Below, piece by piece: positions 1 through 64,000 of a stretch of 64,000 nucleotides of DNA. A program made the translations under genes and the position numbers. Each line of letters starts with the position of its first letter. Positions within the stretch are counted from its first letter, which is position 1. The notes beneath the pieces are model-generated. The model did not search any database and was not told the origin of the DNA. It worked only from the letters and a program-made list of their open reading frames with translations. Origin of the DNA: Sarea resinae. Lineage: Eukaryota. The stretch is taken from positions 186,001 through 250,000 of the forward strand of contig JAPEUD010000025.1 of assembly GCA_026026165.1 (NCBI GenBank), written 5' to 3'.

Positions 1-1
1 A

Positions 2-667
2 CTGCTTCTTCTTCTGCTTTCCGTCCTCCAAGTCCAGCTCACCACGGCTCAAAATGTCGGCTCCTTCTACAACGCCATCTACATCTTACCTGGCGCCAGT
101 CCCCCCGAAGGATACAACGGCTGCTCAGGCATGGGCTACGATTCCTACTGCTGCTCAAGCGGTACCTGCGCCCTCGATGAGAGCTCCCAGATCGCCTGCT
201 GCGCCAACGGCATGATCTGCTCCGGCTCCGTCCAGTGGATAACAACATCGACTTACAATAACGGTCAGTGGACGCCTACTGCCACTACTGCTGCAACTGC
301 GGCGGCGGCTGCAGCAGGATGCGCCAATGCATGTGGTTTCTACAAGCAGTTGTGCTGTTCCGCCGATCAGTATTGCTATACCGATCGAAACAAGGAGGCG
401 CAGTGTGGCGTTGGTGCCCAGACAGTGTATACGACGAGTACGATGGTAGCGGGAGTGCCACAATTGGTCACGGTGACAGAGGTCCAGACCGCGACCGTTC
501 AGCAGGCGAGTGTCGTTACGCAAACAACGGCGCCGGCTGAGACAAATGAGGTTATTAGTGCGGGCGACGGACAGAGAGGTACTGGGCTCTTGGATGGATC
601 TGTGCAGTCACTTCAAGTGGCTTGTACGCTTCTCTGCCTGTGGTCTACTCTGCTTCGCACAAGGTAA
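2..667 (+). CDS. Cys-rich secreted, probably GPI-anchored cell-surface protein (5' end outside window)
   Basis: The frame of ORF 131..667 is open from base 2 (LLLLLLSVLQVQLTTAQNVG, signal-peptide-like). It has two Cys clusters (C..CC..C..CC..C), a Thr/Ala-rich linker and a hydrophobic C-terminus. A possible donor AG|GTAAGA at about 664 makes the 3' end uncertain. Confidence 0.7.
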   Translation: MLLLLLSVLQVQLTTAQNVGSFYNAIYILPGASPPEGYNGCSGMGYDSYCCSSGTCALDESSQIACCANGMICSGSVQWITTSTYNNGQWTPTATTAATAAAAAAGCANACGFYKQLCCSADQYCYTDRNKEAQCGVGAQTVYTTSTMVAGVPQLVTVTEVQTATVQQASVVTQTTAPAETNEVISAGDGQRGTGLLDGSVQSLQVACTLLCLWSTLLRTR

Positions 668-974
668 GAAATATATATACAAGGGAAAAGGTGAGTGAAT
701 GGGCGAATTGGTTTCCTGTCGACAAAGCGCGGCTGGGCAGGCCTTCTAGGGCTCGATGCGTACATGAAATGAATGACGAATTGATGACTGATGTTTGATG
801 ATGTGGCTCCTGCTGCTTGCCTACATACATACAGCATATATACATATAGCATATTTGGAAACAGAGTATTGGTTCATCTGTATACAGGTTATTTGAAATC
901 ACATAAACGTTAATTGCATCTCAAAAGCTCAATATCCTCTCCTGACAAAATTCGATGCGAGAATAGACACCACT

Positions 975-2656
975 TCAGCTGTCGGAAAGACTTGTCAGCA
1001 TCAACGTCTCGAATCGTGTATAGAGTTGCATCTGGTGCTTTCTCCGACGATGTGGTTTCAACACCCTACGAGCGTAATTCGACCCCACGCTTATCGTTGA
1101 TCCATTCCCGGGTTCCTCCTGGCATCTTTTGACAGCCTTTCTCATGGACGGCGAGAGACTATAAGCTGGATCGAAGACTAAAAGGTCGGAGGAGCCGTCG
1201 GATCGGATTTCAATGCCGACAATGGTGAGAGAATGATGCGGCCGCTGGAGGTAGATTGGCGGAAGACTCGTTTGGTGGACTTTTGATGAAGAGAGAGTGG
1301 CGGAGGATGTAGGTTGTGAATCTTTGGCATCCAGGCGGAAATACTGTTGTACGCTCGCGAGCAGAGCTTCCCAGGCACAAAACCCACCGGGCGTGTCACC
1401 ATAAGCGCCCACCTTGCAAGGTATTCCGAGGCCGCGAAACAGTGCTTGCGCCTGTACAGTAGAGAGACGATAGATGTCAAAGGCAATGAAATGAAGGGAG
1501 GGGCCCGAACAGCGGAATTTATTGTACATACCTCTGGAGTGCCAATGTACTTCCTTGTGCCTAGGATGCCTCCCGTCTCGGTCTTGCCTTCAACGTTGAT
1601 ATCCTTCGCCCAAGCGTCTTCAATCAAATCTTGCAGTCTCAATATGGAGGGATTGCCGTCGTTGAATTTGTCGTGTCCTTGGGTCTGGGCACCAAGGATG
1701 TAAGAAACCAGCATTTGGATATTGTGGTATCCGCAGAAATTGCCCTCTCTTCTAGTCTTCTTCGCAATGTGCTGCACTGCTGGATGGCAAAGGTAAACGG
1801 CCTTGACTGTGTTGTCATAGATGCACAAATTGCCAATTGCCCTTACGATACGGTCACACGCATTGGCGGCCTGCAAGGTCTGGATCGAGTTCCCCTTGGT
1901 GTCTAATTGATAGCTTGAGGGGTTCTCTGCGCGGCTTGCAAGCTGCTTGAGTAGCCGTGGGGGTATCGATGCTTCATATGCGAATGGTCCGAGTTCCTTC
2001 CGCTATCATTCATATATCAGCTGCGTGGTCTTCCTAGCTTGGGGGGGAAGCATGATAACACGGCCAATGCTTGGAGCGAGAGAAGGTTGGCAGAGGACTG
2101 GGCAAAGTAGGAAAAAATTATCTTGCTAGACCCAAGTTGGGTTTGATCGCAATTTGAGAAGCTTCAAGGAGAAGCCAGACACGGGAGTCTTCTGTCACGT
2201 TCAAATTGGAAGAGTGAAAAGAAACGAAGCAGTTACCCCGAGACGGCCATCTGTCTTTGTATCCTTTACTTGCAATGGTCTCTGCTGACCAAAGACACGC
2301 ATGAGACGTTGGCGAAGTCCCCAGTGACAGCTTAAAGTTTCTACATCCTCAGAGCCGGAATGAGGGGTGTCGCAATTCTCAGCCATGGCACCGATATTTG
2401 AGACTTGTCGTTCAATTCCATGACATTTCTTGCCCTTGTCAACCCCCTCGTCCTCATACAGATCGGGATATGTGCGACTCTTGCGACTCTTCTCGAGGAG
2501 TCCATGGGTATATCGATGGGAAAGATCTGGGATAGAGACGGGTTCTTGCTTACTCAATTGTCCCTCTTGTTCTTCATTCCTACCAAATGCAGATACCGCA
2601 TCTTTAGGAATAGATGGATGTCCAGGAACATCGCGTATGGGATGCACCAAGCGCAT
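975..2656 (-). CDS. Peptidase C78 family (ZUP1/ZUFSP/Mug105-type) deubiquitinase
   Basis: Motifs GNFCGYHNIQML (Cys), GGILGTRKYIGTPE, PPIYLQRPHHSLTIVGIE (Gln/His) and LLVFDP (Asp). Introns 2003-2236 (joins DGRLG-RKELGP) and 1452-1531 (joins GTPE-AQALF) are GT-AG and preserve frame. Start codon uncertain. Confidence 0.85.
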
Positions 2657-3605
2657 GAGAAATTTGGTATCTTTTTAGTAGATTAAACGATGAATCGACA
2701 TAGTCACAAATTCAGTACCGTTTAATCGGAGGTCGATTTTACTGTAGCCGTTCGGGGACTAGTTCCAATCTAAATAACAACAGCAATAGGGTTGATTGAT
2801 CTCCGCACACGCGTACTGTTCAAGAGGTGACGGAGATTATGATTTGGCAGCTGGAAGTTTATTAATATTGTCTTTGGTCCTGGATGGATTTTACTACTGT
2901 TACTATCTGAGGTGACTTGCTCTTTCGTGTACTCCGTAGTAGTGGCTGTGTGTGTACGTACCGTAGTTGCTGTGTAGGTAGTGATCAGAGGAAGTGCAAG
3001 TAAACAAATAGTTTCTGACGTGGTGGGGATTGCTGCGGTAATAGGAGGTGAGGAAAGAGGTGCGAAAGCCTGATTTTTAGCGGTGAGCAGTACAGCTTCG
3101 CGGGGAGATATTGATTGGCCTATGGTTGTGCCGAGACTTTAGCAAAGCTTGGGCGAAGCTTGGTAAAGCTTGATTTTGCAAGGACCAGATGGGCAAAACA
3201 AGTTCCTAAGGTACGTAAGCCCTACTTGCTACTGCGGGTATGCAGTGTCTCTTTCATAACGTTCACTGTACGAAGTACAGTATCTAATATCCTATCCACT
3301 GTTCTTTGTTCATGTTTCAGAGAGGCTGCATTATGATCCCGGCCAACTACGTCAATCTACGTGGACCTCAACCTGTCAGTGTTGCATTGGATTCAAGTCA
3401 ATTATGGAGCTTGATTACCGTGCACCCGTGATACCTGTCCTCTATATAGAATGTGCCATGTTCTCCTTTTGCCGCTTCACAATTTGACGACTCTCTCCAC
3501 TATATGAGCCTCGATTATTTACGTTGTCATCTTACATTTGTGATCAAGTAAACAATCAAATCCGATCTTTCTCCAGCAGAGCCCCAGCATATCGCTACAT
3601 ACATC

Positions 3606-4034
3606 ATGGCTGTCACCACTGAATCCAACACGCAGCGCCCAGCGCAAATACAAGAGCCAATGGCCACACACTTCTCAGAGCCCTCGACACAACCAGTCGT
3701 ATCTGAACAGCCTGTAGGTGACCCTTCGCGTGCTCTTTTCGAAAGGTGAACGGCTGACTTACTGCTCATCGGGTCTATGCAGTCGCCCTCCCTACAAAAC
3801 ATGAGCTTCGAACGTCAACAGCCAGAGACGACCCAAGCCAAGGCGGAACCCAAAGTCTCGATGCGAGGCGGGGGCGTCATTGGCGATTGGTGCGTTGTGA
3901 TCACTTCTCCGATTATCAATAAGGCGGTCTCCTAAAGCAGTCTCCTCAGACCGACTGACACGTGCCTTGTATCTAGTTTTGACGCCATCGTCTGCTTTGA
4001 ATGCTGCAAGGGATGCTGTGACTGTTGCTGCTAG
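3606..4034 (+). CDS. 90-aa Pro/Gln-rich protein with MRGGG motif and Cys-rich C-terminus (CYSTM-like)
   Basis: Exons 3606-3713, 3783-3889, 3977-4034. Introns GTAGGT..GCTGAC..CAG and GTGCGT..ACTGAC..TAG. Product MAVTTESNTQRPAQ...EPKVSMRGGGVIGDCFDAIVCFECCKGCCDCCC*. Not in the supplied ORF track. Confidence 0.8.
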
Positions 4035-4171
4035 AGTCAACACATCGTTCGTGGCAGCTATACATATCAATGCTAGACTTGAACTAAGACTTTGCTACGT
4101 GCTTCTATAGTTTAACAGACTACCTAGGTAGTAAAGGATTTCTAGTACTGCTATACTTAATAGAGAGAGTA

Positions 4172-4527
4172 CTTAGTTGCCCTAGACTATTTCTGGCACC
4201 CGTGTTGCGACCGTGTTGCGACTGTCTCAACACCTTCTAATAGGTGCAGAACATTGTTGTAGTTCTAGAGATTGTACTAGTAGAAAACCTGTATTAATAC
4301 TACTTGTGCTGTTTAGAGGCTTTTACCACCGCTCTGCTAGCACTCTATATATAGTAGTGATTAATCTCTGAATTTTAGGACTTAATAGCCTTAATACTTA
4401 TTTAGAATTATACATATTAAGTATATCTAGGCTGAAAATCTAGAATAAAGACATTAATATTCTTCTTTATTCTCTAGCTAAAGAAAGAGTAAGTTTATCA
4501 GCTAATATATATTTATATATAAGATTT
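4172..4527. mobile_element. Left arm of non-autonomous TIR element 1 (TA TSD, Tc1/mariner-pogo-like MITE, about 590 bp before Copia insertion)
   Basis: 4172-4270 (cttagttgccctagactatttctggcacccgtgttgcgaccgtg...) is the inverted copy of about 22355-22457. TA at 4170-4171. Confidence 0.8.
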
Positions 4528-5013
4528 TAGTAGAATTATAACCTTAATTCTAGTCACTCTTAAGTATCTAGACTGTTATAGAATGTTATATAACAGTATA
4601 GATATATCTAGAAGCTTCTATAAACCTATAGAAGCTAATAGAATATAGTAGAACCTTATAGAATCTTATAGAACATTCTAGAAGATTCTATAGCTATGCT
4701 GACTAAGCATCTAGAACCTTCTAGAACCCTTTAGAATGTTCTAGAACTATCTAGTAGTCTATAGAATCTCTTAGATATCTATAGAATTTCTATAACATAA
4801 GAATTATATAACTATCTCTTAACTTTCTTACAAAGCATATGTTATTATTAGCTTATTGCTTACAAATCACTTATGTAGTAAGTTAGTTAAGTCTATATAT
4901 TAATTGCCTTACACCTCTATAGCTAGAATCTTAAAGTTTATAATATACAATTATTCTATACTATACTTCTTTAGCACCTTCCTCTACTTATATCTTTGTG
5001 CTACATTCTAACA
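4528..5013 (+). repeat. Copia 5' LTR (486 bp)
   Basis: Direct repeat of 21709-22222; ends ...ttctaACA followed by the PBS-like motif. Confidence 0.93.
4571..4790. promoter_or_regulatory. Heat-shock-element-like arrays (GAAnnTTCnn decamers) in the 5' LTR; duplicated at about 21752-21975
   Basis: Twelve consecutive decamers at 4571-4690, including perfect GAAcaTTCtaGAAgaTTC (4671-4688). Second phased run from 4714 (GAAccTTCtaGAA, GAAtgTTCtaGAA). Confidence 0.7.
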
Positions 5014-5470
5014 GGTTATAAGCCTTGCTAGCCTGCTAAAGAAGCCTATCCTCCTATAATTTCGTGGCTTTTTCACTTATAGCCACTAAAATTCCTTTGA
5101 AAAGGGGTTGAACTTTCTCTTTCACCTAAAAAGACTAGGTCCTATAGTCTTTATAGTCCCTAGGCAGTTATATAGTCTCCTAGAGGCTATATAACTTAAC
5201 TTACAGATAAGAACCACTTAGAGTAGACTGCTTAAACTAAGCCTATACTTATAGACATTAGGTATACACACACTTAATAAGGATTTTACTAATCCTTTGT
5301 GCTACCTTTAGGCATAATCCCCTTTAAAGAGAAACACCTATAGGAGAGCAAGTTAAGTGCTTAATATATGCTGCCTTTACCTAGTCCTATAGTACCTATA
5401 GCTTGTGTCTATAGAACTATAGTATAGCAGCCTGTGTTCTGCATACCTTAGCAGCTTGTGTTCTGCAAAG

Positions 5471-5640
5471 CAGCCTTTGTGCTGCAATTTTACACACCTA
5501 TAGAACTGTAACAGTTTAAAAGTCACAAAACAGCCTTTGTGCTAATCTTTTATGCACCTATAGAACTTGTAACAGTAGTGCAAAAGCATAAGACACTCTT
5601 TATGCAGCTATTTCATACATCTATAGAACTTCTATAGGTG
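5471..5640 (+). repeat. About 60-bp tandem repeat (about 3 copies) in Copia 5' leader
   Basis: cagcctttgtgct...cacctatagaac(t)tgtaacagt at 5471 and 5531, with a degenerate third copy at 5591. Confidence 0.75.
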
Positions 5641-6909
5641 TACAAAAGTCATACTAGTGTGATTCTACTACTTGCAGTAGAATACACTTAATAGCTAGTA
5701 GTTCTTTTCTCTGAAATTAAGTAGGAGATTAGTAATCACAGCTATGTCTAATCCTGCATATGAAATCCCTAAGCTGCAAGGCAGCTCTAATTAGGATTTG
5801 TAGTCTATAAGGATAGAATCCCTGCTTATAGAGAAGGGCTATTTTAAAGTCATGTCTAAAGACCTTAAAATAGTATAGATATTGATTCTAACTATTATAA
5901 GGCAAAATCTGCAAAAGCGCTAGCCTATATTAGGCTTGCCCTAGCAGATAGCCTACTGTTACAGACTAGGTATTACACTAATCTATAAAAATTGTAGGCT
6001 AGTCTGTAAAATCTCTATAAATCTAAGGGATTTAATTCTAAATTCCTAATCTATAGAGAGTTGTTTAATACAGCTCTTTAAAAATACAAGGATCTAGAGG
6101 ACTATATTATAAAAATCAAGCAGCTAAATAATAAGCTAAGGGCTAGAGACTTAATTCTACCTGATAAATTCATAGCTATATAGACTCTAAACAACCTTAC
6201 TACCTAGTAAGTATAATAATATAGTTACTATTATCACACAAATAATAAACAAAAGCAAAGACAAGGATATAAATCTAGAGAAAATCTTTGTATAGCTAAT
6301 AGATAACTCTAAGAGGTTTAAAATCTCTAAGAGCACTAGTAATAGAGATAATAGTTATAACACTAGCAAGGATACAGAGGTAGCCCTTACCTCTAGAGGT
6401 AAAAAGCACTGTGATTATTATAGACTAATTAATTACAATGAGTCTACATGCTTTAAAAAGCATCCTAGCCTAAAAAGGAGCAAAAAGCCTAATGCTAAAA
6501 AGCATAGTGCTAACTCCTCTACAGCAAAGGAACTATAAGAGGAAAAGAGCTTTATAGCTACAAGCTCTAATTCCTATAGCTGTCCTAAATCAGTGTCAGA
6601 ATGCACTGTTACAAAGTTATAAAAGGGCACTATTACACCTAAAGCTTCCTATAGCTGTATAAGATTTGAGTTAAAATGCACTGTTATAGATTAGATTCTT
6701 AACTTAGGTGCAACAACATATATCTGCTATAGAAAGGAACTTTTTAACAATCTTAGACCCTATAACACTACTGTAAAGTAGAGTAACACTAGTAGTTCTA
6801 CTATAGCAACAGGTATAGAGAATATTAAGCTAATATTTACCCTAACAAATCAGATAGTAAATATTAGAGATATCCTATATATCTCTAACTTTAGTGTAAA
6901 CCTGCTATC

Positions 6910-8271
6910 TAGGCTGACTGCTCTAACTAGGTAACCTAATCTAATAACTCTTTAGATAAGGCTTATAGATTAGATTGCTCTAATTTTACAATCTATAACT
7001 TAGTTCTAATTTAGTAAAGGAAATATTAATCTAACCTAACCTAATCTAACAACCTGTCACGTGACCTAGGTACTAGTAGTATGTATAGCAGGTAATAGTT
7101 TTTAGTAACGCTTTTAATATTTAATTAGGTAGAACAGTAGAATTATATTAATTAGCAGAATAGTAGAGTAATAATATATTATAAGATAAAACATACTATA
7201 TTATAGTGATAGAAAAGATTTTATCTAATAACAATTAAACTTTAAGCTGCACTTAACCTTATAGTAGAGTATTATAGTGTCTCTATAACTAAAGATCTAA
7301 GCTTATCCTTTAAAAAACTAATATTATATAGAGAATAAGAGGAATATATTATATATTTATACTTTTTACTATATACTTTCTGTATTTATAATAATATAAA
7401 TAGCTGCTCTCTTTTACTACTATCTTCTTTTTTACTAATATAGTAGCTTTTAGCAACCTCTTTCTCTTCTACTATTATATATAATTCTTAACTCTCTACT
7501 TTAGTTAAAGGTTTAAATACACACTTATTACTCTAATAAATTATTATAAGGCTTTAAATTGTGTTAGAATTAAGCTAACTTTATTAATAATAAACAATAT
7601 TATATACAATATTAAAGTATCTTTTTACTCTAACTATAGAGATAAGAGCTACTAAGATATTATATACTATATACTCTATAGCTAGAAGCTTTAGTATTAT
7701 ATACTACTAGTACTTTAAAAATATTAGTATCTAAATAATACTATTACTAGTTGCTATTACTTACTTTTAAAGAGGTTTATAGACTTCTAAAGCAGTTAAA
7801 AAACTTAGGTATTTTATAGCTTTATTAACTCTTCTACTCTATTAAGTAGACTTTTACTAAGTTATAAGAGTAAAAGAGTTAAGAGTTAGATATATTAGTG
7901 TCTCTACTATAGATATAGTAAGTGCTTATAGTTCTTATTAGTAGTAGTAAGATTAGTAGTAATATTAGAAGAATTATTGCTAATATTTTTAAATATAAGA
8001 TATTCTTTAGTTTAGACTCTATTATTAATAGTTAGTAGACTTTTAGTATTATTACTAAAGAGTATTACTTTATGTTTTTATTTTAGATCTAAGATATATA
8101 TAAGGCTATATAGTTGCTTACTACTATTTATAGTTGCTTTATAATACTTATTTAACTAAGAGATACTAGTATTAATTATATTAGAAAAGACTTTACTTCT
8201 AAGAGATATTTTTCTTTAAAAGCTCTACCTTTTAATTCTCTAGATAATTAAAAAGCAAACTATATATATAC
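6910..8271 (-). mobile_element. hAT DNA transposon remnant A (3' part)
   Basis: Minus strand about 7545-7715 reads Y**...VYNILVALISIVRVKRYFNIVYNIVYY**S*LNSNTI, which de-RIPs to the hAT dimerisation motif (WW...ARDILAAPVS.VGVER.FNIARDI.HYRRG.L.PDTI). Terminus TAGGCTG at 6910 with ctaatcta-type subterminal repeats. Confidence 0.8.
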
Positions 8272-9855
8272 TAGAGTAGTTGCTCTAACTAGATTTATTA
8301 ATCTAATAGTTTTATAAATAAGGCTTATAGACTAGATAAGGCTAGTCTAGTAACCTATTAACTAATAATATGTTAATAGAATAATAGTTAACCTAACCTA
8401 AGTAATCTATTATAATCTAATATATAACTAGAGGTCTATAGATACTAATTAAATAATATATAGTTATAGCACTTTAAGTAATAATAAAAGGTAATAATAA
8501 AAATAAAAGGAATATAAGATAATAGAAGTAATAGTAATAAGGTTACTTTTTTACTATATAGTAAATAGTGTATTCTAATAGAAATATAGATACAATCTTA
8601 ATAGTAGCTAGATTTAAATTATATAAGAGGCCTACTTAACTAGAATTAGTATCTTATTTACTTATATCTAGTGTAGTCTTCTAACTACTTAAGAACCTAA
8701 TTTATCTTCTAATTAGCTTAGGTTATATAAAGAGTTATAAGTCTTAAAGATAAGAGTACTATATTAGATACAATATAGTGTTCTTTGCCTTAATGTTTTT
8801 TAGGTAGGCTTAGGCTACTCTTACTTACTACTATCTTCTTTCTTACTAATATAGCAACTCTTAGCAACCTTACTATTATAATTTTTACTATTAAAGGTAT
8901 TCTTTATCTTATTAGCATTTATATCTTTTATTAGACTTTGTTATAAGAAGATATAGTGTTTATAGTAGCGAATTATTATTAGGCTCTAAATTGTATTAGA
9001 GTTTAGATTGCTTTAGTAATAGTAAATAATATTGCATGTAATATTAAAGCATTATTTAACTCTAACTATTAAGACTAGAGCTGCTAGAATATTTCTTACT
9101 ACTTGCTTAATAGTTAAGAGTTTAACTATAAAGTATTGCTAAGACTAATTATAAGTTAGTAAGTTTAAAGTGTTATAATATTTTATTACTTACTTTAAGT
9201 AGTGTTTAATAAGTAATAGAGGAGATAGATATAGAAAGGTATCTTATAGCCTTAGTAAGTTTTATATTCTATAATATAGACTCTTACTAATCTATAAAAG
9301 CAAGTGAATTAAGAGTTAGATAAAGAAGTGTTAGTATTAGAGTAATATATAGAGTGCTATTCTTAAATTTCTAGTAGTTAGCTCTATAATACTATAGAAA
9401 CTATTGCTAATACTTCTTTATATAAGTTGCGCTCTAGTCTAGACTCTAGAAGAGTAGAAGAGAGAAGTTAATAATATTACTATAAGTGTTATAAGATAGT
9501 GTTATTTTATATATATTAAGTTTTTGCTTTAGGTTTAGAATATAGGTAAGACTATATAGCTCTTTACTACTATCTACTATTACACTATAGTATTTACTTA
9601 GGTAAGATAGTAAAGCCTTAATTACTTTACTTAGGCTTTATTTCTATAGAATATCTTTCTTTAGAAGCTTAGCCTTTTAAGACTTAAGGTAATTAAAGAG
9701 TTTTCTATATACAAATTAGGTAAGATAAATTATAATTCTACTAGTTATAGAAAAGGCTTTAGTCTACACCTTAAATAGTTGTAGAATAGTAATTAGATAC
9801 TTTACTTACTTCTACTTATTGCTATTTAATTAAAGCTTTTTAATAATCTATTAAA
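8272..9855 (-). mobile_element. hAT DNA transposon remnant B (paralogue of A, interrupting it)
   Basis: Terminus at 8272 resembles 6910. Dimerisation motif at about 8970-9120. About 9510-9845 reads KKL*LNSNK*K*VKYLITILQLFKV*T...KLFNYL...KDIL*K...LSKYY...ILNLKQKL, matching the fungal hAT core pattern L..EEW.QVEYL..IL.PF...LFDHLE...PWK...YY. Confidence 0.8.
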
Positions 9856-10189
9856 GGCGCTATATAGCTTAGGTCGCTACTTATAGCTGCTGCACTACTG
9901 CAGTATAGAAAGCTATAGAATAGTATAGAACTAGAACAGAGTTATATAAGTAGAGTAATAGAGGCTGTTAGGCACTAAAGCGACTTCTATATAGGAGGCC
10001 TTAAATGCTAGAGGTTAAGACCTTAGCATTTAACTCTAAGAGGATAGTAGTTATTAAAGCATAGAATCTATATATAATTGTTACCTACTAAGCTATAGGT
10101 ATTCTACTCTTCTCTACTTAGCTAGCTACTAGCTGTACTATAGGTGGCTATCTATTAGCGCTGTTTAAGCAGCCTACTTAATAGACTTA

Positions 10190-13100
10190 TCTTATATATT
10201 CCTTAATATCTTTAGCTAAGTTAGTCTACTAGTATTTATACTAGATTACCTTTGTTATTCTCTTAGCGCTAAAGTAGCTACTAAACAAGTTATTATAGTT
10301 TATCCTTATAATTTCTAACTTAATAGCTGTATTATATAGTATATAAGCCTTGCTTTCTAGGTGTAGCAAGCTAGTAGAGTTAATTTTCTACTTTTCCTAG
10401 CCTGTAACCTCCTTAGTAAGAATGCTCTTAATCTTTTCCTTAGCGAAATAATCTTTCTACTAAGTCCTAAGGATAATGTTAAGTAGCTAGCTTATTAGCA
10501 GCTTATACACTCTTTTATTAGCAGCTGCTTTATACACTACTTATTTTATATAGAGGTGTTTAAACTTATCTCCTAATACTAGCTTATTAGTATTATTATA
10601 AATAGAGTTTAGGCTAGGTGTTAAGCTAGCTTAACTATATCGCTTATTAATAGTAGGTAGAGTGTTATTCTCTAGCCTAGAGAGGTTTTTAATCCCTTAT
10701 AGATATATATTATCCTTAGGTATATTAGCGCCTATTTTACCTAGATACTTATTATTTATTCTAGTAAGAAGGTTTTAGATTACTAGTGTAGTGCTATCTC
10801 TTTTTAATATATATAGGTTCTGCAGCTTCTGCTATAGAGTAAGAAGTATTACTTCTAGACTCTATATCTTTACCTTATAATTAGAGCGCTATAACAGCCT
10901 ATTAGCTAGATTAGCTTTCCTTACTCTATATATAAGTTTAAAGTTATACACTACTAGTTGCTTAGCCTACCTAGCTTAGCAATAAGTTAACACCTTTATA
11001 GTTATAAAGTAGCATAAATTTATATAGTTAGTTAAGACCTTAATAGAGTAATTAGCCTCTTCTAAGTAGTAGCACTATTGCTTAAAAGCTATAACAATAG
11101 CTAGCAACTCTAAGTTATACACTTTATATCTTAATTTAGTTTTAGTAAGCTTTCTAGACTAGTATACAACTAGGTGCTACTATAACGCTATTAAAACACT
11201 CTCTTTATCCTTAACTAGCTGTAATAGAATTACTATAACAGTAAATCTAGAAGCGTCTGTTTCTATATATATTTACCTCTTTAAGTTATAGTAACACAGT
11301 ATTAGCACTGTTGTAAACGCCTCTTTTAAGGCTTTAAAAGCTTCTCTAGCTTTTTTTAAGAAATAGAATAGACTACTTTTCTTACTGTTCTTACTTCTAG
11401 CAAGCAGGCTAGTTAATAGCAGCGCCTTAATAGAGTATTTCTTAATAAATCTTTAGTAGAAATTTGTAAATCCTAAGAAGACCTAGAGGTTATAGTAGGT
11501 CTTAAAGGCTAGCTATTCTCTAATAGTATCTACCTAGCTCTTCTCTATTACAATTCTATTAGTCCTAATTATAAATCCTAAGAAATCAACTTTCTACACT
11601 CTAAAGACATATTTTAAAGGCTTTATATATAGGCTATAAGTTGATAGCTGTTTAAAGACCTAGTATATATACTTCTTATACTTATTAAGTGAATTAGAGT
11701 ATATAAGAATGTTATCTAGATAGATAACACAGCAAACATTAACTAGGCCTTATAGTGTATAGTTAATATAGCTCTAAAATATAGCAGGTGTATTAGCTAA
11801 TCTAAAAGGTATAACTTTATATTTAAATTAGCTATAATAAGTGCAGAATGTTGTCTTATACTTATTGCCTTTACAGATCCTTATATAGTAGTAGGTATCT
11901 CTTAGGTCTAGTTTTAAAAAAACTTTAGCATTGCTTATTTAGTCTATAAGTTTAGAAATCAAGGGTAATAGGTATTAATTCTTAATAGTGATATTGTTTA
12001 GCGCCTAGTAGTTAATGTAAAGCTATAGGCTACTATTCTTCTTAGGTATAAATAGGATTAGCATGCTAATAGAGCTAATAAAGAGAGTAATCTACCTCTT
12101 TACTAAGCTATTATTAAGGTATCCTTTTAGGACACCTAATTCCTTTTAGAATAATAGGTATATAGGTCTATATAGAGAGTCTTTACCTTCTAATTCTATA
12201 GCATAGTTAGCTAGGCTATACTTAGGAAGCTTACTAGCCTTCTCTTTACTAAACACAGAAGCAAATTCCTTATATTTCTTAGGAATCTTATTGCTAGTGC
12301 CTACCTAGTGTAGCTTTACTACCTTAATAGGTTTAGGAACAATTATAATCCCTTAACAATTTTACTAATATTTCTTCTAGTGTTCTTTACCTAGCCTAGG
12401 CTTATTTATAGGCTCTATATAGCTAAACCTTCTTTCTAACTAATATATATTGTAGTAGTATAAGGATAGCTATAGATATTTAAGTAAGAATAGAGGACTA
12501 TTAAAGTTATAAGTAAGGAACTAGCACTACACTATCTTCTTTACACTAGTACTATTAGCAACTTATATCTTTAATTAGTGTTAGCTATATATTACTACTT
12601 ATAAGCTGTTTACTATTACTACACTAGGTAGCTGCTTTAGCTCTACCTTAGAGATCCTATACTCTTTAATCTATAATTATAAAACTAGAGGAGCTTCTAC
12701 TCTTAAGTTAATTAAGGTAGTGCTATTTGTTATACTAATAGGTATATAAATAGTTAATAACGTCTCTAACCTTAAGGCCTAAATGCTCTAAGATCTACCT
12801 ACACTAAGATAGTGTATAATATAGGGCTCTAGTTCTAGTTATAAAGCTAGCGCTACACTAAAGGTCCTTTTATTCTTATAAGCTAATATAAAGTAATCTC
12901 TTTAGCTGCAATTAAGGTAAAGATTCTCTTCTTACCTTTGCTAATATTTATTAATAGAGATATAGCGCTACGTTGTTATTCTCTTAGACTACTTATTATC
13001 CTTTTACTAAACTTAGAGCTTCTTCTCTTATAAAGAGAAACCCTTTCCTTTGCGCTTAGATAGGTTAAACTTTCTCTTTATTTCTTGCCTTTTCTAAGGC

Positions 13101-14375
13101 TTTACCTTTTCTATATTGTTGCTTTACTAGCGCACTTTATTAGACTTTAGCAGATTAGAGTTCTTATTCTTATTCTCTTTATTACTTATACAAAGAAGTT
13201 CTTCTATATAGTTAGCTAATACAATAGCAGCGCTCTATATTTGTAGTATAAGCAGTGTCTTTAGCAGTTCCTAGTAAATTTTACTTTAGATCTTAGTGTA
13301 GAATAAGTTGTATTGCTACTCTTTAGAGATATCTTATTCTCCTAGCACTTCTAGCTTAATCTGCTCTAAGAAAGCTGTAAAGCTATTAATACTCTAGTGT
13401 AGACCTTGTATTGCATTATAGTATAGCTAGGATATTAATCTACCTCTATTTACTAGATCTTCTACTTAGTCTAGTAGAAAAGAAGCGAATTCTACCTATA
13501 AATAGGTGTCTTTCTTAGTTAATTCTTTAACCTAGTGCTATACTAGCGCTAGCTTGTCTTTAAGGTATTGTATAGCATATAACACCTTTGCTATATTATC
13601 ACTTTTATCTATAATAGCGCCTAGGTAGAAGGCTATCTTATAAGAGCAGATAAACTTATTATACTCTTTAATTATCTTGCTAGTAAATAGCTTAGAGGCT
13701 TAGATTTTAGTCTAGTTTATAATGCAAGGTGCTAGCGCAGCAGCTATATAGCCTTATACTAGCTGCAATGCTTATATAAGTGCTTATAGTTGCTGTTCTA
13801 TATAGAACTAGGCTATCTCTCTTTAGAGTTAGCAATATTAAACCTACTACTCCTTAGCGTTATACTCTTACTATATTTAATCTAGCAATTTATTAGTGAT
13901 CTAGTTAGAGATAAGCTCTTTAATCTCGCCTTCTTTCTCTCTTACTACTATCTTAACACTGTCTCTATTAGCTCTTTCACTTAGTAAGGTATTAAGAGTC
14001 CTTATAGTATTACATGTATTTATTGTTACTATCTTACCTAGTCTACTACTATATTAGTAGAGTGTTTAGAATTATTAGCTCGCCTCTTAGACTTCTAGCT
14101 ATAGTAAAGTAGGTAGGAATAGCACAATTAAATAGGCTAGTACATTGTAGTATACTAGTGTTACTCTAGTAATACAGAACTAATACAAATAATATTGCTA
14201 GTAGGCACTAACTTTGTAATTACACTAAACACTAGCTCTAATAGCTAGCGCCTCTATTAATCTATATAAATAATAACTCTACTTAGCTTACCTAAACGTT
14301 ACTAGACTACACTAAGTAGTTACTCTATACTACACTAAGCTATATATAGCACCTCTATTAATAGTAGCCCTTATA
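10190..14375 (-). mobile_element. Ty3/Gypsy retrotransposon remnant, truncated within integrase
   Basis: Minus strand: gag with CCHC remnant (about 12880-12925), protease LINLRVE (from LIDSGAE, about 12695-12720), RT YLLPLI (about 11960) and CVIYLDNILIY (11701-11733), RNase H IETDAS (about 11250-11266), integrase His-His region ending AKDIKEYIR at about 10190. Candidate 5' LTR about 14146-14375; boundaries approximate. Confidence 0.88.
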
Positions 14376-15679
14376 ATTAAAGAGGTATATTAATAATAAG
14401 AGTTTATAATCTATTCTCTAATTATATAGTTAAGAAGCTATAAAAGCTACTAATATCTATCTTAGACTAGTAATGTATTTTAGTAACCCCTAAGCCCTTA
14501 TTACTAATAAAAGCTACTACTAATTATCTAAGAAAGGTAATGTAATTTAGTAACTCTCTAATTATCTATAGCTATATTAGATAAGCTACTAGCTAGTCTC
14601 TCTTTATTTCTTTTATTAATATTGTCTAGTTTGTTATTATCCTCTATATCTAACTTATTAATAAAACTATTATTACTTTCTTCTTTAAAAGTAACTTTAT
14701 TATTACTAATCACTACCTTAATATTATTGCTGCTAACTAATAAGGCCTTACTTTTAGAATCTATTATATCTCTAGAGTTTAAAAAAGCCTTAAGATATTT
14801 ATAATTAGCTAGAAAGCGCTAAAGCTCTATTTTTATATTTTTAGAGCTAGCTATTAAGATTCTAGTCTAGAAAGTAGTGTAGATCTTTTACTCTTATCTA
14901 TAGATAAAAGAGGCTATACACTTATATAAAGCATCTGCTATTTCTTCTTTATTATTAGTCTTTAGAGAGAGTGTCTATAATTTTATTAGCGTTATATAAT
15001 TAAAAAAGCATTACTAAAATTAGTTATCTTTTAGCTTAGCTCTAAGACTCTATTAGCTAGCCTAGCCTTAGCTATTTCATTAAATTTTTCTTTAGCTTTC
15101 TACTTCTCTTTATTTAATCTAGCTATAATCTTAGACTTAATCTATACTAAAGATCTCTTCTCTTTCTATTTCTTCTCTTCTAATAGCTTAAAGCGCTTAA
15201 CTAGTATCTAAGCCTTCTTATCTTTACTAGCCTCTTAATAGATAGCTGTTTTAAGTAGAGTAACCTTAGTATTACATTTAGCTTTTTAGTCTGCTACTCT
15301 AGCCCTTATTAGTGTTAGCTTATCTAGAGTTATCTAAGACTTTATATTCTAAGTATAAAAAGCAAAGGCCTTAGTAGAGTACTAGTTATAGTCCTTTTAC
15401 ACCTTGATTTTATCTTTACTACTCTTCTTATATAGCCTATATTATTTCTAAGATAGGTTAGTTATATAGTTAAAAGTATTACTAAAGACTATTACTTTTT
15501 ATATAAAGAACTTAGTATTATATTTAGCTAATACTATAGTAGTGTCCTTATCTATTTTAGTGTCTATAATTATATCTATTATATTGTTATTCTATTAGAG
15601 TTAGTAAGTGCTCTATATAAAGCTATTACTAATAAGTGTTACTTTTTCTATCTTAACCTTTCTTAGATATCTTAAGTCT

Positions 15680-15790
15680 TATTAGATTAAGATTATTAGA
15701 TTAGATTAAGATTATTAAATTAGATTAAGATTATTAAATTAGATTAAGGTTATTAAATCAGATTAATAATCTTTATTAGATTAGGAATCT
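15680..15790. repeat. 19-bp tandem repeat (attagattaagattattaa, about 4.5 copies), probable RIP-altered subterminal repeats of a DNA transposon
   Basis: Direct inspection; similar to the ctaatcta/tagattag repeats at 6930-7050. Confidence 0.7.
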
Positions 15791-16611
15791 ATATCTGAAT
15801 TTTATTTAACCTAAGTGTTAGTTACTATTTGTAGTTACTATTATATAATATAATAGTAGAACTTACTAAGGTAATAAAAGTGTGCTTTTCTAAAGAATTT
15901 TAGTAGAGAAATTAGCTATTCTCTTTCTAAAACTAAATTTTCAGCTAATATAGTATAGACTTTTATTCTTAGTTACTATATATTATTACTATTATATAGT
16001 GCAATGTTTAGAGAGGATAGAAATTAAGTTTATAGACAATTAGTAAAAAAATTAATAGTAAAAGAGATAGAAGAAGTAGTAAGTAGTAAGTAATAAGTTA
16101 AAGAAAGAAGTAAAAAGGTTAAGAAAGAAAGAAGTTAAAAGCTATAAGTATAATACTTTAAAAGTTATATAACTTTATAGTATATACTGTATTTATTGTT
16201 TCTTATATTCACTGTTTTTTACATTCACTATATTTAAGATATTTAATAATTTTTATGCTAAAACTTAATCCTTATATAGAGTTACACTACTAGTATATAT
16301 AGCATGCTATACTACTACACTTCTACTTACCTATATATCTAAGTGCTTACTCTTTCTCTTACTACCTATATACCTTTACCTTACTACTTTTCTTCTCTAG
16401 CTATTATACCTCTATAGATTTCCTTTAGATTATTATACTTCTTTAATATCTTAGCTAGTAACTTAGAAAGGTAACTAATCTATATATACCTACTTAATTA
16501 GAGCTATTAATTCTACTTTACCTTATTATTCTTTAAAGTTAGATAAGTTATAATCTAAGATTATAAGGTAATAGTATCTAGTAACACTTATTTGTTTTAT
16601 AGATCTTACAC

Positions 16612-16702
16612 TATTATTAAGTCTTATTATTATTATTATTAAGTCTTATTATTATCTTTAAGTCTTATTATTATTACTAAATCTTATTATTATTATTAAG
16701 TC
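16612..16702. repeat. 19-22-bp tandem repeat (aagtcttattattattatt, 4 copies)
   Basis: Direct inspection. Confidence 0.7.
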
Positions 16703-17679
16703 TACTCTATATAAGTCTTTTTAATAGTAATAGAATATAGTAACTAACTCTTACTTAAATAGTAATTATAAAGCGCACTAAGTAATATATAAAGCGCTAT
16801 AACTTTAAATATCTTACTCTCTTTAAGGTTATAAAGTTATATTAGAGTAGATAAGATAAATACTATAAGAGCTTTAATAAATGCTATAAGAAATAGAATA
16901 AGTAGTGTTATAATACCTTAGCTAGAAATAAAGCTTTTACTATAGCTAAGCTAGTAATAAATAATATCTATAGAAAGACTAAACTAAGTAGTAAGTTCTT
17001 TGTCTATTATTCTATAGTAATATATATTAGTAATACAATATCTTCTAATAAGCATGCTTTATTAGATAAAATACTATTAAAAAGGCAGCTAACTTTTATT
17101 ACTAAAGATAGTATTCTACTACTTAGTCTAGGAAATAGTAACTAATTAGTATCTATCTAAGTCTTTTTATTTCTAAGGCTCTGCTATTAATACTATTTAA
17201 GAAGCTATAGAACTTTATATACCTAGCTTCTTTAATAGTAAGTTAAATTTAATGTTCTAAAGTAATAGCATATAGTAACGCTCTTTTTAGACTCTAATAA
17301 CATAGCTATCTATACTAATAGAGCTATAATCTAGTAGAAAGATATGCAATTAGTAAAGAAGATAATAGAGAATTTAGTAGTCTACTCTAAATAGTTATAT
17401 AGTGTTTACTAGGTAGTTATAGCGCTTAATAGGCATATTTTTCTTAGTAGGTTTAAGAGTAAAAGAGGTATAAAAGTAATAGGCTTATAGATCTTTTCTT
17501 TATAATAAGTGTTACTATTAGTTATTACCTTTAACAATAAATTAATAGAGGTAAACTATAGTAAATTATATTAATTATAATCTAAAGAACATTATAATAT
17601 GTAAATTCTATAACACTAACTTATATATATTTCTATTAACTATAAGCTATTTTAAGATTATATATAATAGTGCTAAGGA

Positions 17680-17801
17680 AAAACTAACCTGATTTACTAC
17701 TAGATTAGATTTTATATCTATAATCTGTTCACTCTAGAAACCTATATAGAGTTAGTAAATACAGCTTCTAATCTATTTAACCTAACCTATATACTAGCCT
17801 A
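17680..17801. mobile_element. Probable hAT terminus abutting the resumed Copia integrase
   Basis: Ends ...cctaacctatatactAGCCTA (reverse complement TAGGCT, as at 6910). The Copia frame FSKFKEYIAKEENQ starts immediately after. Confidence 0.55.
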
Positions 17802-18545
17802 CCTTTAGCAAATTCAAAGAATATATTGCTAAAGAGGAAAATCAAAGCCTAAAAAGACTAAAAAAATTTTACTTAGATAATGCTAAGGTCTATAACAACA
17901 TTATGTTTAAGGAATTTCATGCTGAAAAAGGCATTATAGACTCTTATAATGCACTCTATACCCTTAAACAAAATAGCCTAGCAGAAAAGATTAATAGGAC
18001 CTTACTTAATAAAGTTAGAGCCCTACTAAATCAGGCTAATTTCCCTAAAAAGTTCTAGAGAGAAGCTATTCTAGCTGCTATATAACTCTATAATAGGACC
18101 TTTAATAGCTCTATAGGCTACAAAACACTCTATAAGCTAAGGTTTAATAAAAAGCCTAACCTAGACTACATAAAAGTCTAGGATTCTCTAGCCTATAAGA
18201 GAGAGCCTAAGGAACTAATCAAAAAATTAGATAACAGAGCTAAGCCCTATTACCTAATCAACTATAGCTCAAATTAATACAAGCTGCTAGACCTTAAAAC
18301 AACTAAAACAATCTAGGCTAGAGATGTTAGGATTATAGAAAACACATTCTATAATTCTGCAGAAGGCTATACCCCTGACCTAGGGGCCCTAGAGGAGCTA
18401 GAGAAGGATACATCTGATCTAGAGGATAAAACTCCTATAGGTGTCAAAAATTCACCTCCTACACCTGCTGTAACAGTATAGGAAGATCTTGTAACAGTAG
18501 AAGATCAGAGTTCTATAGGTGATAACAATTCAGTCACACCTGACA

Positions 18546-19134
18546 CATCAGCAAAAAGGGAGGCGTACTACAGGCGACTACAGGTGCGCTGTGTAACCCA
18601 CGTTACCCATGTTACAAACAGTCAACGCTGTAGTCCAACATGTACAGTAGTTCTAGTGGCAGCTACAGTAGCACTACATGTAGTGCGGTGTAGCAAGCGG
18701 GGTACGTACCTAGTACGTACTACAGTAGCCGGTTTATGCTAGTAGTGCAACTTAGCGAACTTAGCACTTATAGACAGTTCTAGCATGCCTAGCCTATAGG
18801 GCTATAGGGTAGGTTATAGCCTTGGCGCTGACTAATCATAGAGTGAATTTTCATGAATTTTCATAATTTCCCATTTAGGAAGTCTTAGCGTTGATGCCTA
18901 TAGCACTAGAGCCACTTTCGCTTAAATTTCGCTTAAACCTTTGCTTATGTAAGCAATTTTCGCGTAGCATAGGCATTTCTATGTAGATAGAAGAATTCTG
19001 TGTAGATATAGGTGTTCTATGTAGACACTGCAAAACTACATAGCTACTTAATGCATTACTATTTCTATGTAGCTAGGTACTATATACATGTGTTAAGGTA
19101 CAAACTACATAGACCTTTCCCCTTTTTGCTGATG
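18546..19134. mobile_element. 589-bp non-autonomous TIR element with 2-bp (CA) TSD
   Basis: Perfect 15-bp TIR CATCAGCAAAAAGGG / CCCTTTTTGCTGATG. CA at 18544-45 and 19135-36. Retains more CpG than its flanks. Confidence 0.85.
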
Positions 19135-20136
19135 CATAATAGATACTAATAGATCTGATATAGATAAGCTAAGCAGTGAATATTATGCAAATATAGCTAG
19201 CACCTCTAAGCTAGCAACAACACTATGCAAACTTTATGCAGAATTTCATAGTTTGTAACAGTCTGTATACAAGAGGGAATCACACTGTTACAGACATCTA
19301 TAGAAGTTCTATAGATGTATCTAATCCTAAGAGCTATAGGGAAGCTCTAAAGTCACCCTAAAAAGAGGAGTGGCTAAAATCAATGCAGAAGGAGCTTACT
19401 AAGCGAAAAGAATTAGGAGTTCTAAAGCTAGTCTCTAGACCTAAAAATGCTAATATAATCAATAGCAGGTAGGTCTATAAAACAAAGCTAAACCCTAATA
19501 ATATAATTAACAAAAGGAAATCTAGGTAGGTTGCTAGAGGCTTCCTACAAAAGCAAGAGGTTGACTATACAGAGATCTTTGCTTACACTAGCAATCCTAC
19601 AGCTATAAAACTACTTCTAATTATAGCTGCTAAACTAGATCTAGAAATATATTAGTAGGATATAGCTTCTGCATTTCCTAATGCTAATCTAGATAATCCT
19701 ATCTATATAGAGCAGCTAAAGGGTTTTATAGAAGAAAAAGTCAAAGTTTATCTTCTAAACAAAGCTCTATATAGCCTAAAACAAGCTGCTAGACAGTAGG
19801 AAATTCACCTAAAGAATTAACTTATAAAAATAGGATTTAAAACAATCCTAGCAGATAGCTCTATCTATATTAAAGAGGATATAATAATTACTATATATAT
19901 AGATAACATTCTACTATTTAGCAAATCAGCTAACAGTATAAATAGTCTCTACAAAGACCTCTCTAAGCACTTAGAGATCTCTAATCTAAGGGCTATAAAA
20001 TTCTATCTAGAGATAGAAATCTTTAAAGATAGGTCTAATAGAAGGATTACTCTAAATCAGAAGGCTTTTATTACTAATTTGTTAATAAAATTCAACAAAT
20101 TAGGCCTAAAGCCTATAACAACACCTTCTATAAGTA

Positions 20137-20831
20137 CTTAGGTGCCTAGAGAGTATATCCTGTGACTAATTTAAGACTGTCTTATAACAATATCAATGGT
20201 TCTAAAACCTCCTATAGGTGTTGTAACAGTGTTGTTACAGTCTTAACACCTTCTATAGGTGTTGTAATAGTGTTGTTACAGTGTTAAACCTTCTATAAGT
20301 GTTAAGACAGTGTTAAACCTTTTCTAGGTGTTATAGTAGTAGTAGAATTTTCTTAAAATTTAAGACGTTCAACGATTTTTGCATATGTTACATAAGCAAT
20401 TACGTAATATTTGCAAAAATCATCGAACGTCTCACTAAAAATAGGTGTGGCTATTTTTTCTAAAACTTGAAAATCTCTATGTCAAAATAGTATTAGGGAT
20501 TCTATAGGCTATATAGCGTTATAGGGCTAGATTTTCTAACGAGTCATACAGCCTAGTTAGTGTAACGTCAATCATTGATTACGTAATACTTCTAGGATCG
20601 ATTCTTACTATACTTAATTTACTTTTTTTTCGCGAAATTTGTCTTTAGGTTCCTATAGGTGTTTAAAATTCAAGCGGTCTTGAACCTATAAGACTGTTAC
20701 AAACCTGTGAGACTGTTACACCATTCTAGTACTGTACTACAATCCTTGATACAGTTACAGGGTTTGAACCACTGAGCTAGTCTTGAACCTAGTTCACTAC
20801 AGTTATAGAATATACCCTTAGAGCACTAAGG
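20137..20831. mobile_element. 695-bp non-autonomous TIR element 2 (TA TSD) inserted in Copia RT
   Basis: Imperfect about 30-bp TIR (cttaggtgcctagagagtatatcctgtgact versus reverse complement ccttagtgctctaagggtatattctataact). TA at 20135-36 and 20832-33. Excision restores the frame KPITTPSIS-SIKLDRN. About 40-bp internal repeats at 20210-20335. Confidence 0.85.
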
Positions 20832-21708
20832 TAGTATAAAGTTAGATAGAAACAGTCTATAAGTAAACTCTAAAGATATTAAACAATATTAAAGGGAAAT
20901 AGGTAGTCTAATCTACCTAACTGTTATTTCTAGACCTAATCTAGCCTATGCAGTAAATCTATGTGCTAGATTTATGCAAAATCCTAGCTAGCTGCATTTT
21001 AAATCCCTAGATAGGATCTAGCAATACCTTATCTATACAAAGGACTATAGTTTTATCTATTAGTCTAAATCACAATAAAAAGGCCTAAAACTCCTAGGTT
21101 ATTGCAATTCAGACTAGGAGAGAGATTATAGCAGAAAATCTATAACAGGCTATGTTTTTCTACTAGATAATAACATAGTTTCCTAGAATTCTAAACTGCA
21201 AAAAACAATTGCCTTAAGCTCTTATAAAGCAGAATATATAGCTCTAAAAGAGGCTATAAAAGAGAATATATATATAAATTCTCTAATTAAGCAAATCCCT
21301 TTGCTAAAAGACAATATTAGTATAGAGGATTCTAAGGCTATATATACTAACAGCCTTTCTACTATAGAACTAGTAAAAACTCTAATGTTTTATTAAAAAA
21401 CAAAGCATATTATTATATAATATCACTTTGTTAGAGACAACTTTTAAAGGAATATAATCCACCCAAATTATATACCTACAGCTAGTCAACTAGCAGATAG
21501 CTTTACTAAGCCACTTAGCACTTAAAAGTGGCTAGAAGTCCTAAAGGCTATTTAGATACAGCCTACACCTAAAGAACAAACTAGTTCTATAGGTACAAGT
21601 TCTATAGGTGCATAAAATTACGTACCTATAGCAACTGTTATAAAAAGCTAAGTTCTATACATGTTCTAAATTGCATACCTATCCTATAGAATTAAGCTTA
21701 AGAGAGTG

Positions 21709-22222
21709 TGTTAGAATTATGCCCTTAATTCTAGTCACTCTTAAGTATCTAGACTGTTATAGAATGTTATATAACAGTATAGATATATCTAGAAGCTTCT
21801 ATAAACCTATAGAAGCTAATAGAATATAGTAGAACCTTATAGAATCTTATAGAACATTCTAGAAGATTCTATAGCTATGCTGACTAAGCATCTAGAACCT
21901 TCTAGAACCCTCTAGAATGTTCTAGAACTGTCTAGTAGTCTATAGAATCTCCTAGATATCTATAGAATTTCTATGACATAAGAATTATATACCTAACTAT
22001 CCCTTAACTTTCTTACAAAGCATATATTGTTATTAGCTTATTGCTTACAAATCACTCATGTAATTAGTTATCACTAGAAGTTTCTAGTAAATTAGTTAAG
22101 TCTATATATCAACTGCTTTACACCTCTATAGCTAGAATCTTAAAGTTTATAATATATAATCATTCTATACTATACTTCTTTAGCACTTTCCTCTACTTAT
22201 ATCTTTGTGCTACTTTCTAACA
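21709..22222 (+). repeat. Copia 3' LTR (514 bp)
   Basis: TGTTAG...CTAACA. Differs from the 5' LTR mainly by transitions plus 24-bp and 4-bp indels. Confidence 0.95.
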
Positions 22223-22457
22223 AATATATTAGTTTTTAATGACTTTTCCTATTAAATTCTAAAGTACTATTTAATTATATACTCTAGAAAGGTGCAAATA
22301 TTATGCAACTATATGCAAATTAAGACAGTGTTAAGATAGTTCTAATACAGTTGCAACTTCTAGAACTATAATGAATTTTCTGCACCTATAGAAAGGTATT
22401 AAGACAGTTATAACACAGTCTTAATACAGGTGCTAGAAATAGCATAAGGCACTTAGC
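22223..22457. mobile_element. Right arm of TIR element 1
   Basis: Reverse complement gctaagtgccttatgctatttctagcacctgtattaagactgtg... matches the left TIR, mostly through transitions. TA at 22458-22459. Confidence 0.8.
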
Positions 22458-22992
22458 TACTATTATAGACTTATAGCTATACTTGATTAGGTTGTAATAC
22501 CTAAGATTATGTTTAGATTTTTAGTAGGTTATAGCAATAATTATCCCTAGACTTAAAAACTCTAATAGGTGCTATTACTTTAAAAGAATACACCTTTTTC
22601 TTAACTATATAGAGGTGTGTGAAATATAACCTAAAACAGGTGTTAAGGCCCCTAGAGGCTAGAGGCACTAAAATATCTCTCTGTTACTAGTAGTCTATTA
22701 ATCTTTCTCCTTCCTACCTTTCTGTACCTAAAGCTACCTTTTTCTCTACTAAGGTTTTTTTGTGACTGTAATAAGCCTCTAAAAGTTAGGTAGCTTTAGA
22801 GTAATTTTATTTCATATAACAACACGAAGAGCGCGACATTCCAATCACAAAGAGCGACTATCCACCTAGCAGGATGGTTGTGCTAACTAGGACTATAAAT
22901 GAACGCATCTAACCGCTCCGGAACTCAAGGGCACTATCAGAAAACAACCGAAAGCGGCCAAACTATCGCTGCTTTCCCAATCGCTATCATAA

Positions 22993-25867
22993 TCAGTTCT
23001 GTGGTTCCACTTTGGCCTGTCCGTTCATCGCAGAAGGTCCACTACTGCCACCATGAGGACTTGAGTTCCTTTCGGGCACCAACTGCCCCGGGGCTGTGCG
23101 CTTTTCGTCCTCGGCATCATCGTCATAATCTTCGTCTACGTCCATCTTTCGCGCGGCAGGTTCGTGTAGCTCTCTCCTATCGTCCCTCGGAGCTTCAGCC
23201 ATAGGTGGAAGATGCTGCTGATGTTGTATCGGTGGCAGCGAAGGGGGATGATGAGCAGCTTCTGATGGATGGTAATTTTCGTTGGCGCGACGCTGGTCTT
23301 CAGCGCGACGCGCCGCCGAAGAACTCCGCCGCTGACGATCACGTGGTGATGACATTCGATCAGGTGGCGATGCTCGGTGATGCTGATGGTCTTCGAGTCT
23401 CGCTCGATTCTCCTCATTTGCAGGCTTCTTCGTTGATACATTATCATCTTCCCATTCTCGCATTCGTTTGGGGGCAGCAGATGACGGTCTCTCTTCCCTC
23501 TCGCGTGCGGCTGCATCAGCAGCAGCAATGGCAGCCACTGGAGGCGGGGCGCCACTAGCGATGCCCCCAGGGTGCGAAGAATTGGGGTGATGTTGATATT
23601 GCTGGTGAGCGTATCCGGCACCCGGCGACGGAACCCTGTTATCAATGATAGGTCTCACCTCAGGTGGAGGGCTATTGCCGCGTCCAAATGGTGGCATGGG
23701 GCCAGATCCAGGCATGACATTTGCGCCATTGACAGGAGGCGGTGGTGGTGGTGGGATGCTGGCACTCCCTGCGCCATAATTCGGATTTGTGATACGATTC
23801 TGGGGCGGAGGCGGAGGCTGTGGCTGAGATTGGGGTGGTGGTGGCGGTGGAAGACTCTGCGGCCCCATGTAAGGATTTGTAGAATGATTCAATTTTGGTG
23901 ATGGTGAATGTGCTCTACGTACTGGGGTATGACGGTGCTGCTCTTGGTACTGTCTCATCTGTTCCGATCGTGGGCTCGGCTGACGAGGTAGTGGTGGAGG
24001 GGGCCTGATGCCATCACGCTGATCGTACGGATTGAGCGGCTGCGGCTGGGGATTTTGTATTTCTGCGAGACGTCTACCCCAGTCGCCGCCTGAACCTAAC
24101 GCTGCAGGCGGGGGCCCTTGCGGAGCGGCCGCTGGGCCTTGTGCACCCCACTGGGGTCCCGGAGGCCCGGCAACGCCAGCAGCCTGGTAAAGTTGCGGAT
24201 GCACATCTTGTGGAAGAGGTGCGCTATTTTGATTAGGCATGCCCGTAGATTGACCATTGCGAAGAAGCTGTAGTCGGGCTTTGATATGAACGTTGGCCGG
24301 GTCAAGGTCAGCGGCACGCTGATATGCATCCAGAGCGTCATTGGTCTGATTGTTACAAGACTCGTACTTTGGAAATGGTAAGTCATTGTCTGGCTAGCAG
24401 ACCTGAGATTTACTTACTAGAGTGCCAAGGTCATACCAGACTTCCGAAATATAAGGGTTTAGACGGATGGCGCGGGAGTATGCATCAAGAGCATCACGGT
24501 ATTGATTAATTTGGTAGTAAAGCACACCAATGGAGCACCAAAAGGTGGGATTACGTCCATCACGGTACACCGCTTGCTGATAGGCCTCATACGCTTTGGG
24601 ATACTTCTGCTGCGACATGTAGCAGCGCCCCAGCAGATACCAGCTTTGTGCATCAGTGTTGTCTGTGAGGTATGAATTAGTAGGCGATTTGCTTGATGGA
24701 TTTTGTTTAGCGCTTTAGACCGACCTGAGCTCACAGACTTTTCCAGATATTCAATCGCTTGTTCCTGACTGCTGAAACTGTTACTTTGCTGGTGATGCAG
24801 CCAGCCAAGTTGTTGAAGCACTTTAGCATGGGTGGGATCTCGTTCAAGCACCCTTCGATATGCGGCTTTTGCGGAGTCGTACTGATGATCTGATTAGAGC
24901 GAGTACGAATAAAAGCAGGAGTTTGGGTTCGTACATCTCTTTGTTGCTCGTGGACATGGCCAATCTGGAACCAGATATCCTCCTCGGTCAAGGGACGTGG
25001 GGGATCGGTCACGATGTATTTGAAGCACTAGAACATGTCATCAGCATCAACTCATTTGCCATATCTGTTGAAACTCCGTACCTCTAAGCTTTGATTAAAT
25101 TTCTGTTGCTGTTTGTAAATTATCCCCAAACGGAAATATATCTCGTTTGCCTTTTCGAAGTCAGGCTGCATACGCATGACCTGCGAGAATGCTTCTTCGG
25201 CATGTTCAAGAGAGCCGTAACGGTCATAAAGAATGCCGATTCCGTACCACAATTTCGGTTCCTAATAAAGGCACTGGTTAGAATAGAATGAGATATCAAC
25301 AGGGTGAGCCTACCTTTGGGTCTCTCAAATGGTACAGTGCTTGCTGGTAAGCGGAATAGGCTTGCTGGAGGTCGTCCATCATAAGATAACAATGCCCTGA
25401 ATTTCGTATCAGCTCGGTAAAGGCACTTGGCGACCCGACTGCGACTACACTTACCAAGACTGCCCCAGACTTCGCCATTGTTTCCTTCCAATTTGAGAAT
25501 ATTTTGTAGGAACTCGACAGCTTTTGGGAAGTGCTCCTTGGTCCGCAGTATACATGAAATGGCATTCATAGCCGGGATGGACCACTGATTGTGTCGCAAT
25601 GCTTGCTCATAAGCGTACATTGCGCCGTCGAGGTCGCCCATCAATTCGGTAAGACTGCCTGAAAGAATTGTGAGCTACTATTATTGTAGTCTAATTTGCC
25701 AACGACTAACCGATTTGAAGCCACACTGCTTCGTTGATTGAGGCCAGATGAGAGCCCGGAGGTTTGGACTGAAGGGGCAGATGCCCATTGGCTTGGGGAT
25801 GGCTTCCAGGCGGTCCATGGTGAGGACGTATTCCTCCCGTTGGCGACGGTTGCGGGTGGCTTGCCAT
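22993..25867 (-). CDS. SSN6: TPR general transcriptional corepressor Ssn6/Cyc8
   Basis: TPR segments DLQQAYSAYQQALYHLRDPK, WYGIGILYDRYGSLEHAEEAF and AYEAYQQAVYRDGRNPTFWCSIGVLYYQINQYRDALDAY; Pro/Gln/His-rich C-terminus; multiple GT-AG introns. Start inferred at MASHPQPSP. Confidence 0.95.
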
Positions 25868-26507
25868 CTGGGACCGATACACTTTCGTAGTAAGATGGCT
25901 TCTGCTTGAATTGGTCTGATGAGATACTCCCAAACGACGAGTATTACAGCTTCAGTGAAAGCGTTGCCAATGATCAATAGTCGAGTATCTCGTTCAGTAT
26001 ATTGCGATAAGAGGGTCGCAGTGAGCAGCTCAATAGGAGGGGCTGTCGGAGAAAGCTAAGCAATGCAATGATGCACTCTCCTGGGAAGTAGAAGGCTCGT
26101 CCAAGCTGTGGCTAATACTCGTCGATTGCTAGATCCAGAGTAGCAGATCGGAAGCAGAAGATCGGAAGTAAAAAGATCGAAAGTAGAAGATTGAGCTGCT
26201 AGCCGATATCAACCGGTATCAATCTTTGCGACCGTTTGCTTGTTTCTTTAGAAAGAATGAGACTGTGGCCTATATCTCACAAATATTGGCTCTGGCTGGG
26301 CGAAGCGCGGAGCGAGGAGTTCGGATATGTTCAGCTACCAGCCGCTGTCTTGTCGCGCGAACGTCTACTATGGGGTAAAACAGATTCGCGGTAAACGATC
26401 CCGTGCGCTCAGAACAGGGGCCGTCTGGATTGTAAAGAGCTATAGAATCAAGTTGGTAGTAATAGTAGTAGTGGCCGGAGATGGTTGTGATGATGGTGGT
26501 AAGAGAA

Positions 26508-26558
26508 CGAGAGAGAGTGTGTGTGTGAGAGAGAGAGACAGAGAGAGGGAAAGAGAGA
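26508..26558. repeat. (GA)n/(GT)n microsatellite upstream of SSN6
   Basis: gagagagagtgtgtgtgtgagagagagagacagagagagg. Confidence 0.75.
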
Positions 26559-28758
26559 CTGGGGGGGAACGGATGGCGAAGGAGGGAAAATGGGGTGGAT
26601 GGGGCGTAACTGCCGGGTAGGATGGGTTAGGGTTTTCGCTAGAGCAGATTGACGCCGCGGGAAGTTGGCGTGGCTTTTTGCTCTAGTCTGAGGGAAGGCT
26701 AAGCTAATCGTGAGGGAGGTAGGTACCTAATCTAGGCTGCCTGTACCTACTATGGTATCAATCCATCCACATCCATGGATGTACGGAGGCTTTTGCATTT
26801 GCTGCACGAAGTACCTATGCAGTACCTGAGGTACTCGATGGCCAGGGTGCGAAGTCTGTCTCCACAAGGAGAGATTGGTAGCAGACGAGGAGGACTCGGG
26901 CTTCGCCATCGTTTCGCGACAAGGCACACATGTTAGAAGGATTAGCACAGTACCAGCTGCGTATCGCTGAGTTTGGGGGGATGTGGGCGTTTGCCTGCTG
27001 AGGTACCTACCTTGGTACTATCCATGGATGGAGTGATGGATGGGCTTCTACTTAGTCCCTTTCTAGAGGGGTAGAGACTTCGAGGATTGTACACGACATG
27101 GGCGCATACCTTAGCGAGGAAGATCCGGGATACCGTGGACCGATCGGGAAGCTGAGGATGCCCGCCTGTTTCTTCCACCTGCGATGCCTTGTTGAGTGAA
27201 GGAGCAGTGCCTACCTTACCAACTAACAGGTAGGTAGGTATCAGTGAAGAAGTGGATCATACTGGATCCATCGTTTGTGCGCTTCTATGCCTCATTTACG
27301 ATCTTACCTACTATCTACCTCCGACCTTTGCTATGCCCGTCTAAGCTAGGATCTACCTAAATCCATCGATACCTTCATAGTACCGCGTCAGGCCTGGAGG
27401 CTCCAGCTCCCCCAATCCCTCGTACATGGTATATAATGTGGTTAGAGTGCTCTAGAGTACCAAGTAGTGAGAAGAGTCTTTCAGGTAGGGGGCCATGAAG
27501 TTAGATGGTACCAGTATGAAATGCTACATCATCTACGAAGTATTATCATGTCAATTCTTCCTATCATTTGCAGCCCGTCATCAATGTCAAGTATCGGGTA
27601 TGCGCCCGATATCCAACTGTGCGAAGTACTTCAGCGTAAGTGCCTAGTACGCCGTAGATCAACCAAGGCGTGAACAGAGCCGAATAATGCCCGTACTTTG
27701 TGACATGAACATCACGCCGCACACTCCGCATGCAGCCACATTTGCGTGTGGCTTGCATAGGACAACGGCAGCCAAACAATGAGAGAAAAGAGAATGAGAA
27801 CCCGCCTGTGGCCGTTGCATCGCCAGATCTACCACGCGCTCCCGCATTTTAGGAGCACCAGACAAATCGACCAAGAAGATACGAAGAACACGAGCCTACC
27901 TTACTGATCCGATTCAATTCACTCGTGAAGCACAGTCGAGACATGGAATGCTCTCTGGACCTTTGCCAAGAGCCACAATTACAGAGTCTCCCCTAATCGT
28001 GCTTCAAGCTATCGTTCCTATTGCCGCAGTATAGTACTGTGAGGGTCAATGAAATTTCCTTCCTACTGCTCTATGAACTATAGAGTACGAATGCATACTC
28101 GATAGCATAAACTCAACTGGAAAGACAAACAAATTCGCCTTATTCTGGCATAAGAGCCCATAATATGTCAGGAATTACCTTTGTAAGTAAAGTGGGTAGT
28201 TAATTGGACATCAACGATGCTGAATAGCTTCATTCGAAGAATCAATGGATTTCGATTTCAACAACTCCCCGACCGTACCCAGATATATTGTTGATCCTTA
28301 CAAATTCACGATCTTGTTCAAAAAAAGCGCCTTCGGGCTTTGATGCATAAATATCACAAACACTTTATAGAAATGTTGAGCTACGTTGGAAGGCAAAGGT
28401 TGATCGTACATAGTAGGCTGAATACTCCAGCGCTATCATTGACATTCACTTAGTACCTTAGGTTAGTAGGTAGGTAGTCATGAAAATGTGGTAATGAAAA
28501 TGTGCAATCCATGCTTGAGATGCCAAGCAGATCGATCGTTCTATCAGGAACAGATAGAAAATGTAAGGTACGTAGGTAGGTAGAAGACAAAGCATGGCTT
28601 TACACAGTACGAACTTTACCAGGAGTTCTTGCAAGGTACCAAGCAAATATATTCAAGGGCGTGGGCATAGCAGGTACCTTACCTTTGGGCTGTCTTCCAA
28701 TACCCAAGGTACGGAGTAAGGTACGGTAGGGTACCTTGATACATGATGGATCGCGTAA

Positions 28759-30239
<1,481 letters not shown>

Positions 30240-31038
30240 GAAGACCATAAAACCACCATGATAAGTATCCGGGCAGGTCGTAGATTATTTTGGTTCCCAA
30301 CTTTATTCCTTTATCAGTTTCGATCAAAGAATGAATGATATGTCAGGCCTTTTCGAAAGACTACTTATGCTTCGCACTATCCAATTGAAGCTTCCAATTG
30401 TTTCAAAGTGACAGTATTCTCTACGTACAGTATCTGTCACAAAGCGTAGAAGAGCCAACCAAACTCGATCTATATCTCGGGAACGATATGTGAGATGTAG
30501 AGAGATACCGTCTGGCCGACTACCTCTCGATGCATTAGGTCTTTCAATGCACATCCATGCAAGGAAAGGATGGTGAGAGGAATTGAGGTAGAATGCCACC
30601 CTACGCATCTCTCGGTACAGAGTATACCAACGCTTTTCTAAGTACCGTATCCGTCATGCAGGGTTGATTGTGCTCATGGCGATAACCCGTGAAATGTTTT
30701 AGGAGCATCAAACGTTTCAGTGTCACACTAATGAGGGAGAAAACAGTACTCCGCATACTTCGGAATTCTGAGCTGGTGAGACGTGCTGCTGCTTGGTGGA
30801 AGGCTATCCATGGGTGGTGCCCGTTCGCACATTCCTGGCATTATTATTATATAAGCGAATCGGACATTTCGTCATACACGGGCAATCTTGAGGATCTCAG
30901 CAACTGCCCGCCATGCTCAGGCTTATATCTGACTACTAGATAATTGAAAGCCCCGCTTACGAGATTGATACACCACCGAGGAAAAGAAACGCACCAGCGA
31001 AGACGTGCAATAGATTCAGACTACGATCTTGAACAGAC

Positions 31039-31581
31039 ATGTCGTCTGACGGCGACTACGCGTCGTTTCTCGACAAGGCCAACCAAGACACTGGAAGTAG
31101 GAATGCTACTGCTACTGCTAGTCCAGCCAAGGTGACAACGAAGGCGGTGGATGCAGCAGTACCAAGATCGTTGCAAGATATCGAGAGGTTCTATGTGTCT
31201 GAGGCAGATGAGCCGTTCGAGCCCGTGAGCTTACAATGGACCCAGAAATCAATGCCCACAGAAGGCATGTTCAATCACAGCCTTTAATTTGTCTGCAGAA
31301 GATGCGGCTGGAGATGTTTGCTAATGATCATACCACCATGATTAGATGAAATGGGAGCTTTGATAGGCGTTACGTCCGAGATCTCGATCATCGACAACGA
31401 GGACTTCGATCCACGAGGGGAATACAAGGACATAATCGAGGCAGTGCAAGGGGTTGGTGACGCCGAGCCGAAGATTTATCGAATACATCGTGGCAAAACG
31501 CGGGCCGAATACTATGTAATCAGTCATGAGTCGAAGGGATCAAGGCTGGTGGGCCTTAAAGCAAAGGCCGTGGAAACTTGA
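31039..31581 (+). CDS. NuiA-like (nuclease A inhibitor fold) small acidic protein
   Basis: Exons 31039-31264 and 31346-31581. FYVSEADEPFEPV, KIYRI, EYYVI and C-terminal LVGLKAKAVET parallel the recalled NuiA pattern (FMSESEYPFEV...VYR...VYVIG...LAGISTKVVET). Confidence 0.75.
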
Positions 31582-33650
31582 AGATGGAACAGCGGTATCA
31601 CGAGGAGCGACCATGGGGAGACTTTGCTCTGACGAAAGTGCCCTTCCTGCAATTCTATGAGCACTCATATTCAAGCAATACAATGTCAGCCAGATATCTT
31701 GACTATTGTCATCCCCCAGCGATTTAACGACCATCTCCAGAATCCAGCTCTACAGTGTTCACTTCTTGCTCTCTATGCGCCACTGGAAACACGGTCCTCG
31801 AAGCTGGGGTCTTCTTTGTCTCGATGAGTATGCCGACAATATCACACGCTTCTATGCCTCTACATCATGGTACCTTTTTTGAATATCGTGCGCAGCGAGT
31901 CCCGGTGAATAAGTTGTTGCGACATCAATTACCCAATAATCCATTAGACGACCACACAAAATCACTTCTGGCCACCTAAGACAAGTAACATATAGGCCGA
32001 TACAGAGGTAGAGTAATGATTACGCAGACTCTTTATGAGTAGGAGCAGCGCCTATTTCCTGAAGTTGATTTGGATTAGGCGCTGACGAGGCCATCCTCTA
32101 TGGGCTCTGTGACCGGTGCACTATTATTTGTGCAATGTGCTGGGCAGGTATCTATTGTATCAAATGACACGCACACAAATATAGAACCCTCAGATCCTTT
32201 CCATTCCATGGGCCTAGCAAGGCTACCCAAGGTAGAGTAACTGGGGGTCCCTGCCTATTCGAAATCGGAGACGTTCTTCGTACCTCTCACTGCCTCTTTT
32301 CAAAGGTACCTACTCCGTAATTCTCCTACATACCTACTTGCTAAAGTAAATTTATCTTGCAAGTACAGTACTGCTATCCGTACCGCTATTTGACACCTAG
32401 GTACCGAGGGTACTTCAGTGATAGGAAGTAGGCGGCAGTGCTTGTGGAGTCTCTCTACTCTGTAGCAGTACCTATGAGCTTTGGTGTACACTTCGTAGTA
32501 GTAATGCAGGCGTAGTTTCCGTACTGTCTCAGGAACGATCCAGGGTCCGAGGGATTGTTGCGGTGCTATTGGGCCTTGGTGAGGGCCCTGATCGAGACGC
32601 GTTGCTCGTCTAAACCGTTTGGAGTAAACTCGCAGATTACTACTAGGCAATATTGCCCACCCGCACACCTCTGTTGCGGGTCGCCCCTTTGCCTCCTACC
32701 CACCCAGCCACCACCCTTGTCACGACGTTCTCCCCTGCTCACCAGTTGTTACCAAATTCTTGCAACCAATCGAGTCGAGTATCATCTAGTAGCGGTACCA
32801 GTAGCGGTACCGGTACCTACCTAATTGCCCTTCAGCTTTTTCTCATCATCAATGGCGGTACTATTGCTGCTCCAGATCTCTTCGGGACGTAATGATTCCT
32901 TTCACATTTGTGTTCAGAAAGGCAGACACCAAACTTCCTTCTACACTACCGTGAATTCAATCGTCAACCCTCCAGCTTTGTCTCATCTATTGCCCCGATC
33001 CCATCCCACCCAGCCTAGAAACATCAGTACAAAGTGTACCTCGACTCCTTCTCTTTATTCCCGTGACACCCCAAAGTGACAGGAAAGGGAGGCTTACCGA
33101 ATGGACTTGCAGTTATCAGTACTGTGTCTTTTGAGCCGCCAGTCGTGATCTTCCCCAGACAACGTTCGCTTTTCACTACCGCCGCCGAGACTTCAACTCG
33201 ACCATCGCTCGTCTCGTGCGCTTTGTGACTTTTCATTTCTTCTTACATTTCTTCAGGCCTCCTCAGTCCATCCTACAAAGGGTATTCGGCTCTTGTGACG
33301 GTCGCCGAAGGTTTCAGCCTGGCTGCTTCACCCGTTGGTTGGATAGGAGGTCCTTTAGTCCCTCCCTTGACTCGTCGCACAACACGATACGGAATCCGCG
33401 ATATAATCATCCTCCCAACCAGCGATCACACGACTTCGGTGCATGCCGTGTAGAGCTGAGTCGGTGCCACTCGTTATCTTTCGAAGCAACTCATACTGGT
33501 CAGGAATAAGGCTGGCTCCTACTTTCTCGCGGCCGCGAAACTTCGACGCTCGCTTCCTTGAAACCTGCTCCAGATTCACATTCCTGAGGTGCTGGTCTGT
33601 CAACACGACCATCTCACTCTTCTTTTTAACGACGCATAACGTCCCATATC

Positions 33651-35957
33651 ATGTCCTCACTTGATCCGTCACCTCCCAGCCGGATTCCTCCGCACATTCG
33701 CCTCAATTCTGGCAACGAAGACCTCCTCATGAATGAGCCATCGAATGATCGCCAAGGCGATCTCACACAACAAGACACTTCATCACGCTCGCTCATTCCA
33801 CAAAGGCCCCCTTCAATCCCTTCAATATCGACTCAATTCCCAGCACCAGGTGCTCTGTACGCTTCGCCAGGTGTCACCGAGTCTGCAGAGAGATTGCTGC
33901 CGCCCAAGCGGTCCCGCACGCAGCGGTCCAGAGATGAAGACTCACCTGCGATGTCTCCAGATCCGTCGGGCTATTCATCACGAAGGACAAGTTGGAGCTC
34001 AGAGTCGGGAAGTAGAGATAGTCGAATGGGGCCGTTCGCGTCACCGTTTGATGATTCGAGGGCTCCATCCAGGGCTGGAAGTGATGATGACAATGTCAAC
34101 ACGCAAACAGTCTCGGAGAAATATAACATCCTACCATCAGCAGGCCTATTACTCTTCCCAGAAGACGTGGAGAAGGACGACTGGCTGCATAACCCAGATC
34201 CCAATGAGAAGGAGAGGCTCGAGTGTGATATCTTTACGAAGCGTGGCATTGTCAATGTTGGTGGTTTAGCACTGATAACTCTCGGGCTTCTATTCTTGTT
34301 CATTGGCTACCCAGCACTGTACGTTGTCCGTGGCGAAGGCTGGCCTTGAGAATGAGGTGGCACAAGAGAATCGGTGAAACTAATCGGAGATTTTTGGACA
34401 GGACTTTCGCACGAAAACACACTTCGAAGACTACTACTTGTAATGGAGATCCAAACTGCCTAGATGTTGGTCCGGTTCCTCTATTGCAGAATCTTCGGAC
34501 TGGCTTGATAGATCCAGATACCCCTAAATCTGCCCAGACAAGAAAAGCGTCCGACGGGTCCACGATGAACCTAGTGGTATGTATTGACCGCTGAAAGTCT
34601 AATTGCAAGCTTTATCTGAGCAAGGTGTCCTAGTTCTCGGACGAGTTCAACACCCCTGGCCGGACGTTCTACTCTCAAGATGACCCGTACTTCCAAGCTG
34701 TCGATCTTTGGTACGGAGTGACGCAAGATATGGAGGTATGATTTGACGAAATGATCTGACGGCAATGTGACTGACTCGGACTGCTTAGTGGTATGATCCA
34801 GATGCAATCACTACGAACAATGGCGTACTCGAGATTCGGTTTGATGCTTTTCAGAACCATGGTCTTAATTATCGATCCGGCATGATGCAGTCCTGGAATC
34901 AGATGTGCTTCTCGGGCGGCTATCTAGAAGCAAGTATATCCTTGCCGGGCAGAGGCGACACTATCGGCTTCTGGCCAGGTTTCTGGGCAATGGGGAACCT
35001 TGGCCGGCCCGGACATGCATCTACCACGGATGGGATGTGGCCGTACAGCTATTGGGACCATTGCGATGCTGGGATTACCAAGAACCAGAGCAGTCCAGAT
35101 GGCATTAACTTTTTGCCTGGCATGCGTTTACCGGCTTGTACATGTTCTGGAGAGGACCATCCGACGCCAGGAAGATCACGCACCGCTCCTGAAATTGATG
35201 CCTTGGAAGCTAGTGTTGCCTTTCTTGGACCTGGCGAAATAAACGGAATCGGCTCTGCCTCGCAGAGTGCACAACTTGCACCATTTGATATTTGGTATCA
35301 GCCAAATTCCGGTACGTTAAATGCGGAGTGTAGGTTGCTACCTTTAACTTCTAGCTAATATGTACTAGAATATATGCAAATATTCGACCGGTCCATCACC
35401 GGGATGAACGTTTACCGTGGAGGCGTCTACCAACAAGCCCTATCTGCAGTCACGAACCTAAACAATGACTGGTATGACGGGAAGGCATATCAAACCTACG
35501 GATTCGAATACACCCCTGGTGCCAAAGGTGAAATAACATGGTACGTAGGCGAATCCAAGACTTGGCATCTGGACGGCCGAGCGATGGGTCCGAATGGAAA
35601 CATTGGCCAGAGAGTTGTTCCAGTGGAGCCTATGGCTCTCGTCTTCAATTTCGGAATGTCGGGGAGCTTTGCCCAACTCAACCTCACGGGTCTAGCAACA
35701 TTAATGCCGGCTACCATGCGATTCGACTATGTCCGCATCTATCAAGACCCTGATTCGCAAAGCATTACCTGCGATCCGCAAGGACTTGAGACGACCTCTT
35801 ATATAAGTGCTCATATGGACAGTTATGGCAATCCAAATAAAACCTTATGGTATGTCAAAATTGATGTTGCTCTCGCCCACATACTGACCAGGATCATAGG
35901 GAGCAAACCTCTCACACATGGCCGAAGAACAGTCTCGTTGATGGCTGCTCCACGTAA
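33651..35957 (+). CDS. KRE6: Kre6/Skn1 beta-1,6-glucan synthesis-associated GH16 protein
   Basis: Ser/Pro-rich N-terminus, EKDDWLHNPDP, single TM ending GYP, LIDPDTP, FSDEFN, GFWPGFWAMGNLGRPG, APEIDALEA (GH16 ExDxxE), RFDYVRIYQ. Last exon ends WPKNSLVDGCST*. Confidence 0.95.
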
Positions 35958-37390
35958 ACACTTGACCTTTGCGACGACACAAAATCCTCGTTTGCTTATT
36001 TACAAGATGCCGATATCTCACATGCTCGGCTCGCGCGGATTGATGCTCCGCGATATCTATGGTGTTCTGTCGTTCTTCTCACTTCGTCTCATTGCATGCA
36101 TAGCGGAGTCGGCGCTCTTTTTAGCTTTGGGTATCTGTCATTTGTCCGTCGCCACGTTGTTTGTGCAGCGATACAGACACGCATTCTCCTCATCCCGTTG
36201 CGTAATGCATGTTCCCGTCGTAACTCCTGTTGCGATGCTTCACACGTTTTTACGGCTCTTGGGCATTGAGACTTCTCTTCCTCCAGCGTCAGCCGCCCAT
36301 GTACACCACTAGGTCGGGATTTTCCATTGTTGGCTCGCGCTCTTTAGATATTACTGCTTTTCATGGGCGTAAATCGTCTGACGGGAGCTTTCGCGTCAAG
36401 TAGCATTCAGAATGTGCTCTCAGACTATCTGGCATCATGTTGCCTGTAACATAGATATCGGGCAGACTTCTGAATACAGTCTACCTACAATCGAAATATA
36501 TACTGTTCCCATTCTTGTGCGCCTGTTCTATTCAAAGTCAAGGAGCTCATATGAGATAGACGAGACGTGAGATTGGTATCTCAAACGCAATAGACGCAGA
36601 TCTTGGGTTGAGTGTTGAAGGTCGACGGGAAGGACGTGATGATCAACTGCTGAACTTTGGAGGGACGCTCCCTGGTTGCTGGATCCATTGCGAGTAGAGT
36701 CAGTACCTAGTGAATGCAAGGATGTGGCTGAGGCGGGGTTCTTGGGTGTACTCGGAGTAGATACCGTACTTTAGCTTGTTGACTTTATGTAGTACATGTA
36801 CTATCTTCACATGTGGGTAGGTAGGTAAACCTTCAAGTTTGAAGCCGAGATCTCTTGTAACATCAACAATTAATATCCGAGGAAATGTACGCACAGCAAA
36901 GGAGATAAGGGTCAGTAACAACCTCTCCAGTTTTAATCTTAGCCTTGATCCTATCAACATTAGCTATCTTCCTGCCTCTGAGTCTGCCTGCTTCTCTATG
37001 CACATATAGTCGTGGATGATGATCGGGTTGCTGTCCTGCCCATCGAGCTCGATTATACTGGACATGACGCCTTCAATTTCTCCTTTGAATGACCAGTCAG
37101 GGTTTCATCGCCGCTCGACATATATTTCGCATCTACTCTAATATCGACTCTTCTCAACCAGAAGTCTCTTGTACCTTGTTTATCGATGTGCTATTCCTCT
37201 ACGTTGCTTGTTTTTACTCATCTGAAGATGTTCCTAATCTGAGTTCCTAGACACTTCACAGCAACTCACACACCCGCAGCGCATAAAATACTCTCTAGAC
37301 CATTGAAGCAAGCAAGTTGCGTCCGCTGGTCGCCTTACATACCCCCACTCAGGAATAACAGCAAGGACGACAACGACCACTGAGTTCATC

Positions 37391-38014
37391 ATGAATACGC
37401 CTACGACAGCGGCCCAGAATCGCCAGGCACGAGGTAAGCCTACCGGTCCGGAGCAGGGCAGGTCCTCCAAGGAGACGCAGGAAAGCCGCGCCAAGGAAAG
37501 TAAAGGGAAGAAGAGATCTGGCTTGGTAGTGGTCGATGATGAAACCAAGAAGACAATTAAGACTGTCAGCGAATTGCACGAGGAGCGCGAGAAGCGGAAC
37601 GCGGCTGCTCGTATCTTGGAGAGCAACGAATTACTGATCTTTCACTCGCATGCAAATGACGAAGTGAGTCAACTCGATCGGCCTGTTATCGTGATTTGGC
37701 TTTACCCTTCTACCATGTCTCAGTTCTTGTCCCTCTTCTCATTACTCTCGTGCTGGCATCGTCAGACGCTCTCAACAATGCCTCTCTTGCCTCATATTCT
37801 TTATTCTGCACCGGCCAAATTGACTAATAATGGAGTTTGAAAGAGTATCCCTCAGACACGCCTTCGCTTTGAGAAGATCATGGCTGGCATTGCTTCCGAC
37901 GAGTCTGAAGCAGAATGGGAGGACGACTACGATGATGATGATAGCGTGAACGAGACAAGCAGCAATACTAGTAAAGGTGGTGCCATGGGCGAGAGCCGTA
38001 AGAGACCACGTTAG
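37391..38014 (+). CDS. Small conserved-looking hypothetical protein (basic N-terminus, acidic tail, terminal RKRPR NLS-like motif)
   Basis: Exons 37391-37663 and 37844-38014. Intron GTGAGT..ACTAAT..AAG joins ILESNELLIFHSHANDE-SIPQTRLRFEKIM in frame. Confidence 0.7.
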
Positions 38015-38780
38015 ACAAGCTCTCTAGTCTCAGGCCGGAATAGCGACGTTGAGCGATTCGCCCTTTCTCTAGCAAGGACAAAATACTCATGCCTCTGAAG
38101 AAAGGCTTTTCGTACTGTCACTTTTGGTGATCCAGCCGAGGGACGAGTGATGTTAGGTTTTGGGTTCTAGAATATCTGGATAGACTCCGTCTGAAGTTCA
38201 TCTATCTGCGCAACCCTTTCTTTTTAGCGCGCTACGAGTATTCTACAGTTGGCTTGAACGGGTCCAATGACGACCTCGCACAGGAATAGCTTTGTCACGA
38301 AGCATGGCGAAGCATAAGGAATTTCATGTAACACAATGATTCCTTCCCCTCTCAAGATGCGATTTACTTCGCAACGTCCACCTGGTTAGCACTCTGAACC
38401 GATCTTTAATCCGAAGAGTACATCGGAAAGATAGGTACGTAAATAACTTTCTCACTCTCTTCTCCAAACGCTGAAACGGCCTACTTCAAACAGCCTAAAC
38501 TTAATACCTCATGAATCCGAAAAGAGAGAAAGGAAGAAGAGTTTGCTCCAGTCCGCCGTGCGTTATCCACGCATATTGTACAAAGTGTCTGCGATGACTA
38601 TCCGCTGCCATTTGCTGCTGCCGCCGCCGCCGCCGTCGCTTCTACCTCCTTATATACCATATCATGAATTTCGCCAACCTGTCTCCTCTCGTTAATCTGT
38701 CGCCGCCGCCGCAATCTAGATCTCATTGCTCGGGTCATCGTCAATCCTTGAGGTGAGTTCCCTCTCATGACGGCTGATTG

Positions 38781-40358
38781 TTATTGGAGGGGTTCCGAGC
38801 TCGATGAGAGACGATTGAGATGTAGGTATACGTCAGTTCCGTAGCTGAGAGCACACAAACGGTGACGTTAGCATATGATAGTGGGCATCCTGCTCGCTGA
38901 CTTACCCTTCCATGCTGATGAGCTTTAGGTCTCCTCCAAAGTATCTTGCATACAGCCGGCTGATAGGCAGACCATATCCAAACCCTGCCATTGGCGCCTT
39001 GAAATCGCTTTTGTTGAAGTCGGGATCCAGATTCGGGGTTGTCTCCACAGTCGTATACATATAAGTCCACACCAAAGGTATAGCGGACCTTGGAATCCCC
39101 CCCCCTTCGTCTGAGATTTTGATCGTTATGTCTTCTTTGCCCTCCGCCACGATGACCTTGGTTACAGGAAACTCCTCCTTATCCTGCCCATGCGTCTCGA
39201 CAACGGCTCGCAGAGAGTTCTTCAAGGTCTCGAAAAGCATATGTGACAGATGCCCCGGCACATACATGAAGTTCAAATCAGGCTTGCAGAGTAACTGGAC
39301 CTTTGGGGCCTCGAAAAGTCCGTAATGGTCTTCGCACACAAATCGCGCGTTCTCAATGGCTTCCTGAGCCAGCTCACGAACATTGGTTTTCGTGCAAATG
39401 ATACCGACGTAGTTCGGTTCGGTGTGGTGATCTTGGTCGGTGAGGGCGACGTGCTGTCCTATAAGCATACGAATACCTATTCGTGACATGTAGAATCGAT
39501 CGAGAAACGCCTGAATGTTTTGGTCGATCTGCATTCGCTGCCGTTTCCTCTTATACTCCAAGATGCCCTGAGCTGTACATCGGTGTGTCAGTTGTCATTT
39601 CCTATGATGTGGCGAACTTTAGGGAGATTTACCAATGGTGGTCACAACACTGTCATGCCGCCTTTTTATGACCTCTAAGGTGTGTGCGAAGCGCTTGTTA
39701 TAGTCGCTCAACTCGGGGGGCCACTCCATCCCGTCATCCACCGTCACGTAATACCGCCTGTTCGACGCTTTCTTGATGCCGTTCCCATTACCGTCTCCAT
39801 TAGCTTGTGTCGGTAAGGATCGGTATTGCCCATGATCTATGCTTGGGTTTTGCGTCGTCTGGCTCAGAATCTTTGATTCTCTTCCATTTCGTCGATTAGG
39901 TTTGAGGAGGCGCTCCTTGACTTCCTCCGTTAGGGAAGGCCGTTTCAAGGAAGTGATTTCCTAAGGAGATTGTTAGCGACTCCGTTTCCGGTCCTCGGCC
40001 AGATTTCGACGCACCTCGAATGACTGGGCGTACCAATCCTGGACTTTCTTAATTGATTCCATTTCACCCAAGCCATCTGGTAGATCACCCAACTCCTGCA
40101 CGCGGTGGGCTAGGCGAATGGGTAATTCTTCGGAGAGAAATTGAGACGCGCGGAATAAAGTGCCTATCCACCAAGACGAGACATTAGTCCCCGTTCGAAT
40201 TTCTGCTGGCAACGGCTCGTCGGTATTTTAGGTGATGTCCTACCTGCTGAAGGCCTTTCTCCAAATTGAACCAATTGGCGAAGACTGACACCCGTAGCTG
40301 GGAAACTTGAATAATGTTTTATGGTTTCCATTAGCCTCTCAGATGCCTTCCACGACAT
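38781..40358 (-). CDS. Mitochondrial pyruvate dehydrogenase kinase (BCDHK/PDK family)
   Basis: EELPIRLAHRV, FLDRFYMSRIGIRMLIGQH, LFETLKNSLRA, KISDEGGGIP, APMAGFGYGLPISRLYARYFGGDL; last exon YGTDVYLHLNRLSSSSEPLQ*. Confidence 0.96.
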
Positions 40359-43300
40359 TTTGGCTACAACAACGGCCACACGGCCTCCTGTTCCTCCTTC
40401 AAATGTTCTCCCACTTGTGCGTCACCTAGTGGCAGCACCAATATTCTAAGATCGTGTGCCCGGAAGAGGGACGGCGTCGACGGAACGAGAAACGAATTTT
40501 ATGTCGGATAGGAGATGATAAGTAGTCCTCCGGGTATTCCTCGATCATATACTGTTTGCGAATCTTTCGGATACCAGGGGTCGAGTAGGCCGAAGCAAGA
40601 GCATGGATGAACAACAGCCGGATCGTACAGAAGGTGCCGCAACAGGAAGCAAAGCACACGACCAAGTCGCAACAGAGCCACGGTATAGTCCAACAGTTCT
40701 GGGGAGGAAAGAAGATGCGGGCCGGCTGAAGCGCCAACAACAGCCGAGATTGAGAAGAAGTAGGAGTAGCGGTAGGGAGAGATAATCAAAGGTCTAATCG
40801 AGAGTGGTAAGTATAAATATACGGGGAAAGAAAGTGAAGCTCTGAACAGGCAACGATAAGGCAGGGTTGTAGGTAGGTAGGCAGTCGTAAGTGGTGGTGG
40901 TGGTAATAGCAGTAGTGAGGGCTCATTACTCACATGGGGACGGAACTGAAATTCGAGTACTCGTCGAAGGGACGGATTATCGAAAATCATCAACCCATCC
41001 AGTCAGCCGAAAGGGAGCGAATTTGAACCAGAAAGCCGCAAGTCTCTTGTCTCTCGTCCGTGTGGCCGAGGCGACTGGGAGGGTGGAAGGATAGAAGGCA
41101 AAGCAAATGCGGGTATCTCCCCACATTTCAAGAGCGTTCGAGTAGACAGTACATGGCCGACAGGCGATCGGATTGCGTCACGCCCAAGTACAGCCTACTC
41201 CGGAGTACTTGTCCATCCCCGCCCTGAGCCCTCGTTGCTCTACCCTACTACGTAGTAGTGTCCTCTCGCGCCCTCTCGGCCCATGTCCGTTCGCTCCTCC
41301 TTGGGCCGCGGGCCTTCCTTCTACATTCTCTCTCCTCTCTGGTTCGAACATTGGCACGTGAATTGTGCCTCTCACCACCCCCGGGTTGCTCCTGAACCTC
41401 AACACGCCAGATCTCTGTTGCAACGAGCAAAGAAGCAGAGTTTCGCCAAGAGCATCAGAGAGAAGAATGCAACAAATCCGGGGGAAGCTTCGCCTGGGCG
41501 GGCAGTCTTTCCGGTGACACTGATTCCGTCATCCGTACCGCATGTACTGCGTCTTGAGGTACCTTAAAAGGTTTCCTCAAGGGAGCTGGACGGGAGGAGG
41601 TAAGGTGCGAAGTACCTGTACCTTGTCATCTGCGCGTCAGATAGCTGGCGGTCCATGTACCCGGGCAGTCCCGGTAAACCGTCGTGTCATGTCCGCCGGA
41701 GCAACTAAGGTACCAACCTAAGGTAACTATTCCGGAGTACTCGTACTGCGACAGCCACCCGTGACATTATTATCGGCCCACTTTGTCCTCCCACCTCAGT
41801 CACAGTCCGCATTCCTCCACACGAACCAGTGAACCACGAACCTCCACATCCTCCAGCTCCTACTACTCCACATCATGCGCGTCAAGCCCCCAGACTCTGG
41901 ACACTTGGCTGGACCCTCCAGGCCTCCGCCCATACTATTACCCGCCCCCTGTCCGTGCCGACCCGACTTACATACTCGGCGTACTTCGTACATTACAATC
42001 TGGATATCAACATGTAATACTATTACACTCCTTTTCGAATACAGCAAGCCCTCATGCGGGAATGCCGTACAGACATCGTGTGATCAGGTTCAATAGAAGC
42101 CAAGGTTCCCGATTAAACCGTCTTTGTTCATTCGGACGTCGCGCCATTGGATACCTATCCAATATCGCTCTTCATGCGAGTGGAGCTCGATGGAAACAAC
42201 GTAGCGCCGGCCTTGTTCGACTGTCGACTTGAAGTGTCTCTCGATACCTCTGTATTGCCGATCTTGTATTCTATGCTGAAAGCTCTACTGAATCTTCCGA
42301 CATTTGTATTTGTTCTGCTGCGCCAGGTTGTATTCGTGGATCACTGCCGTCGCGCAAGGACAACCCGTCTCAGTTGGCAAGTGATCTGTTGTTTGGATGA
42401 TACCAACCTCTAGGCCTACTAGGTTGACTGATGCTGTTGTCGCCTTCAAAAACTCTGCCTCGAGGATGTAGCCAGTACAGTACGACAGTCATTCATGCTG
42501 CAACGTCAGAATAGCGGAAGCGTTGTGGCTGTTTTACTGGCCACGGTACATATAGCTGCGGATGAAACGGTGCTCGCTGTCTATTATCCCTTTGATTTCT
42601 CTCCCCTCTGCATTTGCAGCTCTAATTAGCAGATTCTTTTATACCTTCCGCCCCTTTGTCTATCATCGAAATATCTTCTACTTGGAGTTTCTGGTCCGGA
42701 GCTTCTCTATCCCTTTCCTTCACTGTAAACTCTTCGATCACATCGTCATTAGAATTGACATCGCAGGCTTAGATTTAGCATCATGTCTGAACGAAGACGG
42801 GGAGGTCAGGCTCCCAGTGCTAGAGGCAGGAATCAGCCGCGTGCGTGACGCTCAGATCGGTCCTCTGACCCTTGCGGGAAGCTTGATAGAAAGATTTCCA
42901 CTACTACTGGTCCTTTATATCCAGTCCACTATATACGCTGTTGCCGAACGAGTGGCGGATTTGATCAAGATCGATCTCGCAAGCGAAAGCGAGCATATCT
43001 TTGACTACTTCTGTTTCCGATGAGCACGGTGGAAGCAAAGTAACGATTGAATCGAGGGACTGATGCTTCGCTGCGTCTGAAGTATGCTTGCCTTGATGTG
43101 TGCGTCCGTCTGTGTAGGTACACCTAGCATTGATTCGACATTGGGGTGTTTGATGCCCTTCAGGCCTGGCCTCTTCTCATCCTCCAGGAGTTAATGCAGC
43201 TCTTCAGCCCAAAAGCGACGCATAATTCCTATGATTTAATTACTACTCCAAAAGAGCTTTCTTTGAGCACTTGACGGCCCAAGTACCTCCTTGGAAGCCT

Positions 43301-43458
43301 ACGTCAATGCTGACGGAAGCTAAGAACCTATTCTCGGTCATGATTGACTATCTGAATACGTTGAGGTCATAGAATTCCGACTCTTGCGAATATGAAATTA
43401 GGAGGCCAAGATTTCTCACTGCGGCAGACACCTTCACTCTGCTAGTCTTTCATCGAAT

Positions 43459-44858
43459 ATGGAAAGCTTGAATGGAGAGACGGCTTACCGCCTCTCCCAT
43501 CCCATATCCGGACACAAGCGTACTGCATTCTGGATGGTTGCTGGTGCAGCAGTGGTGCTCCTACTTATCTGGAGATCTTCCCATCCGAAATCTGGATCAA
43601 CAAACAAAGTGCCCTACTTCGTTGAAAATAATGGAGAGTCAGTCTTGTCGCCCCATTTCCAAGAGTAATTGACTCCCTAGATAGCTTCTGATATCTTTGA
43701 TCTAGCTATTTCAAACATTTCGAAGGTCACCAAGACTGCGAAATCACGTCTTTGGAGCTCTATTTAGCCACAGATATCAAAGGAAGCACGAACGGGAGAA
43801 ATGTGCCGTTTTGCAGCTCCCGAAGCAAGCTTATTCAAGCTATGAGTGGAGGCGGGAGACATGGCTTCGATGCTCCATTCCAACCACAAGGTCAGATCCT
43901 CACGGCCTGTGAATCCAATACTGGGAATGTTTTTCTCTAACATTCCGCCGCTATTGTCAATCCCACAATTAGGCTGTCACTATCGTTGGTATTCTACAGC
44001 TGAGATATGCTTGATAATGGACCGGTTCGATGCTTTGGTCTTCATCGGCGATAGCATGGTCAGAAACATATATCTTGCTTTCAATATTCTTCTTCGAGAG
44101 AACGTGGCTCTTGGGGGGCTGAAGCAATGGGAAATGAGCGAAGCTGAACGGGCAGCTTGCAGGTGCGAGAACCAGTTCATAAAGATGGAGTGCTCGAAAT
44201 TCAGCGTCAGGGAAGATAAAGAGGTCCTGCTGCATGGCTCTGCAAGCGGCTATACGGGCCAATATTCTTGTGATAGTGAGTTTATCAAGAAATTGTCCGA
44301 CAAAGACCACAAGTCAGCAGGAAGCTTACTACAATCAGGAACTCCTCATGTCTATCTCCCAATAAGTGGTTCACCAGCATCAGAGGCTCAACACAGCAGC
44401 TTTACAGACTTGTTAAACCAGACGCCAGGCTCCTACAAGCCAATTCCGATCGTACATTCTCTTTCGCAAGCTGCTTCATTTTCATGGACATCCGCCACGG
44501 CTTCTATGGGCGAATGGGTAGCTCTAGCCGATGCTGCGGATAGGAATACCCCCTTCCTCTGGCTTGGTCCTGTTGCTGCTGGCGTTCTTAAACCGCCAAG
44601 TCAGATACTCACCCAGGGCAACAACGCCTTGCACCACTTCACTGCAGAGATGGTTCGAGAGGCGAAGGCTCGAGGAATTGAAGCTTTAGGGATGTTTAAC
44701 CTTACCGTACAAGCTACAAGCTGGGATGGAACAAATTATGGGGAGCGAGTTGCATTGGTGCAAGCTATGATGGTAAGTCTAGCCGGCTATCACGCTTATC
44801 CTCGCACCGCTGAAAAATTCAGGTGATCAATTGGCTATCAAGATTAGAGACCTCTTGA
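43459..44858 (+). CDS. Type II membrane SGNH/GDS(L)-like protein (PC-esterase-like), function unknown
   Basis: N-terminal TM (FWMVAGAAVVLLLIW), GGRHGFDAPF, FIGDSMVRN block I, SWDGTNYG; last exon VINWLSRLETS*. Several introns; 5' exon structure uncertain. Confidence 0.75.
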
Positions 44859-45002
44859 CGGGATATCTAGTGGGACAAGATGATGACCAGACTATGCTTT
44901 TGCCATTTTTATAGCCTATTAGAACAAGCTGGCTAGGACCTCTGAGGTTGGGTAGCTTATTGCATTCCTTTACGAGCATCCTTAAAAGCATCACACTAAA
45001 GA

Positions 45003-46919
<1,917 letters not shown>

Positions 46920-48071
46920 GATGCTCAAAGTATTATCCGCACTCCCTCTCATCCATACCAGTGACCTTTGCCACACACTTATATTATAGTGGGAGACGAA
47001 CAGGCCATCAGAGCAATCTCGAGGTAATTCATTGCGCAGCTTACCAACTTGCATGCAGCTACTCCGTTACTGAAAGGAATAACATCAGATACTGCCAAAG
47101 TTTAGAGCTCGCGCGCGGTGAGGAAGTTCGAAAACAATGTTTGTAGAGTCATTGGAGGAAAAATTCCGGAGATTGACGAAAGGGCCACTTTGTCCGCTAT
47201 GGCCCGGGATGCATGCATATGCGTGCCGCGGGGCTCACCAAGTTTCCAGGTCGCTACATTTAGGCAGAATAGCTAGGTGCGGGGGATGCGCGAGGCCCTA
47301 TTTGCTCAATGGTCCGGCCAGGACAGTATAATGCTATGGCCAACGTTCAATTTGCAAGCCTTATCGTTCCCCAATTCTTTATATCCCGTCTCTCGTTCAA
47401 GGGCTCCAGTGTTGACCCTGGCTTCCCCGTATTGTACCCGGTTCTCCGCTCACCCCATGTTTCCCCACACGCTATTTACTATCCCTCATGGGCATGACGC
47501 ATGGTCCATGTAGGCTAATCGCCAAAGCTTCCGCAATGAAGCTAGCAAACCAAGCCTTGATAGGAGCAGACTTGAATGCGCCTCGAGGCTTGAAGGCTTT
47601 GCTCTGAGTCTCTATTTGCTGAAGCCGATGTTGGATCTGACTTGATTAAAATCGTGTTGCACGTTGAAATGATGATGGCTGCTACATCGCGAAGGATGCA
47701 GAAGAACGGATTTGCAACACTGACTATAGACTGAACAGCTGGGACATGCAACCCAAAAGGCGGAAGACGTCCGCAGCCACGCCAACCCAGAAACTACAGG
47801 GCTAATCCAACACATGCTCTACCCCGCCACATCGATGGCCTCATCCCCGTGAGGCTCGACGCCTCATGCAGGGTTCACAGGAGCCCACGGTGTCTGGGCA
47901 GTGATTCTGGATTTCGTGTCGAAATGATGGCAGAATTGTGTCCGCGGTTAAAGAGAATGGGGAGGAGATATAAAGTTCAGGGCCTGGCTGGCTGACCAGC
48001 CGGCATTGAGTGGCAGGCCCAAAAAGCATCCTTGAACATCGACAGTTGAATCGGCGGCATCGGAAACAATC
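46920..48071. promoter_or_regulatory. Bidirectional promoter with candidate XlnR/AraR-type and CreA sites
   Basis: GGCTAA at 47513 and 47800; CGGTTAAA at 47945; SYGGRG at 47228, 47279 and (minus strand) 47822. Short motifs, so chance matches are possible. Confidence 0.5.
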
Positions 48072-50234
48072 ATGCGTCTCCCTCCTAAATGGTACCAAGT
48101 AAGTCTCGATCCCCTTTGGACCTGCCGCTGATGCTTCAATTGACGTTGCTACTCTTCTTCGAAAGTTCCTGGTCAGCGTCTTTGCCTCACTGGGCTCTTT
48201 TCTCTATGGATATGACTTGGGCGTCATCGCCGAGGTTGTTGCCTGTCAATCTTTCAAGACCAAATTCCACCCTTCGACATCTCAAAGGTAGATCAGCTCT
48301 CTGGTAGTTGGACGTCAGCAGAGATTGACCTCCGATAGTGGCGGAGTGGTCTCCATGTTTACCGGTGGTGCATTCTTCGGCGCCTTCTTTGCGGGTCCCT
48401 CGGGTGACAAATTCGGGCGAAGAGCAACTATCCTCTTCGGAGCGCTCATTTTCTGCCTCGGTGGTGGTCTCCAAACGGGCGCCCAAAATATTGGGTTTCT
48501 CTGGGGCGGCAGGTTCGTCGCTGGTCTAGGGTAAGTAATATCAAAAACACCAGTAGAAACACTTTCTCTTCCGCGAAAAGTTCCATACTGAATTCCTCAA
48601 CCCAAAGAGTGGGGTTCCTCACGATGATCATCCCTCTCTACCAAGCCGAGCTCGCTCACCCCAGTATTCGAGGCCGCATCACTGCCCTTCAGCAATTTAT
48701 GCTCGGCGTCGGCTCCCTCTGCGCAAGCTGGATCGGCTACGGCACGTATACAGGCTTCTCGGGCACCGACTCCCGCCAGTGGCGCCTCCCGCTCGGGATC
48801 CAGATCATCCCAGCGGCGATCCTGGGCCTCCTCATCTTCCTCTTTCCAGAATCCCCCAGATGGTTGATTGACCACGGGCATTCCGCAGACGGGATGAGGG
48901 TACTAGCCCAGCTGCACGCGCACGGCGACGAGAATGACCCCTGGGTCAAGGCGGAGTATGAGCAGATTCAGGAGTCGGTGACGTTCGAGCACGAACACGA
49001 GGCCAAGTCTTACAAGGAGCTATTTGTTGACCGGGCAAGTTTCCGCCGTGTTTTCCTCACAACCGCTTTGCAGGCCTCGGTCCAGATGACAGGAGTGTCT
49101 GCCATCCAATATTATTCCGTCACTATCTTTGTAGGCGTCTCATTCCTCCCCTCTCTCCAGCAAGCATCTACAATGCCTGTGCAGAAAAAAGGAGCATGTA
49201 TACTGACTCTCTGAAACCCGGAAGGCCCAAATCGGCATCAATGGCCAGGACACCCTGAAATACCAAGCCATCAACTCCGTGATCGCGCTGATAGCCCAGT
49301 TCTTCTGCATGCTGTTCATCGACCACTTCGGGCGACGCTGGCCCCTGATTATCGGCAATCTGGGGAACATGGTGACATTCATCATCGCGACCATTCTGTT
49401 GGCCTTGTATCCTCCGAGTGTCGTACGTGCTCATATGATCTCCTCTCCTGAAGGGTTTTCCCAATCCATTGAAAGTTGCTTTCTGACGAAAAATCAAAGA
49501 ACAACACAGCCGCCCACTGGGGCTTCATCGTTATGACGTGGGTCTACAACTTCAGTTTCTCCGCCACCTGCGGTCCGCTCTGTAGGTCTTCTCCTCACCC
49601 TTTGTCCTCAGCCTCTTTCCCCACAAATTAACCTCGGCTCCGTCACAGCGTGGATCATCCCCGCCGAAGTATTCGACACTCGCACGCGGTCCAAAGGCGT
49701 TTCAATCGCTACAGCGACCAGCTTTGCTTTCAAGTATATATTCTCCTGATCCTTCCCGTGCTTCCCTGCCTCGAGTCAGAAGCGGACCACTAACGCATAA
49801 ACGAAACTCAGCACGATGATCGGCCAAGTCACGCCCCAGGCAATGAAAAGCGTGCATTACAGATACTACTTCCTTTTCATCGTACGTTCTCCCTACCGAG
49901 CCCATATTCTGACCTTTCTTCTTTCTGCTCTTGCACATTGCTCATCCCACTTTCCCATACTCACAAGTTGCAATAGATCGCCAACCTGACCAACGCCATC
50001 TTCTTCTATATGTTCCTACCGGAGACGGCGCGGCTGCCCCTCGAAGAGATGACAGCGCTCTTCAAGCATGCACCGTGGTTTGTGCCGGGAAGCTCAAAGG
50101 AAGAATATCGCCCTCGAGATCTGGAACTGAGGGTTAGTATCGTCGAGAGGAAGATGGAACTGGAGAAGGAGCATGTTGAACATACTGGAGCGGAGAACGT
50201 CGCCAATGAAGAGACCGAGAGGAAGAGAGAGTAG
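48072..50234 (+). CDS. MFS sugar porter family transporter
   Basis: MRLPPKWYQ-FLVSVFASLGSFLYGYDLGV, DKFGRR, YQAELAHPSIRG, PESPRWL, QMTGVSAIQYY, DHFGRR, PETAR; about 8 introns. Confidence 0.93.
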
Positions 50235-51132
50235 TGAGAAAGGATCTAGTCTAGTGAAGAGAGAAAAAAAGACAGTACTATGGCTCATCGTAGGTAGGCA
50301 GATCGAAAAGGAGTGGTTCATAGTGGGCCCTTGTAAACAAACAACCGCATTATTGATCGACTTGATGCTGAATTTTCTTGAAACAATCGCGCTTTCGCTT
50401 CTGCGTCTGGAATCTGAATGTCGCATCATCTACAGACAGCCGCCATATCCTGTTTTCCGCCCATCCAAACCGTTTATGAAACCATCCATCTCATATACAC
50501 AGGTACGTGAAAATTTAAAAAAGAGCCACCCAATGTGATCCGACCGCCCGCTAATCCAGCCAGCTAGCCAGCCCCACCAGCTCACAAATACCCAAGGGTA
50601 TTGGAGTAATGCAATGCCCGCCCAGCGAATGAACACCTTTGACTTGTATGAAATTACACTCCATATATTGCGTGCTTCAAGGAGACAAAGAAAGATCGTG
50701 GAAAGACATCGCCATGCAGTATTTTTGAGAACGTGAAAGCCGCCGTTCCTGCAGATGACCGCCTATCCAAATCCAGAAGATGATACGAAACACTTCGGTA
50801 ATTGAGTTGCGTATCCAAGAACACCAGACTAAGATAACCATCCCAATCGTATGATCTAATAAAAGCCTGATACAACAGATCTGGCGAGCTGAATATGACT
50901 GTTTCTAGGTGAAGCTCGAATTACTAAACTTCATCCGTCAGGCACAGCCCACTAATGGGGACGGTGACAGAGGGAGTAGTCAAGAGCGATGGCCAAGCGA
51001 TAGATGAGTGAGCGTGTTTCCAAGATCGGAAACCAAGCTTCATATCAGATAATAAAGAATCTTCATAGTGAATGAAATCTCAAAGAGATAATAAAGGACA
51101 AGTCACGTCGCCTCTGCAGGCAGAATAATCTG

Positions 51133-53500
51133 TCATCGCCTAAAGTTGATGATCGCAACCTAATGATCGTGTGTCAGCATTTTTTCACTCTTAAAACGAA
51201 TGGTAAGTTCTAGAAGAGTGACAAAAGGGGGGGCTTACTTGGTGTCCTAAGCCAAAAGCCAATTTCCCACTATCGGCATCCCAGGCGAGTGAGTGATCGA
51301 CTGCCCTTTCACTATCGTCATTTTCCTCGGCAGATGAATCGCTTAGCCCGTTCAGCCAGCCAGTCTCCTTACCAGACCACCTCGCCCTTGGTACGGGGCC
51401 ACCTTCAGCACTCCAGATCATGATCTTCCCGTAGCTGGCAGCAGCGAAAAGGAAACCATCGGGCGAAAAACTAAGAGCCATGGCAGGGCTGTTCAGGCCC
51501 AAGTCTAGGCGACGGAGAGCCTTAAAGGGTCGCTTAGCGTCCCAGAGGAAGATATTACCATCCTGCGAGGCGGAAATCAAAAGTCGGGTGGACGCCGCAA
51601 GCTGCGTGCTGGGGTTTGCGATGGGTTGAAATTCGAGTGCTGTGATGATATCCGTGTGCGCGGGGTGGGATTGCAGCTGCGCCTCTTCGTTGACAATCTA
51701 GTAGAGTTGATAAGCTTTGATCTCAATAATTACAAGCAGAACAAGAAGAACTCACTCCCAAGGACCCTTGATCGCCCCCAGCTGTCGCGATAATGTCGCT
51801 TATGACGTCGTGGCGCACCTTTTCCCAGTCCTCGGAGGTCTCAAAGTCACGAGTGAGACTAATCTGTTGGTCGAAATGATAAGTCTGGAGTAGGCCAGGT
51901 CCACATATGACGAAGTCTGCATCGTTTTGCCAAACGGCGTCCGTTACAGCGTGCTTCAGCTCCGGAACGTTCGATGTCGCGCCTGACGTAGGGTTCCACA
52001 GAGTCACATTACTGGTGAGTCCATCACTGGAAATACCTAAGAACATATTCCCGGACGGATTCCACTTGATCGCAATCAAGGGATATTGGACAAGGGGCAA
52101 TACGTGCAACAGCAAACCTTGGCGGTTCCAGAGCGTTACTTGACCCTGTCGATCCAAGGGTTGGGCAAAATCTCGAGAGCTAATGGCCAGAAAGTCTCCA
52201 TCCGGACTCCAAGCAATGGCGGTAACTACAAACTGCGGCGACGATTGATCGAGGTCGAGGTGTGTTGGTGATTGAGGGCGTGAAGAGACGTTCCAGATAC
52301 GGCTTAGCGTCTCACCTGCGGTAGCTAAGATGGTGGGATCGCTGGGACTCCAGGTTGAGTAGAGCACCACGCGAGAAGCACTGCCAGATACACTGCCATC
52401 CGTACCTGCACTTGCACCTGCACCTGCACCTGCGCCTGCGCCTGCGCCAACGCCGTTGTGCAAGCTACTCGTACCGTTCAGGCTTCCCGCATCTCCGCTT
52501 AGGCTCAATATCGTCGTTTCTGGTCCCAATTCGGCAACCTTGTCGCTCTGCACCCCAACGCTTGGGCCATTAGTCATCAATATTGATTGATGGCTCTCGG
52601 GTTCCTCTCTGGGCGCATGCGGCTGCCCTTCAGTCGGCGCAGGAGTAGGGGTCGAGGACGCATTGTTTGCGACAGTTGCAATGGCTGTCGTGGTCGTTGC
52701 AGTCGCTGGTGGCTCTTCGCGTGGTTGTGCGGGTGACTGGGGGCCGTCGGCGTCAATTTCCATGGAACCACCTTCATCATCGACACCGTTGGACCTTCGC
52801 GATTTCTTGGCTGGTGGTCGTACCGGCTCCGCTGGTACAATTCGCTCGGTGATACTCTCTCTACCGTGCTTGCGGGACTGCGTGGTCGCTATTGTTGTTG
52901 TTGCTGTTGTTGTTGGCGTAGCTTCATCATTCACCATCTCCACGTCGGCCTCGCCATTCGGTTCCGAATCCGACCGCCGAATTTGCTTCGGCCGCTGCTC
53001 CAATGACGAAGGTCCAAAAAAGTAAAGCTCCGGAGAGAGCGCAAGTCGATTGCCATGCTGTTCAGTGTTAGGATCATTTCGGAATAGCACCGGATCATGC
53101 GCAAAACGTGCCTGGTCAATGGACTGCTCGATTTCGTGATACTGAAGGCCCTTCTGCACAAGCGATACTAGTGCATGGGTTTTGATATGCGGCGCGAAAG
53201 TCAGACCTTGCGGGTCCAGCATCCAGTCGCGTTGGAGCTTGACCGCGGCCTCTCCATGCCCTATACCCTTTCATCAGTAACGAAGAAGCACAAATGATAC
53301 ACCAAGGCACAAGGGCGGACCTGATTCCTGTAGATATCTATTGCGGGCATTGCAGTTAGCGAAGGCGTCGTACTTCCGAGATCTGTACCTGGCGGAAGCC
53401 GATGACAGCGAACGGGAAAATGGGGGGAGAGAGAAAGAAACTCCACGTACCTCCAGACCAGGTAGTTGACATGATTCGAGGTCAGCGCCCCAACGGCCAT
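51133..53500 (-). CDS. SIF2: LisH + WD40 protein, Sif2/TBL1 (Set3C/HDAC complex subunit)
   Basis: LTSNHVNYLVWRYLQESGH (LisH), ALVSLVQKGLQY, low-complexity linker, WD repeats (WSPSDPTILATAGE, IAWSPDG, LSFSPDG); ends VAIINFRR*. Confidence 0.88.
52405..52447 (-). repeat. Coding hexamer repeat (Gly-Ala)n in SIF2
   Basis: (cctgca/cctgcg)n on the plus strand; GAGAGAGAGAGAS in the ORF. Confidence 0.8.
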
Positions 53501-54779
53501 GATGCGCCAGATGCGGTCGCAGCTGCGCGCAACCGGATAGAGGATGGAGACGATCCGAGGATGAGCACCAGAAAGGCCGGCTGGTCGATTGAAGGGGAGC
53601 GAAGAGACGCAAACGGGTTGCTTGAGAGTTGGAAAAGAAAGGAAGAGTAGTATGGGATTGGAAGTATAATCTGAAGATGAGGGATTGAAGATTGGGTAAT
53701 AGGCTACGGCCAATTATGGGCCAACCGGGTTAGTACGAAGTACAGAGTACCTATAGCAGCCAGATGTTATAGGTACCTACACAAGGTATGGGGTACGAAG
53801 CGAAGAGGAAGGAAGAGGAAAGAGGCAAGAGGAAAGCGGAAAGAGCAAGCTGGAGATCAGGTACCTCAGGTACTGCGGTAGGTGCCGACCTAAGTCGGCA
53901 GAGTCAGGTATTGAGGCTACCTCCAGGGCTGGCTCTAAGCGGAAGAACCGAGGGGATCTCAGTTACTCTAAGGGTATGGGCAGGTGCAACGGAAGGTACT
54001 CCGGAGAGGGTGGAAGGGTGGAAGGGTGGAGGATGGGATGCGGATGGGACCAGATGGGACCAGATGGGACATCATGAGACACGGAAGATGGGACAAGGGC
54101 AACGTGAAGATGGATGGAACAAGCAACAACGGGGTCTGCTAGTCCACGTCAGGATCGAGGACGGTGATCCCTCCACACGGGCTCTGAAGTACTGTAGTCG
54201 CATGAGTGATTCGCCATAGCGCCTCTCTACCTGTCGATCCAAAGCCCACCAGACTCGGGACATTTTTGAACCTCGAGCTTTGGGCTGATTTTGGTAGGAA
54301 AATCGACTTTGACAGGGTAGGGCATGTCCCCGTCCCCGTCCCCGTCAATTTTGCTCAAATTCCACATTTTCGGGCATTAATGTCACGATGCTACTATGGT
54401 TACCTTATATATCGATCGTATTACAGTGACGCTATCCGCTATCCATGACTAAGGTACCTACCTTACCTATATCGAACCGTACCGGTACGGTTGCCCAGAT
54501 AGCTCGTCGAAATACGCAGTAGACGACGATGGCTAAGGTAAGGTACCTCCTACCTACTAGGTAGGTAGGTACCCAATCACCAATTCACTTCCTGCCCATG
54601 ATAAATGGTATCGACGGCATCACTATCAAGTGATCCTCTCAAGCTGTAGAAGTTTACCTTCAGCTGCGTTTGCTTTTGCTTCCTCTTGTACGTTCTTTTA
54701 AGATCGTTGTCTCCTGTCTAGAAACTGGTCTGACCTTTACTTTGCCTTAGGTTTGACTAGAACGCGGGCGGGTTCTCTA

Positions 54780-55370
54780 GACAATGCCCTTACACAGGAC
54801 GTTTTAATCGATGTCAATTGATTGTACGTCTTAGTTACAGCTTGACTACTTATCTTGACGTGACATTCACTCTAATCTACAAAGGAGACTACTAAGTATT
54901 AAAACTTGTAATCAGGCTGATTTTACCCCTTGCAGACTGAGCTGCAAAAGGAATGCCTGTCTAGAATGCCTAATTAAAAAGGCTGAACAGTCTAAATAGT
55001 TGGTCTAGGACCCTTAAACTAGACTATTAGGCCAGACTATTGTAGCGTTCCTTGTCCTAATTGTGGTAAGAATCATCATAAAACAGTAGGACTTAGAGGT
55101 AGAGAAGAGGCGCCTTAAGATTAAAGAGAGACGTGTTACAATTAAGGAACGACAAATCGCGCTTAAAGAGAGGAAACACAAAATCAAGATCAAAACTATT
55201 AAGACAGTCATTAAAGTCTCTACAAGTAACAAGCCTACTAATAAGCCTACTAACGAGCCTACTAACAAGCCTGTACAAGGGAGCGAAAGGACAGACAGAT
55301 CGGCACAAGTCAACGTTGATACTCTAAGGATAAAGAAAGAGAGGAGCAATATATCTAGAACTTAAATCTT
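54780..55370 (+). pseudogene. RIP-damaged remnant of a coiled-coil/acidic-repeat ORF
   Basis: Local TpA excess. Frame from 55081 reads KQ*DLEVEKRRLKIKERRVTIKERQIALKERK...SNKPTNKPTNEPTNKP, consistent with G>A decay of ...LEIEERR.AIEERQIALEERK...DEPTDEPT. 12-bp tandem repeat at 55228-55272. Confidence 0.55.
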
Positions 55371-56034
55371 ACGCTAATCAAACTACTCTTAGATCCCCCT
55401 ACCTCACCAATTCAAGAACCCAGTCCAAACCTACCAGATAAGGGCCGCGTGGGAAAGTTAGTCACCTATTACGATGGATCGGGACCTCAATAGATAGCGA
55501 TGTGAGTAGGGCGATCTTTCCGACTTTTAGATTTGTTTAACGAAGACTGGAAGAACCAGTTGAAAGTCAAGTGGATGAGATTATTCATGGCGCGGGCCCT
55601 TGCTCCTGTCTTCATCGGACGCCAAGAAGAATGATGATGGAAGATGGAAGCCTTCGGTCAAGGTGTACCCAGAGGTACGGGGAGACGGATGGTATCGTCG
55701 AAATACAACATGTAGACGAATTAAGAGCAAGTCCTTCAGGGGGCGCTACCCTTTTGGCTTGATTTTCGACATATATACATCGGGAGCGAGTCGGGATCAG
55801 GTACACAATACATTCTCCAATCACTAAAATGCACGTAGAGATCAAAGAGACTGCTACCTAGGTCGATACTTCTCTGTTGTTGAATGGGTGCTTTGATCGT
55901 AGACCTCACTCTTTTCGGGCCCGGATTCTTCCTCCATTTCCCCATCCCTCTGTCTTCCACCAGATAAACATAGCATTCGGACCATCTCTTCACGTCGCTG
56001 ATAAGGCGACGGCGAGGTCCATTCAAGCGCCAAT

Positions 56035-57145
56035 ATGGCACCCCGAATCAACATCCCCCCGCTGACGCGCATCCTTCTGGTTGTGCTGGTCACGCAGTCC
56101 ATCCTCAATATGGCCATTCGGTACAGATATTGGGCTGACGGCATCGTGAACCCCTACCTCACCATCGTGCCTAACTTGTCGTTGTTCTATCCATGGGTCT
56201 TTGTGACTGCGACACTGGTCGAGCAAAATGTTTTCACCCTCTTGATAACCGGCGCAACCATCTTCTACGGCGGGAAATACCTCGAGCGCGCTTGGAGCTC
56301 AAGCGAGCTTGGGAAATTTCTCTTGATTGTCACTCTGGTGTCGAATGTCTTCACGGCTACGACGTATCTTTTGTGGTTTGCCCTGACCACCCGAGAGTAT
56401 GTCGCCGCGTATGAGACCCTGTGCGCGATTCGCTGACATAGGAACTAGATTACCCGCTATCTGTGGAGGCGTCGCCGTTCAAGCCTCTTTCCTGGTAGCT
56501 TTCAAGCAACTTGTCCCCGAACACACCGTGACCATTGCAAAAGGTCTCCTCAAAATCCGAGTGAAACATTTCCCCGCCCTATTCCTTCTCTTCAACACCT
56601 TCAGCGGCGTATTCTTCGGAACAGACACTGCTCTCTTTCTATCGTGGTTTGGCTTCCTCTCTTCTTGGATTTATCTTCGTTTCTACAGAACGACTCCATC
56701 GCTTTCTGCAGCCGCCACTGGAGATAGCAGCACCATACGTGGTGACGCATCGGAAACATTCGCTTTCGCCTACTTCTTCCCGGACGCGATCCATGGCCCT
56801 ATTGCTGCGGTGGCAGATGTCGTCTACAATACTTTCGTCGCGATGCGGGTCTGCACACCCTTCTCCGCTGCCGACATCGATGCCGGCAACGAGCAAGCCT
56901 TGGCTCGGGCAGACGGCGGCTTGCCGAGTCTACTGGGCAGCGGAAGACCCGGGGGACAAGGTGGCAAGAGAGAAGAAGCACAGAGGAGGCGTGCACTAGC
57001 GCTCAAGGCTCTAGATCAGCGACTTCATGCGGCCTCCAACAGGACACACTCCCCCGCTGCCGCTGGCCCATCTGTGCTTGGCGAAACGAATTATACCCCT
57101 GAAGGTCAAGACGAACGAGGGCGGCAGGAAGGACAGGCGTCATGA
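56035..57145 (+). CDS. TMEM115/DUF1751 rhomboid-like Golgi membrane protein
   Basis: MAPRINIPPLTR, YPWVFVTATLVE, GKYLERAWSS, FLVAFKQLVPEH, SWIYLRFY, RGDASETFAFAYFFP, EAQRRRALALKALDQRL; one intron at about 56397-56448. Confidence 0.9.
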
Positions 57146-57989
57146 GAAAGACTAGGTAGATACAAGCCCTCTCGTCCGGAGGCGTGTGGAATGGATTGAG
57201 TGGTTATGTAAATTTTTCTTAGAGGATGAATTTTATAGCGTTCCTGAGCGGGTTTTTCTTTTCGCCGTTTTCTTTTGGGCACCTGTCTTTTCTCATCCAA
57301 TATGTCTACTTAGCAACGCCGGGATGAATTGTCATTATAGTAATTGGATGCTCATCACTCGCCCCCCTAGCTAGCCTGCGTGGATGTAGTAGTGATGAAA
57401 GGACGAGATAATTTGCCCCTAGACCTATGATATAATTTTGCCTTGTATCTGTTTTAAAGTAGCCTTGGAGATTGGGGATCAACATGGGAATCGACCTTGT
57501 AAATTGTTTAGAATCGTAAACAGTACTCGATCTGTGAGCTGTCAGTATCACTAATATTTATATCAGCTCCTGAAACTTGGCCAAAGTCTATTGATTCTGA
57601 ACGTCACTGAAGTGACCAAGATAATTCCGAAGAACGTCCCTCCCTTGCTGTTCTCTGTTCTCGTCCTTCGATCCTCTGTTGTGAACGGGCTTATGCTCCC
57701 GCCGTTCCGTCCTGCATTCTTCACAACCTCATTGACGGCCTCGAGGCCTCACCGCCTTGGGCGTGAACGTGGGCAGCCCGAGACGTCGCAGAGCGAAGCG
57801 ATTTCATGGTATCCCGACGCACAAATTAGTATGTAGGGATACTTACGGAGTACTTTCTTTTGTCCTGCTATCGATTCACTGCTATCGATTCACAACCGAA
57901 AATTCGTCAAGAAATTATTTGAATGATCGTCGGCCTCCAACACCAACACCAACAACAGAGGCGCAAGAAGCTCACGGCAACCAGCAACA

Positions 57990-60900
57990 ATGGCAGACAC
58001 TTCACTGTCGCTGGAGGAGAAGCTTGACAAGATCAAGTCGCCGAAGCTTCAAAACCAACATCAGGTAAGCTTTCTTCAGTAGAATTAGACTCATTATGCT
58101 TCATGATCATTGCTGATTCTTAATGCTTGCCAGACCGTAGTCGTTCTCTCCGCGGTTGAAGATACTCTGCGTGATCAAAACACTGGCTTTACACCTACAG
58201 CATATTTTGCCGCGGTCCTTGCGCTCTTGAACCAGTCTATATCATCTTCAACTGGCATTGTCAACAAGGAGCTGGCAACTGCAGTGGTATATCTCCTCGA
58301 CCTCGTTACACCTTATGTCTCGCAACCCCTCCTTCGGTCCAAATTCTCCCAGATCCTCACCAACCTAGCGCCCGCACTTACACACCCGGATGCAGAAGCA
58401 CCACTTCTGCGATCGTCGATAGGATGCCTGGAGTCTCTTCTCATCGCACAGGATGCTGCAGCGTGGGCTTTACCCCAAACAGCAGTTGGGCCTCGAAGAG
58501 CAATGGCTGGCCTCTTACGACTCGCGGTTGACCACAGACCTAAAGTGCGCAAGCGGGCACAAGATGCGTTGATGAAGGTTCTCAAAAATCCACCACCAAG
58601 TCCCTCTCTCGATCATCCTGCCGCCGACATGTGTGCAGAGACGGCTCTGAGGACCCTGACCGATTTAGCCAACCAGGCGGGAAAGAGTAAGAAGCAGCGA
58701 GACAATAAGTCGGACAATCAGAATGACCCCGGCCTTATGCATGCTCTCCACTTAGTCAAGACAATTGCCGCCGCATCCGGGGGGTGGCCTAGCCGTAAGA
58801 TTGAGCCGCTATGCGCGGTGCTTTTAGAAATCTCGAAATCCAACCACGAATACTTGACGATGGCCGCGTTTGAGGTCTTTGAGGCCATATTCGAGGGTAT
58901 GGCAGATGAGATGTTTTCATCTAAGCTACCACGACTGATGGAAGTAATCTCGGAATTACGACCTTCGCAAAACGACTCACAGCTGCTGCCTCCGTGGATT
59001 GCCGTTATCTCCAGAGGCTATGATGTCTCTGCGCAAATAAACCCGGATGAGACTTTCCAGAAGCTCCCCGAGACTTTCGATATGATTGCTGGTTTCCTCG
59101 CTTCGTCTTCTCATAATATTCGCATATCTGCGTCCGAGTGCCTCGTCTCGTTCATGGCCAATTGTGTTCCAGAAACCGCTATATTAGGACCCTCAATATT
59201 CGATGAGAAGACTATGGAAAGGCTTGCCAAATCGGCCACGGATTTGCTCAGTGTCAAATATCAGGCGGCATGGATGGAAGTGTTCGTGGTCTTAGGAGCT
59301 GTGCTCGATGCCTTAAAATGGCGATCTGCGCCACTTTTGACAGATGTCGTCAAGACAGTAGGCGATCTTCGAGGCAACGACTCTTTTGGAGGCAAGAAGG
59401 AAGCAGACGAGATCCTTGGCAAAGCTATTCGTGCTATGGGACCCGAGACTGTCCTCGATATACTACCTCTGAATCTGGCAAAGCCCAAGGCCAATCAGCC
59501 CGGTCGGGCTTGGCTTCTTCCTATTTTACGAGACTATGTCGGCAATGCGAAGCTGGCACATTTCCGATCCGAATTCGTCCCATTGAGTGAGGTCATGTTT
59601 CAGAGAGTCATCGACCACGGGACTGCCGAGAAAACCATGGAGATAAAAATCTTCGAAACATTGGTGCAGCAGATTTGGGCACTTCTACCGGGCTATTGCG
59701 ATCTTCCGCTCGATTTGACCGAGGTATGTAGCCTTCTAGTCTTTGATATTTTGGTCTTGCGCTGACGACCGGGTCAGGCTTTCGATCAAGCATTTGCCGA
59801 ATTGATCTCCAATATCTTGTATAAACAGGCTGAGCTCCGAGCCGACGTTTGCAGAGCTCTTCAAACCTTGGTAGAATCGAACAAAGAAATCTTGAGTCTC
59901 GAAGGCGACGAAGACGATCTTCTGCTGCAGCGAAGAGTATCAAAAGCTGATGCGCAGAAGAACATTGCCCATTTGGCTGGATTTGCTGGCAACATGCTTG
60001 CTGTCCTTTTCAACGTCTACAGCCAGACTTTACCGCAATTCAGAGGATTTATTCTTCAGTGTATCAATTCTTTTCTGAGTGTTACCCCCGAGAAGGTCCG
60101 TGAACAAGACTATCTTATAATGGTCGTATACTGAAACGTCCCTAGGAACTGATGGAAACTTTCACCCGTGTAACCACAATGTTGGAAAGCTCTCTAAGTG
60201 AGGCAGGACCGCAGACACAGGCCGAAAAGCAGAAGCAAAAGAAAAGCGAAGATGGGATGCCTCCAACTAGCCACACTCTGATGGATCTGGTCATCACCAT
60301 ATCCATCTACCTTCCCAGGGAGAGTTTTGGGACTCTTTTCAACATTGCAGCCTTGATAATAGTCAAGGACGATGATCCTCAACTTCAGAAGAAGGCTTAC
60401 AAATTGATTCCGAGGCTCGCGGATTCCGAGGCGGGCAAAACAGCATTGATTGAAAGAAATGAAGAGTTGCAGCAGCTGTTGCTAGGAAGTGCGGATAAGG
60501 CATCAGCGCCTTCTCGAAGAGTGAGTTCAGATTGCTGAGAGTCTTTAGAGGAATGGTAGCTAATTATTGAGAAGGATCGGCTGGCAGCAATTACCCAGAT
60601 TGTCGAATTCCTCCCTCAAAGCGACTTGCATTTCATCCCGTCCATCCTTTCTGAAGTCGTCATCTCCGCTAAGGAAGTGAACGAGAAGGCCAGAGTCGCC
60701 GCTTTTGACCTTCTCGTCCTCATGGGCGAAAAGATGCAGAAGGGCGGCACCGTAGTCAACTCCAAAGTTAGCCACATGCCAGATGATACCCCCGACGTGC
60801 CGGCCTCTTTGGAAGAGTACTTCACTATGGTCTCAGCTGGTCTTGCAGGCTCAACCCCACATATGATCAGTGCATCCATCACAGCACTTACTAGGATTCT

Positions 60901-62140
60901 CTACCATTTCCGGCAATCGCTGCCAGAAGCCACGCTCACAGACATGGTCCAGACAATGGATCTCTTCCTCACATCCAACAACCGCGAAATCGTCCGCTCT
61001 GTGCTCGGCTTCGTCAAAGTCTCCGTCATCTCTCTTCCTAGCCCCCTCATGCTCCCGCGTCTCGAGTCTCTGATCCCAAATCTCATGGTTTGGAGTCACG
61101 AACACAAAGCCCACTTTAAAGCAAAAGTCAAGCATATCATCGAGCGGATGATCCGTCGCTTCGGTGTCGACGTCGTGGACAAGCATTGTCCTGAGCAGGA
61201 CAAGAAACTCATCGCCAACATCCGCAAGACGCGCGAGCGGCGCAAGCGCAAGAAGGAAACAGGCGACGACAACATGGACGAAGATGACGAAGATGCTGAA
61301 GGCCACCAGTCGTCGGCCTCAGGAGCAAAAGCAGACCAGGACAGGCGCAAGGGCAACTTTGAGAGCGAATACGACGAGGCAGTGTATGGTAGCGACGAGT
61401 CCGACTCGGGCTCCGACATCAGCGACGACGAGATGCTTGGTCGTTCGCGCCGCGGCGGCCGTAACAGTGCGCAAAAGGGCCCGCAGACGTACATCGTCGA
61501 GGACGAGGACGAGCCGCTGGATCTCCTTGACCGGCGCGCCCTCGCTAACATCTCGTCGACCAAGCCGCTCAAGAACAAACAACAGCTTCGAGGCGGGCCG
61601 GGCGGTGCTGCTTCCAAAGCGTCGGCCAGAGCCAAGGTCGATGTGGATGGCAAGCTTGTCATCGGCAACGACGACGATGATGCCATGATGGATGTCGATG
61701 GCAAAGCCGAACCCGGAGATGGCACCCTCGAGGGCGGCATTAATGCTTATGTTGATGCCATTCGCGGTCGTGATGCTGTGCAGAGGGGTCGGGGTGGGAG
61801 GTTAAAGTTCAGCAATCGTCGAGGTCGTGGTGATAACGGCGATGATGAGGAGATGGACGTCGATGATGCTGCTGAGGTGGGCAGGAAGATCAAAGCACAA
61901 GCCGCTGGTGGTGCTAGGGGTAGTGGTGATCGTATCGGTGGTCGTGGCGGCGGGAGAGGAGGTGGGAGAGGAGGTGCTGGGGGAAGGGGGAACATGAATC
62001 AGAGGAGGGGACTAGGGATGGAGAAGGCCAGGGACGGGAGGGTGATGAAGAGTCCCAGGGGCTCCAAAAGCCCCCAAGGCGGTGACCGAGGAGGAAGAAG
62101 AGATGGCAGGGGTAGACCTGGTGGGCATGGAAGGCGTTAA
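57990..62140 (+). CDS. RRP12: Ribosomal RNA-processing protein Rrp12 (NUC173 domain, HEAT repeats)
   Basis: DHRPKVRKRAQ, GRAWLLPILRD, QQIWALLPGYC, QLQKKAYK, MVSAGLAGSTPHMISA, SNNREIVRSVLGFVKV, EDEDEPLDLLD; RGG-rich tail; 4 introns. Confidence 0.96.
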
Positions 62141-62505
62141 AAATTCTTTTGCGTACGAGCTTGACGTTACAATTTACCTTATTTTCCACCACCCCCTCCC
62201 CTTCATTAGAATATCGATAAGAATAGATTGTTCATATGTGCGATCTCAAAAGGTTCTTTTTCTCTCTATTTCCTTTTTTTTGGAGACATGATGCTTAAAC
62301 GATATGTGTACAAGCGTACAGGCGTGATTACACCCATCTTTCTGGGGAAGGGAAGCTGAGCGAAACGCCCCTGTGGCTACCCCCTTTCCAAGATCGATCT
62401 CATGCACCCAGTCTCCCTGAGAGATGTATCGGAAGAGAACAGATAAGAAAGGAAAGCCAAGACGAGCGAAGGCCAACTGAAACCCAAGACTCTATTCTGT
62501 CCACC

Positions 62506-62506
<1 letters not shown>

Positions 62507-62536
<30 letters not shown>
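62507..62536. repeat. C30 homopolymer between convergent RRP12 and SEC6 3' ends
   Basis: Direct count. Confidence 0.9.
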
Positions 62537-62537
<1 letters not shown>

Positions 62538-62707
62538 CCGGCCCAATAACATGGCAATCAAAACAAGAAAACGCCGCGCTGTGCTTGATCTACTCGTGAC
62601 ATGCAGATAGATGGGAAATGCTAGAGACCGACAAATGACCACCACCGTGCCTCCCCCTACCGCTCCCCCTGCACACCCACAAACCTCCTTTCTACGATAC
62701 AGGAATA

Positions 62708-64000
62708 TCACCTCACCCTCCCCATGATGGTTTCCTCGCCCTTTCCAACACCGCCGACGCCACCGCCACCCCTTACGCCCTGCATCTCGGCGGCCTTGGC
62801 CTTGACGGCATTGACGAGCGCGCGATCGCAATCATCCCTCGCCCTCAAGACAGCCTCGACCCAGACGAAAGCGGCATCGGGATACTCGTGCTTGAAGGCC
62901 TCGAAGACGGCGACGACGGCATGCTTCTCGGCCTCGAGCAGGCGCACGAGGCCGACGTCGACGACGCGCCACTTCTGCTTGATGGCGGGGAACTCGGCGG
63001 GGAACTTGGCGAAGAAGTCGAAGGCGGTGCGCACGTCGTCGCGGAACTTGTCCGTGAAGGCGAAGGTGTCGGTGCGCCGGAACTTGGCCAGGTGCGGCTT
63101 GTTGTGCAGCATGCACGACAGGTAGTGCGCCAGTAGCGAGTCGGCCAGCTCCTCGATCAGGATGTCCAGCATGCTGCCGTGCAGCACGTCGGCGTAGTCG
63201 GCGATGTAGTCGTCAAACGTGCTGACGATCCGCTTCATGCCGAACTCGGTGTACCATTTCGGCGTGAAGAAGTCCGGCAGCGTGGTGCGGAAGTCGACCG
63301 CAAAGACCAGGGACACGAACGCGGTGATGCAGTGGGTGGCGAGGTCGACGTAGCCGTCGCGGAGGGCGTCGAGGTCGGCCGAGGCGTGCGCGAGGAATTT
63401 CGGCGTCACCAGCGGTTCGAAGTCGCGCTTGAAGCGGGCGAGATAGCCCAGCTGGCCCGTGTCCTCGTTATCGTCGACGCAGGCGATCTGGTCGTTGGAG
63501 ATGGCCACCAGCCAGTCCTGCAGGACCTGGAGGCCCTCGGCGTCCGAGGCCGTCGGCTGTTTGTATTTGGACACTTCGTCGTCGATGAGGGACTGCCAGG
63601 CGCGTTGGCGCGAGCGCAGGGTGCGGAACATGGCGTCGATGACGCCCTCGGTGACGTCGGTGCGGTCCGACGTGCCCGATGCCAGCGTCTGCTCGCGAAG
63701 CATGCGCCACATGTCTCCTTGGGTTTTGGTGCGGAAGCGGCCGTGCTCGTCCGTGTCGAGGGTGTCCGGCTTGCGGTCCTGGAAGGCGACCTTGTCGGTA
63801 TCGAACATGCGGGTGATCCACTCGTCGAGGAACTTGATGATGAGTTGGCGGTACTCGCGGACGAGTTCGCTCTCGCGGTTGTCGATGAGTTGGGGGGAGA
63901 GGTCGGCAACGTGCAGGCCGAGTTTCTCCATCTTGGCGTAGTATTTCTCGCCCCAGTGGATGATGGCGAGCATGTTGGTGGGTTTGAGGTCTGGGTCGTC
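62708..64000 (-). CDS. SEC6: Exocyst complex component Sec6 (5' part outside window)
   Basis: LIDNRESELVREYRQLIIKFLDEW, DMWRMLREQ, LQDWLVAISNDQIACVDD, FFTPKWY, VEAVLRARDD, GEETIMGRVR*. Confidence 0.92.
   Translation of the reverse strand, partial: DDPDLKPTNMLAIIHWGEKYYAKMEKLGLHVADLSPQLIDNRESELVREYRQLIIKFLDEWITRMFDTDKVAFQDRKPDTLDTDEHGRFRTKTQGDMWRMLREQTLASGTSDRTDVTEGVIDAMFRTLRSRQRAWQSLIDDEVSKYKQPTASDAEGLQVLQDWLVAISNDQIACVDDNEDTGQLGYLARFKRDFEPLVTPKFLAHASADLDALRDGYVDLATHCITAFVSLVFAVDFRTTLPDFFTPKWYTEFGMKRIVSTFDDYIADYADVLHGSMLDILIEELADSLLAHYLSCMLHNKPHLAKFRRTDTFAFTDKFRDDVRTAFDFFAKFPAEFPAIKQKWRVVDVGLVRLLEAEKHAVVAVFEAFKHEYPDAAFVWVEAVLRARDDCDRALVNAVKAKAAEMQGVRGGGGVGGVGKGEETIMGRVR

Follow-up and report, generated by a model that had tools for sequence, protein, structure and literature searches.

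The window, by which we mean the whole 64-kb stretch of DNA that was analysed, carries a degraded LTR retrotransposon between genes of fungal appearance, namely KRE6/SKN1, Sec6, a Peptidase_C78 gene and a TPR gene. An RRP12 homologue is also present in the window and shows at most 80% identity among the 120 protein matches listed. Of these matches one carries an organism name, that of a lichen-forming fungus, which is no more than a hint that the host is Lecanoromycete-like. A preliminary description of this DNA had named a CYSTM-like gene and SSN6 as neighbours of the element. A short open reading frame with a Cys-rich C-terminal tail (3936–4034, + strand) ends 0.5 kb from the 5′ LTR, and the TPR gene, which resembles SSN6, ends at position 22993, 0.77 kb from the 3′ LTR. 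The label CYSTM itself found no counterpart in Pfam, where the Cys-rich frame had no match at E 0.01. Heat-shock or chaperone genes, which could have served as a native reference site, were not found in the 64-kb window. The AT-rich DNA on either side of the element (4100–4530 and 22223–22990) also has a RIP signature, and a 93-bp inverted match of 77% is shared between the two sides (4178–4269 and 22359–22451). Together, the inverted match and the RIP-type flanks suggest that the retrotransposon sits within an older repeat.

The element is a RIP-degraded Ty1/Copia LTR retrotransposon. Its 5′ LTR (4528–5013, + strand) and 3′ LTR (21709–22222, + strand) were delimited with blastn and MAFFT against each other and by the LTR starts of relatives; contigs of a public sequencing run (X1, see below) align with 4531–5013. 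When 4531–5013 was used in blastn the second copy was found at 21712–22222, and the LTR start was then moved three bases earlier, to TGT, on the basis of the relatives. Other copies can be aligned with the 5′ LTR from 4531 onwards; the three letters at its start are unlike the TGT of the 3′ LTR and of the relatives. A purine-rich tract before the 3′ LTR matches the PPT of relatives. Directly after the 5′ LTR lies a primer-binding-site-like stretch (5014–5027, + strand), which is a transition-mutated version of the stretch that follows the LTR of a related element, L008, and which would pair with the anticodon arm of the initiator tRNA-Met. No tRNA genes were found in the 64-kb window.

Pfam matches on the + strand were obtained for Retrotran_gag_2, the Copia-type gag (5887–6201, E 2.9e-08, translated through stops), for Pol_BBD, the Pol beta-barrel domain (6695–6919, E 4.4e-09), for the integrase C-terminal SH3-like domain (18143–18352, E 1.8e-14) and for RVT_2, the Copia-type reverse transcriptase (RT; 19422–20132, E 5.8e-46). 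This order, with the integrase upstream of the RT, is the gene order of Copia. The integrase core (rve) gave no Pfam match, and that part was read by eye in the translation. The RNase H region (20893–21552, + strand) was recognised by tblastn to relatives, at 41–57% identity. On the opposite strand, an RT and RNase H of Gypsy type (10964–12049, − strand; RVT_1 E 2.1e-16, RT_RNaseH_2 E 1.1e-17) belong to a nested element, which is heavily RIP-mutated, lies within about 7.2–17.4 kb in opposite orientation to the Copia and accounts for the 17 kb between the Copia LTRs. Compared as a possible 5-bp target-site duplication, the flanks of the Copia element, GATTT and AATAT, are alike at three of five positions, or at four of five when a single G-to-A transition is counted as a match.

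The two LTRs are about 91% alike and differ by 18 substitutions, 16 of which are transitions, and by indels of 4 bp and 24 bp. Only three of the 18 substitutions fall inside the decamer array described below. The pair is identical over 4542–4730, and 16 substitution sites and the two indels are located in the remaining 283 bp (to 5013).

DNA affected by RIP has a TpA/ApT ratio above about 0.89 and a (CpA+TpG)/(ApC+GpT) ratio below about 1.03. The values were 1.50 and 0.58 for the 5′ LTR and 1.76 and 0.52 for the Copia interior, and both are RIP-affected repeats by these measures. Over the LTRs and the interior together the ratios ranged from 1.45 to 1.76 and from 0.50 to 0.77, which is typical for RIP, and the flanking genes gave normal values of 0.72–0.73 and 1.22–1.26. 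Considering the many stops, the nested Gypsy and the RIP signature we concluded that this copy is dead, and that its present activity could at most consist in the binding of a factor. If it were still bound, the Cys-rich frame ending at 4034 or the TPR gene ending at 22993 might be affected. In fungi, however, AT-rich DNA of the RIP type is as a rule heterochromatic, which speaks against present-day activity of this copy.

Within the 5′ LTR, printing the sequence in register revealed 20 decamers at 4570–4792 in two strictly 10-bp-phased runs, in agreement with the roughly 20 phased decamers that had been described before. The first run (4570–4689, + strand) comprises 12 decamers in 10-bp phase with the unit consensus AGAAnnTT(C/A)T, and TAGAA stands at phase 0 in eight of them. 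After a spacer of 23 bp (4690–4712, no strand assigned), which forms a near-palindrome around the AP-1/Yap-like word TGACTAA, the second run (4713–4792, + strand) continues with eight decamers, shifted in phase by +3 bp, of which six contain TAGAA. Tandem Repeats Finder reported a period of 10 with 13.7 copies at 4607–4746, together with period-20 and period-30 rows. Over both runs GAA occupies unit positions 2–4 in 14 of the 20 units, and in five of the 20 it is accompanied by TTC at positions 7–9.

We defined a perfect array as at least three contiguous alternating nGAAn/nTTCn units. In the 5′ LTR the motif scan located three such heat-shock elements (HSEs), none with an assigned strand: one of four units (nGAAnnTTCnnGAAnnTTCn, 4670–4689), which is unaltered when the family majority letters are used, and two of three units each (4713–4727 and 4733–4747). 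Their counterparts in the 3′ LTR are at 21851–21870, 21894–21908 and 21914–21928. The canonical HSE, at least three contiguous inverted nGAAn units, is thereby present three times per LTR, once with four units, and the earlier observation that perfect inverted arrays of three to four units recur in the 3′ LTR was correct. In total each LTR holds three trimers or longer, eight GAAnnTTC dyads and six triple steps. The additional 24 bp of the 3′ LTR, which had also been pointed out, are real and contribute one further GAAnnTTC dyad. The 3′ LTR and most other copies of the family have C at position 4731; with this letter the element at 4733–4747 fuses with the preceding one into a run of seven units, one of them mismatched (CTC).

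Within the LTR the array spans positions 43–265. A TATA-like box (4894–4900, + strand) is found some 100 bp further downstream, at LTR position 364, and relatives have a TATA box at the matching place. Because the array is upstream of the TATA-like box and a primer-binding-like stretch follows directly after the LTR, we placed it in U3.

The array is far above chance level. The array and each LTR were shuffled 2000 times with dinucleotides preserved, the kind of control that had been proposed; three perfect arrays were never obtained, and the shuffle means were 0.001–0.003. The count of GAA and TTC in 220 bp was 20, compared with 7.1 ± 2.1 in the shuffles. The whole 64-kb window contains eight perfect arrays, six of them within the two LTRs, and a single one was found in the 16.7 kb of RIP-type, equally AT-rich DNA between the LTRs. 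This corresponds to a density of approx. 6 per kb in the LTR versus 0.06 per kb in the RIP-type interior of the element. In the Copia interior a perfect 4-unit GAA/TTC run was seen at 18844–18863, where a 10-bp unit is tandemly duplicated; the segment around it (18.0–19.0 kb) has a GC content of 0.36–0.43 and is less AT-rich than the rest of the element.

The units arose as tandem copies, so that the arrays do not count as independent events, and much of their number is explained by one founding unit. The array could be a neutral U3 minisatellite, a 10-bp unit that grew by slippage without any regulatory role. U3 often contains tandem repeats, and the unit number varies within this group of elements, as seen from a 10-bp deletion at 4639 in one contig of run X2 and from the one to five modules in the relatives of the L008 family. 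The conservation, however, was specific to the position in the unit. The positions A-G-A-A carry 2.0, 1.53, 1.71 and 1.25 bits, the next two positions only 0.07 and 0.10 bits, the following T-T-(C/A) 0.58, 1.08 and 0.32 bits and the final T 1.71 bits. The two free positions coincide with the nn of nGAAnnTTCn, as expected for a binding site under constraint and not for evenly decaying neutral tandem copies. We regard a neutral minisatellite as improbable.

Further copies of the family were sampled from Logan contigs of public sequencing runs. In run X1, apparently from the same organism, 74% of the sampled words of 4200–5400 were present, and 1296 contig pieces were placed at 80% likeness. The summed word depth in X1 was 42,000–221,000 for the LTR, 8,000–49,000 for the leader and 344–934 for the left flank, and the depth of the LTR was 100–600 times that of its flanks. 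This fits a family of hundreds of copies, many of them solo LTRs, with the reservation that contig depth is not a copy number. Run X3 gave one placed contig piece, which covered the leader only, and no contig piece of run X4 was placed on 4200–5400. An exact 21-base word from the array had no match in metagenome contigs. In one X2 contig the LTR end was joined to an LTR start via 28 letters resembling the stretch before the 3′ LTR, and a joint in X1 (5013/4531) had a single letter between LTR end and start. Joints of this kind represent family members in tandem LTR or LTR-PPT-LTR form.

The variants listed for X1 were mostly transitions. At five positions (4579, 4605, 4621, 4731 and 4749) most of the X1 depth has C or G and the window T or A, so that this copy has undergone changes of RIP type there; at 4755 an A in the majority of copies restores a GAA. 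Together with the RIP signature of the LTR (TpA/ApT 1.5), these five positions are what would be expected if the array were a by-product of RIP, that is if C-to-T change of an unrelated repeat had given TA-rich words resembling GAA and TTC. We consider this explanation largely refuted and its probability very small. RIP is unable to create G or C, hence GAA must already have had its G and TTC its C, and the long interior, equally of RIP type, has a single array. When 13 majority letters of X1 were applied by coordinate all three perfect arrays were kept, the number of in-phase GAA rose from 14 to 15 of 20 and that of triple steps from six to eight; the alternation of GAA and TTC thus persisted in the de-RIPped view that the preliminary description had called for, to the extent that X1 permits such a view. 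Among the X1 variants listed, with 41 weaker ones set aside, none lay inside the three perfect arrays and none introduced C or G at the TCTAGA cores. Additionally, the L008 family lacks a RIP signature (TpA/ApT 0.82 for the coding part, 1.09 for the LTR) and carries identical TTCTAGAA cores. We concluded that TTCTAGAA is native to the lineage and not a RIP product. The earlier proposal that RIP had turned TTCCAGAA into TTCTAGAA is unnecessary and finds no support in this relative or in the listed X1 variants at the TCTAGA cores.

The RT of the window has few long homologues, the closest with 53% identity. An alignment of five RT homologues was used to fetch 80 Copia loci from metagenome contigs, and a tree of RT and RNase H was made with 19 rows, from which L035, L016 and L069 were omitted as too short. 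The window falls in a clade of 14 rows with support 98/98, composed of (L018, L014), of (L008, L011, L010, L015, L021) and of the window with (L006, L007, L004, L003, L009, L002). Due to RIP the branch of the window is long (0.71), and its exact place within the clade is therefore unsure.

Perfect arrays of at least three units were counted in 15 clade loci, which are the 13 other tree rows of the clade and, assigned by identity, L035 and L016. In 87,472 bp these loci contain 37 arrays, spread over eight of the 15, and the 65 other Copia loci contain two in 305,891 bp. Four of the seven array-free clade loci (L003, L009, L016 and L035) end at or right after pol, without an LTR; the other three, L006, L007 and L004, form a subclade next to the window in the tree and have no perfect array. 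Mapped on the tree the presence of arrays requires three changes, and the trait would either be ancestral and lost once, or have been gained several times, for which Copia elements of Brassicaceae are a precedent (PMC5059998, excerpt).

L014 and L018 have the purine tract (PPT) and the TGTTAGAA LTR start in common with the window. Each has two 10-bp-phased runs of TTCTA in U3, at positions 21/31/41 and 113–153 in L018 and at 19–49 and 122–162 in L014, with a TATA box downstream, and their LTRs align to the window LTR only within the array. In the L008 family all eight LTR copies carry one to five perfect arrays of three to four units upstream of a TATA box. Here U3 is built from one to five tandem copies of a module of approx. 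64 bp, each with one perfect 3–4 unit HSE and a long palindrome (module-bearing LTRs in L011 at 787–1385, in L010 at 6807–7335, in L015 at 11134–11640 and in L008 at 4238–4625), which looks like amplification of an enhancer by tandem duplication. In L010, L015 and L021 the LTR begins more than 600 bp downstream of RNase H, and no long host ORF was found in the flanks of L010 and L015. L002 has a perfect 5-unit HSE at 344–368 in the leader, approx. 100 bp downstream of its 5′ LTR, and no run of at least three units in the LTR itself. The nearest relatives thus keep TTCTAGAA-type arrays in U3 regions that are otherwise unalignable, which gives comparative support for reading the array as HSEs. 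This recurrence in differing architectures, decamers, 64-bp modules and the 5-unit leader run of L002, together with the near absence of the motif from the 65 other Copia loci, is a further argument against a neutral minisatellite.

The reading that we favour, and hold to be somewhat better than an even chance, is that the array is an HSF-type stress enhancer in U3, a fungal analogue of the plant element ONSEN, from which factor binding and heat induction are predicted. Trimers of an HSF-type factor would bind the approx. 20 decamers, which are spaced one helical turn apart and have (T)AGAA or TTCTAGAA as their core. The array would offer them three HSEs of three to four units and long step-type runs, in which GAA recurs every 10 bp on the same side of the helix. 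The binding protein would most obviously be Hsf1, and Skn7 and Sfl1-like proteins with the same DNA-binding fold are further candidates. When bound, the array would drive transcription from the TATA box approx. 100 bp downstream, under heat or other proteotoxic stress, and the family may in this way have exploited the stress response of the host for its own expression, as ONSEN did in plants. From the motif we infer the type of factor and a transcription induced by heat. The preliminary description had spoken of a fungal heat- or stress-inducible Copia; the Copia domains, the fungal-looking flanks, the location of the array in U3 and the comparative support for HSEs are in favour of this, and the induction by heat stands as a prediction.

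Some observations count against an HSF enhancer. The inverted TTC partner is present in only five of the 20 units and the array consists mostly of direct TAGAA repeats. In DNA this rich in AT, GAA and TTC have a higher base rate. In addition, L006, L007 and L004 are array-free and L002 has its array only downstream of the 5′ LTR. The first of these points would also suit a real U3 enhancer that is read by another factor, one recognising TAGAA/TCTAGA half-sites once per helical turn, so that the likeness to HSEs is a by-product of the palindrome TTCTAGAA. (T)AGAA is found in 14 of the 20 units, the T before AGAA is retained in 19 of 20, which goes beyond the requirement of nGAAn, and classical heat-shock promoters do not usually show strict direct phasing at 10 bp. 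We know of no other fungal factor with a TAGAA/TCTAGA site. Against another factor speaks that the conserved unit of the L008 family is a perfect 4-unit inverted array and not a direct TAGAA repeat, and that 10-bp direct repeats are a described type of Hsf1 site, the step type (excerpts of PMC4894976 and PMC9942834). We rate this possibility as unlikely, although less so than a neutral minisatellite.

The preferred reading, an HSF-type enhancer, can be compared with Hsf1 sites known from other fungi. In Candida albicans, Hsf1 ChIP-seq peaks contain TTCnnGAAnnTTC, GAAnnTTC and TTCn7TTC configurations, and perfect, dyad and step configurations of nGAAn all occur in the present array, which differs from the host-gene sites of C. 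albicans in being much denser and in residing on a mobile element (PMC4894976, excerpt). Step-type sites predominate in Cryptococcus (PMC9942834, excerpt).

HSE-bearing LTR elements are already known in plants, flies and flatworms. In ONSEN (COPIA78), HSFA2 binds a cluster of nTTCnnGAAn in the LTR and leads to heat activation (PMC3907296, excerpt). The present element resembles ONSEN in being a Ty1/Copia element with a cluster of nGAAn units in the LTR upstream of the promoter. It differs in the kingdom of its host, and the kinship of the two is probably only at the level of the superfamily. Another contrast lies in the number of units, approx. 20 phased ones in the present LTR and up to five arrays of three to four units in the relatives. 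In ONSEN the site expanded when a proto-site was duplicated, and different Copia families of Brassicaceae have acquired such sites repeatedly (PMC5059998, excerpt); the variable tandem modules of the present clade parallel this proto-site duplication. Outside plants, HSEs are necessary for heat induction of Ty3 families in the flatworm Macrostomum lignano (PMC12801592, excerpt), and Helitrons of Caenorhabditis carry HSEs (PMC6927752, excerpt). Those are other classes of elements in other hosts, in which function was demonstrated, while our evidence comes from the DNA itself.

In fungi, putative Hsf1 sites were described upstream of gag-pol in the Cryptococcus LTRs Tcn12 and TCN3, with a proposed link to mobilisation at 37 degrees (excerpts of PMC9942834 and PMC12810828). 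Like the present element these are fungal LTR retrotransposons with putative heat-shock elements. Tcn12 has one imperfect step-type site and TCN3 two putative sites and both are basidiomycete elements, whereas the window holds a Copia of ascomycete type, with perfect multi-unit arrays that recur across its clade. The putative Tcn12 and TCN3 sites were the only HSEs in fungal LTRs that our literature searches found. According to a paper of 2026 (PMC12810828, excerpt), the activation of TEs by heat shock via the machinery of the host “remains undescribed in fungi”, and a Magnaporthe paper on TEs and stress has no passage on heat-shock elements (PMC3978060). The window and its relatives are a much clearer fungal candidate, with perfect multi-unit sites that are tandem-amplified, kept across diverged LTRs and present in very high copy number. 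If functional, such an enhancer would connect stress from the environment with the expansion of genomes and with RIP-driven decay, in fungi exposed to extreme temperature and drying, and it would offer compact stress-inducible promoters for testing.

More tentatively, and with rather less than even confidence, we propose that modular multi-copy Hsf1 enhancers in U3 may be a trait of the whole clade, to which a family of probably hundreds of copies in a lichen-type ascomycete belongs; this would then be the first fungal counterpart of ONSEN. The candidate enhancer would take several forms in this clade, decamer arrays, 64-bp modules in one to five copies and a 5-unit site in the leader. If this is true, heat or cycles of drying and rewetting would set off bursts of transposition, and stress-responsive enhancers could be carried to many places in the genome by the scattered LTRs.

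AP-1/Yap-like sites (TGACTAA, TTACTAA) were considered as additional evidence and dropped, as they occur at 2.3 per kb in RIP-type DNA, not above chance. Words resembling TTACTAA were seen near the first array in L014, L015 and L021, and in X2 contigs with loose ends at 4695–4711 the AP-1/Yap-like spacer palindrome is apparently present twice. Further tandem repeats were reported by Tandem Repeats Finder in the untranslated leader, at 5450–5487 and about 5380–5700, including a 19-bp unit, and peptide-like words recurred when the leader (about 5380–5700) was translated with read-through.
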